Made by a program: the position numbers and the translations under genes. A DNA stretch of 64,000 nt from Bugula neritina (Eukaryota; Animalia; Bryozoa). The DNA lies in the NCBI GenBank assembly GCA_964035545.1, contig OZ037766.1, forward strand, positions 3,958,722 to 4,022,721. The letters run 5' to 3'. How positions within the stretch are numbered: position 1 is the stretch's first letter; every line of letters starts with the position of its first letter. The notes beneath the pieces were generated by a model, which made no database searches, had not been told where the DNA came from, and saw nothing but the letters and a program-made list of their open reading frames with translations. Positions 1 to 64,000 of this stretch are shown in pieces.

Positions 1-261
1 TTTTAGCAATTTCAATATATGGTTAAATAATGTATTATTTATTACAGTAACTTAGAGAATATATTTAGACTATTATATATTTCTATGTTATAATAATTCC
101 GGCTCAATTACTTAAGCAATCACTATAAATCACTTTATAAGCTGCATATCAAAGGAGGTTTTAGCAATATATAGTATATTGTCCTGTACTTTTGAAACTA
201 AATTTAGGATGTGGAAATATAACATTGTATTCAATTTAACCAGTTTTCTTTTAGTGGAACA

Positions 262-510
262 TTAGGGTACATAGAGTAGAGTACATAGAGTAGAGTACAT
301 AGAGTAGAGTACATAGAGTAGGATACATAGAGTAGGGTACATAGAGTAGGATACATAGAGTAGGGTACATAGAGTAGGATACATAGAGTAGGGTACATAG
401 AGTAGAGTACATAGAGTAGGATACATAGAGTAGGGTACATAGAATAGAGTACATAGAGTAGAGTACATAGAGTAGAGTACATAGAGAAGAGTACATAGAG
501 CAGAGTACAT
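262..510. repeat. 14-bp tandem minisatellite (GTACATAGAGTAGA-like), about 17 copies
   Basis: Directly visible periodicity; explains the three repetitive ORFs at 231-510. Confidence 0.95.
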
Positions 511-3500
511 ATTATTGTGATTTAAAAAAAATGGATTCCAAATTTAATGTTTGCATGGACAAGTTGTGACAAAAGTGCAGTTAAAAGATTGCAACTTTCC
601 CCACTTATATTAAACACATGCAATGAAGGTAATATTTAATAATCTTTTTCAAATATAGTTGAGTGATGGTGCCAACTAGTTTAGAGTTTAGACTTTTCTT
701 TAACCTGTAAATGTGTTGTACAACCTGGTGGAATCTATAGTACCTTCAGTAAATAATAACGTTCAGAAAGGAGAAAATAACTCCAAAGTAAAAAAAAAGT
801 GCCATTGCCTAAAGGAAATCACTAAGAGCTGGCCTTATTTGTTTGTATCAAGTTCAGTTTCAACTAATTGCCTAAAGTTTTAACAATATAATTGCATAAA
901 CTATTAATTATTTAATTTTAATTAAAAAATATTTTTTCTATCAATATGTAGACTGCAGTTGGCTAATTTCTTGATGTAATTATACATTTGGTTCTAATTT
1001 ATAGATATACAACAAATGAATCTGAAGTGGTTGGAGTCATAAGCTCTTTAATGCCTCAATGCTTCTACTAAGTTGTTGAAGTTTGGAACTCTGCCAAACG
1101 TCTTGTCAACTGTTATACAGTATATAGTTTAATAATAAATGGTTTATTGATAGATTCTATTACAGCAGATGGTTTTTTTTGCTGTTTTATCTAATAAAAT
1201 TGTTTGTTTTTACAGGTTTGCCATCAAATAAAAGTATTCATAATCAGAAAATTTGTGACTATATCGACTATTAAGCACTGCAAGAACCAAATTTTATAAT
1301 ATTTAGAATAAATTTGTACTGAAATGCAGTAAAATAAGATGCCCAGCTTTTACCTTTCACTATAACTTTATAAGTATGTTGCAGACAAGCTCTGCCTATA
1401 GGCAATCCTAACCCTTAAGTACAGTCACTCATCAGAAATACATGCTTGTGGGCAGACGTAGTTATATAACATAATAAGTAAGTTTCTCTAATATTTTGTT
1501 TCATTTTTGTTGTTGTTGATGTTGGACAAAATTTTTATTTAGTAATTTTGTTTCTTTGCAAAAAATATTTAGTTGCTTTGAAGCTTTACGTTATGTTTAC
1601 GTGCGTGAGTATTAGTTGGAATTTGTTTGTGTGAAATAAAAGTTTTTTATTCATAGTAGCTTATCGTCCAAACAATTTGTGGTGTGGAGTTGTGTAGATG
1701 TAGGATGTAATAATCCAATGCTTAAAATGTTGAAAGCTTTATATAATGGTGCACAATAAAGATTCACAACACCCCCAGCTCACTCCCAAAATTAGAAAAT
1801 TCTCTAACAAATCTGACTTTGTTATAAGAAATGCAATGTGGTCCATATCTTTAGCTTTTTGCTGGCAAAAGCGGATAACCAAAGTCTGTAGAATTTTATA
1901 GATTTAGATTTTAGTCTGTCCATGCAGCTTTAATATTTTAGCCTTGCAAGTATTATAGACCTGTATTTTCATGATGATATTTCATTACCAGTGTGCCCAG
2001 TTAGTATAGGTTAGTATTTTGACATCAGTTTAATAAACTTGTGATGGTAGAACCTGGGCTGAGTGACATGTTTGTGGAGGGTATCCACACCCCAGCCTCT
2101 TTCCATTCACTTAGCAAAGATAGAACTATAATAGTAAATGTAGCACCTTACCACTTTCCTATACTAGTCATAGGTATATATAAAGCAACTTATTTGTTAA
2201 CCCCATGCGAGAAGTTATATATATCATATTGTTATTTGTTTACTCCAATTAAAATAATAATTATAGCTCTGCTGACACCAGTATATTTCACACTGACACT
2301 AAAAAGAGACCGCGAAGGCTTAAACCAGCATATGACACATTTATTTAAAAGTTGACTAACTATAATGACAATTGTCAAAGTGAAGACTATACACACCACC
2401 AGCAATAATAACATTGTACACCTCAGTTGTGATTCTGTTAATTATATGCTATTGTTACTATACTGTATATATAATATGAAGCCTGCTTACTGTCTAAGTA
2501 TTGCATATAGGTGGTGTTGCGTATAACAACTTACAGAGTGATACTATGACCTTTAACCCTTTGCTTACAATAATAATTATGTCCTTGAATATTTGAGCAT
2601 AGATTCTATATTATAGACTAGCTCTGGAACTCCAAAGATACTTGGTTTACATAAAACATTGCTACAATTATTATAGTATATCCTATACTAATATTTATTC
2701 CTTAGGTATATTAATTCTTCCTCTTTCTACTTCAATAGTTTTCTATGATATAATTTTCTAACTTTTTTGCTAGATGTGTGATATAATAAATCTTGGTATT
2801 ATAATATTGATTTAGCCAACTAACTTCCAAAGAACTAACTACAGGAAAATTGGCTGTAAACCTAAAAGACATTAATTTATTGTGTAAATCCAAAGACTTG
2901 TATATTTTAATATATCTAAAAACTTCATATTCCTGAATGAACGGTCAATTATTGCATTTTGTAAAAATGACATTTACAATTTTGTAACTTATTCTGCATA
3001 TAAATAGCTTGTAAAATAACATTAGACATGCGCATGTTAAAAACAGACATAGCATCTCAAAATATTACTAATGTTATAGAGTTATCTTCCCTTTAAACCC
3101 ATGATGTTTTACTATTCATTCCTACACCTTTTATATTGTAAATTATATAACAATGAATAGCAGAATAAGTCAATATATCAATATGAATATACTATTAATG
3201 CTTTAAGACAATAGTGATACAAATAATTGTAATATAGCAATATTTTTACAGTTAATATTTTGTATTTATAATCATTGCTAAAGATTGTAGCATATAGGGA
3301 GGCAGATGTTATTTTAACCAACTGAACAATAGTTTATATAAATGGTGAGCTACCATGAAAGGTTTTCTTCTGCTACAGCATCAATTCCCTCTGTCCTAGA
3401 CTCTCTCCCCATTAAATAGCATCCCGGCTAGTCCCTCTGGTGTATGAAGCTATAAATACGATAACTTTATGTTGGACTACTCTATAATTAAGTGTTAAAT

Positions 3501-4289
3501 TATGAATATCACAGGCTACATATACGGTTATTACAGCAAGTAGACCATGACGGTATAGCCCCCAGTCTTATAAGTTGTAACTATTATCATAGGCTTCAAA
3601 TATAGGTAGTAAGTACGGCCACCACTTTAGGCCTTTAAAGACAAACTAGAGAATTTGGTATTGTTGGCATAGGTTTTAATTGTGCAAAGTTAGCTGTTAC
3701 TTAAATGACTTTACTAGTAAACAACTGTTGAAGCTCCAATTATCTATGCTATGCCACATTACTTTTCACATGCTTAACTTTTTTGTTTTATGAAGACTAG
3801 GCAGGTATAAAATTCGTAGGAATAAAAGATTATGTGAGAAAAGGAGCTCTATTGCCCCTGCTTGCTGTATAATATGATGTACCATCACTCATACACAATG
3901 CGAGTATACGTATGCAATACAATATTTAAAAGGTTTTTATTTGAACACCTTCGATAAAATGCTAGTTGCCCCGTATTTTAGTTTGAATCGCTGCATTTAT
4001 GTTACGCAAGTTTGATTGGTTTCGACGCTATACTTTAAGATTACTGGTACGTTGTGTAATGTCTCTCGCAAAGCTTTAACCAATGAAAAATAGAACCCAG
4101 TTTATTATTTCACCACTGCCCACCAATAATGATAATCGAAACTATAAGCTCTAGTCGAGTTAAACTTAAAAGCATTGCACCACCAATGCACAATAGCCTT
4201 TGCTATCGATTGATTGTGCAATATTTATCTGCACGATACAACAGATAAGCACAATGCATTCACGTTTGAACATGCCCACCATGGTATGC

Positions 4290-4330
4290 TATATAAAAAA
4301 GAATACTGAGCTCCTAAACCAACAGTTGCT
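4290..4330 (+). promoter_or_regulatory. Probable core promoter of the RBR ligase gene (TATA box and Inr-like site), followed by a non-coding first exon
   Basis: TATATAAAA at 4290-4298, CAGTT about 30 nt downstream, several CCAAT/ATTGG boxes at 4014-4187, donor GTAAGT at 4555, acceptor TTTTAG ending at 5096 just before the ATG at 5134. Confidence 0.55.
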
Positions 4331-5133
4331 GAGAAGGTTGTTCAGAGACTTGGCTGTGAAGTAGAATCAAATTTTCATTTTGATTCTAATTTAATTGTTC
4401 ACTCGCTGTCTCATAGTCATAGTCATACTATAATTTACAGTCACTCTCAGTGTCACTACCACTCTTTGACTTGAATAAACTTCACACGAACTAGAAATAA
4501 AGCTTTAATTTTAATTCCTATTTGTCACAAAACTTTACTCTTCTCAACTTTTCCGTAAGTAAATCTTCAATCTGATAATTCAAAAGAGTATAAATTAAAA
4601 TCATTGTGAATAAGTCGAATTTTTAAATTACTAGAGTAAAAGTGTACCACTAGCAATGATACGTTTGTAGTTGTAGTTATTTGGAGAGTGTTCATATGAT
4701 ATTGTTATTGTATAGTCGTGATGATCGAGTATAACATCAAGAAATATGAATTAAAATTAGAATGGGAAGCTTTAATTTTAGTTCATTATTTTAAAAATGA
4801 AGTTAAATGCAAAATATAATTTAAATTGAGTTTAATTTTTATTCAAAGAACTTCTGTATGCTTGAAAATGGTCATTGTGATTTAAATTTATCGTCAACTT
4901 TGGCTGTCAGTGTAATCAATTCTAGTTTGCAGCTGTCTCGGCTTGGTGAATTATCTGTGTTTTGCAAGTTAAAACTGTAGGGAGGTAGTTGCAAGTTGTT
5001 ATGTAGTTCTAAGCCTTTTAAAAATAGATTAGTAATACTTATTGCAGCAGTATTCACATTGTCATGTTGAAATGACAAAATCTGATACATTTTTAGATTC
5101 AGGAGTATCTAATTTGAAGACACAGCTTCAATC

Positions 5134-8100
5134 ATGGTTCATAAAGGGTTAAAGCGGGGCCTAAATACAGGCAATACAATCAGAAATCATCCAGGTTTGC
5201 CCAACAGTCGTCAGTACCGAAAGTATGGCTGCTTAGTCATCAACAATGACTTAAGAGGAGACAACTCTGTAATAGCAGAAGGAGTGGTGAAGGACTTAAT
5301 GAGTTATCTGCCAACTAAAGGTCAGAGTTCAGTTGAGTATTCTCTGAACAAACGGAGGCGCTGGGAGTTGCCTGAACACATCAAATCCAAGATTGAATTG
5401 GAATCTGACAGCCAAGATATTAAGGTACTGAAAGCTCTCAACTGGTAATATCCATCGCAGTACAATAGTGTATTCGCTAATGAATTAGACTGTCTTCCTT
5501 ACATTATACAACAATTTTTTAGATCACAGTATTGGAACATGTTCTGTCTGATAGAACTAAAGCCGGCATATCTGCATACGACACTTGCACTGGATACTAC
5601 TCTAACGTTGGTAATGTCAGGGAGTGTGTGTCCAACGCTGAAATGAATATCAAGTCGGCAATGCGAGGTCACCGGGAACAAGATCATCTCTCTAAGATAG
5701 AGAGAAGAGAATTAAGAAAAGACTATGAAAGAAGATACGGTAAGTGAAGAATTCAGTTTGATTTTAAGGAAGTTGATTTTCATATGAAGGAAAATGACTG
5801 CAGGTATAAATGTTGTGATGATTTCAGTCTATCTTATTTTATGTCACAGAGTCAGTTGATGAAGCCGAGGATATTTCCACTTATGAGTGTCGCATTGCGA
5901 GCTTCAGCAAGTCTGGTCAGAAGGCGTATAAAGGTTTAGCAGCCAAATCTGGTGAGCATTACTTTGCAAAACAATACAATACAATGCAATACTTTACAAT
6001 ACAATACAATGCAATACTTTGCTATGCAATACTTTACTATGCAGTGCTGGTACTAAAACTAATTTATTTGAGTACAATACTTATCCAAGTCCAACAGTAT
6101 AGATAATGCAATATGTAACGTGATCTGTTTCAGCGTATTATGAGAGAGTAGGAAAGTCAAAGAACAGTCGACGGAGACAATCTCAGAGAAGGGGTTCTGC
6201 TGAGCAGGATTTATATTTCGACCCGCTGTACCTGGATGAAGATGTAGAAGGGGCGGAATACCAAGATAATAGGACTGATCAACCAATCACAGTCTCACTT
6301 GCTGATTGCATCACTTCCTCTCCGCCTACCACTCTAAGATCTCGACACAGGTATATTAGATGTTCCGTATCTGGTTTACCTCCTTGTACTTTGTGTGGCG
6401 GGACTCGCGGCATCACTCGGTATTCTGTGTTTGCAGCAGCAGAAGTAGCACAGACTCTGGTGGCAGCACTGGCAGCAGGAAGGGGTGTCTGGTGTACGTC
6501 GATAAAGTGGCTGGCAGCACAACTTCCCACAACAGCACAACTGCCCCTTCCCACGCTGCCTCTTCCTTCACCAAACCCTACATTGCTGACTCTACGGAGA
6601 TCTTGCTGAAGAGCTCAGACGTCGACATATCGATGCTGACCTTGAACCTGGGCAACAGCTACGCTGAGTCATACTGCACACCCAGGGTTCTCACCATCAA
6701 CTTAACCGAAGAGTTGGGGGTGTCGAACAAGACAGACAAGTTTTACATGGTTCTTGTGCAGAGAGCTGAGGGCGTGGAGTACGACAGATACAGGTGCGTA
6801 TGATGATATGTTGTGTATAATTTCCTGTTTGTATTGGGCACAGCAGTGCAAAGGTTGCTATACGCTGCATTGTGGTTTGTAGAGTATACTGTGCCGGAAC
6901 TTCAGTGACCAATGAGCAAGCTGCTTACATCTCTACACTTCAGCAAAACAAGGAGTACGATTTGGCTACTTTGAAAAGTCTTGTATTGGAATACAGTCGC
7001 TCACTTTCCTATGACACGTAAGTTGTACTCTGTAATTTATGCAATTGCCACCTTTTTATGTTAATTTCAATTACTTATAATTTTAGTGCTTAAACATGTA
7101 CATTTTTAAATTTGTTTGTATTTTAGATCTTCCTCCCAATCTGCCTTTACCGCCAGATACATAACGGCACGCAACAGACCGTTGAGAAACTTCTCAAGTT
7201 ACCAGTGGAACACCAAGTCATCTCTACTGAGTGACCTGAGCAAACAGACCATGTCTAGCTACCAGAGACAGTCAGAGATGAATCTTCTCAACATGAAGGT
7301 AGCATTTCTCTAGACACTCTTTACATCTGAACGTGACTGTTTGTATTCATCGATATTCCGCTTCAAATACTGAATGAGTCAAGTCAAGTGCGAATTCTGT
7401 TTCAGGGGTCAGGTGACGACTTTGTGTTTATTCCAACTCAGTGCCAGCGAGCTGTGAGCTGTAACCTGCACTGTGGAGTGTGTTTCGAAGAGCTGAATGA
7501 TTCCGTCCTCCACTCGGCCATCTTGCCTTGTCAGCACTACTTCTGCAACGAGTGCTGGTCGGCGCACCTGACTACAAATATACGGGAAGGCAAAGTTCAC
7601 ATCACGTGCCCCGAGTACGAGTGTACCAGGGAAGTTGATCCCGTATTCATCATGTCTCTCACGGACTTCAACACGTACAGTATGCACGAGCTACATCTCA
7701 CTGAGTACTCTCTGTTCAGTCAGAAGAAAGCCACCTGGTGTCCTAATGATGTGTAAGTACAGCTGCACTACCCTCCAGTACTATGAGCGAGTGATGAACT
7801 CTGCGTGTCTTATATGTGTGTTGTATTGTGTTGCAGCTGTAGTCGGGTTCTGCATTGTGACGATGATATTGCGGGAAGGTCTGACCCAGTGCCCGTCAGA
7901 TGTCATTGTGGTAAGGAATGCTGCTTCAAATGTCTGAAGGAAGCTCATTGGCCGCTCACTTGTTCTCAGGTACAGACCTACCAGGACAAGCTCCGAGAAG
8001 ATGGTGAGACTTACTATACATATCAATACTTACCCTACTATGTACATATTAATACTTACTATACTACGTACTTATAAGTACTTACTATACTACGTACATA

Positions 8101-9333
8101 TTAATACTTACCCTACTACGTACATTTTAATACTTACCCTACTATGTACATATTAATACTTACCCTACTACGTACATACCAGTACTTACTATACTACGTA
8201 CATATTAATACTTACCCTACTACGTACATCCTAATACTTACCCTACTATGTACATATTAATACTTACCCTACTATGTACATATTAATACTTACTATACTA
8301 CGTACATATTAATACTTACCCTACTACGTACATATTAATACTTACTAAAGTATGTTTAATCTAAACTCATACGGATAAGAGGGTGTAATCTTTCTACTTT
8401 CTTTCTGTAGGTCTACAGCACCTGGTAACAGTAGAAGAAGCCTCCGAGATAGTCGTACGGACAAAGCCCTGTCCACGCTGTAATACTCCTATTGAGAAAG
8501 ATGGCGGGTGTGTGCACATGTCGTGCAGTAGATGCAGAACTGCATTCTGCTGGAGATGTGGGCAGGCATATATGGGCACCGAGTACTATCACACTTGCAA
8601 AGTCGGAGAATTAGGCTATACAGTGAGTTTCTATTGGTTATTCCATGATGACTCATGATGTCCTGTTGGTTGGAAGCTGATTTTAGTAGCAGTTTTATGA
8701 GTTGTCATCTCTTTTTTATAGGTAAGAGAATTCAGTCATGGACTTCCTGATTCAAACAACAGTTCTTACAATGCAGCCTGCTTGCATAGGATTTATAAAG
8801 CCCCATTCAAGAGAACTAAACTCCAAAAGAATGCAGAATCTTTAGTATCTAGTGCCAGCGTAAGTATATACCTGCTGCTACATCATGTTTTTGCCTGGAA
8901 TTTAAATACTTAAAAAGAGATGAACTCTAATGACTTGCTTTAAATTTATTACCTTATCCCCGTGTGCATTATATAATTCTTGTTTGATTATTTACAGGTA
9001 CGCTGCGTTCAGACCTTCCAATCATCTAGCAGTGAGCAGTCACTTCGCAGGTACCTGAACCAAGTGATACGAGCTATATTTGATGCTCACAACCTTCTGG
9101 AATATTCTAATGCTGTTAATGCCTTCAAGAAAGGAAGTAAATACTGTGTGCCTACAATCTCACTCTTGTCATTTCACCTCAGTACTTTAGAGCGACATGT
9201 CACTGCTGGTAAATCTACGAGGAAGAATCTTCAGAGAATTATGAAGTTTTATGATTTAGTCAAGCATTCTACTGACAGATTGGTCAGTGAGATGTCTACA
9301 GCTCTCTCATTGGTTAAACCCGACTCCCAGTAA
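5134..9333 (+). CDS. RBR (RING1-IBR-RING2) E3 ubiquitin ligase, Ariadne-like, about 896 aa, with a long uncharacterised N-terminus
   Basis: Phase-consistent GT-AG exons 5134-5424, 5523-5739, 5850-5951, 6134-6350, 6437-6793, 6883-7017, 7127-7298, 7406-7752, 7837-8003, 8411-8622, 8722-8859, 8998-9333. RING1 CGVC...CQHYFCNECW...CP; IBR WCP...CHCGKECCFKC..AHWPLTC; RING2 TKPCPRCNTPIEKDGGCVHMSCSRCRTAFCWRC with the catalytic Cys; helical Ariadne-like C-terminus. Confidence 0.9.
8025..8345. repeat. 26-bp intronic minisatellite (TATTAATACTTACCCTACTACGTACA-like)
   Basis: Visible periodicity inside the intron between the IBR and RING2 exons. Confidence 0.9.
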
Positions 9334-10085
9334 TTTATTATTATTTTCTCTGGGGTCTCTACTCTTGAGTTTTCTATTTTTATGTCTGGTCAGAGTTATG
9401 TTTTTTCAATCATTCAATGAAGTCATTAAATTTTATAAAAAACAACATATTTTTGATACTATTTTTTATAATTTTACATTTACTTGTTTCTAAACATTAA
9501 TTTAAGGACTGAACTCTAAGAAAATACTATAATATAGTTTTTGAGCTTTACAGTTTATTGAAATTTTTGTTCACATTATCTACTTTGTAGTTTATAAACA
9601 TTTATCTCAGTTATTTTTTCATTGTACCAAATAAATGCACTAATTCAATACTCCTCAGCTCACTCTCTATACAAAAATAAGACTCATTTAATCAGTAATC
9701 TATGGTGCACCAGTTCAATCTAACAGAAACAATGTCTTACACTTACTTTACATTCAAAAGACCCACAATCAATATGAATCTTTTATATCTAGAGGTATGG
9801 GAGAATGGTATGTTGTCTCGAAGTTATAGCAGTTGGCAAAATATTTGCACTTCACTAGATTACCAAATCAAAAGCTGCTTGTAGCATCATTGGGAGTTGT
9901 GCTCCCTAATTATTTGTGCAACAAGCACATAAATGCCTCATAATTGCACATATTGTATGCATTGCATACTAATGCTGTATTTTTTTATTCCAGCTGTAAA
10001 AGCTATTGATATTACAAACTGAGAATTTATTGTTAGAGAGCCACTGCAGAGTATCGGAGTAATTATATAATGTATTGAAGTTTCC

Positions 10086-10325
10086 TCAAACTCTGTTTTT
10101 CTGTTACACAGAGAAAAGGTTCAAGAGGAAAAGTAACGGCATGTAAACATTTATTTGATCATTGCCCACATTGACCTTGCAGCAGGGGTGCTTGACCACT
10201 CAACAGCCTCAGTTATTAATTCAAGGGAAATAACCATTGCACTATAGTTTCAGTTCAGTGGAAATGACTATTACAGTGGCATTTCTAGGAAGCAACCATT
10301 ACAGCTAATAGTAAGCATTGGTTAG
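10086..10325. repeat. Duplicated block downstream of U2 copy 1, paralogous to about 31137-31340
   Basis: Shared long stretches such as TTCAAGAGGAAAAGT...TGTAAACATTTATTTGAT.ATTGCCCACATTGACCTTGCAGCAG...CAACAGCCTCAGTTATTAAT in both places. Confidence 0.85.
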
Positions 10326-10370
10326 TGTAAAATTAGACTTTTTATTCGATTGTATTCTCCCCAGTAGGGG

Positions 10371-10559
10371 AGGTGGGCCGTGCTTGGAGGTACTGCAATA
10401 CCAAGACAACCCGTGACAGAGCCGAAGCAAGCTTCTGCGCTCCGTCCATTTACAAAAATCAGATTAATATCATAGTGACACGATGTGCCACGAATCAGAT
10501 ATTTAACTGATTAGAACAGATACTACACTTTGATCTTAGCCAATAGGCCGAGAAGCGAT
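10371..10559 (-). ncRNA. U2: U2 spliceosomal snRNA, copy 1
   Basis: Reverse complement starts ATCGCTTCTCGGCCTATTGGCTAAGATCAAAGTGTAGTATCTGTTCT (branch-point recognition GTAGTA), Sm site ATTTTTG, loop IV ATTGCAGTAC, about 189 nt. Confidence 0.97.
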
Positions 10560-10595
10560 ACCGGTTAACAGGGTCGTGAGTAAACCTATTGTTAA

Positions 10596-10619
10596 GAAAA
10601 CTTATAAACTTAGAGTGTG
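10596..10619 (-). promoter_or_regulatory. PSE-like element of U2 copy 1 (CACACT-N6-TTATAAGTTTTC, -60 to -37)
   Basis: Same motifs at identical spacing upstream of U2 copy 2 while the surrounding sequence differs; position matches the metazoan snRNA PSE. Confidence 0.7.
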
Positions 10620-13600
10620 TCTACAATTATTATAATTATTAAATAAATATTTTTTAAAGCTAGTTAAATCATAAAATATTGTTTAAAAAATAAAAATTCA
10701 TTTTTATAAATTAACATTTATTTTTGTATTTAAACACCTTTTAAAACAAAGACAAAATAAAAAAGTCGTTTGTCGCGTGACGTTTATATTAGTGGTTGTC
10801 TCCCCTCCAAGCATCGCGCGTATATTCTAGTGCTATTTTGACTTTTGCTGCATTGGAGTTTGTGTTCCTAGCTTATATAGAATTCGTGTAAACATTTGAA
10901 TTTTATGCCAAATTTTTAGATTTTGCTCTTCCCACTTGACTAAACCTTAAGGTTTTCTTGAGTAAACCCCAGTAGAACTGAACTGAAAAGCATGCCTATG
11001 AGTTAAAGTCTCCTAATCGTAGTTCTCCAGACGGATCAAAGCCTACCAAGTATCTGGTCCAATATCTCCCAACTTCAAGCTACACTTCAGTAACTCTTTA
11101 AATCTAATGAGTGGACAGCACTGCATGGCTCCTTGTTCCTGAGCTCAACTGCAAACAGATAAACTAACTAGCTAGGTAGTCTCTTTGTATCCAGTCTATG
11201 GCCACACCCAGTCCATCTCAGGTTCCATTCAGTAAGTATGCCTGTTGTTGGAGCTAAACCACCTGGCTTGAGTAAATGTTATTCTACAGGGTACATAATT
11301 ATTTAATGGAAGGCATACACAATCTTAGCTCTTAAGATTGGACTTCATTATATATAATGAAAAATAGGTCTTTTATGCTATTTGAGCATATTTTTGCAAT
11401 GCTAAACGCTCCCTTCAGCATTGATAGCAAAAAACTTTTACAAAAAAAAATTATAGCAGTTTCCAGGGTCTGTCTTAGACTTACGACTAGAGACGTATGT
11501 TTAGGTTCTTTATCAAGAGATCTTGGTAAAACACGGTCTAATCTCTTGAAGAAATGTCAAAGCAATTTTCAATTAGTTATTTAGTTTGATATAATCGGTC
11601 AATGGTACTTAAGAATGTAGCTGTCAAGTTTTTGAATTCTGCTTCTTTTTGCCTTGCTAGTACAAGTGCTGCCTTGCACATTTTCAGTTTCACCCCTGGA
11701 TAGTATGTGTAAATTAGAATTAATGTAAAGGAATAAAAATAAACTGCGAGGTTCATTGAAATAGCAATTTCAAGAAAACTAATATTGATATAAAGTGAAG
11801 AAGAATGGTTACCTCTAAAGCCCAGTGTTGCTAGTACATGACTTTATCAAAGCCTAAATATTGCTGCTGAATCAAGTTTAGCCCTAATCACTTGGTTCGG
11901 ATGTTGAACAACATTATTGCTATTAGTTTATATAATAATGAGAAATTAAAATTCCCATCTCTTGAAAAAAGGAAAGAAATAATGCAGCCACAATTACATG
12001 TTTTCCGAACTAGGTGACTGTAAAATTGTAAAATTCTTAACTTGATGTCACAGTCATATATATTGACTAACTAGCAAAGTTTTAGTATGTATGTTTAAAA
12101 TTAAACTTCAAGACCGTTTTTTATAATTTCTTATCATTTTCAGTATAGATATATTTTCAGTGAAAGTGACTGTACCGTTAATGGTACACTGGACCTAACA
12201 GGTTTAATGTTTTGATTTGGCCTTTTCGATTAAACCTGCCCATTATAGTAATGATGTAGCATTAGCAGTTGCATACTACGTAGCTTTCTCTAGGTCTTAC
12301 CTAGTGCAGAAGAGTGTTTAAAACGCAGTAAGTGGGGTTTTGGATTACTATTCAACACATTAGTATTTGTACTTTTCCACCTAGTAAAATTTATTTTCTA
12401 CTTTCGACTAGCCACCTGGTGCTTCGCTAAATTAAGTAGTAAGTAGTAAGCACCAAATCCCTGCCAGATGACAATTCTTCGTCACTATGCAATAATAATA
12501 ATAGGCTAAAATCTAAATCTTCACCAGCTGGAAGTAAAATGCATTATACTTGAGATTACACCAGCCTTTCATCTTTTCATTGGCTACATAAATTACTGGC
12601 TCTTTTTCTTAGCTATATTATAAACAATGGGTACTTCCCATGCTCTTACTAAAGCTGTCTTGATGCTAGCTATTAGCTATTCATTAGTACTTCTGAACCC
12701 ATACCAGCAACATCTGGCTAGCTGCAGCTAAAGAACTAAGAAATGAAGATGTAAAAATGGCTAAGAAAAAGTTAAGAATTCTGCTTGCTGGTAGGTAAAA
12801 TATAGTATATAATATGCATTCTATATTTCTAACAACTATACAACTTAAACTATAAGTATTTTATTAATTGATTTTGAGATTTTATTCAATGGTAATGCAA
12901 CCCTACAAGTACAACCCAAACATATTGCATACTTGCTCAAAACAGAAGTTATTAATACAAATAAGTATACATCACGTGAGCAATCTATTCTTTTATGGTG
13001 ATGAAATGTTTATATTAAATTTAATACATATACTTATAGTATAACTATAAAGTCATTCTGTCAGCTGCTGTAAGTGTAATAATAATTGTAATAACAACTT
13101 CAAGTATAAGTGTAATTATATAAATATCATTACTTAAAAATAAATACTTTTAGAAAAGGAAACAGTTTTCTGCTTTGATAAAGATTCTCTACTACAACAT
13201 AAATTTTGGCAGTTCCTTTTAGTCGTAACTATCATAGCAATATATCTAGTTCTATTCCTTTTAGTTTTATTCGCAATTTGGCTATATTTGAAAATTATCG
13301 TGTTTTTTAGTATTGTAAAACTTAAAGGGGCTTTGCGCCTGTAATCAAAAACCTTGAAGCTTGAAATTATATTCTGATAAGTTGACCCAACCAAAGCAAT
13401 TTGGTTACTTTTTCCAGGGAATGATGTAAATGGTGGCACCAAATTATTTTTCCAGCTTTATTATAACCTCAACCTGTTGTAGACTTGTTTTTAAAATAGC
13501 TTAGTATGGGTGTGGCTAACTTTTGTCTTCTTAAACTTAGCACTAGAAGTATGTTGCCTATGCTTGGTGGTGAGCTACTGTTGTGATTTCATTACCTAGG

Positions 13601-16600
13601 TAAACACTTTGGTTTTTACACTGAGGTAACCACTCTAAAATGAAATATTGGGCCATGGGCCTTGTCATTTTGTTTATTTTCCTCAACTGTATGTATTTTT
13701 TTCCGTCTGCGACAAAATAAAACAAACAAACAAACAAACTTACATTTATGTTTTTTTATGGTTTTAGAATTACAGAATAACATTCAGAGAACTAACCTTC
13801 TGCTACTAAAACAGCACAAGTGGGACAGAAGCTGACTGCATGGCTCTTATCAACTGATTTGAGAGTTGCAGGTGTCTAATCAGGTTTGATTGTATATATA
13901 ATGTTTCAATCTTCTTATTACTGCCATCATCCTATAACACACTGCAGTAAGTTTAATTAAAATGATGGCTTTAATATACCCGTTACATTTAATCAATATA
14001 AAAATATTTCGACTTGCATTTGTATTTGTAATAAACCATAGTATATTTTTACAATAAGAAAATAATAATTTTTACCTTGCTAAAGAACAGTATAGAGAAC
14101 ATGTAGTTATTCTAGTATAGAATTTAGTTCTGTCGTCTGTCGTAGTGAAAGTTTTAAAAACTTAATTTTTTTAACAACTGCATTTTGTTTAAATGTAAAA
14201 TGTGTTGAGCTGTTTCTTTCAACTTTTGATGTCTGTCTATACTGGTAGAATATGCAGGTTTCTGATTAGTTGGTGAAGTTTCTGGTAACTCAGTTACTTT
14301 AAGGAAGTTTGAGTATCAGGATGTCTGTCAGGATGTCTATCTGTTGCTCTATGTCAGCCGACTCTGTTGAAGATGTTCTCTGTTCGCTTCGTTCTTCACA
14401 TGTTTCATTAAAACCACTGCTTTTGTGCATTTTACAATATAACTCAAATGAAAGGTCACCAAAATATATACTAATGCATCATGAAATATTACTGTCTTAA
14501 TTATGGCATATAAGTATAAGAAAGTCAAATTACAGCCATAGTTGGGTTGGTAATATTAGCAATTGCAAGTACATGGAAAACTTGTGTTGACTTGTTTAGT
14601 GTTTCTCCAAAGTTTGCAATGTAATTGTAAGTGCTCTACTGCCAATGTGAATTCTGTTTATGTACTGGTATTGAAACATTTCTCTCTGTATTAGTATAAT
14701 ATATTACTCAGCTGATCTGGTTAACTGTGTACCCAATGTTATCTGGCAACTGAGTCTACAGTAAACTCGTTACCTAGGAGTTAAATTAACAAAGTAAATA
14801 ACAAATAAGAAGTAGTTTAAAACAGCATTCATCCAACAAACCAATTTGCAGTAATTATCAAGTGAACAGATGCTTGTTGAAATAATAGTTTCAAATATGT
14901 TTATAAACTCGAAGGGTGATGCTACTCACTAGCAGTATCAGGGTGCAGTCATGTCACAGTGCTTTTTTGAAGCAGTTTTTTATTTTTCTCTTGATTTCTT
15001 TCTACTGATACAAAATCTTTATAATCTAAACAAAAGTATAGTTAAATCTTATCTTCATATATTACTGAAAATGGTAGGATTGTGGTGCTTTTACCAGGCA
15101 GCCTAATATGCAGCCAATTTTTTTTGTATTTTCATTCAACGAGTGTTTGTATGTTGCCAGCCAAAAGATAATGGTTTACTAGACATAACGCCTGCAAACT
15201 AATTTTATATACTGCAACTTTTAAATAATGGTGCTAAGTAACACACCTGCAAAATCTCGCTAGTTGTTTTTTTCATGTATCTCACTTCATTCAAGGAAAT
15301 GAAGAAACAGCTACCTCTTTTCTTCTCTCTGCATTGAAAATATAATAGCTAATGCAGTTAGTACTCAGGCTTAAAATATTTTAATGTAGTTGTTTCATAA
15401 ACCCTGAACTTACAAATGTGCTATAATTTGTTTATATGTTGAGCATGTAGTACTAGTACAGATACTATAAGTTTGCCAACACCTACTGCCTCTTTTGTAT
15501 CTTCAATGGTGCAGCAGATGCGTTTCTGTTCTCATTCAGGGTGAAACTTAGTGGTCTGTTGTGACCAAACTTTCTTTTAGTTACAAATACATTATTGAAA
15601 ATTTATCGATCTGTGCTGTACTTATCTACTAGGGTATAACACAACTTCTGCTTTTTATTAAGATGGCTATAATTTTTCATCAAATAATTTCTTGATTACT
15701 TTCTGCTTTGACAACAACTTTTTGCTGATAGCTTGTTCGCTACATCACTATTATAATTTAAATTACATTTTGTTTGTAATTGTTAGGAGGTCGTGTTGGG
15801 TAACTGTCAGAATGAAGTTAACATAGTATTTTGAAGTTGTCTTACTCTATTATTTTATCCATAGCTACCCATAATCCATTTCAAGATTTCTGTTTTTTCC
15901 GGTACATTTTCCCCTCGTGGCGTTCAACCTAGACTAAAAGAAACAAATCGCACCGGCATCTTCAACAATAAATTTACATTTAATATAATATTATATATGC
16001 ATAAGTGTGAACGCCAACGCAAGACTGGACCGGTTAGTAATTAAGTCTTGTAGTTGAAGATATGCTGTGCCAATACGAATATACTTTTAATTTAAAAAAA
16101 AATCATTTTGAAAATGAATCATCATCAATTCATCATGAGTCATGAGATTCAGATTGAGATGAGCTTGAATGAGTTTAACACCATCACCATGAGTATGAGT
16201 CTATGATTATGTCTAAGTTAGTTACTAAGAGTAAGTATTAATAATAACTTTATACATAATCTTAACTTGAAGTTAATGATTATAATCATGATGATGATGA
16301 AGGCGAGTAACACTAACAGTCTCAGTGAGTCGGTCTATTGTAGTGAAGTGCACTACCGATTTGCATTTGGGTATTACAATTACTATTAGTATTATAATTA
16401 TTGTGCACTAGTATTTACTGCATATCTACTTGCAAGGTTATGGGAATGACCAAGCTAGTTAAGCGTTTTATTATTAACTGTTGTTGTAGTGGAATTATGG
16501 ACTTTAGGTTTATTCAATTCCCATTGAGTCATTCTACATTCTCATTTCCTAACGCCCAGCTACACCCCACATTAAGATTAACTTTCCATTGTTATACGGA

Positions 16601-16726
16601 TTAGACAGAATTAATACCATCACAATAGCCCAGCTGTTTCCTACTGTCTGTAACATGTACTAATTTCGTTACAATTATAATTACATTTTCGCTTTGAAGT
16701 CAGTTCCTATACGTCAAACACCCTGA

Positions 16727-18871
16727 TCCTGCAGCTTCGCGGCTTTATCCTTATATGGAAATGCAGCCACCCTTGTAAATGCAGTAACCTATCCTGAAGC
16801 AGCTGACGTGGAGCTAACCGGCAAGAAGTATCTTGCTACACCCAACAGCTATCTGAAGTCACTCCTCTGTAAGACCCAGCTTCAGGTAGACGTACCCAGA
16901 ACGAGAGGAATCATCAACAATCTACAAGGTAATTACCATAAAGTATATGCATATAAATCAGTAGTCACCACGTTAGTGTCTCTCTTCACCGACGTGAAAG
17001 TCCGCAATGCTTACATAGAGAACCGGCCTATCACGCGGGGAGAGTGCATCGACATGGTTGCCTCTAAACACTGTGACGGGGCGAGCTTAAGGGCGGAAAT
17101 GGTGTCTTCACTACGCGCAACAAGGTCGAAGCAGAGTACAAGCATTGCTGCAAGAAGCAATTCTTCTCGAAGAATCAGTGTAGCATAGTTAGAGCGACCG
17201 TGTACAAAAGGCATGAGGATAAGGAATTCGAGTCCACTGCAGGTGATGTCCGTCATTGCAAATATGACGAAGGAAGCTGCAGATTGGACGACCGTTCCAT
17301 TCTCATATGGGAGTGGTACACCGAGGAAGGCACCTTCTTCAACAACCACTTCGTCAGTAGTGACCATTCAATGGCCTTGACGTTTGCCCGATATGGAATC
17401 AACTCGACGAAGGACTGCCATGGCAAGAACACGTCGATGTCGGACCAAGGGCTGATGTTAAGGTTCATGACGCCACTCCACAATGTTACCATTCGTAACA
17501 ACGTCACAGCCACATATCAAATTGTAGGCTCGTATGCGTCTACAATAAACGCAGTAGCACAAGCTCTGGCGTTAGAACAAATCACCACTGCACAAAAACT
17601 ATTCTGGACTTCATACTACTATTCGTGTCACAACACTGCCCAAACCATCAACCTCATCACTCTCTTACTTGAACGACATCCCACAACAGCAGCAAGACAC
17701 ATGTTGCAATTGAGTAACGTGGTCGCGAAAGCCGGCCCAGACTACTTAGAAGTGTACCCCTGCACCGAGTTGGAAAGAACTTCTTACCAACTACTGAAAA
17801 TGAAACACAACAACTGCACCAACTACTTGCCGATACAAATATCTATAGCTGGTCTCGAATCCATTGAATATCTGGACCCTGTAGATAACATAATACACCC
17901 TGACTCATACAACGTAGACTGCACCCACAGAGAGGAAGTTCCCGTGAAATTGGACGGTATTATTTACTTATATTCATAGAACGAATCTCTAAAACTGGCC
18001 CCAAACACTACAATTCTATCCTTGCCTAACATCAAATTAGGAGCTACTCCCTTGGAATTACACGAAAACATCTTCAGTCAAGCACATAGACTAAATTGGG
18101 CTGATTTTAGTCATCACCACTCCTTAATACGATTAACTTGTAGATAGAAGCTGTATAATGCAATTTGAGTTAAAGTTAAGTCTAACTAGGTCGATAAAAA
18201 TACTAGATAATTAAAGAAAATAGCTGTGAATATGATATATATACTTAAGATAACAAGTCTAACTAGAATAGTCAGTCACGTTGGGTGTTCAGTCGTTTAT
18301 TATGCAACTGTATAATGGCAAGTCTAGTCTATAGTGAAGACTCTTGCCTGGCTTGCTTGGTCCATGAAGGCCAAGCGATGTCATCTGTTTCGGTCATATC
18401 CTCAAGTGCAGGGTATAACCTTGCTGGTGGGGTGTTTGAGTTAATAGTAGAAATGGGGGCTGCACTTTCTACTTGGGAATGAGTGGGGTTTATTAAAGAA
18501 TGCAATTCCGTGGCTGCCGTAGTCTCTTCTGCTGTTGGTTGGTGTGTTCTACTTTGTTCTATGATGTCCACAGCATCTACTACGATTCTGCCACGCCTTT
18601 TGCAGATGCATCTGATGCATAGGTGATAGTATAATTTCTTTGAAATAAAGACGATTGAAGCAATCGTCACGATGAGATTTGCTAGCATGGTCCACAATTC
18701 GTATACTGAGGCTACATGACCTCCGAACAAGAAGGAGAAGTATGAATTACCCAGTATGCCTTCTTGAGTCTCTATTCTATTTTTGTCTAGTGTATAGTGT
18801 GGGGAGCTAACAACTCCGACGGCTTTCAACACCTGTGCTTGGCGGTTGAGTGTTGAAAGGATAGCATTTAA
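16727..18871 (+). pseudogene. Viral-type envelope glycoprotein (chuvirus-G / herpes-gB-like env of LTR retroelements), about 645 aa reconstructed; 3' part inverted
   Basis: Frames join as ...ITRGECIDMVASKHCDG/GELKGGNGVFTTRNKVEAEYKHCCKKQFFSKNQCSIVRATVYKRH..FESTAGDVRHCKYDEGSCRLDDRSILIWE...HPTTAARHML..VVAKAGPDYLEVYPC. Frameshift near 17078-17081, nonsense TAG at 17977. TM domain and tail lie on the - strand at 18871-18329. Family assignment is by motif recall. Confidence 0.75.
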
Positions 18872-18951
18872 TAGGACTAGTTTAAATTGGTGGCTGATTA
18901 GATTTACACTATTTTTACCTTTATTTAAACAAAAAACACAAAACAAACTAC

Positions 18952-19058
18952 TCAATTATCTCTCGCCCTACGAGCAAGCCTACAACAGCAAAATACGCAA
19001 ACTAACAAGGCTAGGGCCAAGGCCCCTAATATTAGCCCAGCCACTAGGCCAGTGTATT
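18952..19058 (-). CDS. Terminal exon of a small single-pass membrane protein (YTGLVAGLILGALALALLVCVFCCCRLARRARDN*)
   Basis: Strong pyrimidine-rich acceptor (TTTTATTTTAG ending at 19059), open 35 codons, about 21-residue hydrophobic helix followed by CCC and Arg-rich residues, AATAAA at 18925-18920. Upstream exon uncertain. Confidence 0.55.
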
Positions 19059-19331
19059 CTAAAATAAAATAAAAAACAATTACATGATTATGTGAGCTAA
19101 GTAGTAGTTAGATTTATTGTTAACATATTAATAACTGGTGTATAGATATACAATAACAAGAATATATATACATGTAATATATACATATAAGTAGTGAACA
19201 AAAATAAAGTAAATGAAAAAGAATATATATATATTATAAGGACGTTAGTAATGTTAGTTATTTGGGGTGGTTCTATACTCCATATATCGACGAGCGCCAT
19301 AGCGACAAGCAAACATTTTTTACTGCGACAA

Positions 19332-19518
19332 CTGTCTTAAGTTAAATTGCACCGGAAATAAAATCTTACCTTAATTTGTATCCGTGTGTGACCGCAGAGT
19401 TTGAGGTATGCCCAATCAAAAGTTTTTTGCTGGCAAACAGCACTCTTGAAGTATCGTAGCCGATCTTTTAGTACTAAATTATAACTGCATTACAAGTTTT
19501 AAAATTGAGTAATGTTGT
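19332..19518. repeat. Dispersed repeat, second copy at about 27787-27972
   Basis: Colinear matches TTAAATTGCACC...TTTGAGGTAT...GTTTTTTGCT.GCAAA.AGCACTCTT...TACAAGTTTTAAAATTGAGTAATG in both places. Confidence 0.75.
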
Positions 19519-21167
19519 AGCAAAAAGAATGTAGAAGCCATTTTCACTTTGATTAAATAATATAGAGCGAGAAACTTGTATTTACAGCAGAGAAATTAAA
19601 ATTTGGGTACAACAAACTTATGAAGACACCTAATTTTCTGGTCTCATGAGAAATTCATAAAACTAACAGACCATCTAAGCATGACAATTTTTTTCACTAT
19701 TTTTTCCAATATATATTAAAGGAAATATGATATCTTATAATATAGTACAGGTTTTATGATCTAATTTTTTCCTATTTTAAAGTTGAAATACCTTCATAAC
19801 TTCCTATATTAGTAAAAATGTAATATTCCTATCCCACATTGTTATAGTAAAAATTGTAAATTTACTGGTTTTGCTGCTCCCAGTGTGATGGGTATTGTTT
19901 TGGGTGAACATGAGGGCGCTGCAGTCGATTGCCACTGTGTAAAAAAGTTATAGCTATCATTGGTTGTTTGCATTGATGCTCGTTGTTCCTCACATTGTAA
20001 ACATGACCAAATCAGTTCTTTATCATTTTTTAATGTCTGCCTACTGATTTCTAGCTGTTTTAAAATCTGATCAAAATGTACCACCATTTTTTGAGGTCCT
20101 CAATTTTTTCATGTAGGTCTAAGATGAACATTAAGCCCCCAGTAAGATTTTCTCGCAGTGAAGCCCATTTTTCTCCCTAAGGAGAGTGGCTGGCGATGCA
20201 TTTCTTGGTTATTTTGCAGAAACCCAATTTTTGCCTATTGCAAGGAAATGTCCTTCGGCATTCAGGGTACTCCTTGTCTCTCTTTGAGCCACAGTTAGCC
20301 TGGTTTCCGTATCAATGTAAAACAATGAGCTTGTCATAATGTGAGAGTGGCATGCAAACTAAAACTGATTGCAATGATGCAATAAACACATATGTAAAAT
20401 ACGCTGGCTAAATGCTGGTTCAAAAGAAAACTACTATTTTTTTACCAACTATCTTGTGCGTCTAAAAGATTAGTGAGCATTTTTTCAGCTTTTTTTCTGT
20501 TAATAGCATTCTTGACATTATGTAGTGGCTCAATCAAAGCTGTTACATACTGAGATATATTTACTTGATTCTTCTCTTCTGCTGTGCAACTTATTGCTGG
20601 AGGCCTTTTAATGTCCATCTGTGTTCACATACACTCACCTTTCACTGCCATGTCTGGATCTGGTGGTGGTACTGGAAGCTTTTTAACGCTGGTTAATGAA
20701 ATAAAAAATGTTTTATTTAATAATACTAATTTATGTATGGCCCTGAGCCTCTATTGTATAACTCTCCTACTACAGCAACTCATATGATACTCGGAACAAA
20801 TAGTTAGCTATCCTTGCCTACCTTTGAGATCAGATACTCTATAGTTTTCCGTAGTTTTCATTTTGAACTCCTCATATGCATGGGAACATTTTAAAAATCA
20901 GGAGCCTTAGACATATTTTAATTAATGTTTTTTTACACAGTAACATGCCATTATGACTAAAAGTTAAGGCTGCAATGCTAGGCTTTTGCATGATATAAGT
21001 GGTCTACCGTCTCAACAAGGCAGCCATCATCTTTAGTCAAGCATGTGTATTTTCTTTTATTCTACAGTTTATACATTGAAGTCATTACAAATATTATATA
21101 GACTATGTTTTATTGCACATAAAATTTTGAGCAAATTGTTGAAGATAAACTACAGTATGTTTTAAGA

Positions 21168-21701
21168 TCATAAGACTTTTTTTCTTTCCAGTTGTGGAAC
21201 TTCTACGTAATGGACACATTTGTGATCTATGAATCCATTTGAGATCTTCCGTGGGCTTTCACCAGCCTTTCTTTTATAGTCCTAAATATAAGGTTAGACT
21301 AATGAGGAATTGAAAAATTGTCAATGGATTTAATGATATGACTCTTTGGTAGATTTTACTAACCTCGGGGGTTTCGTCTCCATCACTCTGTGTGGGATCA
21401 ACAACAACCTCCTCCTCTTGGCTGCCAAAATTTGCAGGGTTGCTGCTAATAGATGAGATATCATCTAGGTAGGGGTTAGGATGACGGTATGTATCTAGGA
21501 TTGGCCTAATAACATAAAAAGGTAAAAGGTAAAAATATATAAAAGCATACAAATACTATTACAGTGCAAACATTATTATTATTATTGCATAAGTACATAC
21601 CTGTCATCTAAAAATGATTCAACCCCTGGTAGAGTGTCCTGTCCTTCATCTTCACTGCTGCAATCAGAGTGGGCTGCTTCTAAGTCTAAGAATTGAGCCA
21701 T
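21168..21701 (-). CDS. Three-exon acidic protein, 118 aa (gene B of the 1536-bp unit)
   Basis: Exons 21701-21601 (MAQFLDLEAAHSDCSSEDEGQDTLPGVESFLDD), 21505-21364 and 21281-21168 (DYKRKAGESPRK...). Donors GTATGT and GTTAGT, pyrimidine-rich TAG acceptors, CTAAC branch site, phases consistent. Confidence 0.6.
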
Positions 21702-22222
21702 TTTGGTCTTGGTTGAAGTAAGCAGCAATGTTTGAAGATTCTAAAATTTGAAATAAGCGCGTCGTTTGAGTCGGTAAAGTGCGCATGTGTAGCTTGCGGG
21801 GCAGGCGCACACACACTGGATGTGCATAAATAGCCATGATAGCCATAACTGGCAAGACTCCTAGACAATACCTCAGCTTGAACTTGTCTCAGGTTTTTAT
21901 CAATATCCTCCACTAAAACCTGTAGACCAGGGCCTGCAAAGTATCTTAGGTCATGATAGAATTTCTGGTTAAATGCCACGTGAGTAATATTAGATAAATG
22001 CTGTCTCATGTCAGGCGTCATATCTAAAGCCACCCATAGTGCAGTAGCCAGCTTATCCACCCAGCTATCTTCATGTGGTTTAAATGGGCCAACACCAACT
22101 ATAGAACTAGCTAAATCCCAAATGTTGTCTACTGTGTTAGGTTCAACATTTAACCATCTATAGTCCCTTCCTGTAGGTTTAACATCTAGCCAATATGGTA
22201 GTGCATCTTTCAAAAGCAACAT
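21686..22222 (-). CDS. ORF A2, 178 aa, unknown function (may be fused to A1 by a -1 frameshift)
   Basis: Intact, non-repetitive, Trp-rich ORF overlapping A1 by 13 nt and gene B by 16 nt. Confidence 0.55.
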   Translation of the reverse strand: MLLLKDALPYWLDVKPTGRDYRWLNVEPNTVDNIWDLASSIVGVGPFKPHEDSWVDKLATALWVALDMTPDMRQHLSNITHVAFNQKFYHDLRYFAGPGLQVLVEDIDKNLRQVQAEVLSRSLASYGYHGYLCTSSVCAPAPQATHAHFTDSNDALISNFRIFKHCCLLQPRPKWLNS

Positions 22223-22755
22223 AAATCCAAAACGGCTTGCTTAATAGCACCAGCAATGAAGGGTGTAATACCCTGATTTAAAAGAAAATACTCAACCCAA
22301 TCAAGAAAGTGGTGTGGGAGACCCTTAACTGTAATGTCACCCCTCAACCAAGACATAAACATAGCTACAGATGATTGGTTCAAAAACTTTTTAGGATTAA
22401 ACCATGAGGTTTTTAGTTTGTTTAACAAAGCATCCAGTAGCTTTGTCTTACCATTGCCTAGTGGCTTTTGGGAACCGCCACTGAAATCATCCTCAGTACC
22501 AAAATATTTTTGAACCTTAGATATTCCCCTCCATCTCTGTTTAGTAGCCTTTGATGCATGTGATGCCAGTATACCTATTGATGTAGCAGCTGCAATAGCC
22601 CCTGCAGTAGTAGCAACCCCTATGACAATGGTTCTAGTGCTTAATGATGTCAGTCTCCTCAATACTAATTGAACAACCCTCCTACCACCAGTATGTTTTA
22701 AAATCATGAGACTTTTTTTCTTTCCAGTTGTGGAACTTCTACGTAATGGACACAT
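22210..22755 (-). CDS. ORF A1, 181 aa, basic N-terminus plus an Ala/Gly-rich hydrophobic segment, unknown function
   Basis: Intact ORF starting inside the terminal repeat; hydrophobic stretch IVIGVATTAGAIAAATSIGILA. Confidence 0.55.
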   Translation of the reverse strand: MCPLRRSSTTGKKKSLMILKHTGGRRVVQLVLRRLTSLSTRTIVIGVATTAGAIAAATSIGILASHASKATKQRWRGISKVQKYFGTEDDFSGGSQKPLGNGKTKLLDALLNKLKTSWFNPKKFLNQSSVAMFMSWLRGDITVKGLPHHFLDWVEYFLLNQGITPFIAGAIKQAVLDLCCF

Positions 22756-24514
22756 TTGTGATCTATGAATCCATTTTTGTATGCACTAAAATGACATAAA
22801 TAGTGAGTTGATACCAGAAAGGTATGTACTTAATGCTGTTGAAAAGGTGTAATAGTATAAAAGATAAAATATAGAACTTTAAGTAACCAAAATATAATGG
22901 TGAAATATGAGTTTATGCTGACCGTTGGTCTCCTTTCTGACACTCAATACTTTATATGTAAAATTATTGACATATTACTGCAGTTGGATTGTATTTCTGT
23001 GGTGTTGGTTATCACAATCAATTTACTATTGCATGTTATTATTATATAAAAACAAAATTTGCTTGGATATGTTTATGAGTATTTTATTATAGGCAATCGA
23101 AAACGCGACTACACTCAACTAACTCAAACTAGAAACTAACTAAATTATGGAAGCTGACCTTTTCGCAGTTAGCCTCTAAACAAAATAATTACTCTAAATT
23201 GTAAAATTCAAAGTGACAGCAAATCTTATTTACTCTAACTTTTACATTTATATAAAAAAAAACTGTAATAGGTAACTAAAAAACATATGAAGAAAAATTC
23301 ATTACGCTACCAGTAAAACGAGCTGCAGCTGTTTAAAAGTGTTAAATCAAGGCTGTTTGGTTGAGTTTTATTCAACATGTAGCATTAAGACCAAGAAAAG
23401 TCGTTTGCATTGCGCTTCTTGGTTATTTTGAAGAAACCCAGTTTTTCAGTATGTCCGAAAATTTCTTTTGAGCCTAATAATTATATGGCGCTAAACCTTT
23501 CAGAGGTGACGTTTGCTGTAACTTTTGAAAAAACTTTGTTTTTATGCCATAATATTTTGAATCAGACTTCGAAGAAAATTGTGTGACTTTAAATATTCTG
23601 CGAACTGTAAATATGTCACTTGATGTTGGTTTCTGGATTTTTATTTGAGTTTCTTAATGTTATCTTTAGAAGTAAGCTTTTTGTTTTGATTGATAGAAAA
23701 ATCTTTTTTACAAAATTCTCCAATTGACTACAAATTGATTTTATTAAAAATTTAAACTAATATTCTCTACCCTTATTCGCAAATGTTTGCTTCAGATTTT
23801 GAGTTTACAGGATAACAATCCTAAAGTTGTAAGTTTCTAATATATCACTCTAGTAGTGCTTGGTTTTTTCAACCTTTGTTTCACATCTGTAGCTCTGAAT
23901 AAGCCCACTTACCAAATTATTGGCAAACTATACATTTAATGATCACCTTCTAAGCTGTTAGCAACACATGCGTGTCCCAGCAGGTCAAATTTTATCCTAT
24001 TGAGAGTCTGATACTAGGTTTGTTATGTCACCATGCTATTGCTTTTCTTTCAAATTACCAGATTTGAAATTTTCATGTTAATCAAATTCCTATTTTATTT
24101 ATAAATCCACTCAAAAAATGTGGCTGAGGTGACTGCTAAAAATCATTGTTCTGTTGGAGTTTTTCTCCAATACTTTCTAATAATAATTAGAAAGTATAAT
24201 TATTGGTCCATGAACTTTCTTTAGCAAGTCTTTTTTAATAAAGGTCACCTATTCTGAATAGGGGTTTGAATGTGGTGTTTCTTCAATGATTTCAATTCTT
24301 ATCTTGGTGAGCTTACTTTTAGCTTAGAACTCATTCACAACCTTCCCTGTTATTTCTTCGGGACTTTTTTCAAAGCAGCTTTTAGTGTCTTAGCATCCCT
24401 GAAGTGCAGTACTAGTTGACTGGAGTATACTGATGTTTCCCTCTTTTAGTTTCCCCACATTTTTTGTATGCACCAAACTAACAGAGTCAATGCCTAGAAA
24501 CCTCATTCTCAGTA

Positions 24515-24970
24515 GACCTGCACCTGTGGTAGGTTCAAATCATGCCTTTGTATGTTATCCTGAAGGCAGCAGGATCAAATCTAATTGAGCTTGGGATTAC
24601 CACGCCCACTTTGGGTTCTATGAACAACTGCTTCACTCCATTTTTGATGGAGGGAAACTCTTTGTGAGTGAGCTTACGCCCACTTTTCACTGTGCCCCAA
24701 TTTGCAAGGGCAGCACCTAGAGCTTGATCTGTCACTTCATGGTGGCCTTGACCTAGCTATGGACGGACAGTTACTAAAATGTCTCTGGAGAGAAACGACT
24801 TGATTGCCCAGTTTTCAGGGGCATTCATGACAAACTTCTTTAAAGTCTGGAGTGACACTGCCGATTTTACTCTTTCAAAAGCAACAAAATCCTTATGTAA
24901 ATCCTGAATATCAGCTCTTGATCGTTTGGAAAGGTCTTGTATCCCATTAACGTTGATGGTGGTGATCTGT
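24515..24970 (-). mobile_element. Rearranged partial second copy of the Tx1/L1-like LINE (ORF2 start fused upstream of an ORF1 fragment)
   Basis: ITTINVNGI..KRSRADI joined to VAFERVKSAVSLQ...GHHEVTDQALGAALANWGTVKSGRK...FRITYKGMI; near-identical DNA to 27110-27515 and 26395-26480. Confidence 0.85.
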
Positions 24971-27600
24971 GGGGTGTCTGGTTGGAATGACCCTAAGGGA
25001 GATTCCTGAACCATTGACTCAGGTGGTACGTGAACAGGGGGAGTCTTTGATGGTCAAAGTTTCCATGCCCCGGTTTTAGGACAGAGTTAAAGAAAAAATG
25101 GCTTGGCAACGATTCTCGACGTTCTCCATTCCCAGCCCTCCCTTTTCCTTGGACAACTCAGCGATTCTTCTGGAAAAAATCTTGTCTTTTACTTTCACCA
25201 TAGAGAAAGGAGTAGATGGTTTTTCTGATGGACCGGAATGAGGAAGGGTCTAGGTACGTAGCAGCAGCGTAGTAGAGGATCGGAAAAAGTATTGTGTTGG
25301 CCAGGAAAACCTTTCCTCTAATTGTGCAGAATAGATTCTTTAATCCCCCTGCTCTTTTGCATGTCTTTCTGAGTGCCAAGTCAAAGTTGATTTTGGCTAT
25401 CACTTGGAAAGAGCGATTGCAAAAGGTTATGTCACACACCTTCATTCTTTCCACTACGTACCGCTGATACTGGACACAGGTGGCATTGCCAATCGGGAGT
25501 AGCTGAGTCTTGTCTGTGTTGAGCATGTTTCCAGTTCCTTGTTTAATGGATTCAAAAGATTCAAACACCTCGGTATCATCAAACTCATCATTGCAAAAAA
25601 AATAGAAGATCATCTGCGTATGCTGTGAGCTTTGCGATGTTGTTCCAGGTGGTCCTCACTCCAGTGAAGCGTGGGTTTTCGGTGATGAAATTCACAAACA
25701 TCTGTACGTATAGTACATACAGTGGGTGAAAGGGACAACCTTGTCTAACCCCTCTCTTTAACATGACAGGCTTAGACAGGTGTCCATTCACCTGGATCTT
25801 CGTGGAGGTATTGGTGTAGAGACAATCTTGTGGTCGGAATACGGAAAGAATTCACTGCTAACCTGACAAGGCAAGTCAATGGGAGTAAAGAACTTGTCTA
25901 ATCGGCTTGCTTGTTTTTCCTGGTGGCCGTACCAGGTGAAATCCTTAGCAGTGGGGTGTTTGGCTCTGAAGATATCAGTAATTCCTAAGTTTGAGGTTGA
26001 AACTCTGAGCTCCTCTGAGCCGATGAGGCTTGCCGTAGAGTCGAAATGCGAGCGGCTGTCAAGGTCTCTTGATGTGATGCAGTTTGTGTCTCCCGCTAGA
26101 ATGTTTTTCCTTGTAAAGGAAAGGTATTCTGGGAGGCACTGACTGTAAAATTGACGCCTCTCTATAGGGTTGTTGGGTGCGTACACATTCACAATCCTCA
26201 GGGCGGCGCTGCCTACATCTACGTCCACTGCAGTGATTCTGCCATTTTCTTCGTAAAGGGGGTTGGTAATCTTTCCTCCAAAGGCTGGGTTGACTAGGAT
26301 GGCAGTCCCTCCAGACCATTCTGTGTGAAAGTTTACATATTTATGTCCGGGCCAATTAGGGATGTTCTCTGTGTGTGTTTCCTGTAAGAGGAATATGTCA
26401 GCTCTTGACTCTTGGAGAGAGGATATCACGTTTGCCCTTTTGAAGTGATCCCTTATCCCATTAACATTGATGGTGGTGATTTTCAATCTGCCAGCCATTA
26501 TGATGATTGGTGATTGGTTTCCATCTCCCCATCATTTGTTGTGTTGGGAAACAGTTCCGAGTCAGCTAAAATACTGAAACGATTTGCCACTTCATTGCTG
26601 GTGTCAGAGCTAGTCTCAGGGATAGATGTTGGGGTAGGAAGTCCTAATGGGGAGGGGCTGCCTTCTTTTCTTCGTTTCCTCCTGTTTTGCCGGGAGCTTG
26701 AGCGTCTGCGCAGGGCTCCTTTTGGTTTTTGGGCCAGGGGCTTTTGCGTCGGAGGGGCTGTTGGCTCTTGGCTAGGTTCTTTGGGGGGCTCCACTGCCTT
26801 GTCGGCTTCTGACTCCTTGTTAGAAGTATTTGATTCTGCTGATTTTTAAACTTTGGTGTTGCTCGGGGCCTTGGGAGTTTTCTTCTCTTGGCCTGAGGTC
26901 TGAGTTGGGAATCTAGGGGGTCTTGACGAGGTTGTTTTCAAAGCCAGTTTGTTCCTGTAGAACTCAGGACAGTTGGCTAAGGAGTGGTCTGTGCTACCAC
27001 ACACCACACAGAGTGCTGTGTTCGTGCAGCTGCTCTTCAGATGTCCAATCTCGTGGCATTTGTGGCACCGCTTCTCGGGGCAAGAGGCAACCTCTTGCTC
27101 AGTAGATCTACACCTGTGGCAGGTACGAATCATGCCTTTGTATGTTATCCTGAAGGCAGCAGGACCAAATCTAATTGAGCTTGGGATTACCACGCCCACT
27201 TTGGGTTCTATGAAGAACTGTCTCACTCCATTTTCGATGAAGGGAAACTCTTTGTAAATGAGCTTACGCCCACTTTTCACTGTGCCCCAATTTGCAAGGG
27301 CAGCACCTAGCGTCTGGTCTGTCACTTCATGGTGGCCTTGACCTAGCTGTGGAGTTACAGTTACCAAAATTTCTCTGGAAAGAGACGACTTAATAGCCCA
27401 GTTTCCAGGGGGACTCGTGACGAACTTCTTTAAAGCCTCTTTGTCTAGGAAGGCGATTTCCACTCCAGTCTGGAGTGACACCACTGACTTCACTCTTTCA
27501 AAAGCAACAATATCCTTTAGTTTCTTGAAGAACTCCGTGGAGCTTGTCAGGACAGCCCCTAACGATGGCTGATGAGAGGACTATGATGCTCTCAGGAGGT
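24971..27600 (-). mobile_element. Non-LTR retrotransposon, L1/Tx1 clade, internally deleted and frameshifted
   Basis: ORF1 with three CCHC-type knuckles (CHRC, CHKCHEIGHLKSSC, CVVCGSTDHSLANC). ORF2 APE endonuclease (TINVNG, LQETH, NVYAPN, GDTN, SRLD, SDH). RT remnants RGVRQGCP and AYADD, plus KGGLG. The region between EN and RT is deleted near 25790. Confidence 0.92.
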
Positions 27601-27974
27601 CTTGAAAACAAAATTCTTCTAATGCTTCCACTTTTTGCAGATTGAAGTAACGGAAAGATATTTAATTGAAGCTGGTTAAAAATGTTGAACCATTTACTCA
27701 TTGTAATTTTTTTATTTTCAAGTTATAGAAACGCAATTTTACTGTTTTATAGGATTAAGAATATGTTTATTTCTTCACTAAGATAGCTGTCTAAATTAAA
27801 TTGCACCCAGGATGAAATCTCACTTTAATATAAAACTGTGTACCACATGGTTTGAGGTATACTTAATCAAGTTTTTTGCTAGCAAATAGCACTCTTCTGT
27901 AGTATCCTGGCCGATATTTTAATGCGGGGAGAGTATAAACTCAATACAAGTTTTAAAATTGAGTAATGCTGTTT

Positions 27975-28420
27975 CAGCACATAGTCCTGCTGGTAGGAAT
28001 ATTTTCCATACAGGCATAACACATTGGTGTAATGCTGCAGGACATGCATCCGGAGCCGTTGATGTGAGAAGGTGCGCCTACACTGGCGACACCGGGTGTT
28101 ATCTGGCCCGTCACAAACTTCTCTGACCAACCAGCCTCCTGGTCTTTTCGCTGTTCCAATGGTGCCTCAACGCAGCCCCAGCTTGTCATCTGCCTGGTTG
28201 GCCACTTTTCCGGGCATCAGGTGACCTCATGTTCAGTTGTGGCAGGGTCGAACCATTTTTAATCCTGAAGGCTGCAGGTCAGTGAGCTTGAGATTGCCTT
28301 GCCCACTTTGGGCTCAATGAAAACTCTTTGCAAGTTGGCTTGCGTCCACTTTTGACTGCCCCAATTTGATAAAGTAGCCCCTAAGGCTTGGTATGTCACT
28401 TCGTGATGACCTTGGTCTAA
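27975..28420 (-). mobile_element. Third, more degraded ORF1 fragment of the same LINE family
   Basis: ATCCTGAAGGC.GCAGG, GCCCACTTTGGG, GCCCCAATTTG and GTCACTTC.TG.TG.CCTTG are colinear with 27145-27345. Confidence 0.75.
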
Positions 28421-31400
28421 TCTGTTGTATAAACTGCGCAGTAAAAGTAGAAAATTAAAGTGATATTTCTAAATTTCAGAAGCTTTCTTTAAAATTCCAA
28501 AACACTGGAAATAGCATGTAATGGGCAATAGTAGAACTACTAGAGCAGTATATAATACGTTTTGTTGGATTAGAGAAACTGTACCTTTAATAATGGACTC
28601 TCACTTTCTTTTGTTATTTTTGTCATCTGCTTCTTTAAAGCATTGTATTTCACTTGACAAAAATTTCAACATTACTGAATAAATATATTATCCACACTAC
28701 ATAACCCCTACCTATTCGAACACTTGGCGAGTTCGCTTTTGTAATGTCGCTAGGCCTATCTTCCGATGAATTAGACTGTGTTCCAGCAATTTCATCCACA
28801 ACACACATCTATTATTGATAGCTAGAAAAACATGCTTATAAAACTATAAATTTCTCAAAACAGAGTTAATCTGCCATTGTGATGAGCAAAATAATTATTA
28901 TTGTAATAGTTTTGTGGGTAGAATGAAATTAAGTGGGGAGCATAACTCCAATATAGAAGAAACAAGGTAAAGTTGTGGTCTTGAATGAATAAATCTTTAT
29001 TGTCGTAGCGTATGAAAGTAGGTCTGTATCCTGCGAGCTCCAGTGGTAAACTGATTCTACTCTGTGAGCTTGCCTCTTTATATACAGGGACAAAGCCTCT
29101 GTTATGATCCTGTCTAAAAGTCAGAGCCCAAATATTAAAACACCTTCCGATATCGAAACCTGTTCCGGCTTTCGGACAGGATCGAATTACACGATAGCAT
29201 TCCATTAAAAATGAAAAAAATAAAAAATTGAAAAGACAACTCTTACATGTTCTATTATCATAGATTCCCACTACAATATTCAATTCCTTTAATAATTTGA
29301 TACACATGTCCCTAACACAATCGCACATCATTCGCCATTGTTATGACCTATTAGTATCCCTATACACTGCTGCCATTAGTTTGTATTATTGAATGAAAAA
29401 GCTCCATCCTCTTTCATAGTACCTGATTAGTGACTACATTGTTTTACCATTTCTTTTTTTGACATATGTCCACTGCTGAGACGAGAAGATGAATATAGAT
29501 GGAATATATATTTAGAGCTCAGTGAGCTGAAGATTCCTAGACAACTACCAGAATACCTGTGTTCTCCAGCCACCGATCAAAGTATGGGGTAAACTATTAG
29601 TGCTAGTTCTTTACAGTGACCATCGTATAGCAGTTAATTGGCTTCAGACATTAATCATTAGTAATTGATTATTAGTAATTAAATGATTTATTTACTTTCG
29701 GTATATTAAAAGTATTTTAAATGATTATAATAGTACGAAAGTAATGCAAACTCTTATGGCCCAAAGTTATGGGCAAGGGAAGCTCGTGAAAGTGCACCAA
29801 CAATTTTCTGTATATATTATATTACAGGATCTTTCACATCCTCTGGAGTCTAAAGGAAGGCCATCAGCAAGATCATCATTGCATAATAGCTAGAAGGTGG
29901 TGGCGGGTGGACAATATCAGTTGATATAGAAGAGGTTTTGAGTGTTAAACTCTTCTTGGAGTTGAGTTTACCTCATCTATATTGCTTCCTTTAATATCTA
30001 GAAATTTGTGAAAGTTTATGCAAATTATCAATTTAAAACATGTAAAAATGTGTGTGCAGATTATTTTTAATACACTTCTTTAGCATAGAAAATTTTTCAC
30101 CAATATTTAGCATTTGCCTAATTAGCATGGATCTTTTTAAAGACATGTCAGGTTCTCATGGCCTTTATGGTCAAGTTTTATTTTTGCTGAAGTCCATAAA
30201 ACCTAACAATTGTTTTAATATGAATGTAATTAATTTCATAAATAGAGGTAATTTCACAAATAAATGACTATTGCTTTTTTTGCAAATAACTTTATTTTAC
30301 ACTATATTTGTGGTTACAATGACCTGTTATGTTCATATTATCCATTACTTACTTCCACAGCTTTGATTTTAAACATGCAAGTACTTATCCAAGCATAATG
30401 AAATTGTAAATACACTAACATCTGAAAAAAAGCATATAATATTATTCTAACTAAAAAATATAACAATGTTTGAAGTGAAATATGATGAAATGGAAGTCAA
30501 GTGAATCAAGTTGGTAATAATTAAGCTTTAAATACTACATCACGAATAAGTACAGAAGTTGCTATAATGAATTGACGGTTTAGTTAACTGTTATGTTATG
30601 GTATTTTGTAGTTGCTTCATCATGGTGATTTATAATCTCGGTGGTTCTTCACAATACAGTGAACTAAAAGATGCAAAACAATATTGATGAGGCAACTCCA
30701 AACTCATAATTTTTGAAGTTTGACCAGTATTTTGAAAAACCTAAAGAACAATCAATACACTTGTGGGCATGTTGATTTGATTCTTCACCATGGATATCTT
30801 GTTCTGATAAATTATTTTAGCAGTGTACCCTTTGTGATGAAATTCGTCTATCCTATCAGCTCTAGGTTTTGCAATAGACTGATGACTGCTTTTCTTGATC
30901 CCATTGAACAAAAAACAACACCATTTGAAATCAAGAAACTAAAGTAACAGAAAATTAATTGCTAAGAAAGCTCAGTCATGCATCTATTATGTATAATTTA
31001 TTATAAATGAAGTGCTATAAATTGCATGCATAAACTTCCCTGTCGTTTTTTGTTTCCACCTGTTCAGTAGTGTGTACGTTTGTGATTTTCAATAATGTTG
31101 ATCCTTAAATTTTAGAAATTTAAGTTATATAAATTGTCTGTTTTTCTATTACAAAGAGAAAAGATTCAAGAGGAAAAGTGTTAACTTGTAAACATTTATT
31201 TGATAATTGCCCACATTGACCTTGCAGCAGCTGTGCTTGACCAATCAACAGCCTCAGTTATTAATTTAAGGGAAATAACTATTACAATGGCATTTTTACA
31301 AGTTTACCGAACCATGTGTGACACCACCTACTAACCAATACAGTAAATAGTAAGCATTGGCAAGTGTGTTTATGGTTCAATACGTAGCAAACCAGAATAT

Positions 31401-31555
31401 TGGATTTTTAAATAAAATGTTATTTTTGGGGACTTTGCCCCCATAACGTGCTTTAAAACAAAATAAGCATCTCTACACCTCACTTTGATGAGTCTTTTTA
31501 TTTAGGCGCAATTGTTTATTACATTTTAATTTGGTTTTATTCTCCCCAGTAGGGG

Positions 31556-31744
31556 AAGTGGGCCGTACTTGGAGGTACTGCAATACCAAGACAACCCGTG
31601 ACAGAGCCGAAGCAAGCTTCTGCGCTCCGTCCATTTACAAAAATCAGATTAATATCATAGTGACACGATGTGCCACGAATCAGATATTAAACTGATTAGA
31701 ACAGATACTACACTTTGATCTTAGCCAATAGGCCGAGAAGCGAT
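31556..31744 (-). ncRNA. U2: U2 spliceosomal snRNA, copy 2
   Basis: Same hallmarks as copy 1; 3 substitutions seen relative to copy 1; canonical stem-loop IIa ATCAGTTTAATATCTGAT. Confidence 0.97.
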
Positions 31745-31780
31745 AACTGAATCGGCGATTCAAGCGGGTTCATAAATAAC

Positions 31781-31804
31781 GAAAACTTATAATAAAAAAG
31801 TGTG
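31781..31804 (-). promoter_or_regulatory. PSE-like element of U2 copy 2
   Basis: GAAAACTTATAA and AGTGTG (plus strand) at -37 and -55..-60, the same offsets as in copy 1. Confidence 0.7.
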
Positions 31805-33512
31805 AATACTGCGTTATGTTATAAAAAATGTATTTGCTTAAATTATTATTATAAAGTAATAAATTTTTAATTACTTTTCAAACATAAATGTTATCTATAG
31901 TAATTAAAACTTTTAACAAAAAAGCATATGACTCAAAAAAGCAATGTTTATGATTTGTTTTATGTGACGTCATATTTTAGTAGTTGTCTCTCCTATTAAC
32001 TCTTGAATGAAAATGCTTTTAAAATTACTACCATCATTATTATTATTACCATAGTTGAGACAGAAAACTTATACCTACAGATTAAACAAAAATAATTTGT
32101 AATACCATTTTATTGCTAACACATTAGCCATGGCCCTGATTGTTAATGGTATAGTAAGTGATGTGTCTAATAAGACTATAATAATATACTAACAATCATA
32201 ATAATAATATTATTATTTGCCAAGTGCTAAAATCAGCTTCACGGAGCTCCTTCTTCAGATCTGCATACATTAATTATTAATCTAATCTTTTGATTTTTGA
32301 CGTTGCTATATGCTATAATACCCTATAAGTCTAATTCCCAGAACTAAATTGATAGATGGCTACTGCATAGCTTACTGCAAATAGCTTAAGTTGTGTCAAC
32401 ACAGTTGCTTACTGTCTGCACCGCCAATAGTTAATTCAAACTATTTGTTATTGTTATAATACCGGGAAACAATAACCTTTAAATTTGTTAGGCTGAATTA
32501 TTGTTTTTTTAACGATTCAACTGTTGAACATCTTTATAAGACGTGGTTTTCAAAAACTATAAAAGGCAGTATAGCCAATATAATTAGCACACTGTAAAAA
32601 ATCAGCTATCTGATGTGTTTTGAAGAAAAATAAGTTTGAGCATTGTAATCCTATAAGAGTCATATTTTAAAAAAAGTTGTCAGACTTCTATCTATTTCCT
32701 ATTTTGATAAACAGATGCTGACTATCAATTATAAGGTGTAGGTTTATTTAGCTGAGAAGATACTGCTGAATTTATTTTTAAACATTACTATGACATGACA
32801 ATTATACATGCTTTTATGACAAGCAATGTGGGGGTGAAATACACCTTCAGCACCGAGAGCAAAGTTCTTGCATATTAATGTTTATTTGCATGCAACACAA
32901 TTGCTATAAATTACAGAAATGACTGCTTTCCCTTATAGGTTTGTAAATTACTTATCACAATATGCTGTTCATCTTCAATAATGGCAGACATTATTTAATA
33001 TTCATCGACTAGATAATCTATTGGTTTTCATAGAAAAAATCTTAAATTTATTAAAATTAATTACAATCATACTGCCAAGTTTGTTTATAGAGTTGATTGT
33101 GTATGGCAAAAACTTTGCAATAACTGTATGCATTATGTCCTATTTTTAAAACACCATAATATTTTCTGAATATAGTGTACTGCGTATGGTGGGTTTACCC
33201 TCTCAAATAGATTCCTCCCATCTATTGAACAACATAAGCTAGTAATAAACTTGCTAAAATTAATTGTTATAATGGGCGTTAACTAGAATTATTTTATTAT
33301 GTAGAAAAAATGCTTGAATAACTCATAAAATATAAATAATTTAATTGCTTGCATAAGAAAATACAAACTATACAGTTGATTACATTGTTAAATGACATAA
33401 TTTACACCGAGATTCTTATATACATAATGGTCACGGTAAGAAAATCTATGCCAATGAACTAAAACTCCCTTATAGGAGTTATAATTCAATAATTCATGTA
33501 TTACTGAGAGGT

Positions 33513-35584
33513 TTAGTAGTAAGGTTCCCAGCTGCTACCATCTTTAGGAGTTGTCTGTCCTGTCACCAGTAAAACAATATCCACAATCCACCACACACCA
33601 ATACCGCCTAAAGTAAGCAACTTTCCTACAGCTTCTCCTGCAGATATGAAACAAGATTTTGGAAATTAAATTCACATTTTACAGTTTGCCAAAACCTTAT
33701 ACAAAACAGAGTGGGAAATGACAGCCTAATTTATTATAAACAGAGCACATATGCAGTACGGTCACAGCAGGTATTATAGACTTATACACTTGATGCAGTA
33801 TAATACTAGTATAATAAATATACATATCTATTAATAATATAAACATTTTTACCTGTATAGCCAAGGCAAAATCTGTCAACTCCCAAAAATCCAAGTAAGA
33901 CGGAATAAATAAGTGTAGTCACGAAGTAATACCCGTTATATCTAAAACAGTGATTATGGAATATTGTTATTTAAAACTTGTTGGGATACAATAATTTGCC
34001 ATGTTAGTAAATATGACTATTTCACAGGTTCACTGACTTGATGCATGGGAATCCATCCTTGAGGAATCTTCTATTGCCATAACATTCTATTCCAGGCAGT
34101 ACATTACACCATACACTCGTGTACTCTACATTGCCATTGCTGTCTCGACCAAACTACAACAAAAGATGATTGCAGAGTCTTCAACTAACAACATATCTAT
34201 ATTCTATACCCTTTATATTAAGAACGACATTATGGAGCAGCACAATTGAAATTGATAAAGGTAATTAATTTATTCCACACCCGATATCTCTAGTTTTTGG
34301 TTAATTTTACTATTTAGCTGCTAATGTATACGAATTTTGAAATATTAAAAAAATTACAACTAAATAATCAAGGTCTTGTTTCTAATTTTGCTTGATTTTC
34401 TATGTTTTTTCTGATTTTTTTTAGCAAAAGAAGACATATTTTTGTGATGGTTTTTCATCACAGTCTATATTTATATGACGATTATGTTCCACTTCAATGT
34501 TGGAGGCCATCAGCATTTTTTGCTATGAACATTTACACTTTGCACATAAAATTACCCCATATATAGTAATTTTTCATCAATTTTGAGCTAACTTTAATTC
34601 TTAATTTGCTAATTTATTGATGTGTACTAAATCAAGTAACATGACACACAATTCTTAATATAAAATGTCTCCCAAATATTTTTCAAAAATCTGTAAGACA
34701 AATGTGCCACACAGAATTAGAGAAAGCTAGTAGATTTCAATTTTATTTTAGTGTCAACCAATGCTTACATTCACACAGCCATAGCCATCATTTTTCATAG
34801 TCAGATTCCCATCTAAAGACACCGGTTCTTCACACTCAAGAAAATCATAAGGCCTGAAATACCAATTGTAAATTTATAATATACATAAATTAATTTGTAA
34901 AACTGTGTGCTAAAGTTTAGAATCTAAGCATAATATTTGGCTCTTTACTACAAAAAAGATACTTCTCTTGCCTAAGAAAACTGATAACCAGAGTTCAGCA
35001 TTTATATGACTTTATCTGACTTTGACAAATTGCCTCTACATATAATCGGTAGGTCAGTGCTTTTATGTAAACCAAAACAGGGAACAGTACACGCTATGCA
35101 AGCAAATGATTTATTTACAGTAGCTTTAGAAATTTTTACTAAAATTGGTCAGTCATTGACTTTAAACAAAGTATTTTTTTCTAATAAGACTTGTAGTCAA
35201 ATGATGATTTAAGTATTATGGAAACATCAATTGAAATAGTGCTGCTTACAGATAAGTGCATTGCACAAGAGGTCCTTCAGGATTATATGGGCAGCCGCAA
35301 GATTCATCAAGTTCAAAGCAATCTTCTGAATCAGACACATCAGTTATGGGCATGGCTTCACTTTCAGTACCAACTTTTGGTGTAGAATCACTTGAATTCA
35401 CTTTAACTTGATTGCTGCTTGTAGTCATACTTCCATTAGCAGTAACAGAACTTTTAGCGTCATTTGAATTATTACTGTTAGTTGCATTGTGATAGCTGTT
35501 TTCAGGATTCCCCAAAATTACTTGCGGTTGAAGCAACAGAATTAAAACTAGTGTAGTCAAAGTGAAAGTTGATTTTGCAGCCAT
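33513..35584 (-). CDS. TM2D2: TM2 domain-containing protein 2
   Basis: Exons 35584-35250, 34853-34769, 34153-34038, 33941-33853, 33637-33513. Signal peptide; GPLVQC..LPYDFLEC; [60 protein letters not shown]...DGSSW. Alternative upstream ATG at 35650. Confidence 0.92.
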
Positions 35585-38147
35585 TAAAGCTAACGGCCTA
35601 GCAGAACAGTGAACACCCCATCTTTTACCTTTGATGATTTTCACTAGCATTCTGGCTTGCTTCTAGCTTTATTTTAAAATTATTAGCTGATACCAGTGTC
35701 TAATAGTAATAGTCATAGTGTTGTATCCGAACACTGAACAGTTTATATTAAGTATTTATTTTAACCAGCTTAGCCTTTTCCTAGCTTAGATTTTCAAACG
35801 GAAAAATATATTTTGATATTTAATTTTATAACAATTAGAATTATTACTATTCTAAGAAGTTAGCATCAAACATTAGCGTGTTAATATATAAACTACTTTA
35901 ACTGAAAATGTTTGCTTGACTTTTACAGCTACTGCAACACTAGGGTCTAGTACTAGCTAGTACCTAGTACAGCAATAAGAGTAATCAGAATCAGTAACTT
36001 ACAGTTACTGTTAGTGTTAGAGTATAACTATTGGTATTACTATTACTATTAGTATTAGTAAAGTTTATCAAAACTTAGTTCAGCTTTAAGTTTAACTCAA
36101 AAAATAATAATAAATTTATAATATTATTATTATTAAATATTAATATTATAATTAATATTATTATTAATAATATTATTCAAATATTAATATTAAAATTATA
36201 ATAATATTATTATTAACCCTGGTAAGAATGGCTAAAGAAGCTAGCACTTTCGAATTTGAATCAGCTAAGTAACCTCTGGGCTCTGTAAGCGTAAGTGTAA
36301 GATCCTTATAGTTACAGAGACTCAATTACTAGTTATCACTTATCAGCTATGACTTTGGTAACTTCCAAAAGTTCGGTCGATTGATGAAATAGAAAATCGC
36401 TTGAAGGAGCACAATGTTGGTGATTACTGAGCGCAGAGTATGGTGTTTGGCGGTTTGAGGTAGAACAACAATGTCTATAAAAACACTGCGTCTAATAACT
36501 TCTAACTTCGTGCTGTGTCTAGTTATTTTCAATACAATACATCAGAAAAATAGCATAAGTGCTCATCGGTATACGAATCAATTAGAGCGACAATAGTATT
36601 CTGCAATGAAACATGATAATGTGAGGCTCGATCACGATTTTTCAACGAATATACGGTTTACTTTACAGTGAACTTTGACACACACAGGTCATGTGAAGGA
36701 CGAATTAATGACGTTAGCTGAAAATTGATCAAGTGACACTCTCACTCTGACTCACATTCTCAGTGACATTTACACTCACTTTCAATCTTCTACAGCAGTG
36801 ATTTACGAAGTCTGATTTATGATAATAATTAATCTGACCTTTTGCACCTTATGCCTAAGCTAGATTTTGTTTGATTAGTAAATATGCTTGGCCTTAAGAC
36901 TAAGTACTTATCTTAATCTTTAAGTTTTTAGTTTCAGGTACTGGTAGATAGGACTAGGTCTATAGGTAGTTTAAAGTTTAAGTTTATAGTTTATGATTAT
37001 TATAATTTATTAATTATTCAACAAAAAAAAAGTGTATTTAATTTTGTTATTATAAATGTATTAATATTAGTTATAATAGTGATAAGATTAAATGTTTTAA
37101 TTTATATTAAATTTAATTTTTAAATTTAATTTTAATATTCATTATGATTATTGTAATTTTAAATTTAACATCAAATTGAATACTTATAGTTATGTTGTGC
37201 AGTTATACTGTAAGAGTTATGCTGTTATACTTATAGTTAATAATTATAATAATACTAATACTTATAGTAATAGTATTACTATTAATATTACTTGAAGTTA
37301 ATAGCTTATTAGCTACAATTAATATTATAACTTATAACAGTTATAAGTATGACTATATCAATATAAGTGTAAGTATAACAGTAAAGTATAACTATAACTA
37401 TCGCTATTAGTTAGTATAACTATAAGTATAACTATTGAATAGTAACTGTAATGATAATCACAGTGATAATGGTGTAGAACTAGAAGTATAACTATTACCA
37501 TTAGTATTACTATTAGTGTGACTATTAGATTAGATCTAGTATAGTTATAGACATAAATATTTTTATAAGCCATAAGGCTTATCATAAGGTATAACTATAA
37601 CTGTAAGTATTAGTATAACTTAAACCTTACTTGGTCATATAGATAATAAGTTATAGTTATTGTATAAACTGTAATATAAATATTATTATGTGTGTTTTAT
37701 TAATATTATTATCATTGTCAAGTTATTTCTAACAGTTTGCAAATATAGGCTTTAATATTAATTATAAAAAATAATACTGAGAAGCTTAGGTACTGTCATG
37801 CTCACAATTCTTTGGTATGATGTCTTTGATCATACTTATATTTTTATATAATTAAGTTTGAATTTATATTTTTTCTAATGACTATTTATTTACATTAATT
37901 TACCAAATATATGTGCAGTTTTTGTCTTGTTAGTAATATTTTTTTAGCTGCTCGTGTTGGTACTTATCTAAAAATGCATAAGCAGTTCCTAGAATATTTT
38001 TTTTAATACCATTAATACAATTTTTGAAAGCACAACACATTTTATGACAGTGTGATAAAATCAATGTCATGTTGCATTTATTATACTTTTTTCATGGTTA
38101 TAGTGAGATAATTATATTTAACATGTTTTAGATCAAAGCTGACCGTC

Positions 38148-41100
38148 ATGGACAACCTTGTAGACATTGACTCCTTGTTAAGTGGTTTAGAGCTAGAGTC
38201 TGAAGATAATTTACGCTCAAGCAGTCAAAAACCATCTACTAACACTGAAAGCAGTCAAAATGGCGAATATCATATGACATTAGGCCAGGTTACGGGAAAG
38301 GAAACAGCAAATAGCCTGTCCAACGGTAAGCATAGCTGTTGTTTGATTGCGGTACTTTGCATCATGTACTGATTTATTCCTTTTCTGAATTCACTATATT
38401 TTTTGAAACACATGGTATTAATTGTTGCTATCTTGATTGCTATATTCGCTTTATTTTAGGTAACTATGGTCAAAATTATAATACCGATAACGGATTGGAA
38501 AACCTTCTAGACTTTTCCATTGAACCAGATTTTGGGCCCGCCCCCAGCTCATTACGTACTGGTGATGACAGTTCTCAGCAGCGCCAGGCTAATGGCCTTT
38601 CTAAATCGAATTTTGATTTCTCTAGTCAGCCACTCTCAATGAGTAAAGATGTACCGACTCAGTCTAAGAGTTTTGTCCTCTCGAGTGAGTGTGATGACTT
38701 GCTGAACATGACCTTTGACATTACGGCCTCCAGTCAGTCTAATACTCTAAGTCCAGTGTTACCATCTCTAAGGGAGACTGGTTCACAGGACAGAGTGGCA
38801 ATGACTCCAAGCAGCGCTATGGATACTCCCGAGTTATCACCGCATTTACTTGACGTCAGTCTTGCTGTTGATGAGTCATCTGCTGCCAAGGAAAAGAGAG
38901 ATCAGAAAGTGTCGACGTTTGATGATTTCTCATCAACTGAAAAAGCTGCATCTCAGTTTTTACCTCTTACCACTGACGCCAATTTTCTGGCTGATTATAA
39001 CAATAAACAGACAGAGCTACCCAGTGACCCATATGTGGGCCATGAGCAGCCTCCAGCCTCTGTTCCAAGCAGCACGCAAAGCTTATTGAATCCTGCTTCA
39101 CACGAAATGCTTCAACCATCAGCCCCTTCGCTTTCCTCAGACCACAGTCTACCGTCAAGGCATTCGCCTTCGGGACTGCCTCCAAGATATTCAAGTGAGA
39201 ATTCATACCACTATTCACGAGCTTCTAATAATGGAGAAGCAGTTTCCAAGCAAACTGTTGAACGTAAGCCTCAGCTGTATGAGCAACCATCACATGTAGA
39301 CCATTCTCACGTGTCTGATTCACAGCTTCATCTTGTAGTACAGCCGTCTGGTGACCCCCAGGTGATACCCACGGCGGAATTTATAAGTGAACAGCCCCTG
39401 CCTCACTTAGTTGTTGGAGATCAACATGAAGAGTTGTCTGTCAATAGAAATCTAAACCTGTTGAATGGTTCAACAAGTATAGATAATTCCATCTATCAGT
39501 CATTAACTATACCCAGTTCCCGGGGTGCTCCTGAAGATGACCTTGAGAATACAAGTTCTGTCGACCAGAAGGAAAGAGATGCAGCCTCTGCCGACAGCTT
39601 TCAGTCTTACCAAGTGACTAGAGATGAAGATATATTAGCTGTAAACTCTGTACCGTATTCTAGTGAGAGTCTTATTGCCTCAGATCTCACTCATGACCGT
39701 CCAGGAGTGAGTGAGTATCAAAGTGGTGGCCTGGTCAATGCAGCAGTAGGTGAAGGGCAGATGACTCCAAGTCAGTTAGTCGCAGGCTGTAATGGTAGCA
39801 AGTCTGAAACAGATGGTCAGTTTAACTCCTCTGGTTTTGTGGGCGGAAATACTAGTTCATTCACCTCTGCAAAGTTGTCTGCTCCCAGTACGGTGCTGGC
39901 CGAGCCAAGCAGTCCTCTGCTGCTGAGTAGAACCGCTGCTCTGAATGATCTAATGTCCTCCTCTCCGACAGCCATCAACCCTCTAGTGAAGAACACGCCA
40001 GTGACGGGGTCAGTCGACAGCTTCACTCGACTGCAATACGCCGACACGCAGCAGCCCATAGACAGCTTCACTGCCCTACACAACATCAGCCTGAATCAGC
40101 AGTCACACCGAAATAGTCTGCTCGAACAGAATGGCATAATTCCTAGCTCTGAAGTTGAAGACATAGGGTGGGATATTGGGGCCACCCATACAGTGGTGGC
40201 TGAAGACATTCTTGCTGATCTGGGCTTAGAAGAACCCTCGTCTTTCCATTCTCAAGGAGGGGAACATTTTGGGGAGATTGAAGATACAGGACAGCTTCCT
40301 TATCAAACTGGAGCTACGGGCTACAGTGCGGAGAACTATGGAGCATATGTTGAACCTCCATCATTCTTAGACTACTCTGGTAGGTGACCATGCTATTATT
40401 CTCCTATGATCTACCTACTGCTAAGGTAGTGTTACTGAGCAGCCAATGATAATCATAGAGTTCATTTCAGTGCAGTGACTTTGAGTTTGCTAACCTTGTG
40501 CTGCTTTAAGCAGATTACTGCTGCCAACTGCAAGACTGATGCTCCTCCATTGTATGATTATATTATTTCTCATTATAGCAGCTTTCACTTGCTGCCCTAT
40601 TATGTAAACAAAGTAACGCAGTCTATCTAGATTTCCTTTATAAACACATAGGTGTATGTATGTTGTATAGGCAGTACGTTCTACATCTTGCATCCTAACA
40701 ATTGCCAATAATAGTAGTTCATAACTGAAATAAGATATGCACAGTTCTAATAAATGAGTACTAGTAGTACTACTAGTATTCTATGTAGTAATAACTACAA
40801 TATAGTACCTACTAGTAGTACTACTAGTAGGTACTATATTGTAGTAATAACTACAATGTAGTACCTACTAGTAGTACTACTAGTAAACTATGTAGTGATA
40901 CCTACACGATAGTACTAGTAGTACTATTAGTGAACTATGTAGTAATAACTACAATATAGTACCTACTATTAGTGAACTATGTAGTAATAACTACAAGATA
41001 GGACTACTAGTACTATCAGTAGCATGGTGCTAGCATACCAGTACTATATTGTAGTTATTTATGATATATTTAGTAACACTATCTTAGATTAAATTTTTTA

Positions 41101-42291
41101 TACTTATATTGTAATTACTGTTCACCATAGTTTCTGCCAACTCCCTTGCACCAACTGAACAAGAGGGATTGCCTAGTACTGCAGATCTTCAGGCTATGGT
41201 AGCTCAAGACGATGTGGAGTTTGAGGGCGTGGAAGATGCCCCCCACCCCACAGATGTGATGCCAGTGGATACGATACGGGCTATACATGACACCCCCCAC
41301 CCCACAGATGTGATGCCAGTAGATACTCCACAGGCTATACATGACACCCCCCACCCCACAGATGTGATGCCAGTAGATACTCCACAGGCTATACATGACA
41401 CCCCCCACCCTACAGATGTGATGCCAGTAGATACTCCACAGGCTATACATGACACCCCCCACCCTACCGACTTCGTACCACCTGATGATTCTTATCATAT
41501 GCAAACAGAACCAACATCTGAAGCAGCTTTCTCCGGTGGGCTTAACCTCATGACTCATATATAAAGGCATGACTTATATAAAACACTTGATTCTAGTTGT
41601 CAACAGAATGTAGCAAGTAGTTTCATGAGATCTTGTTACTATTGACAGATATACCACCTCCTCCATACACTGAACGGGAGATCTTGCCAACCCCTGGCAC
41701 TGAGCCAGGAAGTGCTGACAATTCTCTGCAGTCAGCTGCCCCAACAGCCGGGGCTGAAATCAGTGAGTCATGTTTCCTACTTTATCCTACAGGTGGCTGT
41801 CAGTGTGATATGCTGCCTTACGCTGTCACTGTGTTCATATACTGCGCATGTGTGTGGATGGTGCATTAGTCAGTGTGTAGTGCTGTTGTTGCCAGCACAC
41901 TGTACACGTTATAGCACTTGGAATCGTTAATCTCAAACTTCTTACTACACTCCAGCATATAACAGTACACTTGCTGTGATACTGTGAAGAATGTTCCATT
42001 CTATCTTACCCTAAATGTTTATCACATGTTTATACATATCTATTACGCATGCTTTTCTATTATTCTGTCTTTTGGCATTTGACTGATACGTGACATACAC
42101 ATCAATATACTTTTAACATGCACCAAGCTGTGAACTTGACTGTGAATTTAACTTTGTTTCAACCAGTTTTGCATTAGATACTACTTGATGGCTGTCATGA
42201 GTTGTAGTTGTAACTAATACTAACTATGAGAATAGATGACTATGTATTGTAGTTGTGTGGGTCATTTGTTGACTGTAGTAGTAACAGCAGC

Positions 42292-42328
<37 letters not shown>

Positions 42329-42335
42329 ATAGTAA

Positions 42336-42367
<32 letters not shown>

Positions 42368-45300
42368 ATAGTAGTAGTAGTAGCAGTAGTAGTACTAGTC
42401 GTAACAGCAGTAGTAGTAGCAGCAGCAGTAGTAGATCTGTAGAAAAGAGCTAAGGACATTGTAATACTAGAATGTACAATGTAGAATGTAAAAAGAACTC
42501 AGTTAGACTAGTTGGGAGAAGTTGTGTAATATTTGCTCACATTCTTGTGGCAAAGTCCTTGACATTCACAGCCTTATGGAATGTTTTCAGTAAACAGATT
42601 CACCACCTCAATAACAGCTTCAAGCTTTCAAAATAACTGGCATAACACAATATGTGATTGCCACTGATAAGTTGACAGCAAAATGTTGAACCAGAACATT
42701 TCTGTATTGTATTTAATGTAACTATACTGGTATTTACTTCTTACTGGAGTAACAACTTTATATTTAGTGGTGTTACTTGGTATTCGCTATTAATTTATCA
42801 TGTTTATATTATTTATATAACATTAATCATAATCAACAATATTTATCTCATTTCCTGTGATATTCTACACAATAGTTGAGTACCTGGATCTTGGAGCTAC
42901 GAGGCCCTACTGGGTGCCCGACTCAGAAGTGAATTCCTGTACAGCCTGCCAGTCTAAGTTTACATTTACTAGGCGCAGACATCATTGCAGAGCGTGTGGA
43001 GAGGTCAGTGGTGTTGTCATACTTTTTAGGGATACGAACAGCGTACCGCAAAATGTTTAGTAGTTGATAAAGGCAATCACAATTTTAAAAGTGTATTTGT
43101 TGTTTATTATTTATGGTATGGGTTTTGTCATCACCCCTAACTATGTGGGAGAAGCGCTTGTGGGAATATTGTACTTCAGAGTAGCTGTAGTGAATATAAA
43201 ACTGCTCTAATTAAGAAACGAGGACTCGTTGCGCCTAGACGCTATAACACAGAAAATTTTAACAGTTTATTCATTGGCCCACAGGTTTTTCGTTATAACA
43301 CAAAAAGGTCTTCTGCTGGTACCCTGATAGTTTTGCAGTAACTGCACCTCCTGGTTTTATACAAATCGTTTTATTTGAGTGTAAAGATGTTATCACTATA
43401 GTATAATATGACTGAAATAAATAAATCAAAAATTGGGAGGTTGTTGATAAAATATAAACAATGCCACATCCTATGCTATACTTTAGCATCTGTTTGCACA
43501 CATTTATCATTAACTCGCGACACTCGATTTAGCCGAGACCTGAACTTCTAAGAACTGATAGAAATACTTACAGACAATCTGTCTGTAGGTTTCGCTATAT
43601 GGTGTGTGTCATTATGACATTAGCATGCACTACCCGTACCACACATTTGCACTGATGTTTGTAGATTTTCTGTGACAACTGCTGTAACCTCAAGTCTCCT
43701 CTACAATATATGGACTTCAAGGAAGCTCGAGTGTGCAAGCAATGCCATCAAAATATTGCCCTAGGTACGATTATGGGAATTTCTTGTTTTTACCATCAAT
43801 GAATACTGTACGAGTTTTTCTATTCTGCTGGTATAACTGCTGCATGCTATTCCAGAGATTTAAATACATCATATTACAAGTGTATAACATGTTGCTGTGT
43901 TGTTTAATGCTAATATTAGGATCTTTGAGTATTTGTAATACTAATTGAATGCTGGTTTGGTTTGTTGTGCAGCTGCAAATATTAGGTGTCTTCCAGTTGG
44001 ATCATATGTATGCTAGGTAGTTATAACCTGGGACAGTAATGCAATTATGACTTTGAGTATTTGTGATAATTGCTAAGACTGTTGACTGCTGACGTAATTG
44101 TTGTGCAGCTGCAGAGCAACAGGCTAGGTTGTTCAGTTCCCAGCTACCTGAGTCAGCGCAGGAAGGAGAGCAACAGATTGGGGCTGTTGGTGGAGCACAG
44201 GCTACTTCTGAAATATCAAATACACCAACTGGAGTTCTTAAAGACACTTCCACTAACAGTGAGTAGATGTACTATGACTAACAGTGAGTAGATATACTGT
44301 GACTAACAGTGAGTAGATATACTGTGACTAACAGTGATTAGATGTACTGTGACTAACAGTGAGTAGATAGTATGACTAACAGTGGGTTGATGTACTGTGA
44401 CTAACAGTGAGTGGGTATACCATGACTAACAGTGAGTAGATGTACTGTGACTAACAGTGAGTGAATATACTATGACTATCTAGATTTACTGTCAGTTGCT
44501 TTGCTCTCTCTCAATGCATCCACTACTGACTGCTAGTATTTACTAGATACCAGAGTAGCAATTAGTATCAGCCAGTACCTGGATGTACATTAGACCTCAC
44601 AGTGTTTATATTTATTATTCTGATACTGCTATCTCACAGTGTTTATATTTATTATTCTGATACTGCTATCTGTAAAAACATCTCTCACATGTACCATTGT
44701 GCTCTATATTCATTCCACTGTAAAACATACACCAGCATTACTGGGGTAAATGTACAGTCTTGACATAGAGTTCAATGTTGTATCTATTCACTGGTAGCTA
44801 GTTTATTTGCTCAAACAGTTTCCAGTTTAGTTTAGTGTGGGTTAATTATATGTTAGACTGAGCACCAGAATGATGTGATATTCTAATGTATTTACTATGC
44901 AACTAGGAGTGGTAAGTGGTCGTGACTCCAATCGCTCTGTAATATTCTCAGACGGTATTAGACCGGGAGACGATAACTCCCATCTTGACGGTTCTGATGT
45001 CACACCTTCCTCAAGGTCAAGAAGGAAGGCTAAGAGTAAGTTGTCTTCTCTTGTCATATCAAGACTTCCTTTCTAACCATTAATTACCTGATCAGTTTTG
45101 AGTAGATACAAAAGCCTGGGAAGTGGTGGGTGTTGCTTGCTTGTTGGTACACGTATACAGGACAGAGTCATATCCGGACGTCTCTACATTATCTAGGGTT
45201 TGATGGAGTGAATTTAGGAGTTCGTACAATATTTTCTATGGTAAAAAGTAATTAGCAAAAGGAGAAACCTTTCTATCTCTTTCGAAATATTTAGTGAATG

Positions 45301-48300
45301 TTTATGTATGCAAGGCTGCGATTGGTTAGTCTGTTGACCTTGGTCTGTATGAGCTATTTGATTGGTCAATACTTTAACACGAATTTGCAGATCGACAGAA
45401 GGCTAATGTTAGACTTCGAGAGACGTTGCGTAACACATTCCTCATTCCCGACAGCACACTGCCGCCGCTGCTGTGTTACGATAACGACAGCTCTCGGTAC
45501 TCCGCAGTGGACGCTGAACCAGATGAACTGGGCTTGATAGCTAAGCTCAGGGGTAAGTGCTTATAGTTTTCAAGGTAGTTAGACATCATTGTGGTGTTGT
45601 GTCATTTCCTTTGTTCTGCAAATTTCTTCAAATTTAAAGCCGGTTTACAGTAACTACACAATAACTACACAGTAACTACACAATAACTACACAGTAACTG
45701 CACAGTAACTGCACAGTAACTGCACAGTAACTGCACAGTGACTACACATTGACTACACAGTAACTACACAGTAACTACAGAGTACATGTATATATGTATC
45801 TCTCACTCTTTTACAGAAGAGGGTGATGATGGAAGATTTGCTTTTGCAATACATAAAGATCTAAATGTAGAAGTAAAGATTGTAAATAGTAAGTGTGCTG
45901 AGAAGATAAATGCCAGTCATACTGTGTGTTCATATAGAGTAGCTGATATTGCAAGGATATGATCACATGATCACCATCTGACTATAAATAAATCTGTTGC
46001 CCAGCAGCCAACTGTACTGGGCAACATGCTAGAGCTAGTAGCTCGTCTGAATTCAAACATGTCACATATATGAAATATATTCACGTATATTGTTTGGGTT
46101 TATCTCTGCATTACGACCTCTCTTACTAAAGAGCCATATTTATTATCAAATAATTTACAACTCAATTGGCTGATAGTAAAAAGTTTAGCTTTGTCTTCTT
46201 ATTCTATCTCTACATCATAAGTTGCTATAACCTGGCGGTGGCATTGAAAGGTTTAAAGTTTTTATAAGGGATTTACTTTTCTTTTTACTGCTTCAGACTA
46301 TCATATAGCTTCAGAACTTAACTCTGTTGTTATGCAACTGGTAAGATGGGTGCTCTTGCCTATATTTCTCTACCTTAAAGAGATGTCTGAGCTGATGTGT
46401 CTGTATTTACTCTCTCTTTCTGTCTCCACTCCAGTGGACTGCTGCACTAAAAAGCAATGCTGGTGCTTCACTTCCCACGGACTAAACACCGTCTCCCAGG
46501 ATGAGGTGGTTCTGGTGCTGGATTGTCTACCAGATGAAAACTGCATACCCAGAGACGTGTTTCATCTGTACAAGATGTTGTACCAACAGGCAGCCACAGG
46601 TAAAACGGCAGCAGGTAGTCGTAGATCAGCTATTTCTGTTTTGGTATTTTTATATTTAAGCTTTTATGTATTTTGACTGAAGAGAAAACAGCTTAGAACA
46701 TTGAGCAGCTTGCTAACCCTGTTTATAGAAATAATTTATAAAAGTTGTTGAAATACAGCTAGATGCTAGAGTCTAGAATGACAGATCGGCAGGAAGTTGT
46801 GTCCCCAGCACCACTGTATCATTACTTCTGTGTAGTAACATGTCATGTAGGCTACTCTACTATCTTCTTCTCTAAGTTCAATATTTTTTAGTAAATGCCT
46901 CTAGCTTCTTTGCTTTAACCATAAAATTGTTAAGACCTATTTCACTTATATTTTAAAAAACAAACTTTATAAGATATTCAATCCAACTCTTTCTAACGAA
47001 TGACGTAACTGATTCATTATTATATTGTTTAGATTATCAATTTGATAAGATCCTCTCACTCTGTCTGTTTGTCTGCTTACAGGGCAGCAAGTTACCGAGC
47101 TGGGATTCGCTGACTTATCCAAAGTATCCCCTTTTGATGGGGAGTCGGGATTCTTAGGCAGCAAGCAGCACACTGGCCTACTATTTATAAGACCAACATT
47201 CCAATGTTTGAAGGGGCTCTGTTTGCCCGACCCGCCTTATCTTTTTGCAATCCTAATTCACGTGTCGGAGGTTCCGTGGGCTAGACTGTTTCCTGTACGA
47301 CTGAAGCTGAGATTGGGTGCTGAATTTAAATGTAAGTCGAGTAACTTTCCTCCAGTAAACACTTCAAACAAAATAGTATCGAGAGTCGCTAATTGAGAGT
47401 TGTCTTTTCACATGTTAGTAACATTCTTATTCTTTGATGCTGCTATGGTTTTATAGAAATTAAAAGTGTTTTTTTTTATTATTTTTGAACTGTACTTAAA
47501 ATCATATTGGTTTTTACTTTAAATGAAAAATTGTTTTCAATTGAAAAATTTTTAGGTGATTTCTGATACCAGTAACTCGTAGCAAGGCCATCTTTTGTTT
47601 GTACCGATAACTATCAAATGTTTTTCTACTCATAGTGATAGTAGAGATTTTAAGTTGTATGCTGATAGTTACAATAAATAGGCTGGGCCAAGGGATAGCA
47701 TAATTTGCTGCCTCGGGCATCATTCTATGAGTTGACAGATTATAAAATAATTCTTTAAAAAAGGGTGGGAGAGAGGTGCTGAAATAAAGCTTGAATTTTC
47801 TCTAACATGCTTGTATTAATTTCTGTATTGTTCAAAAGGTCTGTAACACATGTATTATTAATTTGTAGACTACCCATGTCCCCTTGTAAGTGTACGGGGC
47901 AGGCCGCCGGTCTATGGGGAGATAAATAACACTATTATGAATTTATTGGCCGACTTCCAAACGTATAAATACTCTCTCAGCAAAATAGAAGGTTTCACGG
48001 TGCATTTGATGGATAAAATAACTACCATATCTATACCTAAGAATATGTACTCCACGGTGAGTAGTAGCTATGTTCATCTATTATTATATATTATCTGGTT
48101 ATGTAATTCTACTGCACATTATTTTATGTGAAATATGTTATTTTAAGGATATTTATAGGGTATTTTATAATTGTAATTGAATTAAAAGGTAGTTGATCAT
48201 ATTATGTCTTTATGTTTCCGCTAAACTTACTGCAGAATGACTTGCCATGTGCATCATGATTGATCATGGCATTAGCTTAATACATTTACATACACTTTGT

Positions 48301-51300
48301 TATAAATCAGTTGTAAGTATATAATTTACATTAGGAGCACTTTTCATAAAATCCTACATTTATGCTCAATTCAATTTACAGCTCCAAGAAATTATTCAAC
48401 ATCCAATAAGCATAAATATTCAGTGTTGGTAATTTTTTTAATAAATTTAGCTGAATTTTGTTAGTAAAGTTAGCTGCTTGTTATTTCAAGTATGGATGAA
48501 AATGCTGAATTAAATTCTTGCTGGGTTTGAGCTAGCAGTGTGAGCAGTAAAAAGAGGGCTGTGACATAACATAGGTTGAATATTTATTTCAAACTCTAGT
48601 TACCTCTACAATAAAAGAGTTACTTTTCTACCACCTGGTACTACTGAAATCCATTATTTAACACACCAATATTACTTCTATTTTTATTAAGATTTTATTA
48701 AAGCTTTTCTGACAGCATGTGATTTAGTACAAATCAGCTTATATTTTATATTAAAAAAAGATTCAATTTTAAAAATAATTATAATTTTTTTTTCAGAAAT
48801 AATAATACACCAAACTAGTGCCTGTTGCTAGGCTAAAAAAATAAAAATTTAGTTTCTTTAAACTCAAACTTTCTCAGGCATTTTGTTATGGCTCAGGACT
48901 GAACTAATAATACCCTGCATGAGACATAAATTTTAAAAATATAAAAAATTGCTTTGCCAAGCAATGAATTAGTTATTAGAACAAATGGACACCATCAATT
49001 TAATGGCAGCGTTGAGGCATGGTTGCTGGTGTATACTCCAAAGCTTCATCTGTACAGTTGTAACGGCAAACTGATGTGCGAGTACATTAGTTTCTTATTG
49101 AGGCATTATTGCTAGACACATTATTCATAGCTCACACCTGTTTCACCTTTCGTTTAGCTGTTATAATATTCATTAAATTCATAAAAAGTAATTTATTATT
49201 TTATACATTTTATTTAAATAATTTTATTAGCCTGTTGGTAGGTGGTATGTTGAAACTGCTACTTTACAAGAATTAATTGATTCTCTCACAGTTTCGTGTT
49301 TATGATGAATTAATACAAACAGCCAATCTCCACTCGCATGTTGGTAAATTTATTCAAACAAAATTATGATTTGGTTTCCGGCACAATTTCAACAATTATA
49401 CATTCCGTTGTTTCCAAAGAATCTTCATCTAGTTGAAAGGGTCTTAACTTTTTTGAATTCTGTCTCTGAATGTTTTACTCAAATTTCTTTTAGTTCATTC
49501 AGCTGTAGGAGTAGTTAGTAATGCAATACAATACAGTGCTATGTAATGCAATACAATACAATGCTATGTAAAATACATTCCAGTACAATACAGTGCATTG
49601 CTATATAATATAGTAGGCCTACAGTACAATACAGTGCAATACCACGCAATACGGAAATGTCTTATTATTTGCATTGCCAGCTGTCAAAAGTACAAATGAA
49701 CTTGACTACTAACTCTTGCTGATGTTGAAGATATACAAGTTGTTTATGCAGACACTATTTTATCCTGCAGGTGATGAAGGTAGTCGGGGCATCCCAGGAG
49801 TGTGTGATATCATTTGGTGCTAGCTTTAGTATGCATGCCGACTCTCACATCGTGTGCATACAGAATAGCGATGGCAGCTACTCATCTCGTACTATGAATA
49901 TTCGAGACCAGCAAAGGACAGGTAACTCCTATGATATGCTATGTTGTGAGAAAATTCATCTAAAATTATCAATCAAATTAAAAAGTGATATTTTCATGTA
50001 AACCGTTTTCTTTAGTAATTTCACTCCTAGAACATAATATGCCGGTAGTTATGGCTGCTTTATTTCTTTTATTGGATTTATATCTTTCGGCTTGGGTTGT
50101 GGGAGGGGGTTTGGGGTGATGGGAGGGGGTTTGGGGTGATGGGAGGGGGTTTGGGGTGATAGGAGGGGGGTTAAACATAGTTATTCTGAAAACTGTAAGC
50201 AAGCTCTTAACATTAAGTACGTCCCAATCAGTACATATCTTCGTACCCCTCATAGCTTGGATATGGGTACTGCAGGCAACTTGTTACTGTGCTCTGAACC
50301 CCGACAGGTAAATTCTGTACAGCATGAGTTGGCAGAGAATATCTGATACTTCAGACTGTGTAGTTAACTCTGTCTCAGTATTGAAGAATGTACAGATATT
50401 TTAATGAAGCAACTTGGTTAATTAGCTCATGGTATTTCATAACACATTATTAACTGAGCCCAACACATTTATAGGTCATTAGCAAAATCAATTATAGTAA
50501 AAAAGATTAACTGGTGTTTAAGATTAGCTTTACACCAAGACATCTCATGTTTTAGGTCAGAGGCGCCTGGCGTTGTTACTCATCAATTTAACAGCATTTC
50601 AGTTTTTTATAATAATAATTTCAATTAGTTGATGAGTGCAAATGAAAAGATGAATTTTAATTTTCATTGTGTGCTATTTCTCCATGACAACTGGGGATTA
50701 CAGAATAGCAATGCTGTAAAGAGGTGATGATGATGGGGTATTAATACTGACATTAAATATTAATCAATGCAATTGTCACACAAAAAGTGTAAATTAATTA
50801 TTAAGTGTGATAAAGATGTACATCAGGCGAGGAAACATCAATTTATTAATAACCACAATGGATTATTCTGATATAAGTGGGCATACATTGTGCAAAACAC
50901 TGTTCAGATTGTCTTTCTGTAATTTATATTAAAATATATTCAGTGAAATATTGTTGCTCAATTTGATATCACCTGATCGCAGCCAGGTGGTTGGCACGTG
51001 GATTGTATCGAAATATGAATATTCTGTCATTTCTTTTTCTACCAACTTTCTCAACACCTACAGGTGTAATCAACATTTCTTTTATTATTTAATGCCTTTG
51101 TGTTCAAGAAGAATATAAAAAAGTCATATGTTGCAGATTTAGAATTTGAAAGTAAAAAATGTTATATATTCTTTATATAGTTGCATATTGTGCCACTTTT
51201 ACAAATCCTTCCCCAACCCGTGCGTCTTTGTAATCTTTATCAAATTAATGGGAGCTCAACTCTTTCATCTATTTTACATAAAATTTCAAATTTCATAGTT

Positions 51301-54300
51301 CCAAAATGGCCACTAATTTTCTGTTATGCTGCCTTCTTGTTATGCTGACTTTCCGTTACGCTGACTTCCCTTTAAACTGGCTCTCTCTTGTGTGTATGTG
51401 TGTTTCACGTGTTTGCAGTCACTGGAGCCAGTTTCGTAGTGTTTAGTGGATCCATGAAGGAATCCTATGGAATGTCGGCCAAATGCAGTATAGTCGAGGA
51501 CGGGATTATGGTACAGATCACAAAAGAGGCTCTAGATGATTTCAAGGTCAAATTAAAGAACATGCAGGTCAGACACTTTCCTATTCTATAAAATATACAA
51601 GATACATGATGAGCAGAATTCTGCTGTCGACAATTTCTTTACAGACCTGGTTTCGTGAGAGATTTTTTGACGGCTTGAGTTAATTTTATTCAGAGGTGTG
51701 AATTTGCATAAGTAGTGCCCCAATCCTTTCTCCCACTGGTTTAAGCGTAAATCCCCAACAATCGCCTTTGCGTAGGGTTGCGGTTTGAAAATGATTACAG
51801 ATGCCAGTTTCGTTAATCTCAGAGAGCTGAAGTCTGTAAGAAAGTATTTCACTTGACGAATTCACGGTCGGGGAGAACATTGTAACTAATTTGTGACGTC
51901 AAATCCGTGATTAGCTCTACCTAAAAGTAGTTGTACAGCCTATCAGTGTTCTTTTCTCTTCTTGATTAATTGTTAATAAAAATCCACTTACAGTTTATAT
52001 AGGAATAGTTATTATAGCCAGCAGATGACCTATACTAATGAAACTGTCTGTAACATTTGGGTCTTTATGCGGTTTTTCTGTAATCATTATTTCTGTAGTA
52101 ATTGTGGTGTTTTACTGTCTTTAAATATATTTCCCAAGTTTCATGGACTCAAAGCTGTGCTAAATAGGCTTACATACTTTACAACCTAAGTACTGAGTTG
52201 GTGTGTTAGGCGGGGGGGGGGGGGGGGGGGAGCTGAGCTCCCTTTACCTCAATTAAATGTTACACGCAGCTAAAATCAGCTCAAGTCTAAGGAATTGTAA
52301 CTGATTGCTAATAGTGGGTTCATTGCTGCATGGCGGTGTTTGGTCATGTGTAATATATCACATATCATAATATTGTAATATACCACATATAATATTATAA
52401 TATATAGCATATTATAATATTCTCTCAAGGTTCAATTTTTGTGAATGAATTTGTCTACAGCAATTCTTTTAATCCTTTTCGTGTTAACAGAAAGTTGCTG
52501 ATATTATATACTAGATTTCTATAATGTTGATGTTCCCCTTGTTTAGGAATACACCATAACTTGCTGCAAGACAGATGACAGCAAGGAACAGAATGAGAAA
52601 GTTCAGATTGTGTGGGTGGATGACTATAAGGAGTATAATCTGGGGTAATATGTCTATTCACTACTATAGTAATATATCTACTCACTACTATAGTAATATG
52701 TCTACTCACTGCTGTAGTAATATGACTGCCTCTATTTTTTATCATTATATTACTTTCTTCAACAGCTGCATGTGAGATGTATCATGTGATAGGATTTTTA
52801 ATCAAGATGTTAGAAATAGTGCTAAGCTATTACTGTGATATGATTAAATTATATATGATATTGCTGTAATATAATTATAATACAATACTGTAATATAATT
52901 ATGATATATTAGATAGATGGAAAGCATTCTATTATTATTTTATTTATATAAAAACAAAGCAAACTGATATTCAAATTGTGCTTGATTTTTATATAAATAG
53001 AATAATAATACAATGTTTATTTATTTCTAATGAAACTGCTAGCTTGTAAGAATATATTCAACTTATAACAAATATATTATAATATTGCTGTAATATACTA
53101 TAATATTACTGTAATATACTATAATATTACTGTAATATACTGTAATATTACTGTGATTTACTATAATATTACTGTAATATACTATAATATTACTGTAATA
53201 TACTATAATATTACTGTAATATACTGTAATATTACTTTAATATACTATAATATTACTGTGATATACCCTATGGGACTTATTTTTGCTATTTCACACTTAA
53301 AGAGTGCAGGTGCCTTGCTTTATTTGTATGGTGTATATAATCACACTATGTAGAATATATGAGTGCACATTTATATTTTGCTTACACAGCAGTATGGGAG
53401 AGCGACTTCTCCTGTTAGCTCACTCCACCACTTTACCACGATATCATCTTATGCTATTTGAGACTCGCCAACCTGCTTTGTTTATCTGGCCCTTCAACTT
53501 GAACCTTTCAATGCGGGATTGAGATGGAACATTAATGTGCATTAAATATCAATATGTCATTGAAGTTAACACTTTGAGCATAATATATCACAGGTTTTAA
53601 CTTAATTACATGGTATCGCTAAGCCCCGAGTAAATTATTTAAATTGATTTTTCATTGTGCATATATATTATATAATTTAATATACTGTGTTATTGATATT
53701 TAGTACATGAGAATGGCTTCAGAGTCGTTTAACTCATTGATCAGTTATAATAATTGATTTTAAAATTCCTATGAAGTCTCAACTAGTTCAGTCACTGAAA
53801 ACATCACTTTCTGATGTAGACATTCTTTAAATATTCACAATAAATTGGGTGACAATGAAAACTGTGTCCTGATTTTATTTAAACATGTTGGAAAATAATT
53901 CATTTTGCAAATCATCACCTATTTTAGTCATTATTTTTACATGGCAGTCGCAGAAGTCACATGTGTGTCATATTGCTGTCACTAGTGTACAGTAAATTAA
54001 TGAAATTACTCTCTATGTGTTTGCAGTGTTGTCAGTCCAATAGATGATTTCCCCATGGATGGCGTGATGTCACTTCGAGTGAAATCCTTCAACGACGTGA
54101 TGCACGACAACTTTACTATTCGGTGGACTGAGGTATTGTCGCTAGTCAAAATACAAATTGAATTTTGTTCAACAATTATAGATAATATTTATATTCAATA
54201 AGAGGATATTTTATTGCGCTCTTCCATGCTGTTTCCTGTATTGGAAGAATCTAGTGACTAGGTTACAGTTACATAGCAAAGCATGACTATTTCAACATCA

Positions 54301-57300
54301 GCCAACAGCAGTATTTAAGTTCCCACGATAAATACCAGCTAATTTGACTCGTCAGCATTGAGCCTCGGCATTTTAGTTGGCAGCTATTTTCAAACCGGCG
54401 AGTTTCCAAGCTTTCACGTCGAAAACTGCTCTTAAACGTCATGTAATACACACAGTACGAAGGGGATACTGGTCCTGCAAAGCTGCGGGTTGTGAAAGTG
54501 GAATTGTTAATGGGGACCGGGTTAATCTTGCATGTGGTGCACCTTGCACTCATTCCAATTATTGGAGTCACTGTACACCTTCCAGTGCTCATGTTTGTGA
54601 CCGAATTGTTAGGCAACATCTTGTTATGAATATTGAAATTAATTTGCATTTTTAAAGTTGCTAGCGGGGAGGCGCAGGTGTGAAATGTTTTCTTTGTTTT
54701 AAAAGCCAAACAGATGACTTCTACAACCTGTTTGCATCGTTTAATTTTAGAACAATAAATTGGGTGTTGAAATGTATAATGTATATTTATTTAGAACTAT
54801 CGTAGTCATTAACCGCCACCTGTGCGATCAGATTTTGGTGAATGAAGCCAAATTATCAACATCGAGTTCCAAAAAATTTGCTAAATTGATTGATTCACAA
54901 TCAGCCGGATGGATGTATATTTATGGTGCAGTCAATGCGTACACTAGCTGTACTTAGAACGCTATTGCCGTCGTTGCTCGAGCAACATTACTTGGGGGCT
55001 TTAGCGATTTTAATAAGTATGCATTATGATACCGTGATTCAAGTTGTGCCGTCACTTCACCAAATAGCTTTGGTCACTTTATTTAGGCCTAGGGTAGAAT
55101 GTGGCTTTTGCAAGGTCAAACGTCATATTTAAATTTCTAGTTGGAAACATGAAAAAGTTGCAATTCTACAATAATGATGAACGGTTATAACGTTTTTGTA
55201 GTTGTCTATTGAAAAATAAACTAGTTCATACTTTATTATATATTAATAGACTTCATTATATAATGATATAATGTATTATATAATAGTATACTGTATTATA
55301 TACTTATATAATTTATTATATAATGATATAGTTTATTGTATCATGATATAGTTTATTACAAGCTGTTACTATAATTGTATACTAAATGCAGACATTTTCT
55401 AATGTATACATTCTCTAATATAATAGATGATGATAACAATGAAAGTTTAGTTTTTGATACTTTATGGGAACTATGTTGGTATAATGCAGTTTTCCCCTAC
55501 TCTGCTAGATAACCTGCAACCAGTATTAAACAGGTGTTTTATTGTAATATGTTCTATACTGTGCTAGAGTAATATTGTAATATATACTATGTTAGTGTAT
55601 TACTTTAGTGTATATTATGTCATGTATTATTGTAATATACACTAATTTAGAGTAATATTGTAATATACACTATGGTAGTGTATTACTTTAATGTATATTA
55701 TGTCATGTATTATTGTAATATACACATTTTTCAATTAATGGCATATTAATATGACTTACAGGTATTCTTTGTACAAGTAGACGAGTCTAGACTGAGTGCA
55801 GATACGGTGGAGATAACTCACTTTAGTGAGACGGTGTCTAACTCAACGTGTTTAGCCCTAGCTCCATTCCTCAGTCAACTTCATGAGCAGGGGATGAAGA
55901 AAGTGGCCCTTCGTGTCACTTTGGGCCCAGAGCAGGTTACTTGTGTTACATATATCATATATTATAGACATAATATATTATATAATATATTATAATATTA
56001 TAGATATATTATATATATAATATATAATTCTGTTATTCATGTTGCATTATATGATATCCTTATATTTGCCATTAATTATATATACCATAGTTGTCATATA
56101 TCATAGTAATCATGCACATGTTTATAGTGCTATATCTATGCTCTGTAATACCTTAATTTTACTATTTTTTGTGTTAAATACTAGTTGGTTTGAGCATTTA
56201 GGAAAGTTGAAATACATGTCAACGTGATATCATTTATTTGGGGCCATGATTTCATCAGTTTTTTCCGTCGAAACACCTAAAAATGAAGTGTTTTGCTACG
56301 CCAGTGTTGCTAGTGGCAACTAATTTATATAAAGGGCTTAATAATGCCAAATCACAACAATAATTTGAAGGTTTTATGTCTCTAGATTTCTCTGATTTTA
56401 GAAAATGTATCTTAAGAATACAATACCATTTAAATTGTAACACCATTTCAGTAGTACAGCCATATATAATTTTGTTTAGAATGTAATGTTTTTGGTCAAT
56501 CAGCTATTTGTTATCTAATATATAAAACTGCTATGCCCGCCCACGGCGCCCTAATAGGTCCCGCCCACTGTGTCTGCTTGCACTCTAATAGATATGGACT
56601 ATAGCTCAAATCTCATCCAATCAGGGAAGGACTCTGTGTTTAGTGAAGCTTGGAACAAACACCACTCCTGCCAAACTGAAAAAAATACATCAGCTTTGTT
56701 GATAATATTCTATTAACTTATAAATTGTTTCTTAGTGTTACTAAAGTTATAAAAACTGACATATAATCCTTAAAGTCTGTCGAGACAACACTGACGCCAT
56801 TTGCATTGCGCATATAAAACAGTGAGTTACCGCAATCTCCCCACTTTTCCCTTCATTATTCACAGTTTAGCTCCAACTTCTGTCTCAGTGCCTAAATATG
56901 GGTGGATTTTCTAAATGAGATGCTAATCTGACACCTTTGCAAACCTCTGCCTGCCAGAATATCTTGTTATCAGAATATCATCTCTATCTGCCTGTATCAG
57001 CTCTATCTGCCTGTATCAGCTCTATCTGTCTGTGTCACCTCTATCTGCCTGTGTCACCTCTATCTGTCTGTGTCACCTCTATCTGCCTGTATCATCTCTA
57101 TCTGCCTGCATCACCTCTATCTGCCTGTATTAGCTCCATCCGTTTCATCATTACAACACAAAACATGACCAGCTCAAATATTCTACCTTATTTTATTGTT
57201 TGATGACAATAGTTTGTGGGTTGGTGTGTTTTTTACCAAATCTATGTTTTAGATATACTATTTAGCTGAGGTTTGTAATTTGAGTGATAGTTTAGTTATT

Positions 57301-57570
57301 GCACTTTAGTGATTTTAGGGGCTATATACTTCAGTCAACTAGGTCAGCTGGCTCATTGTGTGCTTTGAAAGACATGAATGCACTGCACTAGCTGAATCAG
57401 CCGAGTCTTATTTGCAGGTGGAGTACATATGTGGCTCTCAAGGAAAGACCTTGTCTCCTCACTTTATGCATAACCTCGACGGAGAGTTGATTCCAGTGTT
57501 ACACAGCGCCGCATCCATCATCAACAGCTCACTTCTCGTTCTTGAACTTATATTCCATGTTCTTGAATAA
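38148..57570 (+). CDS. ZFYVE9: SARA/endofin-type FYVE-domain protein (ZFYVE9/ZFYVE16 co-ortholog)
   Basis: About 19 phase-consistent exons: 38148-38325, 38460-40379, 41131-41535, 41649-41762, 42876-43003, 43665-43764, 44109-44258, 44907-45035, 45391-45552, 45817-45888, 46435-46599, 47083-47331, 47869-48056, 49771-49921, 51419-51567, 52547-52643, 54027-54132, 55762-55935, 57418-57570. [22 protein letters not shown]1 motif RSVIFSDG, C-terminal SARA domain ([53 protein letters not shown]). Confidence 0.92.
40758..41050. repeat. Imperfect intronic TACTA/TAGTA-rich repeat with palindromic subunits
   Basis: Recurrent TACTACTAGTAGTA and GTAGTAATAACTAC blocks. Confidence 0.75.
41241..41470 (+). repeat. 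Coding 54-bp minisatellite (18-aa unit [18 protein letters not shown], about 4.3 copies)
   Basis: In frame within SARA exon 41131-41535. Confidence 0.85.
42274..42434. repeat. (GTA)n microsatellite
   Basis: Directly visible; source of the poly-V/S/T ORFs. Confidence 0.97.
44252..44478 (+). repeat. 25-bp tandem repeat (ACTAACAGTGAGTAGATGTACTGTG), 9 copies, starting at a splice donor
   Basis: Visible periodicity; the first unit straddles the exon end at 44258. Confidence 0.92.
45648..45782. repeat. 11-bp tandem repeat (CAGTAACTACA)
   Basis: Visible periodicity in an intron. Confidence 0.9.
50098..50172 (+). repeat. G-rich 20-bp tandem repeat (GGGAGGGGGTTTGGGGTGAT), G-quadruplex-capable
   Basis: About 3.5 copies, many G3+ runs. 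Confidence 0.85.
52921..53019. repeat. Imperfect inverted repeat / hairpin with arms of about 41 bp (MITE-like remnant)
   Basis: AAAGCATTCTATTATTATTTTATTTATATAAAAACAAAGCA ... TGCTTGATTTTTATATAAATAGAATAATAATACAATGTTTA. Confidence 0.75.
53075..53265. repeat. 21-bp tandem repeat (TATAATATTACTGTAATATAC)
   Basis: Visible periodicity. Confidence 0.9.
54192..55215. mobile_element. Possible degenerate non-autonomous DNA transposon (about 1 kb) in a SARA intron
   Basis: CpG-richer block with imperfect inverted ends (ATTGCGCTCTTCCATGCTGTTTCC vs GGAAACATGAAAAAGTTGCAAT); no transposase seen. Confidence 0.3.
56975..57135. repeat. 19-bp tandem repeat (TCACCTCTATCTGCCTGTA-like)
   Basis: Visible periodicity. 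Confidence 0.9.
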
Positions 57571-58599
57571 TTACAAACTCATTTTTACTGGAGCAGTTTT
57601 ATTTGTGCATATTTATGATGTTGTCTTTTCCTATTCTATTATTCAAAGTGATGAATAACTTATATTTTAGAATACAGCATAGATATATATTTTGTTAAAG
57701 TATTGTTTCTCTCAGAAGAACCGAGTGTCTCTGCTTCTACTCTCTTTTTGCCTAACTCGATCAGCTTGCTAACAAATTCAGTTCACATCTGGTAAATGTT
57801 TTCGATATGGAATTTCAACTATTTTTTCTTCAACCTTATTTCCTGCTTTTTTACGTTAATTCGAAACTTATCATAATCATGCACTATTGCTGCAACTGTA
57901 AACCTTATTTATCTTTTATTATTTATAGAATATATTTTTATTTGAGGTGTATTATAGCCTGCCCATGCTTTTTTATTGAGTCTAGTCTTCAGAGATTTTT
58001 AGGCCAGACTCTTCCAATTATTGTCTGATAAAACCCCTGTGTTGGTTTTATTGAAATCATTTTACTGAAGCTGGCATGCAACTGAAGGTACCTTACTATC
58101 TGATTATAATATATTTGTCATTTTATTGGTTTCGTTGTGACTTATTCTCAAATTGAAATATACAACTTTCTAAATAGTTATCTCATCCATTTTTGACTTA
58201 CAAATACAAGCAAGTTAAAATGTGTTTTGTAGTTTGAACTTCAAGAAACACCCAGCATTTCAGACTCATTTGTTAATATTCATTATATTTTACAATATTT
58301 ATAGTAAAAATATATACATTTAAAAGCAATGTTTTGAGAAAAATGAAATAAACATTGATGTTGGAGGTTTTGATGAGATTGCACGATATAAAACAGACAT
58401 TGGCAAGTAATACTTAAATAATAAAATTGAAAATGAAATACATACAAGGCTAAACACTGCCTCCATGTTCTATAGACTAAAAGACAATGAGAAGCTGTAA
58501 TAGCAGTGTTGTGAAATACACTATATTCATTAATACTGGGAAAAGTTAATAAATAAACACTAATAAAGAAAATAAAACTATCGACAATATAGAATTTTG

Positions 58600-59545
58600 T
58601 TACTTAACATCACAAACATCTATCACATCTTTGCTGTCGTTATTGTCTTGTCGTTCATCATCATTCTTGACCTTCACTTTAACAAGGTCAGCGGCATGAA
58701 CCAGCTCTTGGTGCTGGCCAACTGTGAAGCCCATTGGTTGTGTTGCAGAAGATCTGAATGCTGGCCAGATGACGCTGTTTTTCTGTATACATTCCATTAT
58801 ATTGTCACTTCTGCTAGAGGTTGGGGGTACCGCGGGTCGTCTGTGTAACAGACTATCAATGTTGAAAGAGGAATTAGAAGGCTTTCGCTGTTGGTCTGTC
58901 GGAGTTTTTTGTCCTACATCTTTTTGGACTTTCGTTGCTGTTGCAATTGTAGGAGACAATTTAGCTAGTTTGCAACGAGGAATATCTAAACTTACTTTTC
59001 TGTGAAGCTTCTCTTCTTGGCGTAGTCTTTTTTTCTCAGCTCTACAATTGATTAAATGCCTTGTCATACATTAACCTGTCATACACTTCCTGTGCTGTGC
59101 TACCTTTGTGTGATTTTTCATGTGACAAATAAGCAATGCAATAAATATTATCAACTTGATGATTTGATAGAAAAGTACAAGGTGTGAATTCAAAATCCTG
59201 AATAATTATTTAGGCCGATTTGCTGGCAACGATCCTAATATTATGTAACAAATGAATTAATTTGTTGGAAAAATTCAATTGTCAGTCTGCTAACAGTAAC
59301 TTGAGCCAGAAAAATAGTCATGACTGCCTGTTTGTAATATATTATAATCTAATAACAAATTAAAAATGTGTGAAAAATAAATTATTATAATTAGCCTACC
59401 TTTCTCGTTCTTTAGCCTTCGTTTCTTCAGGATCTATAGGATCTCCACTACACGTAAGAGGCTGAGCATTGTGAGCCGGTCGACCAGGGCCTTTTCGTGT
59501 GTTTTCTTTTTTTCTCCATTTTGCTCTTCTATTTTGAAACCATAC
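58600..59545 (-). CDS. UNCX: Uncx / unc-4 paired-like homeobox protein, last two exons (5' part not found in the window)
   Basis: Exon 59545-59400 VWFQNRRAKWRKKENTRKGPGRPAHNAQPLTCSGDPIDPEE (diagnostic Unc-4 extension); exon 59041-58600 with eh1 motif FNIDSLL. Confidence 0.93.
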
Positions 59546-62500
59546 CTGAGGAAAGTAGCATAGGATCCTTTATACATTGATGAAATAATATCCGAATATA
59601 CATTTATTATCATATATTTTGCTGATAAAAATACATATGTAGAACCTATGATACCATACTGCCTTCTGTTTAGACAACCAATTATAGTTTAGTTTAAACT
59701 AAACAAAATATTCATTTAATTTGAATGCTGCAATGTTCAAGTGCTTTAGCATCTTGGCTTAAATCAACCACCTAGAATATATCAAGGTCGACTTACAAGC
59801 TCTTAAATTGTTTAAAGTTACTTATATTGACCCTTTAAAACCATATTTATCACCACAAAGATGTATTAAGCAGTAAAGTTTCTAAATTAAAAGCGAAACT
59901 GGTTGTACAAGATTACATTGAGTAATACTAATGTGGCTTGTATTAAATATATTTTATCTAGAAAAGTGTGCACCTTCTGATCAGTTAGTAGTTACACTTG
60001 ATCATTATTTAATTTTACTCCTAGAATATTGTTTGTCATTTATACTTATTGAAATTTGATTAAAATTATTGACAGATTTTGACCTTAACTTAAGCACATC
60101 CGCTATCTAAAAGGCTTGATAGTTTTATAACAGGTTAAATAATTGCTTTCATTACATTTAAAGCAATATCGGATGGTGTCATTCTTGAATTCTAATTGAA
60201 ACATAATACAAAGAGTTAATGAATAGAGGCTATTAGAGTTTCAAGCATAAATATACACTTGTATCAGTTTCAATCAATTAAATGTTTAGTATTTTAATTA
60301 ATGCACTCATTGAAATTTCGAAAACAAAGAGCATAATGGCACTTGAAAGTATAAAGTGAAAGTGAATATATAGCATACAGTAGGCTTCAGCACATTCTAC
60401 TCGAGCTAAATGCTTTAACCAACTCAATAATGTTATAATCTAATGTTTCTACTAACGTTTAAGTGCAAACTACATTTTGTCAAGTTCAACTATTTTTAGT
60501 TTTACTGCACTTGGCTTAGTCATTTTTATAATATTGTCAACTAGTGCACTAATGTATTGATAAATAATAATCTTTAACACTGCAAGCAATATAAGCAAAA
60601 GCTTTTAAATTTCTATACTTGAAGCACGGCAAGTGTAAAACCTGGTTGGTATTTCATCATAGCAACACACAAACTATGTTCTAACAATTCCTATAATTAT
60701 TTTAATGATAAAATACCAGTTGTTTATAGAAATTATGATTGAACCAAATGACAGCAAAATTGATGTTCGTGAAGAATAAAACATATTAGCTTTGAATAAA
60801 AGGAACAACACTAAATAATAGAGGCATAGCTGGCTGCACTTATAACAATTTGTTTTCAATTATCCTTGTTTAGTCAACATTTTACTCTAAAGTTAAGTTA
60901 AATGCTTTGAATGTCTATCAACAAAGAAAGAGCCTCAAGTAAATGCTGTATAATGGCATTGAGATTTTAAGTTAGTCAAATAAGTAATTATTGATTACAA
61001 CAAAATCATTTATTAGCTAATTAATCACCATACAAGAAGTAAACCTTTTACTGAATATTGTTGTATAAACAGAATGGGGTTTGTGCGTGCTGTAATCAAC
61101 ACAAATTAAAATCTCCAGCTTCATTTAATAAGAAATTATCAAGTAATTAAGGACTTTTAATAAGACTATTGGGTCAAGTTAATCAGATAGGGTGTGAGTT
61201 AGTGCACTCTCTTGCTGATTGACAATCAGCTGAATGTCAATCCTCAATAATGGAAAATTTCTGCTGCCAAGCTTTCTACATATTTTGAGCATGAGAAAAA
61301 AAATTTCCACTTTTCAATAATTCAGTGGTTATTCTTTATCTAGAGTTACATAACTATAAGACTGCTAGAAATACAGAAGCAGCTGTTTTGTGCAGCAAAA
61401 CATCTGTAACCCCAGGTCATGGCAAAATTACACTAACAATTAGTTGAAGCTACAGTCAACAATAGATTAGCCCAAAATAGTGTTATAAATTTAGAACATG
61501 GTTTTTAAAAACAAATCTGTGCATTCCATGATTTGGTTTTTCTTAAATAAATTGTGCAACTTTTCATAGAGTAATAATATATGAGTATAAGGCAGTAGCA
61601 TAACTATTTAATATATTATACAAACATAATGTGGTACAATATAGCATATAATATATGGTATAAATATAATATAGTATTATATAGTATGATATAAATTATG
61701 AGTATAATAAAGTATAATATGGTATCGTTTAGTATAATATAGTACTATAATACATGTTATATAACTCTATAATATAATATATGGCATGAATGTAATCACA
61801 AAATCTAACTATATATATGCTTTTCAACAGCGAACAGATGTATTTGGAAGAGCTGCACAAAGGGTGGAATTTGAGTTGGGAGATTTCTATGTTATATAAT
61901 AGGGTTGAGGTCCAAATTTGCCAAGGTTAGTTGAGTCTATCATAACTGAGCAACGGCTACTTTGCATAAAAGGGTAATCAAATTCAAAACAAAATTGGCC
62001 TTAAAAGTGTTTTCTGAAATCATCAATTATCATGTATAAATAATGCGGTTAGGCTCTTGTCAAATTAAAATAGGATTTCAATTAGCCATTTTTTGCTCGG
62101 CTTTCACATCAGACTTTTAAAAAAAATTTTGAGTTGAAATTTTCTCAGCTATGCTTAGTAATTAAGCCTTATTTAATTACATAAAATTAATATTGCATTT
62201 AGATTTACAACGCATTGTGAGCTACAAACTCAAGAAGGTGTCAATATACGTTCAGAATTCTTTCACGGACAGAATTATCTATTTGAGATTTAATGCTGAT
62301 TGTTGAAAAATTGAATTAATACCATCTGGCGCCAAGAGAGTCTTGTTCTCTCATTTTAGTCGCTAATAGATTTGACTTGTGGGCGCGTAAACCATACAGT
62401 GGTTGGATTATTCACCTTTAACACCTAGCCATTTTTCTTATCCCAACTGGTTACTGTGTTCAGATAAGAATGCAGTTATGTGGAATAGAAAATTATTTTG

Positions 62501-64000
62501 CATAAATTATCCATTCCAAACAATGATTACATAAGATGCAAGAGCTTAGTAGAATAAATAAGGAATCTTGCGTGGTAAATCTAAGCGTTGTCAAGCATTT
62601 TAATTAAGGTTTTTTGTTATGGAATATAATTATATAACATAGTAGGCCTTATTGGCATGAAGACCTGTGAATATTTTAGGTCGATTTTACACAGATTCTA
62701 ATAAACTGTTTAATAAACAAAAACGTCAATGTGTAGTTCTTTACGTCCTCATTTGTCACAAGATCCGCTTTGTATTAATTGATTTATCTGTGAAATACTT
62801 AGATAATTTCCTAGCAAGCAAACTAACCAAAGCTTGCAAATATTAACTAGAGTAGAGGAGATATAGTTCTTAGAAGTTATTAAACCAAAGTATTAGATTC
62901 TAAATGAAGAATGTATACTCGCTTATTCACTTTTTTACTGTACATAAAATATGAAGCAGAATGCTACAATATGAAGCCTGAAAACATTGAATTAAAACTG
63001 AAACTCCATGGGTATAGCTCTAAATTGAAATATAATAAATCTGATATGTTATGCTATATTTCAAAACCGGAGCATTTCAAGAAAATACAACACTACGTTG
63101 TAGCACACAGTGTATTATTTTAATAGCAGTTTCAAACAAAATCAATCAGAATATCTTTGTGAAACTTGCCATAAACTGTAACAGCTTACCATGTCATTAT
63201 TGAATAAATTATATGATTTAAAATGATAAGTCTTAGACAATAGAGAATAAATTCATAAAGTAATTATAATATTTCATGACAGGAGCCAGTTACTCACTAC
63301 AAGACATGTTTAGCTGTTGCCAAAATATTTGATAAAAAATATAAAATAGCTAAATTTTATGTTAAGCTTGCATTTATGCATGGCATACAAAACGCATTGG
63401 CATGTATCATAATAAATGTAGAGGTAAGCAATATACTGACCATTTGTAGTTCAGAGAGCAAAAAAGTGTTATGGCTTGTATTTATGCTCATTTTTTGAAA
63501 AAAATTATGGTGGAGAATTTGTTTATATAACTGCATATATATTTTTTGAACAGTAGTCAATTTGTAAATATTTGCTTTTACACAAAAAGTATGTATTCAA
63601 ACTCAGATTTTTCAAATTTATATAATGTGTGTGAAATAAATTTGTATAGTATAAACGTTTACCTAATGCTGCTGCTATCATGATGAAGTAAATTGGAAAA
63701 TGGCTAATTAGTTAATATATAAAAATTATTATATATAAGATGATAGCATAGTTGCTTTGTTTTAAATAAACACATAAATTCATACTCATAAGACATACAA
63801 TTCCTATTCAGCTGATCATATATTTATTCATAACAATATTATTTTCTACATCTTTCTGACTATTTTAAAAAACAGCCTTCAAAAAAAATTTCTTTAATGA
63901 GGCAGGAGTTTAAAATTTCAAAATCTTTTGCTGCAGTGGAGATAAATAGAGGTTATTAAAATACTGAAGAATTCTGGTGGTAAAGAGGTGCAATTTATCT

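What the first reader, a model, noticed from the sequence alone, without database searches (positions are those of the whole stretch)
21153..22776. Candidate novel minicircle replicon: a terminally redundant 1536-bp unit fully tiled by three overlapping genes
Seen: 88-bp direct repeats (21153-21240, 22689-22776). Joining them gives a 1536-bp circle in which A1 (22755-22210), A2 (22222-21686) and spliced gene B (21701-21168) overlap head to tail by 13, 16 and 52 nt, all on one strand, all without internal stops and with no intergenic DNA. Both repeat mismatches are synonymous in the A1 frame (CTC/CTT, ATT/ATC). A TATAAAAG at 21278-21271 falls just upstream of the A1 start only after circularisation. 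No HUH-Rep, RT or jelly-roll capsid is recognisable to me. Inference: an integrated monomer-plus copy of a small circular nuclear DNA (satellite, segment of a multipartite virus, or defective small DNA virus), or a retro-copied terminally redundant transcript of one.
Basis: partly seen in the sequence, partly recalled or inferred. Interest (0 to 1): 0.85.

Follow-up and report, generated by a model that had tools for sequence, protein, structure and literature searches.

The report
Broken viral fragment, not a minicircle
The supposed three-gene DNA minicircle is a 1.4-kb broken piece of a larger element, likely an unclassified animal DNA virus, lying in an animal chromosome between two copies of an 88-base stretch that is probably duplicated host DNA.

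Summary
The anatomy is as reported: 88-bp repeats, three minus-strand frames, overlaps of 13, 16 and 52 nt. The minicircle reading is not supported. A1 and A2 match, in order, one 741-aa protein (P0003/P0001, residues 321-480 and 491-620, 34% identity, E 3e-32), so they are halves of one frame-broken gene. That match begins within 8 nt of the inner edge of the right repeat. A 97%-identical relative of gene B in another study's run leaves the window sequence at 21241, exactly the inner edge of the left repeat. The repeat has host-like composition. The insert is therefore 21241-22688, probably with a duplicated host target. A second version in run X1 shares only 21524-21833, so the unit is not a conserved genome. 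No circle or excess depth was seen, though contigs cannot exclude one. By eye only, B's start resembles E1-type replicase N-termini and P0003 resembles xeno-class adomavirus minor virion proteins; no family search confirmed this. Verdict: a likely endogenous fragment of an unclassified DNA virus; moderate interest.

The parts
21153..21240 (.). Left copy of the 88-bp direct repeat; probably one copy of a duplicated host target
   Evidence: G+C 0.318 against flanks 0.324/0.280 and insert 0.401; host-like in Markov scores
22689..22776 (.). Right copy of the 88-bp repeat; supplies A1's ATG and first 22 codons, which have no similarity to P0003
   Evidence: two short contigs of run X2 match 22755-22794 and 22760-22794 across its outer edge
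21241..22688 (-). The insert proper, 1448 bp, likely a rearranged fragment of a larger virus-like element
   Evidence: edges set by the end of X2's match (21241) and the onset of P0003 similarity (about 22683)
22231..22680 (-). First part of broken gene A (inside ORF A1, 22755-22210); matches P0003 321-480
   Evidence: tblastn 34% over 161 columns; BLASTP E 1e-22 pairwise
21845..22231 (-). Second part of broken gene A (inside ORF A2, 22222-21686); matches P0003 491-620 in another frame
   Evidence: phmmer E 1.6e-07 in 1.84 billion proteins; tblastn 34% over 131 columns
21524..21833 (-). Block shared with a second version in run X1: A2 tail, CpG-rich stretch upstream of B, B exon 1 and most of intron 1
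   Evidence: contigs of depth 51 leave the window sequence at 21524 and 21833; CpG observed/expected 0.61 against 0.12 in 21834-22688
21601..21701 (-). B exon 1 (predicted): acidic start resembling E1-type replicase N-termini by eye
   Evidence: comparison by eye; no Pfam match
21364..21505 (-). B exon 2 (predicted), acidic and Ser/Pro-rich
   Evidence: covered by X2's contig
21241..21281 (-). Native start of B exon 3 (predicted), a basic cluster with an SP site; cut off at the repeat, after which the frame runs on to a stop at 21168 inside the repeat
21984..21992 (-). TAATATTAC nonamer inside gene A coding sequence, not in a stem-loop; judged chance
   Evidence: 18 matches of TARTATTAC in the window; fold z 0.58 and 0.85

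Best explanation
The 1448 bases between the repeats are a broken fragment of a larger element, likely a mid-size animal DNA virus, that probably entered the host chromosome during break repair and left an 88-bp duplication of host DNA on either side. Shown: gene A is one gene in two frames, lacking the 320 residues that precede the match in P0003; gene B is cut at the left repeat; both outside homologies stop at the inner repeat edges; a second version shares only the middle block. Inferred: the repeat is host target DNA (about 0.65); integration was DNA-level end joining with templated duplication; the internal break points at 21524 and 21833, each at a short repeated motif, come from microhomology-guided rearrangement; the copy is a non-functional fossil. 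Lead only (about 0.45): A is a minor virion protein gene and B the 5' end of an E1-like replicase gene of a xeno-class adomavirus-like virus. Any insert with a target duplication looks like a terminally redundant circle when its ends are joined on paper.
For: One protein holds both A1 and A2 in order (combined E 3e-32). The running score along that diagonal falls to -18 through the repeat and turns upward at 22683, 5 nt inside the insert; A1's first 22 residues score no better than shuffles against P0003 1-320 (353 of 1000 shuffles reach it). Run X2, from another study, has a 1201-nt contig that matches 21241-21509 with 7 differences and carries 932 other letters beyond 21241. The repeat scores in the middle of host windows (26-37 of 76 as low) and below nearly all gene A windows (0-1 of 18 as low; 4 of 31 for the whole insert). 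Two short X2 contigs cross the outer edge of the right repeat (34 of 40 and 31 of 35 letters; about 0.1 such matches expected anywhere in the 2-kb stretch under a simple base model). For a circle with its own junction at 21240/21241, one end of the integrated copy would have to fall exactly on that junction (inference). In X1 the element's contigs have depth 72, 97 and 78 against 122 and 110 for the flanks, a hint against an abundant free circle. Predicted introns kept, no poly(A). Integration of DNA-virus pieces by end joining is described in PMC3205384 (passages); rearranged integrated copies of RepE1 viruses in sea anemones in PMC11071296 (Results).
Against: A1's frame is open through the whole repeat to an ATG (chance about 0.2) and both mismatches are synonymous in it (0.11), jointly about 0.02: this favours a viral, coding repeat. 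88 bp is long for a target duplication (own knowledge). No empty-site allele was seen. P0003's Ala-rich first half is low in complexity, so lack of similarity there is weak evidence. The short X2 matches may be chance likeness to a host repeat. The viral nature of the parent is not proven: P0003 has no Pfam, PHROG or PDB match, and its contig could not be read. Only one family of relatives (2 proteins, both on 16,407-nt contigs) supports the one-gene reading. X1 may be the sample the window came from. Contig depth is a flat mean and no copy number.
Confidence: 0.6

Rival explanations
1. The repeat is viral. A deleted (defective) genome of a larger virus was joined head to tail, as a 1536-bp circle or a concatemer of a linear piece, and one unit plus 88 bp integrated. 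It would have needed a helper virus to replicate.
For: A1 is open through the repeat to an ATG and both mismatches are synonymous (joint chance about 0.02). X2's departure at 21241 also fits a deletion junction. A1's basic start followed by a small-residue hydrophobic stretch is reminiscent of L2-type proteins (recalled).
Against: The outer end at 22776 must coincide exactly with the junction. The repeat's composition is host-like, P0003 similarity starts at the repeat's inner edge, X2 contigs cross the outer edge, no origin-like stem-loop at the junction (z -0.9 to -1.3), no excess depth in X1.
Confidence: 0.2
2. The insert is a piece of a large DNA transposon or integrating element (Polinton/adintovirus-, Helitron-like) or a patchwork of captured host gene pieces, not of a free virus.
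For: B has predicted spliceosomal introns and a CpG-rich upstream stretch; several versions occur in host-derived runs; the acidic start of B is low in complexity and also occurs in cellular chromatin proteins such as Spt6 (recalled); 16.4 kb fits such elements (own knowledge).
Against: P0003 is one unspliced 741-codon product from metagenome assemblies; gene A is strongly CpG-poor (0.12 against 0.47 for the window); no transposon domain or terminal structure in the insert; by-eye likeness to adomavirus proteins.
Confidence: 0.14
3. One reading: an autonomous or satellite minicircle of 1536 bp with three complete overlapping genes.
For: Repeat, open frames and overlaps are real; a TAATATTAC nonamer lies at 21992-21984.
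Against: A1+A2 are one broken gene and B is truncated; a second version shares only 310 bp; the nonamer is in coding sequence with no stem and occurs 18 times in the window; no relative of this size in viral or metagenome contigs.
Confidence: 0.04

Closest known systems
Non-retroviral endogenous viral elements integrated by end joining (PMC3205384, passages read)
   Same: Fragment of a virus-like genome in an animal chromosome, broken genes, introns kept, no poly(A).
   Different: An 88-bp flanking duplication; that review says its hepadnaviral examples have none. Parent virus not identified.
Xeno-class adomaviruses ('xenomaviruses'; 10.1101/341131 passages and part 2 of 4; PMC11071296 Results parts 1-2 of 3, figure legends and supplement 2)
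   Same: By eye: P0003 has an Ala/Glu-rich first half and a small-residue hydrophobic stretch like the Eltwo and Lipase proteins of Adoma5233 and Adoma13664; B starts like RepE1 proteins; 16.4 kb lies within the sizes in their names.
   Different: No alignment test was possible; none of the exact motifs searched hit a like protein in the stored part of the supplement; no helicase, Pentoncah or Histoid in the fragment; B has two predicted introns.
Integrated RepE1 cressvirus fragments of sea anemones (PMC11071296)
   Same: Several rearranged copies of an E1-type virus joined to host DNA in an invertebrate.
   Different: The 5 cressvirus RepE1 starts shown lack B's acidic box by eye; the relative of gene A lies on a 16.4-kb contig.
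Papillomavirus E1 / L2 and polyomavirus VP2
   Same: Two E1 starts in the supplement open with a like acidic box; Ala-rich VP2 start is recalled.
   Different: No Pfam match for B's exons, A1, A2 or P0003 to these families.
CRESS-DNA satellites and defective circles
   Same: Size near 1.5 kb; a TAATATTAC nonamer (motif recalled).
   Different: Nonamer not in a stem-loop; no Rep; genes are fragments of a longer element.

Membership tests
Circular satellite / CRESS minicircle | Nonanucleotide in the loop of an origin stem-loop | tested here: not met
   Nonamer at 21992-21984 folds no better than shuffles (139 and 160 of 200 fold as well); junction region z -0.9 to -1.3.
Circular satellite / CRESS minicircle | Complete genes of its own, conserved as a unit | tested here: not met
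   A1+A2 match one longer protein; relatives share only parts.
Circular satellite / CRESS minicircle | Free circular or multimeric form | tested here: inconclusive
   No joint listed in X1 or X2, but only contigs were laid and the 68-nt identical part of the repeat exceeds the 31-letter words.
Non-retroviral endogenous viral element | Continuous with host chromosomal DNA on both sides | tested here: met
   Window holds animal genes (SARA_C E 6.5e-14, RING); X1 contigs 21768-22776 and 22747-23148 overlap across the right edge; no X1 contig is listed for 21129-21210.
Non-retroviral endogenous viral element | Homology to a protein of a recognised virus | tested here: inconclusive
   Only unnamed relatives P0001/P0003; no family match; likeness to named viral proteins by eye only.
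Non-retroviral endogenous viral element | Decay (frame breaks, truncation) | tested here: met
   Frame change near 22231, 5' truncation of A, 3' truncation of B.
Non-retroviral endogenous viral element | Empty-site allele or orthologous empty locus | not testable with these tools
   No whole genome held; contigs do not bridge the site.
Adomaviridae (xeno class) | Superfamily-3 helicase replicase (RepE1, RepLT or CressRep) | tested here: inconclusive
   Only about 95 predicted codons of B are present; start resembles 11 of 20 adomavirus RepE1 starts shown, by eye; no Pfam match.
Adomaviridae (xeno class) | Pentoncah capsid gene and Histoid gene | not testable with these tools
   Not in the fragment; the contigs of P0001 and X2 could not be read.
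Adomaviridae (xeno class) | Circular dsDNA genome | not testable with these tools
   Two cluster members both lie on 16,407-nt contigs, which hints at a whole genome but does not show it.
Retro-copied transcript (L1-type) | Introns removed and poly(A) at the 3' junction | tested here: not met
   Two predicted GT-AG introns kept; no A-run at 21241 on the coding strand.

The most novel reading that the evidence does not exclude
An undescribed lineage of adomavirus-like DNA viruses with an intron-bearing E1-type replicase infects this invertebrate, throws off 1.5-kb defective circles that keep the replicase promoter region, and has left several rearranged, polymorphic copies in the germ line; this locus is one unit plus 88 bp of such a circle.
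Probability: 0.12. Interest if true: 0.7.

Novelty: new member of a known kind. Interest (0 to 1): 0.33.

Why it matters
It removes a false candidate for a new minicircle replicon and shows the trap: an insert with a long target duplication mimics a terminally redundant circle, and a frame-broken gene mimics overlapping genes. What remains has some value. If the parent is a virus, this locus ties an unnamed protein family, so far seen only on two 16.4-kb metagenome contigs, to an animal host and links it with an E1-like gene. That would give a host and a genomic fossil for a poorly sampled branch near the small DNA tumour viruses.

Tried and rejected
No whole genome is held. Word-based protein searches: A2 0 of 41 candidates, A1 0 of 254; P0001 320-653 found only itself among 5127; only near-length proteins were searched. 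Locus scans found no confirmed relative: viral contigs 0 of 4, 21, 74, 7 and 99 pattern hits, metagenome contigs 0 of 75 and 50, prokaryote genomes 0 of 64; a 25-nt DNA pattern had no exact match in viral or genome contigs. Pfam, PHROG and PDB sequence searches gave nothing at curated or E<0.001 level for A1, A2, B's exons or P0003. P0002 (E 3e-05) is a repetitive spurious product and was dropped. Single-sequence folds were poor (A2 pLDDT 38.8, A1 50.7); searches with the A1 model gave no match at E<=0.001 and only generic helices at Z about 5; the A2 model was not searched. The protein atlas gave no answer. No RNA holder listed. Runs X3 and X4 show no cover of 21140-22615; a hole in contigs proves nothing. 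Rfam: 2 matches, both far under gathering score. A2's tail (127-178) does not align to P0003's tail (875 of 1000 shuffles as good); one other frame of three shows weak collinear likeness (11 of 300 shuffles), not relied on. Earlier findings: four answered look-ups by sequence, place and words plus one for P0003, all empty. Paper searches (listings only, except the papers named) showed no paper on this element; the host-clade word was a guess and found nothing. Supplements of 10.1101/341131 are closed, and three large files of PMC11071296 could not be read; its file 2 is cut. They may hold closer relatives. An inverted 16-nt likeness between B's first splice donor and 22817-22832 was judged chance.
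Full report
1. The observation. The 88-nt direct repeats are at 21153-21240 and 22689-22776, 1536 apart, with two mismatches. A1 (22755-22210) and A2 (22222-21686) are open on the minus strand. B can be read from 21701 through two GT-AG introns (21600-21506, 21363-21282) to a stop at 21168, 357 nt in frame; splicing is predicted only. The overlaps and the TATAAAAG are there. The window is animal DNA: it holds a SARA_C exon, a RING exon and an endonuclease/zinc-knuckle retrotransposon. No whole genome is held.

2. A1 and A2 are one gene. A full HMMER scan of 1.84 billion proteins with A2 gave 2 hits at E<=0.001: P0001 (653 aa, E 1.6e-07) and a repetitive artefact that I dropped. P0003 aligns to 22680-22231 (residues 321-480) and, in the next frame, to 22231-21845 (residues 491-620), each at 34% identity, combined E 3e-32. 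A2's ATG corresponds to an internal Met. The 13-nt overlap is thus what a frame break leaves: the old frame runs to its next stop while the new one holds a Met. The window lacks the first 320 residues of the relative.

3. Both homologies end at the inner edges of the repeats. Along the P0003 diagonal the running score falls to -18 through the right repeat and turns upward at 22683; the repeat's inner edge is 22688/22689. A1's first 22 residues, which come from the repeat, align no better than shuffles (353 of 1000). On the other side, run X2 from another study has a 1201-nt contig that matches 21241-21509 with 7 differences and continues with 932 other letters at 21241, the exact inner edge of the left repeat. 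The 30 letters shown there keep B's frame open, which is weak by itself. So B's 'end' and A1's 'start' are both supplied by the repeat, and with them the 52-nt overlap.

4. Whose is the repeat? For host DNA: G+C 0.318, like the flanks (0.324, 0.280) and unlike the insert (0.401); Markov scores mid-range among host windows (26-37 of 76 as low) and below nearly all gene A windows (0-1 of 18; 4 of 31 for the whole insert); two short X2 contigs cross its outer right edge (34 of 40, 31 of 35 letters; about 0.1 expected anywhere in the stretch under a simple model); and a circle model needs one integration end to fall exactly on the circle's own junction. For viral DNA: A1's frame is open to an ATG in the repeat (3969 of 20000 random positions allow this) and both mismatches are synonymous (0.11), jointly about 0.02; and 88 bp is long for a target duplication (own knowledge). 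I put host origin at about 0.65. No empty allele was seen, so this is inferred.

5. The unit is not a conserved genome. X1, which holds 0.99 of the sampled words and may be the source sample, has the element in contigs of depth 72, 97 and 78 against 122 and 110 for the flanks. It also has a second version at depth about 51 that shares only 21524-21833, with one substitution and a short indel, and differs on both sides. Both departure points sit at short repeated motifs in the window, and P0003 similarity fades at 21845, next to one of them. The second version may be the other allele (72+51 is near the flank depth) or another locus; contigs cannot tell, and depth is only a hint. No joint that goes back was listed, but contigs cannot show or exclude a circle here. 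There is no origin-like stem-loop at the junction or around the one nonamer. Two mismatches in 88 nt (95% interval 0.3-8%) give no useful date.

6. How it most likely arose. Shown: truncation, frame break, shared blocks, edges. Inferred: a piece of a larger element was captured at a chromosomal break by end joining, with templated duplication of 88 bp of target, and rearranged at microhomologies before or after capture. Kept introns and no poly(A) argue against reverse transcription. End-joining integration of DNA viruses is described in PMC3205384 (passages). The copy is most likely inert.

7. What the parent is. No library names it, folds were too poor to use, and no related locus was found in viral, metagenome or prokaryote collections. 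Two leads come from reading supplement 2 of PMC11071296 by eye. B opens with an aromatic-aliphatic-acidic box ending in EA, an acidic run and an FLDD, and later has a basic cluster with an SP site; a like box is visible in 11 of 20 adomavirus RepE1 starts and 0 of 5 cressvirus RepE1 starts shown (about 300 residues of each; my note says 10, the recount gives 11), and at the start of two papillomavirus E1 entries. The motif is low in complexity and also occurs in cellular proteins (recalled). P0003's Ala/Glu-rich first half and hydrophobic stretch resemble the Eltwo and Lipase proteins listed before Pentoncah in two xeno-class adomaviruses. Exact motifs shared by A1 and P0003 hit no like protein in the stored part of that file. 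The same paper reports rearranged integrated RepE1 viruses in sea anemones; xenomaviruses were first reported from mollusc data in 10.1101/341131, and PMC9145170 discusses one (passages). Gene A's CpG depletion (0.12 against 0.47) fits an animal DNA virus or long methylation. It works like an endogenous viral fossil; membership of Adomaviridae is untested.

8. Verdict. Observation partly confirmed; minicircle reading largely not supported (0.04 as an autonomous three-gene circle, 0.2 as a defective head-to-tail unit). Best reading 0.6. New member of a known kind. Interest 0.33.

Noticed in passing
window 16727-17979 (+) and 18329-18955 (-): Broken, Cys-rich frames that look by eye like pieces of a retroelement envelope glycoprotein gene, in opposite orientations; no Pfam match.
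   Followed up: partly
window 24499-27580 (-): Decayed non-LTR retrotransposon: zinc-knuckle ORF and endonuclease ORF (Exo_endo_phos E 1.3e-13), with a 350-bp partial second copy 24499-24848 / 27089-27438 at 90%.
   Followed up: partly
window 21750-21833: CpG-rich stretch about 50-130 nt upstream of B's ATG with repeated GCGCA motifs and a TTTGAA; resembles NRF1 and CHR cell-cycle promoter elements (recalled). It lies in the block shared with X1's second version.
   Followed up: partly
P0001 and P0003: Near-identical proteins that differ in length (653 and 741 aa) through a different C-terminus; both on contigs of 16,407 nt.
   Followed up: no
window 19854-20455 and 22972-23455: Host repeats at which runs X2, X3 and X4 share the same variant letters against the window, while X1 matches it closely, although X1, X3 and X4 carry one organism label; may mark distinct host lineages.
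   Followed up: no
window 7337-7937 (+), 46257-47396 (+), 58600-59070 (-): Host gene exons: RING finger, SARA_C, and a frame with an eh1-like motif suggesting a transcription factor (recalled).
   Followed up: no
window 41239-41464: 54-bp tandem repeat, 4.2 copies, inside an open frame on both strands.
   Followed up: no
window 21113-21108 (-): An AATAAA lies 40 nt outside the left repeat, downstream of B's read-through stop; in A+T-rich flank and probably chance.
   Followed up: no
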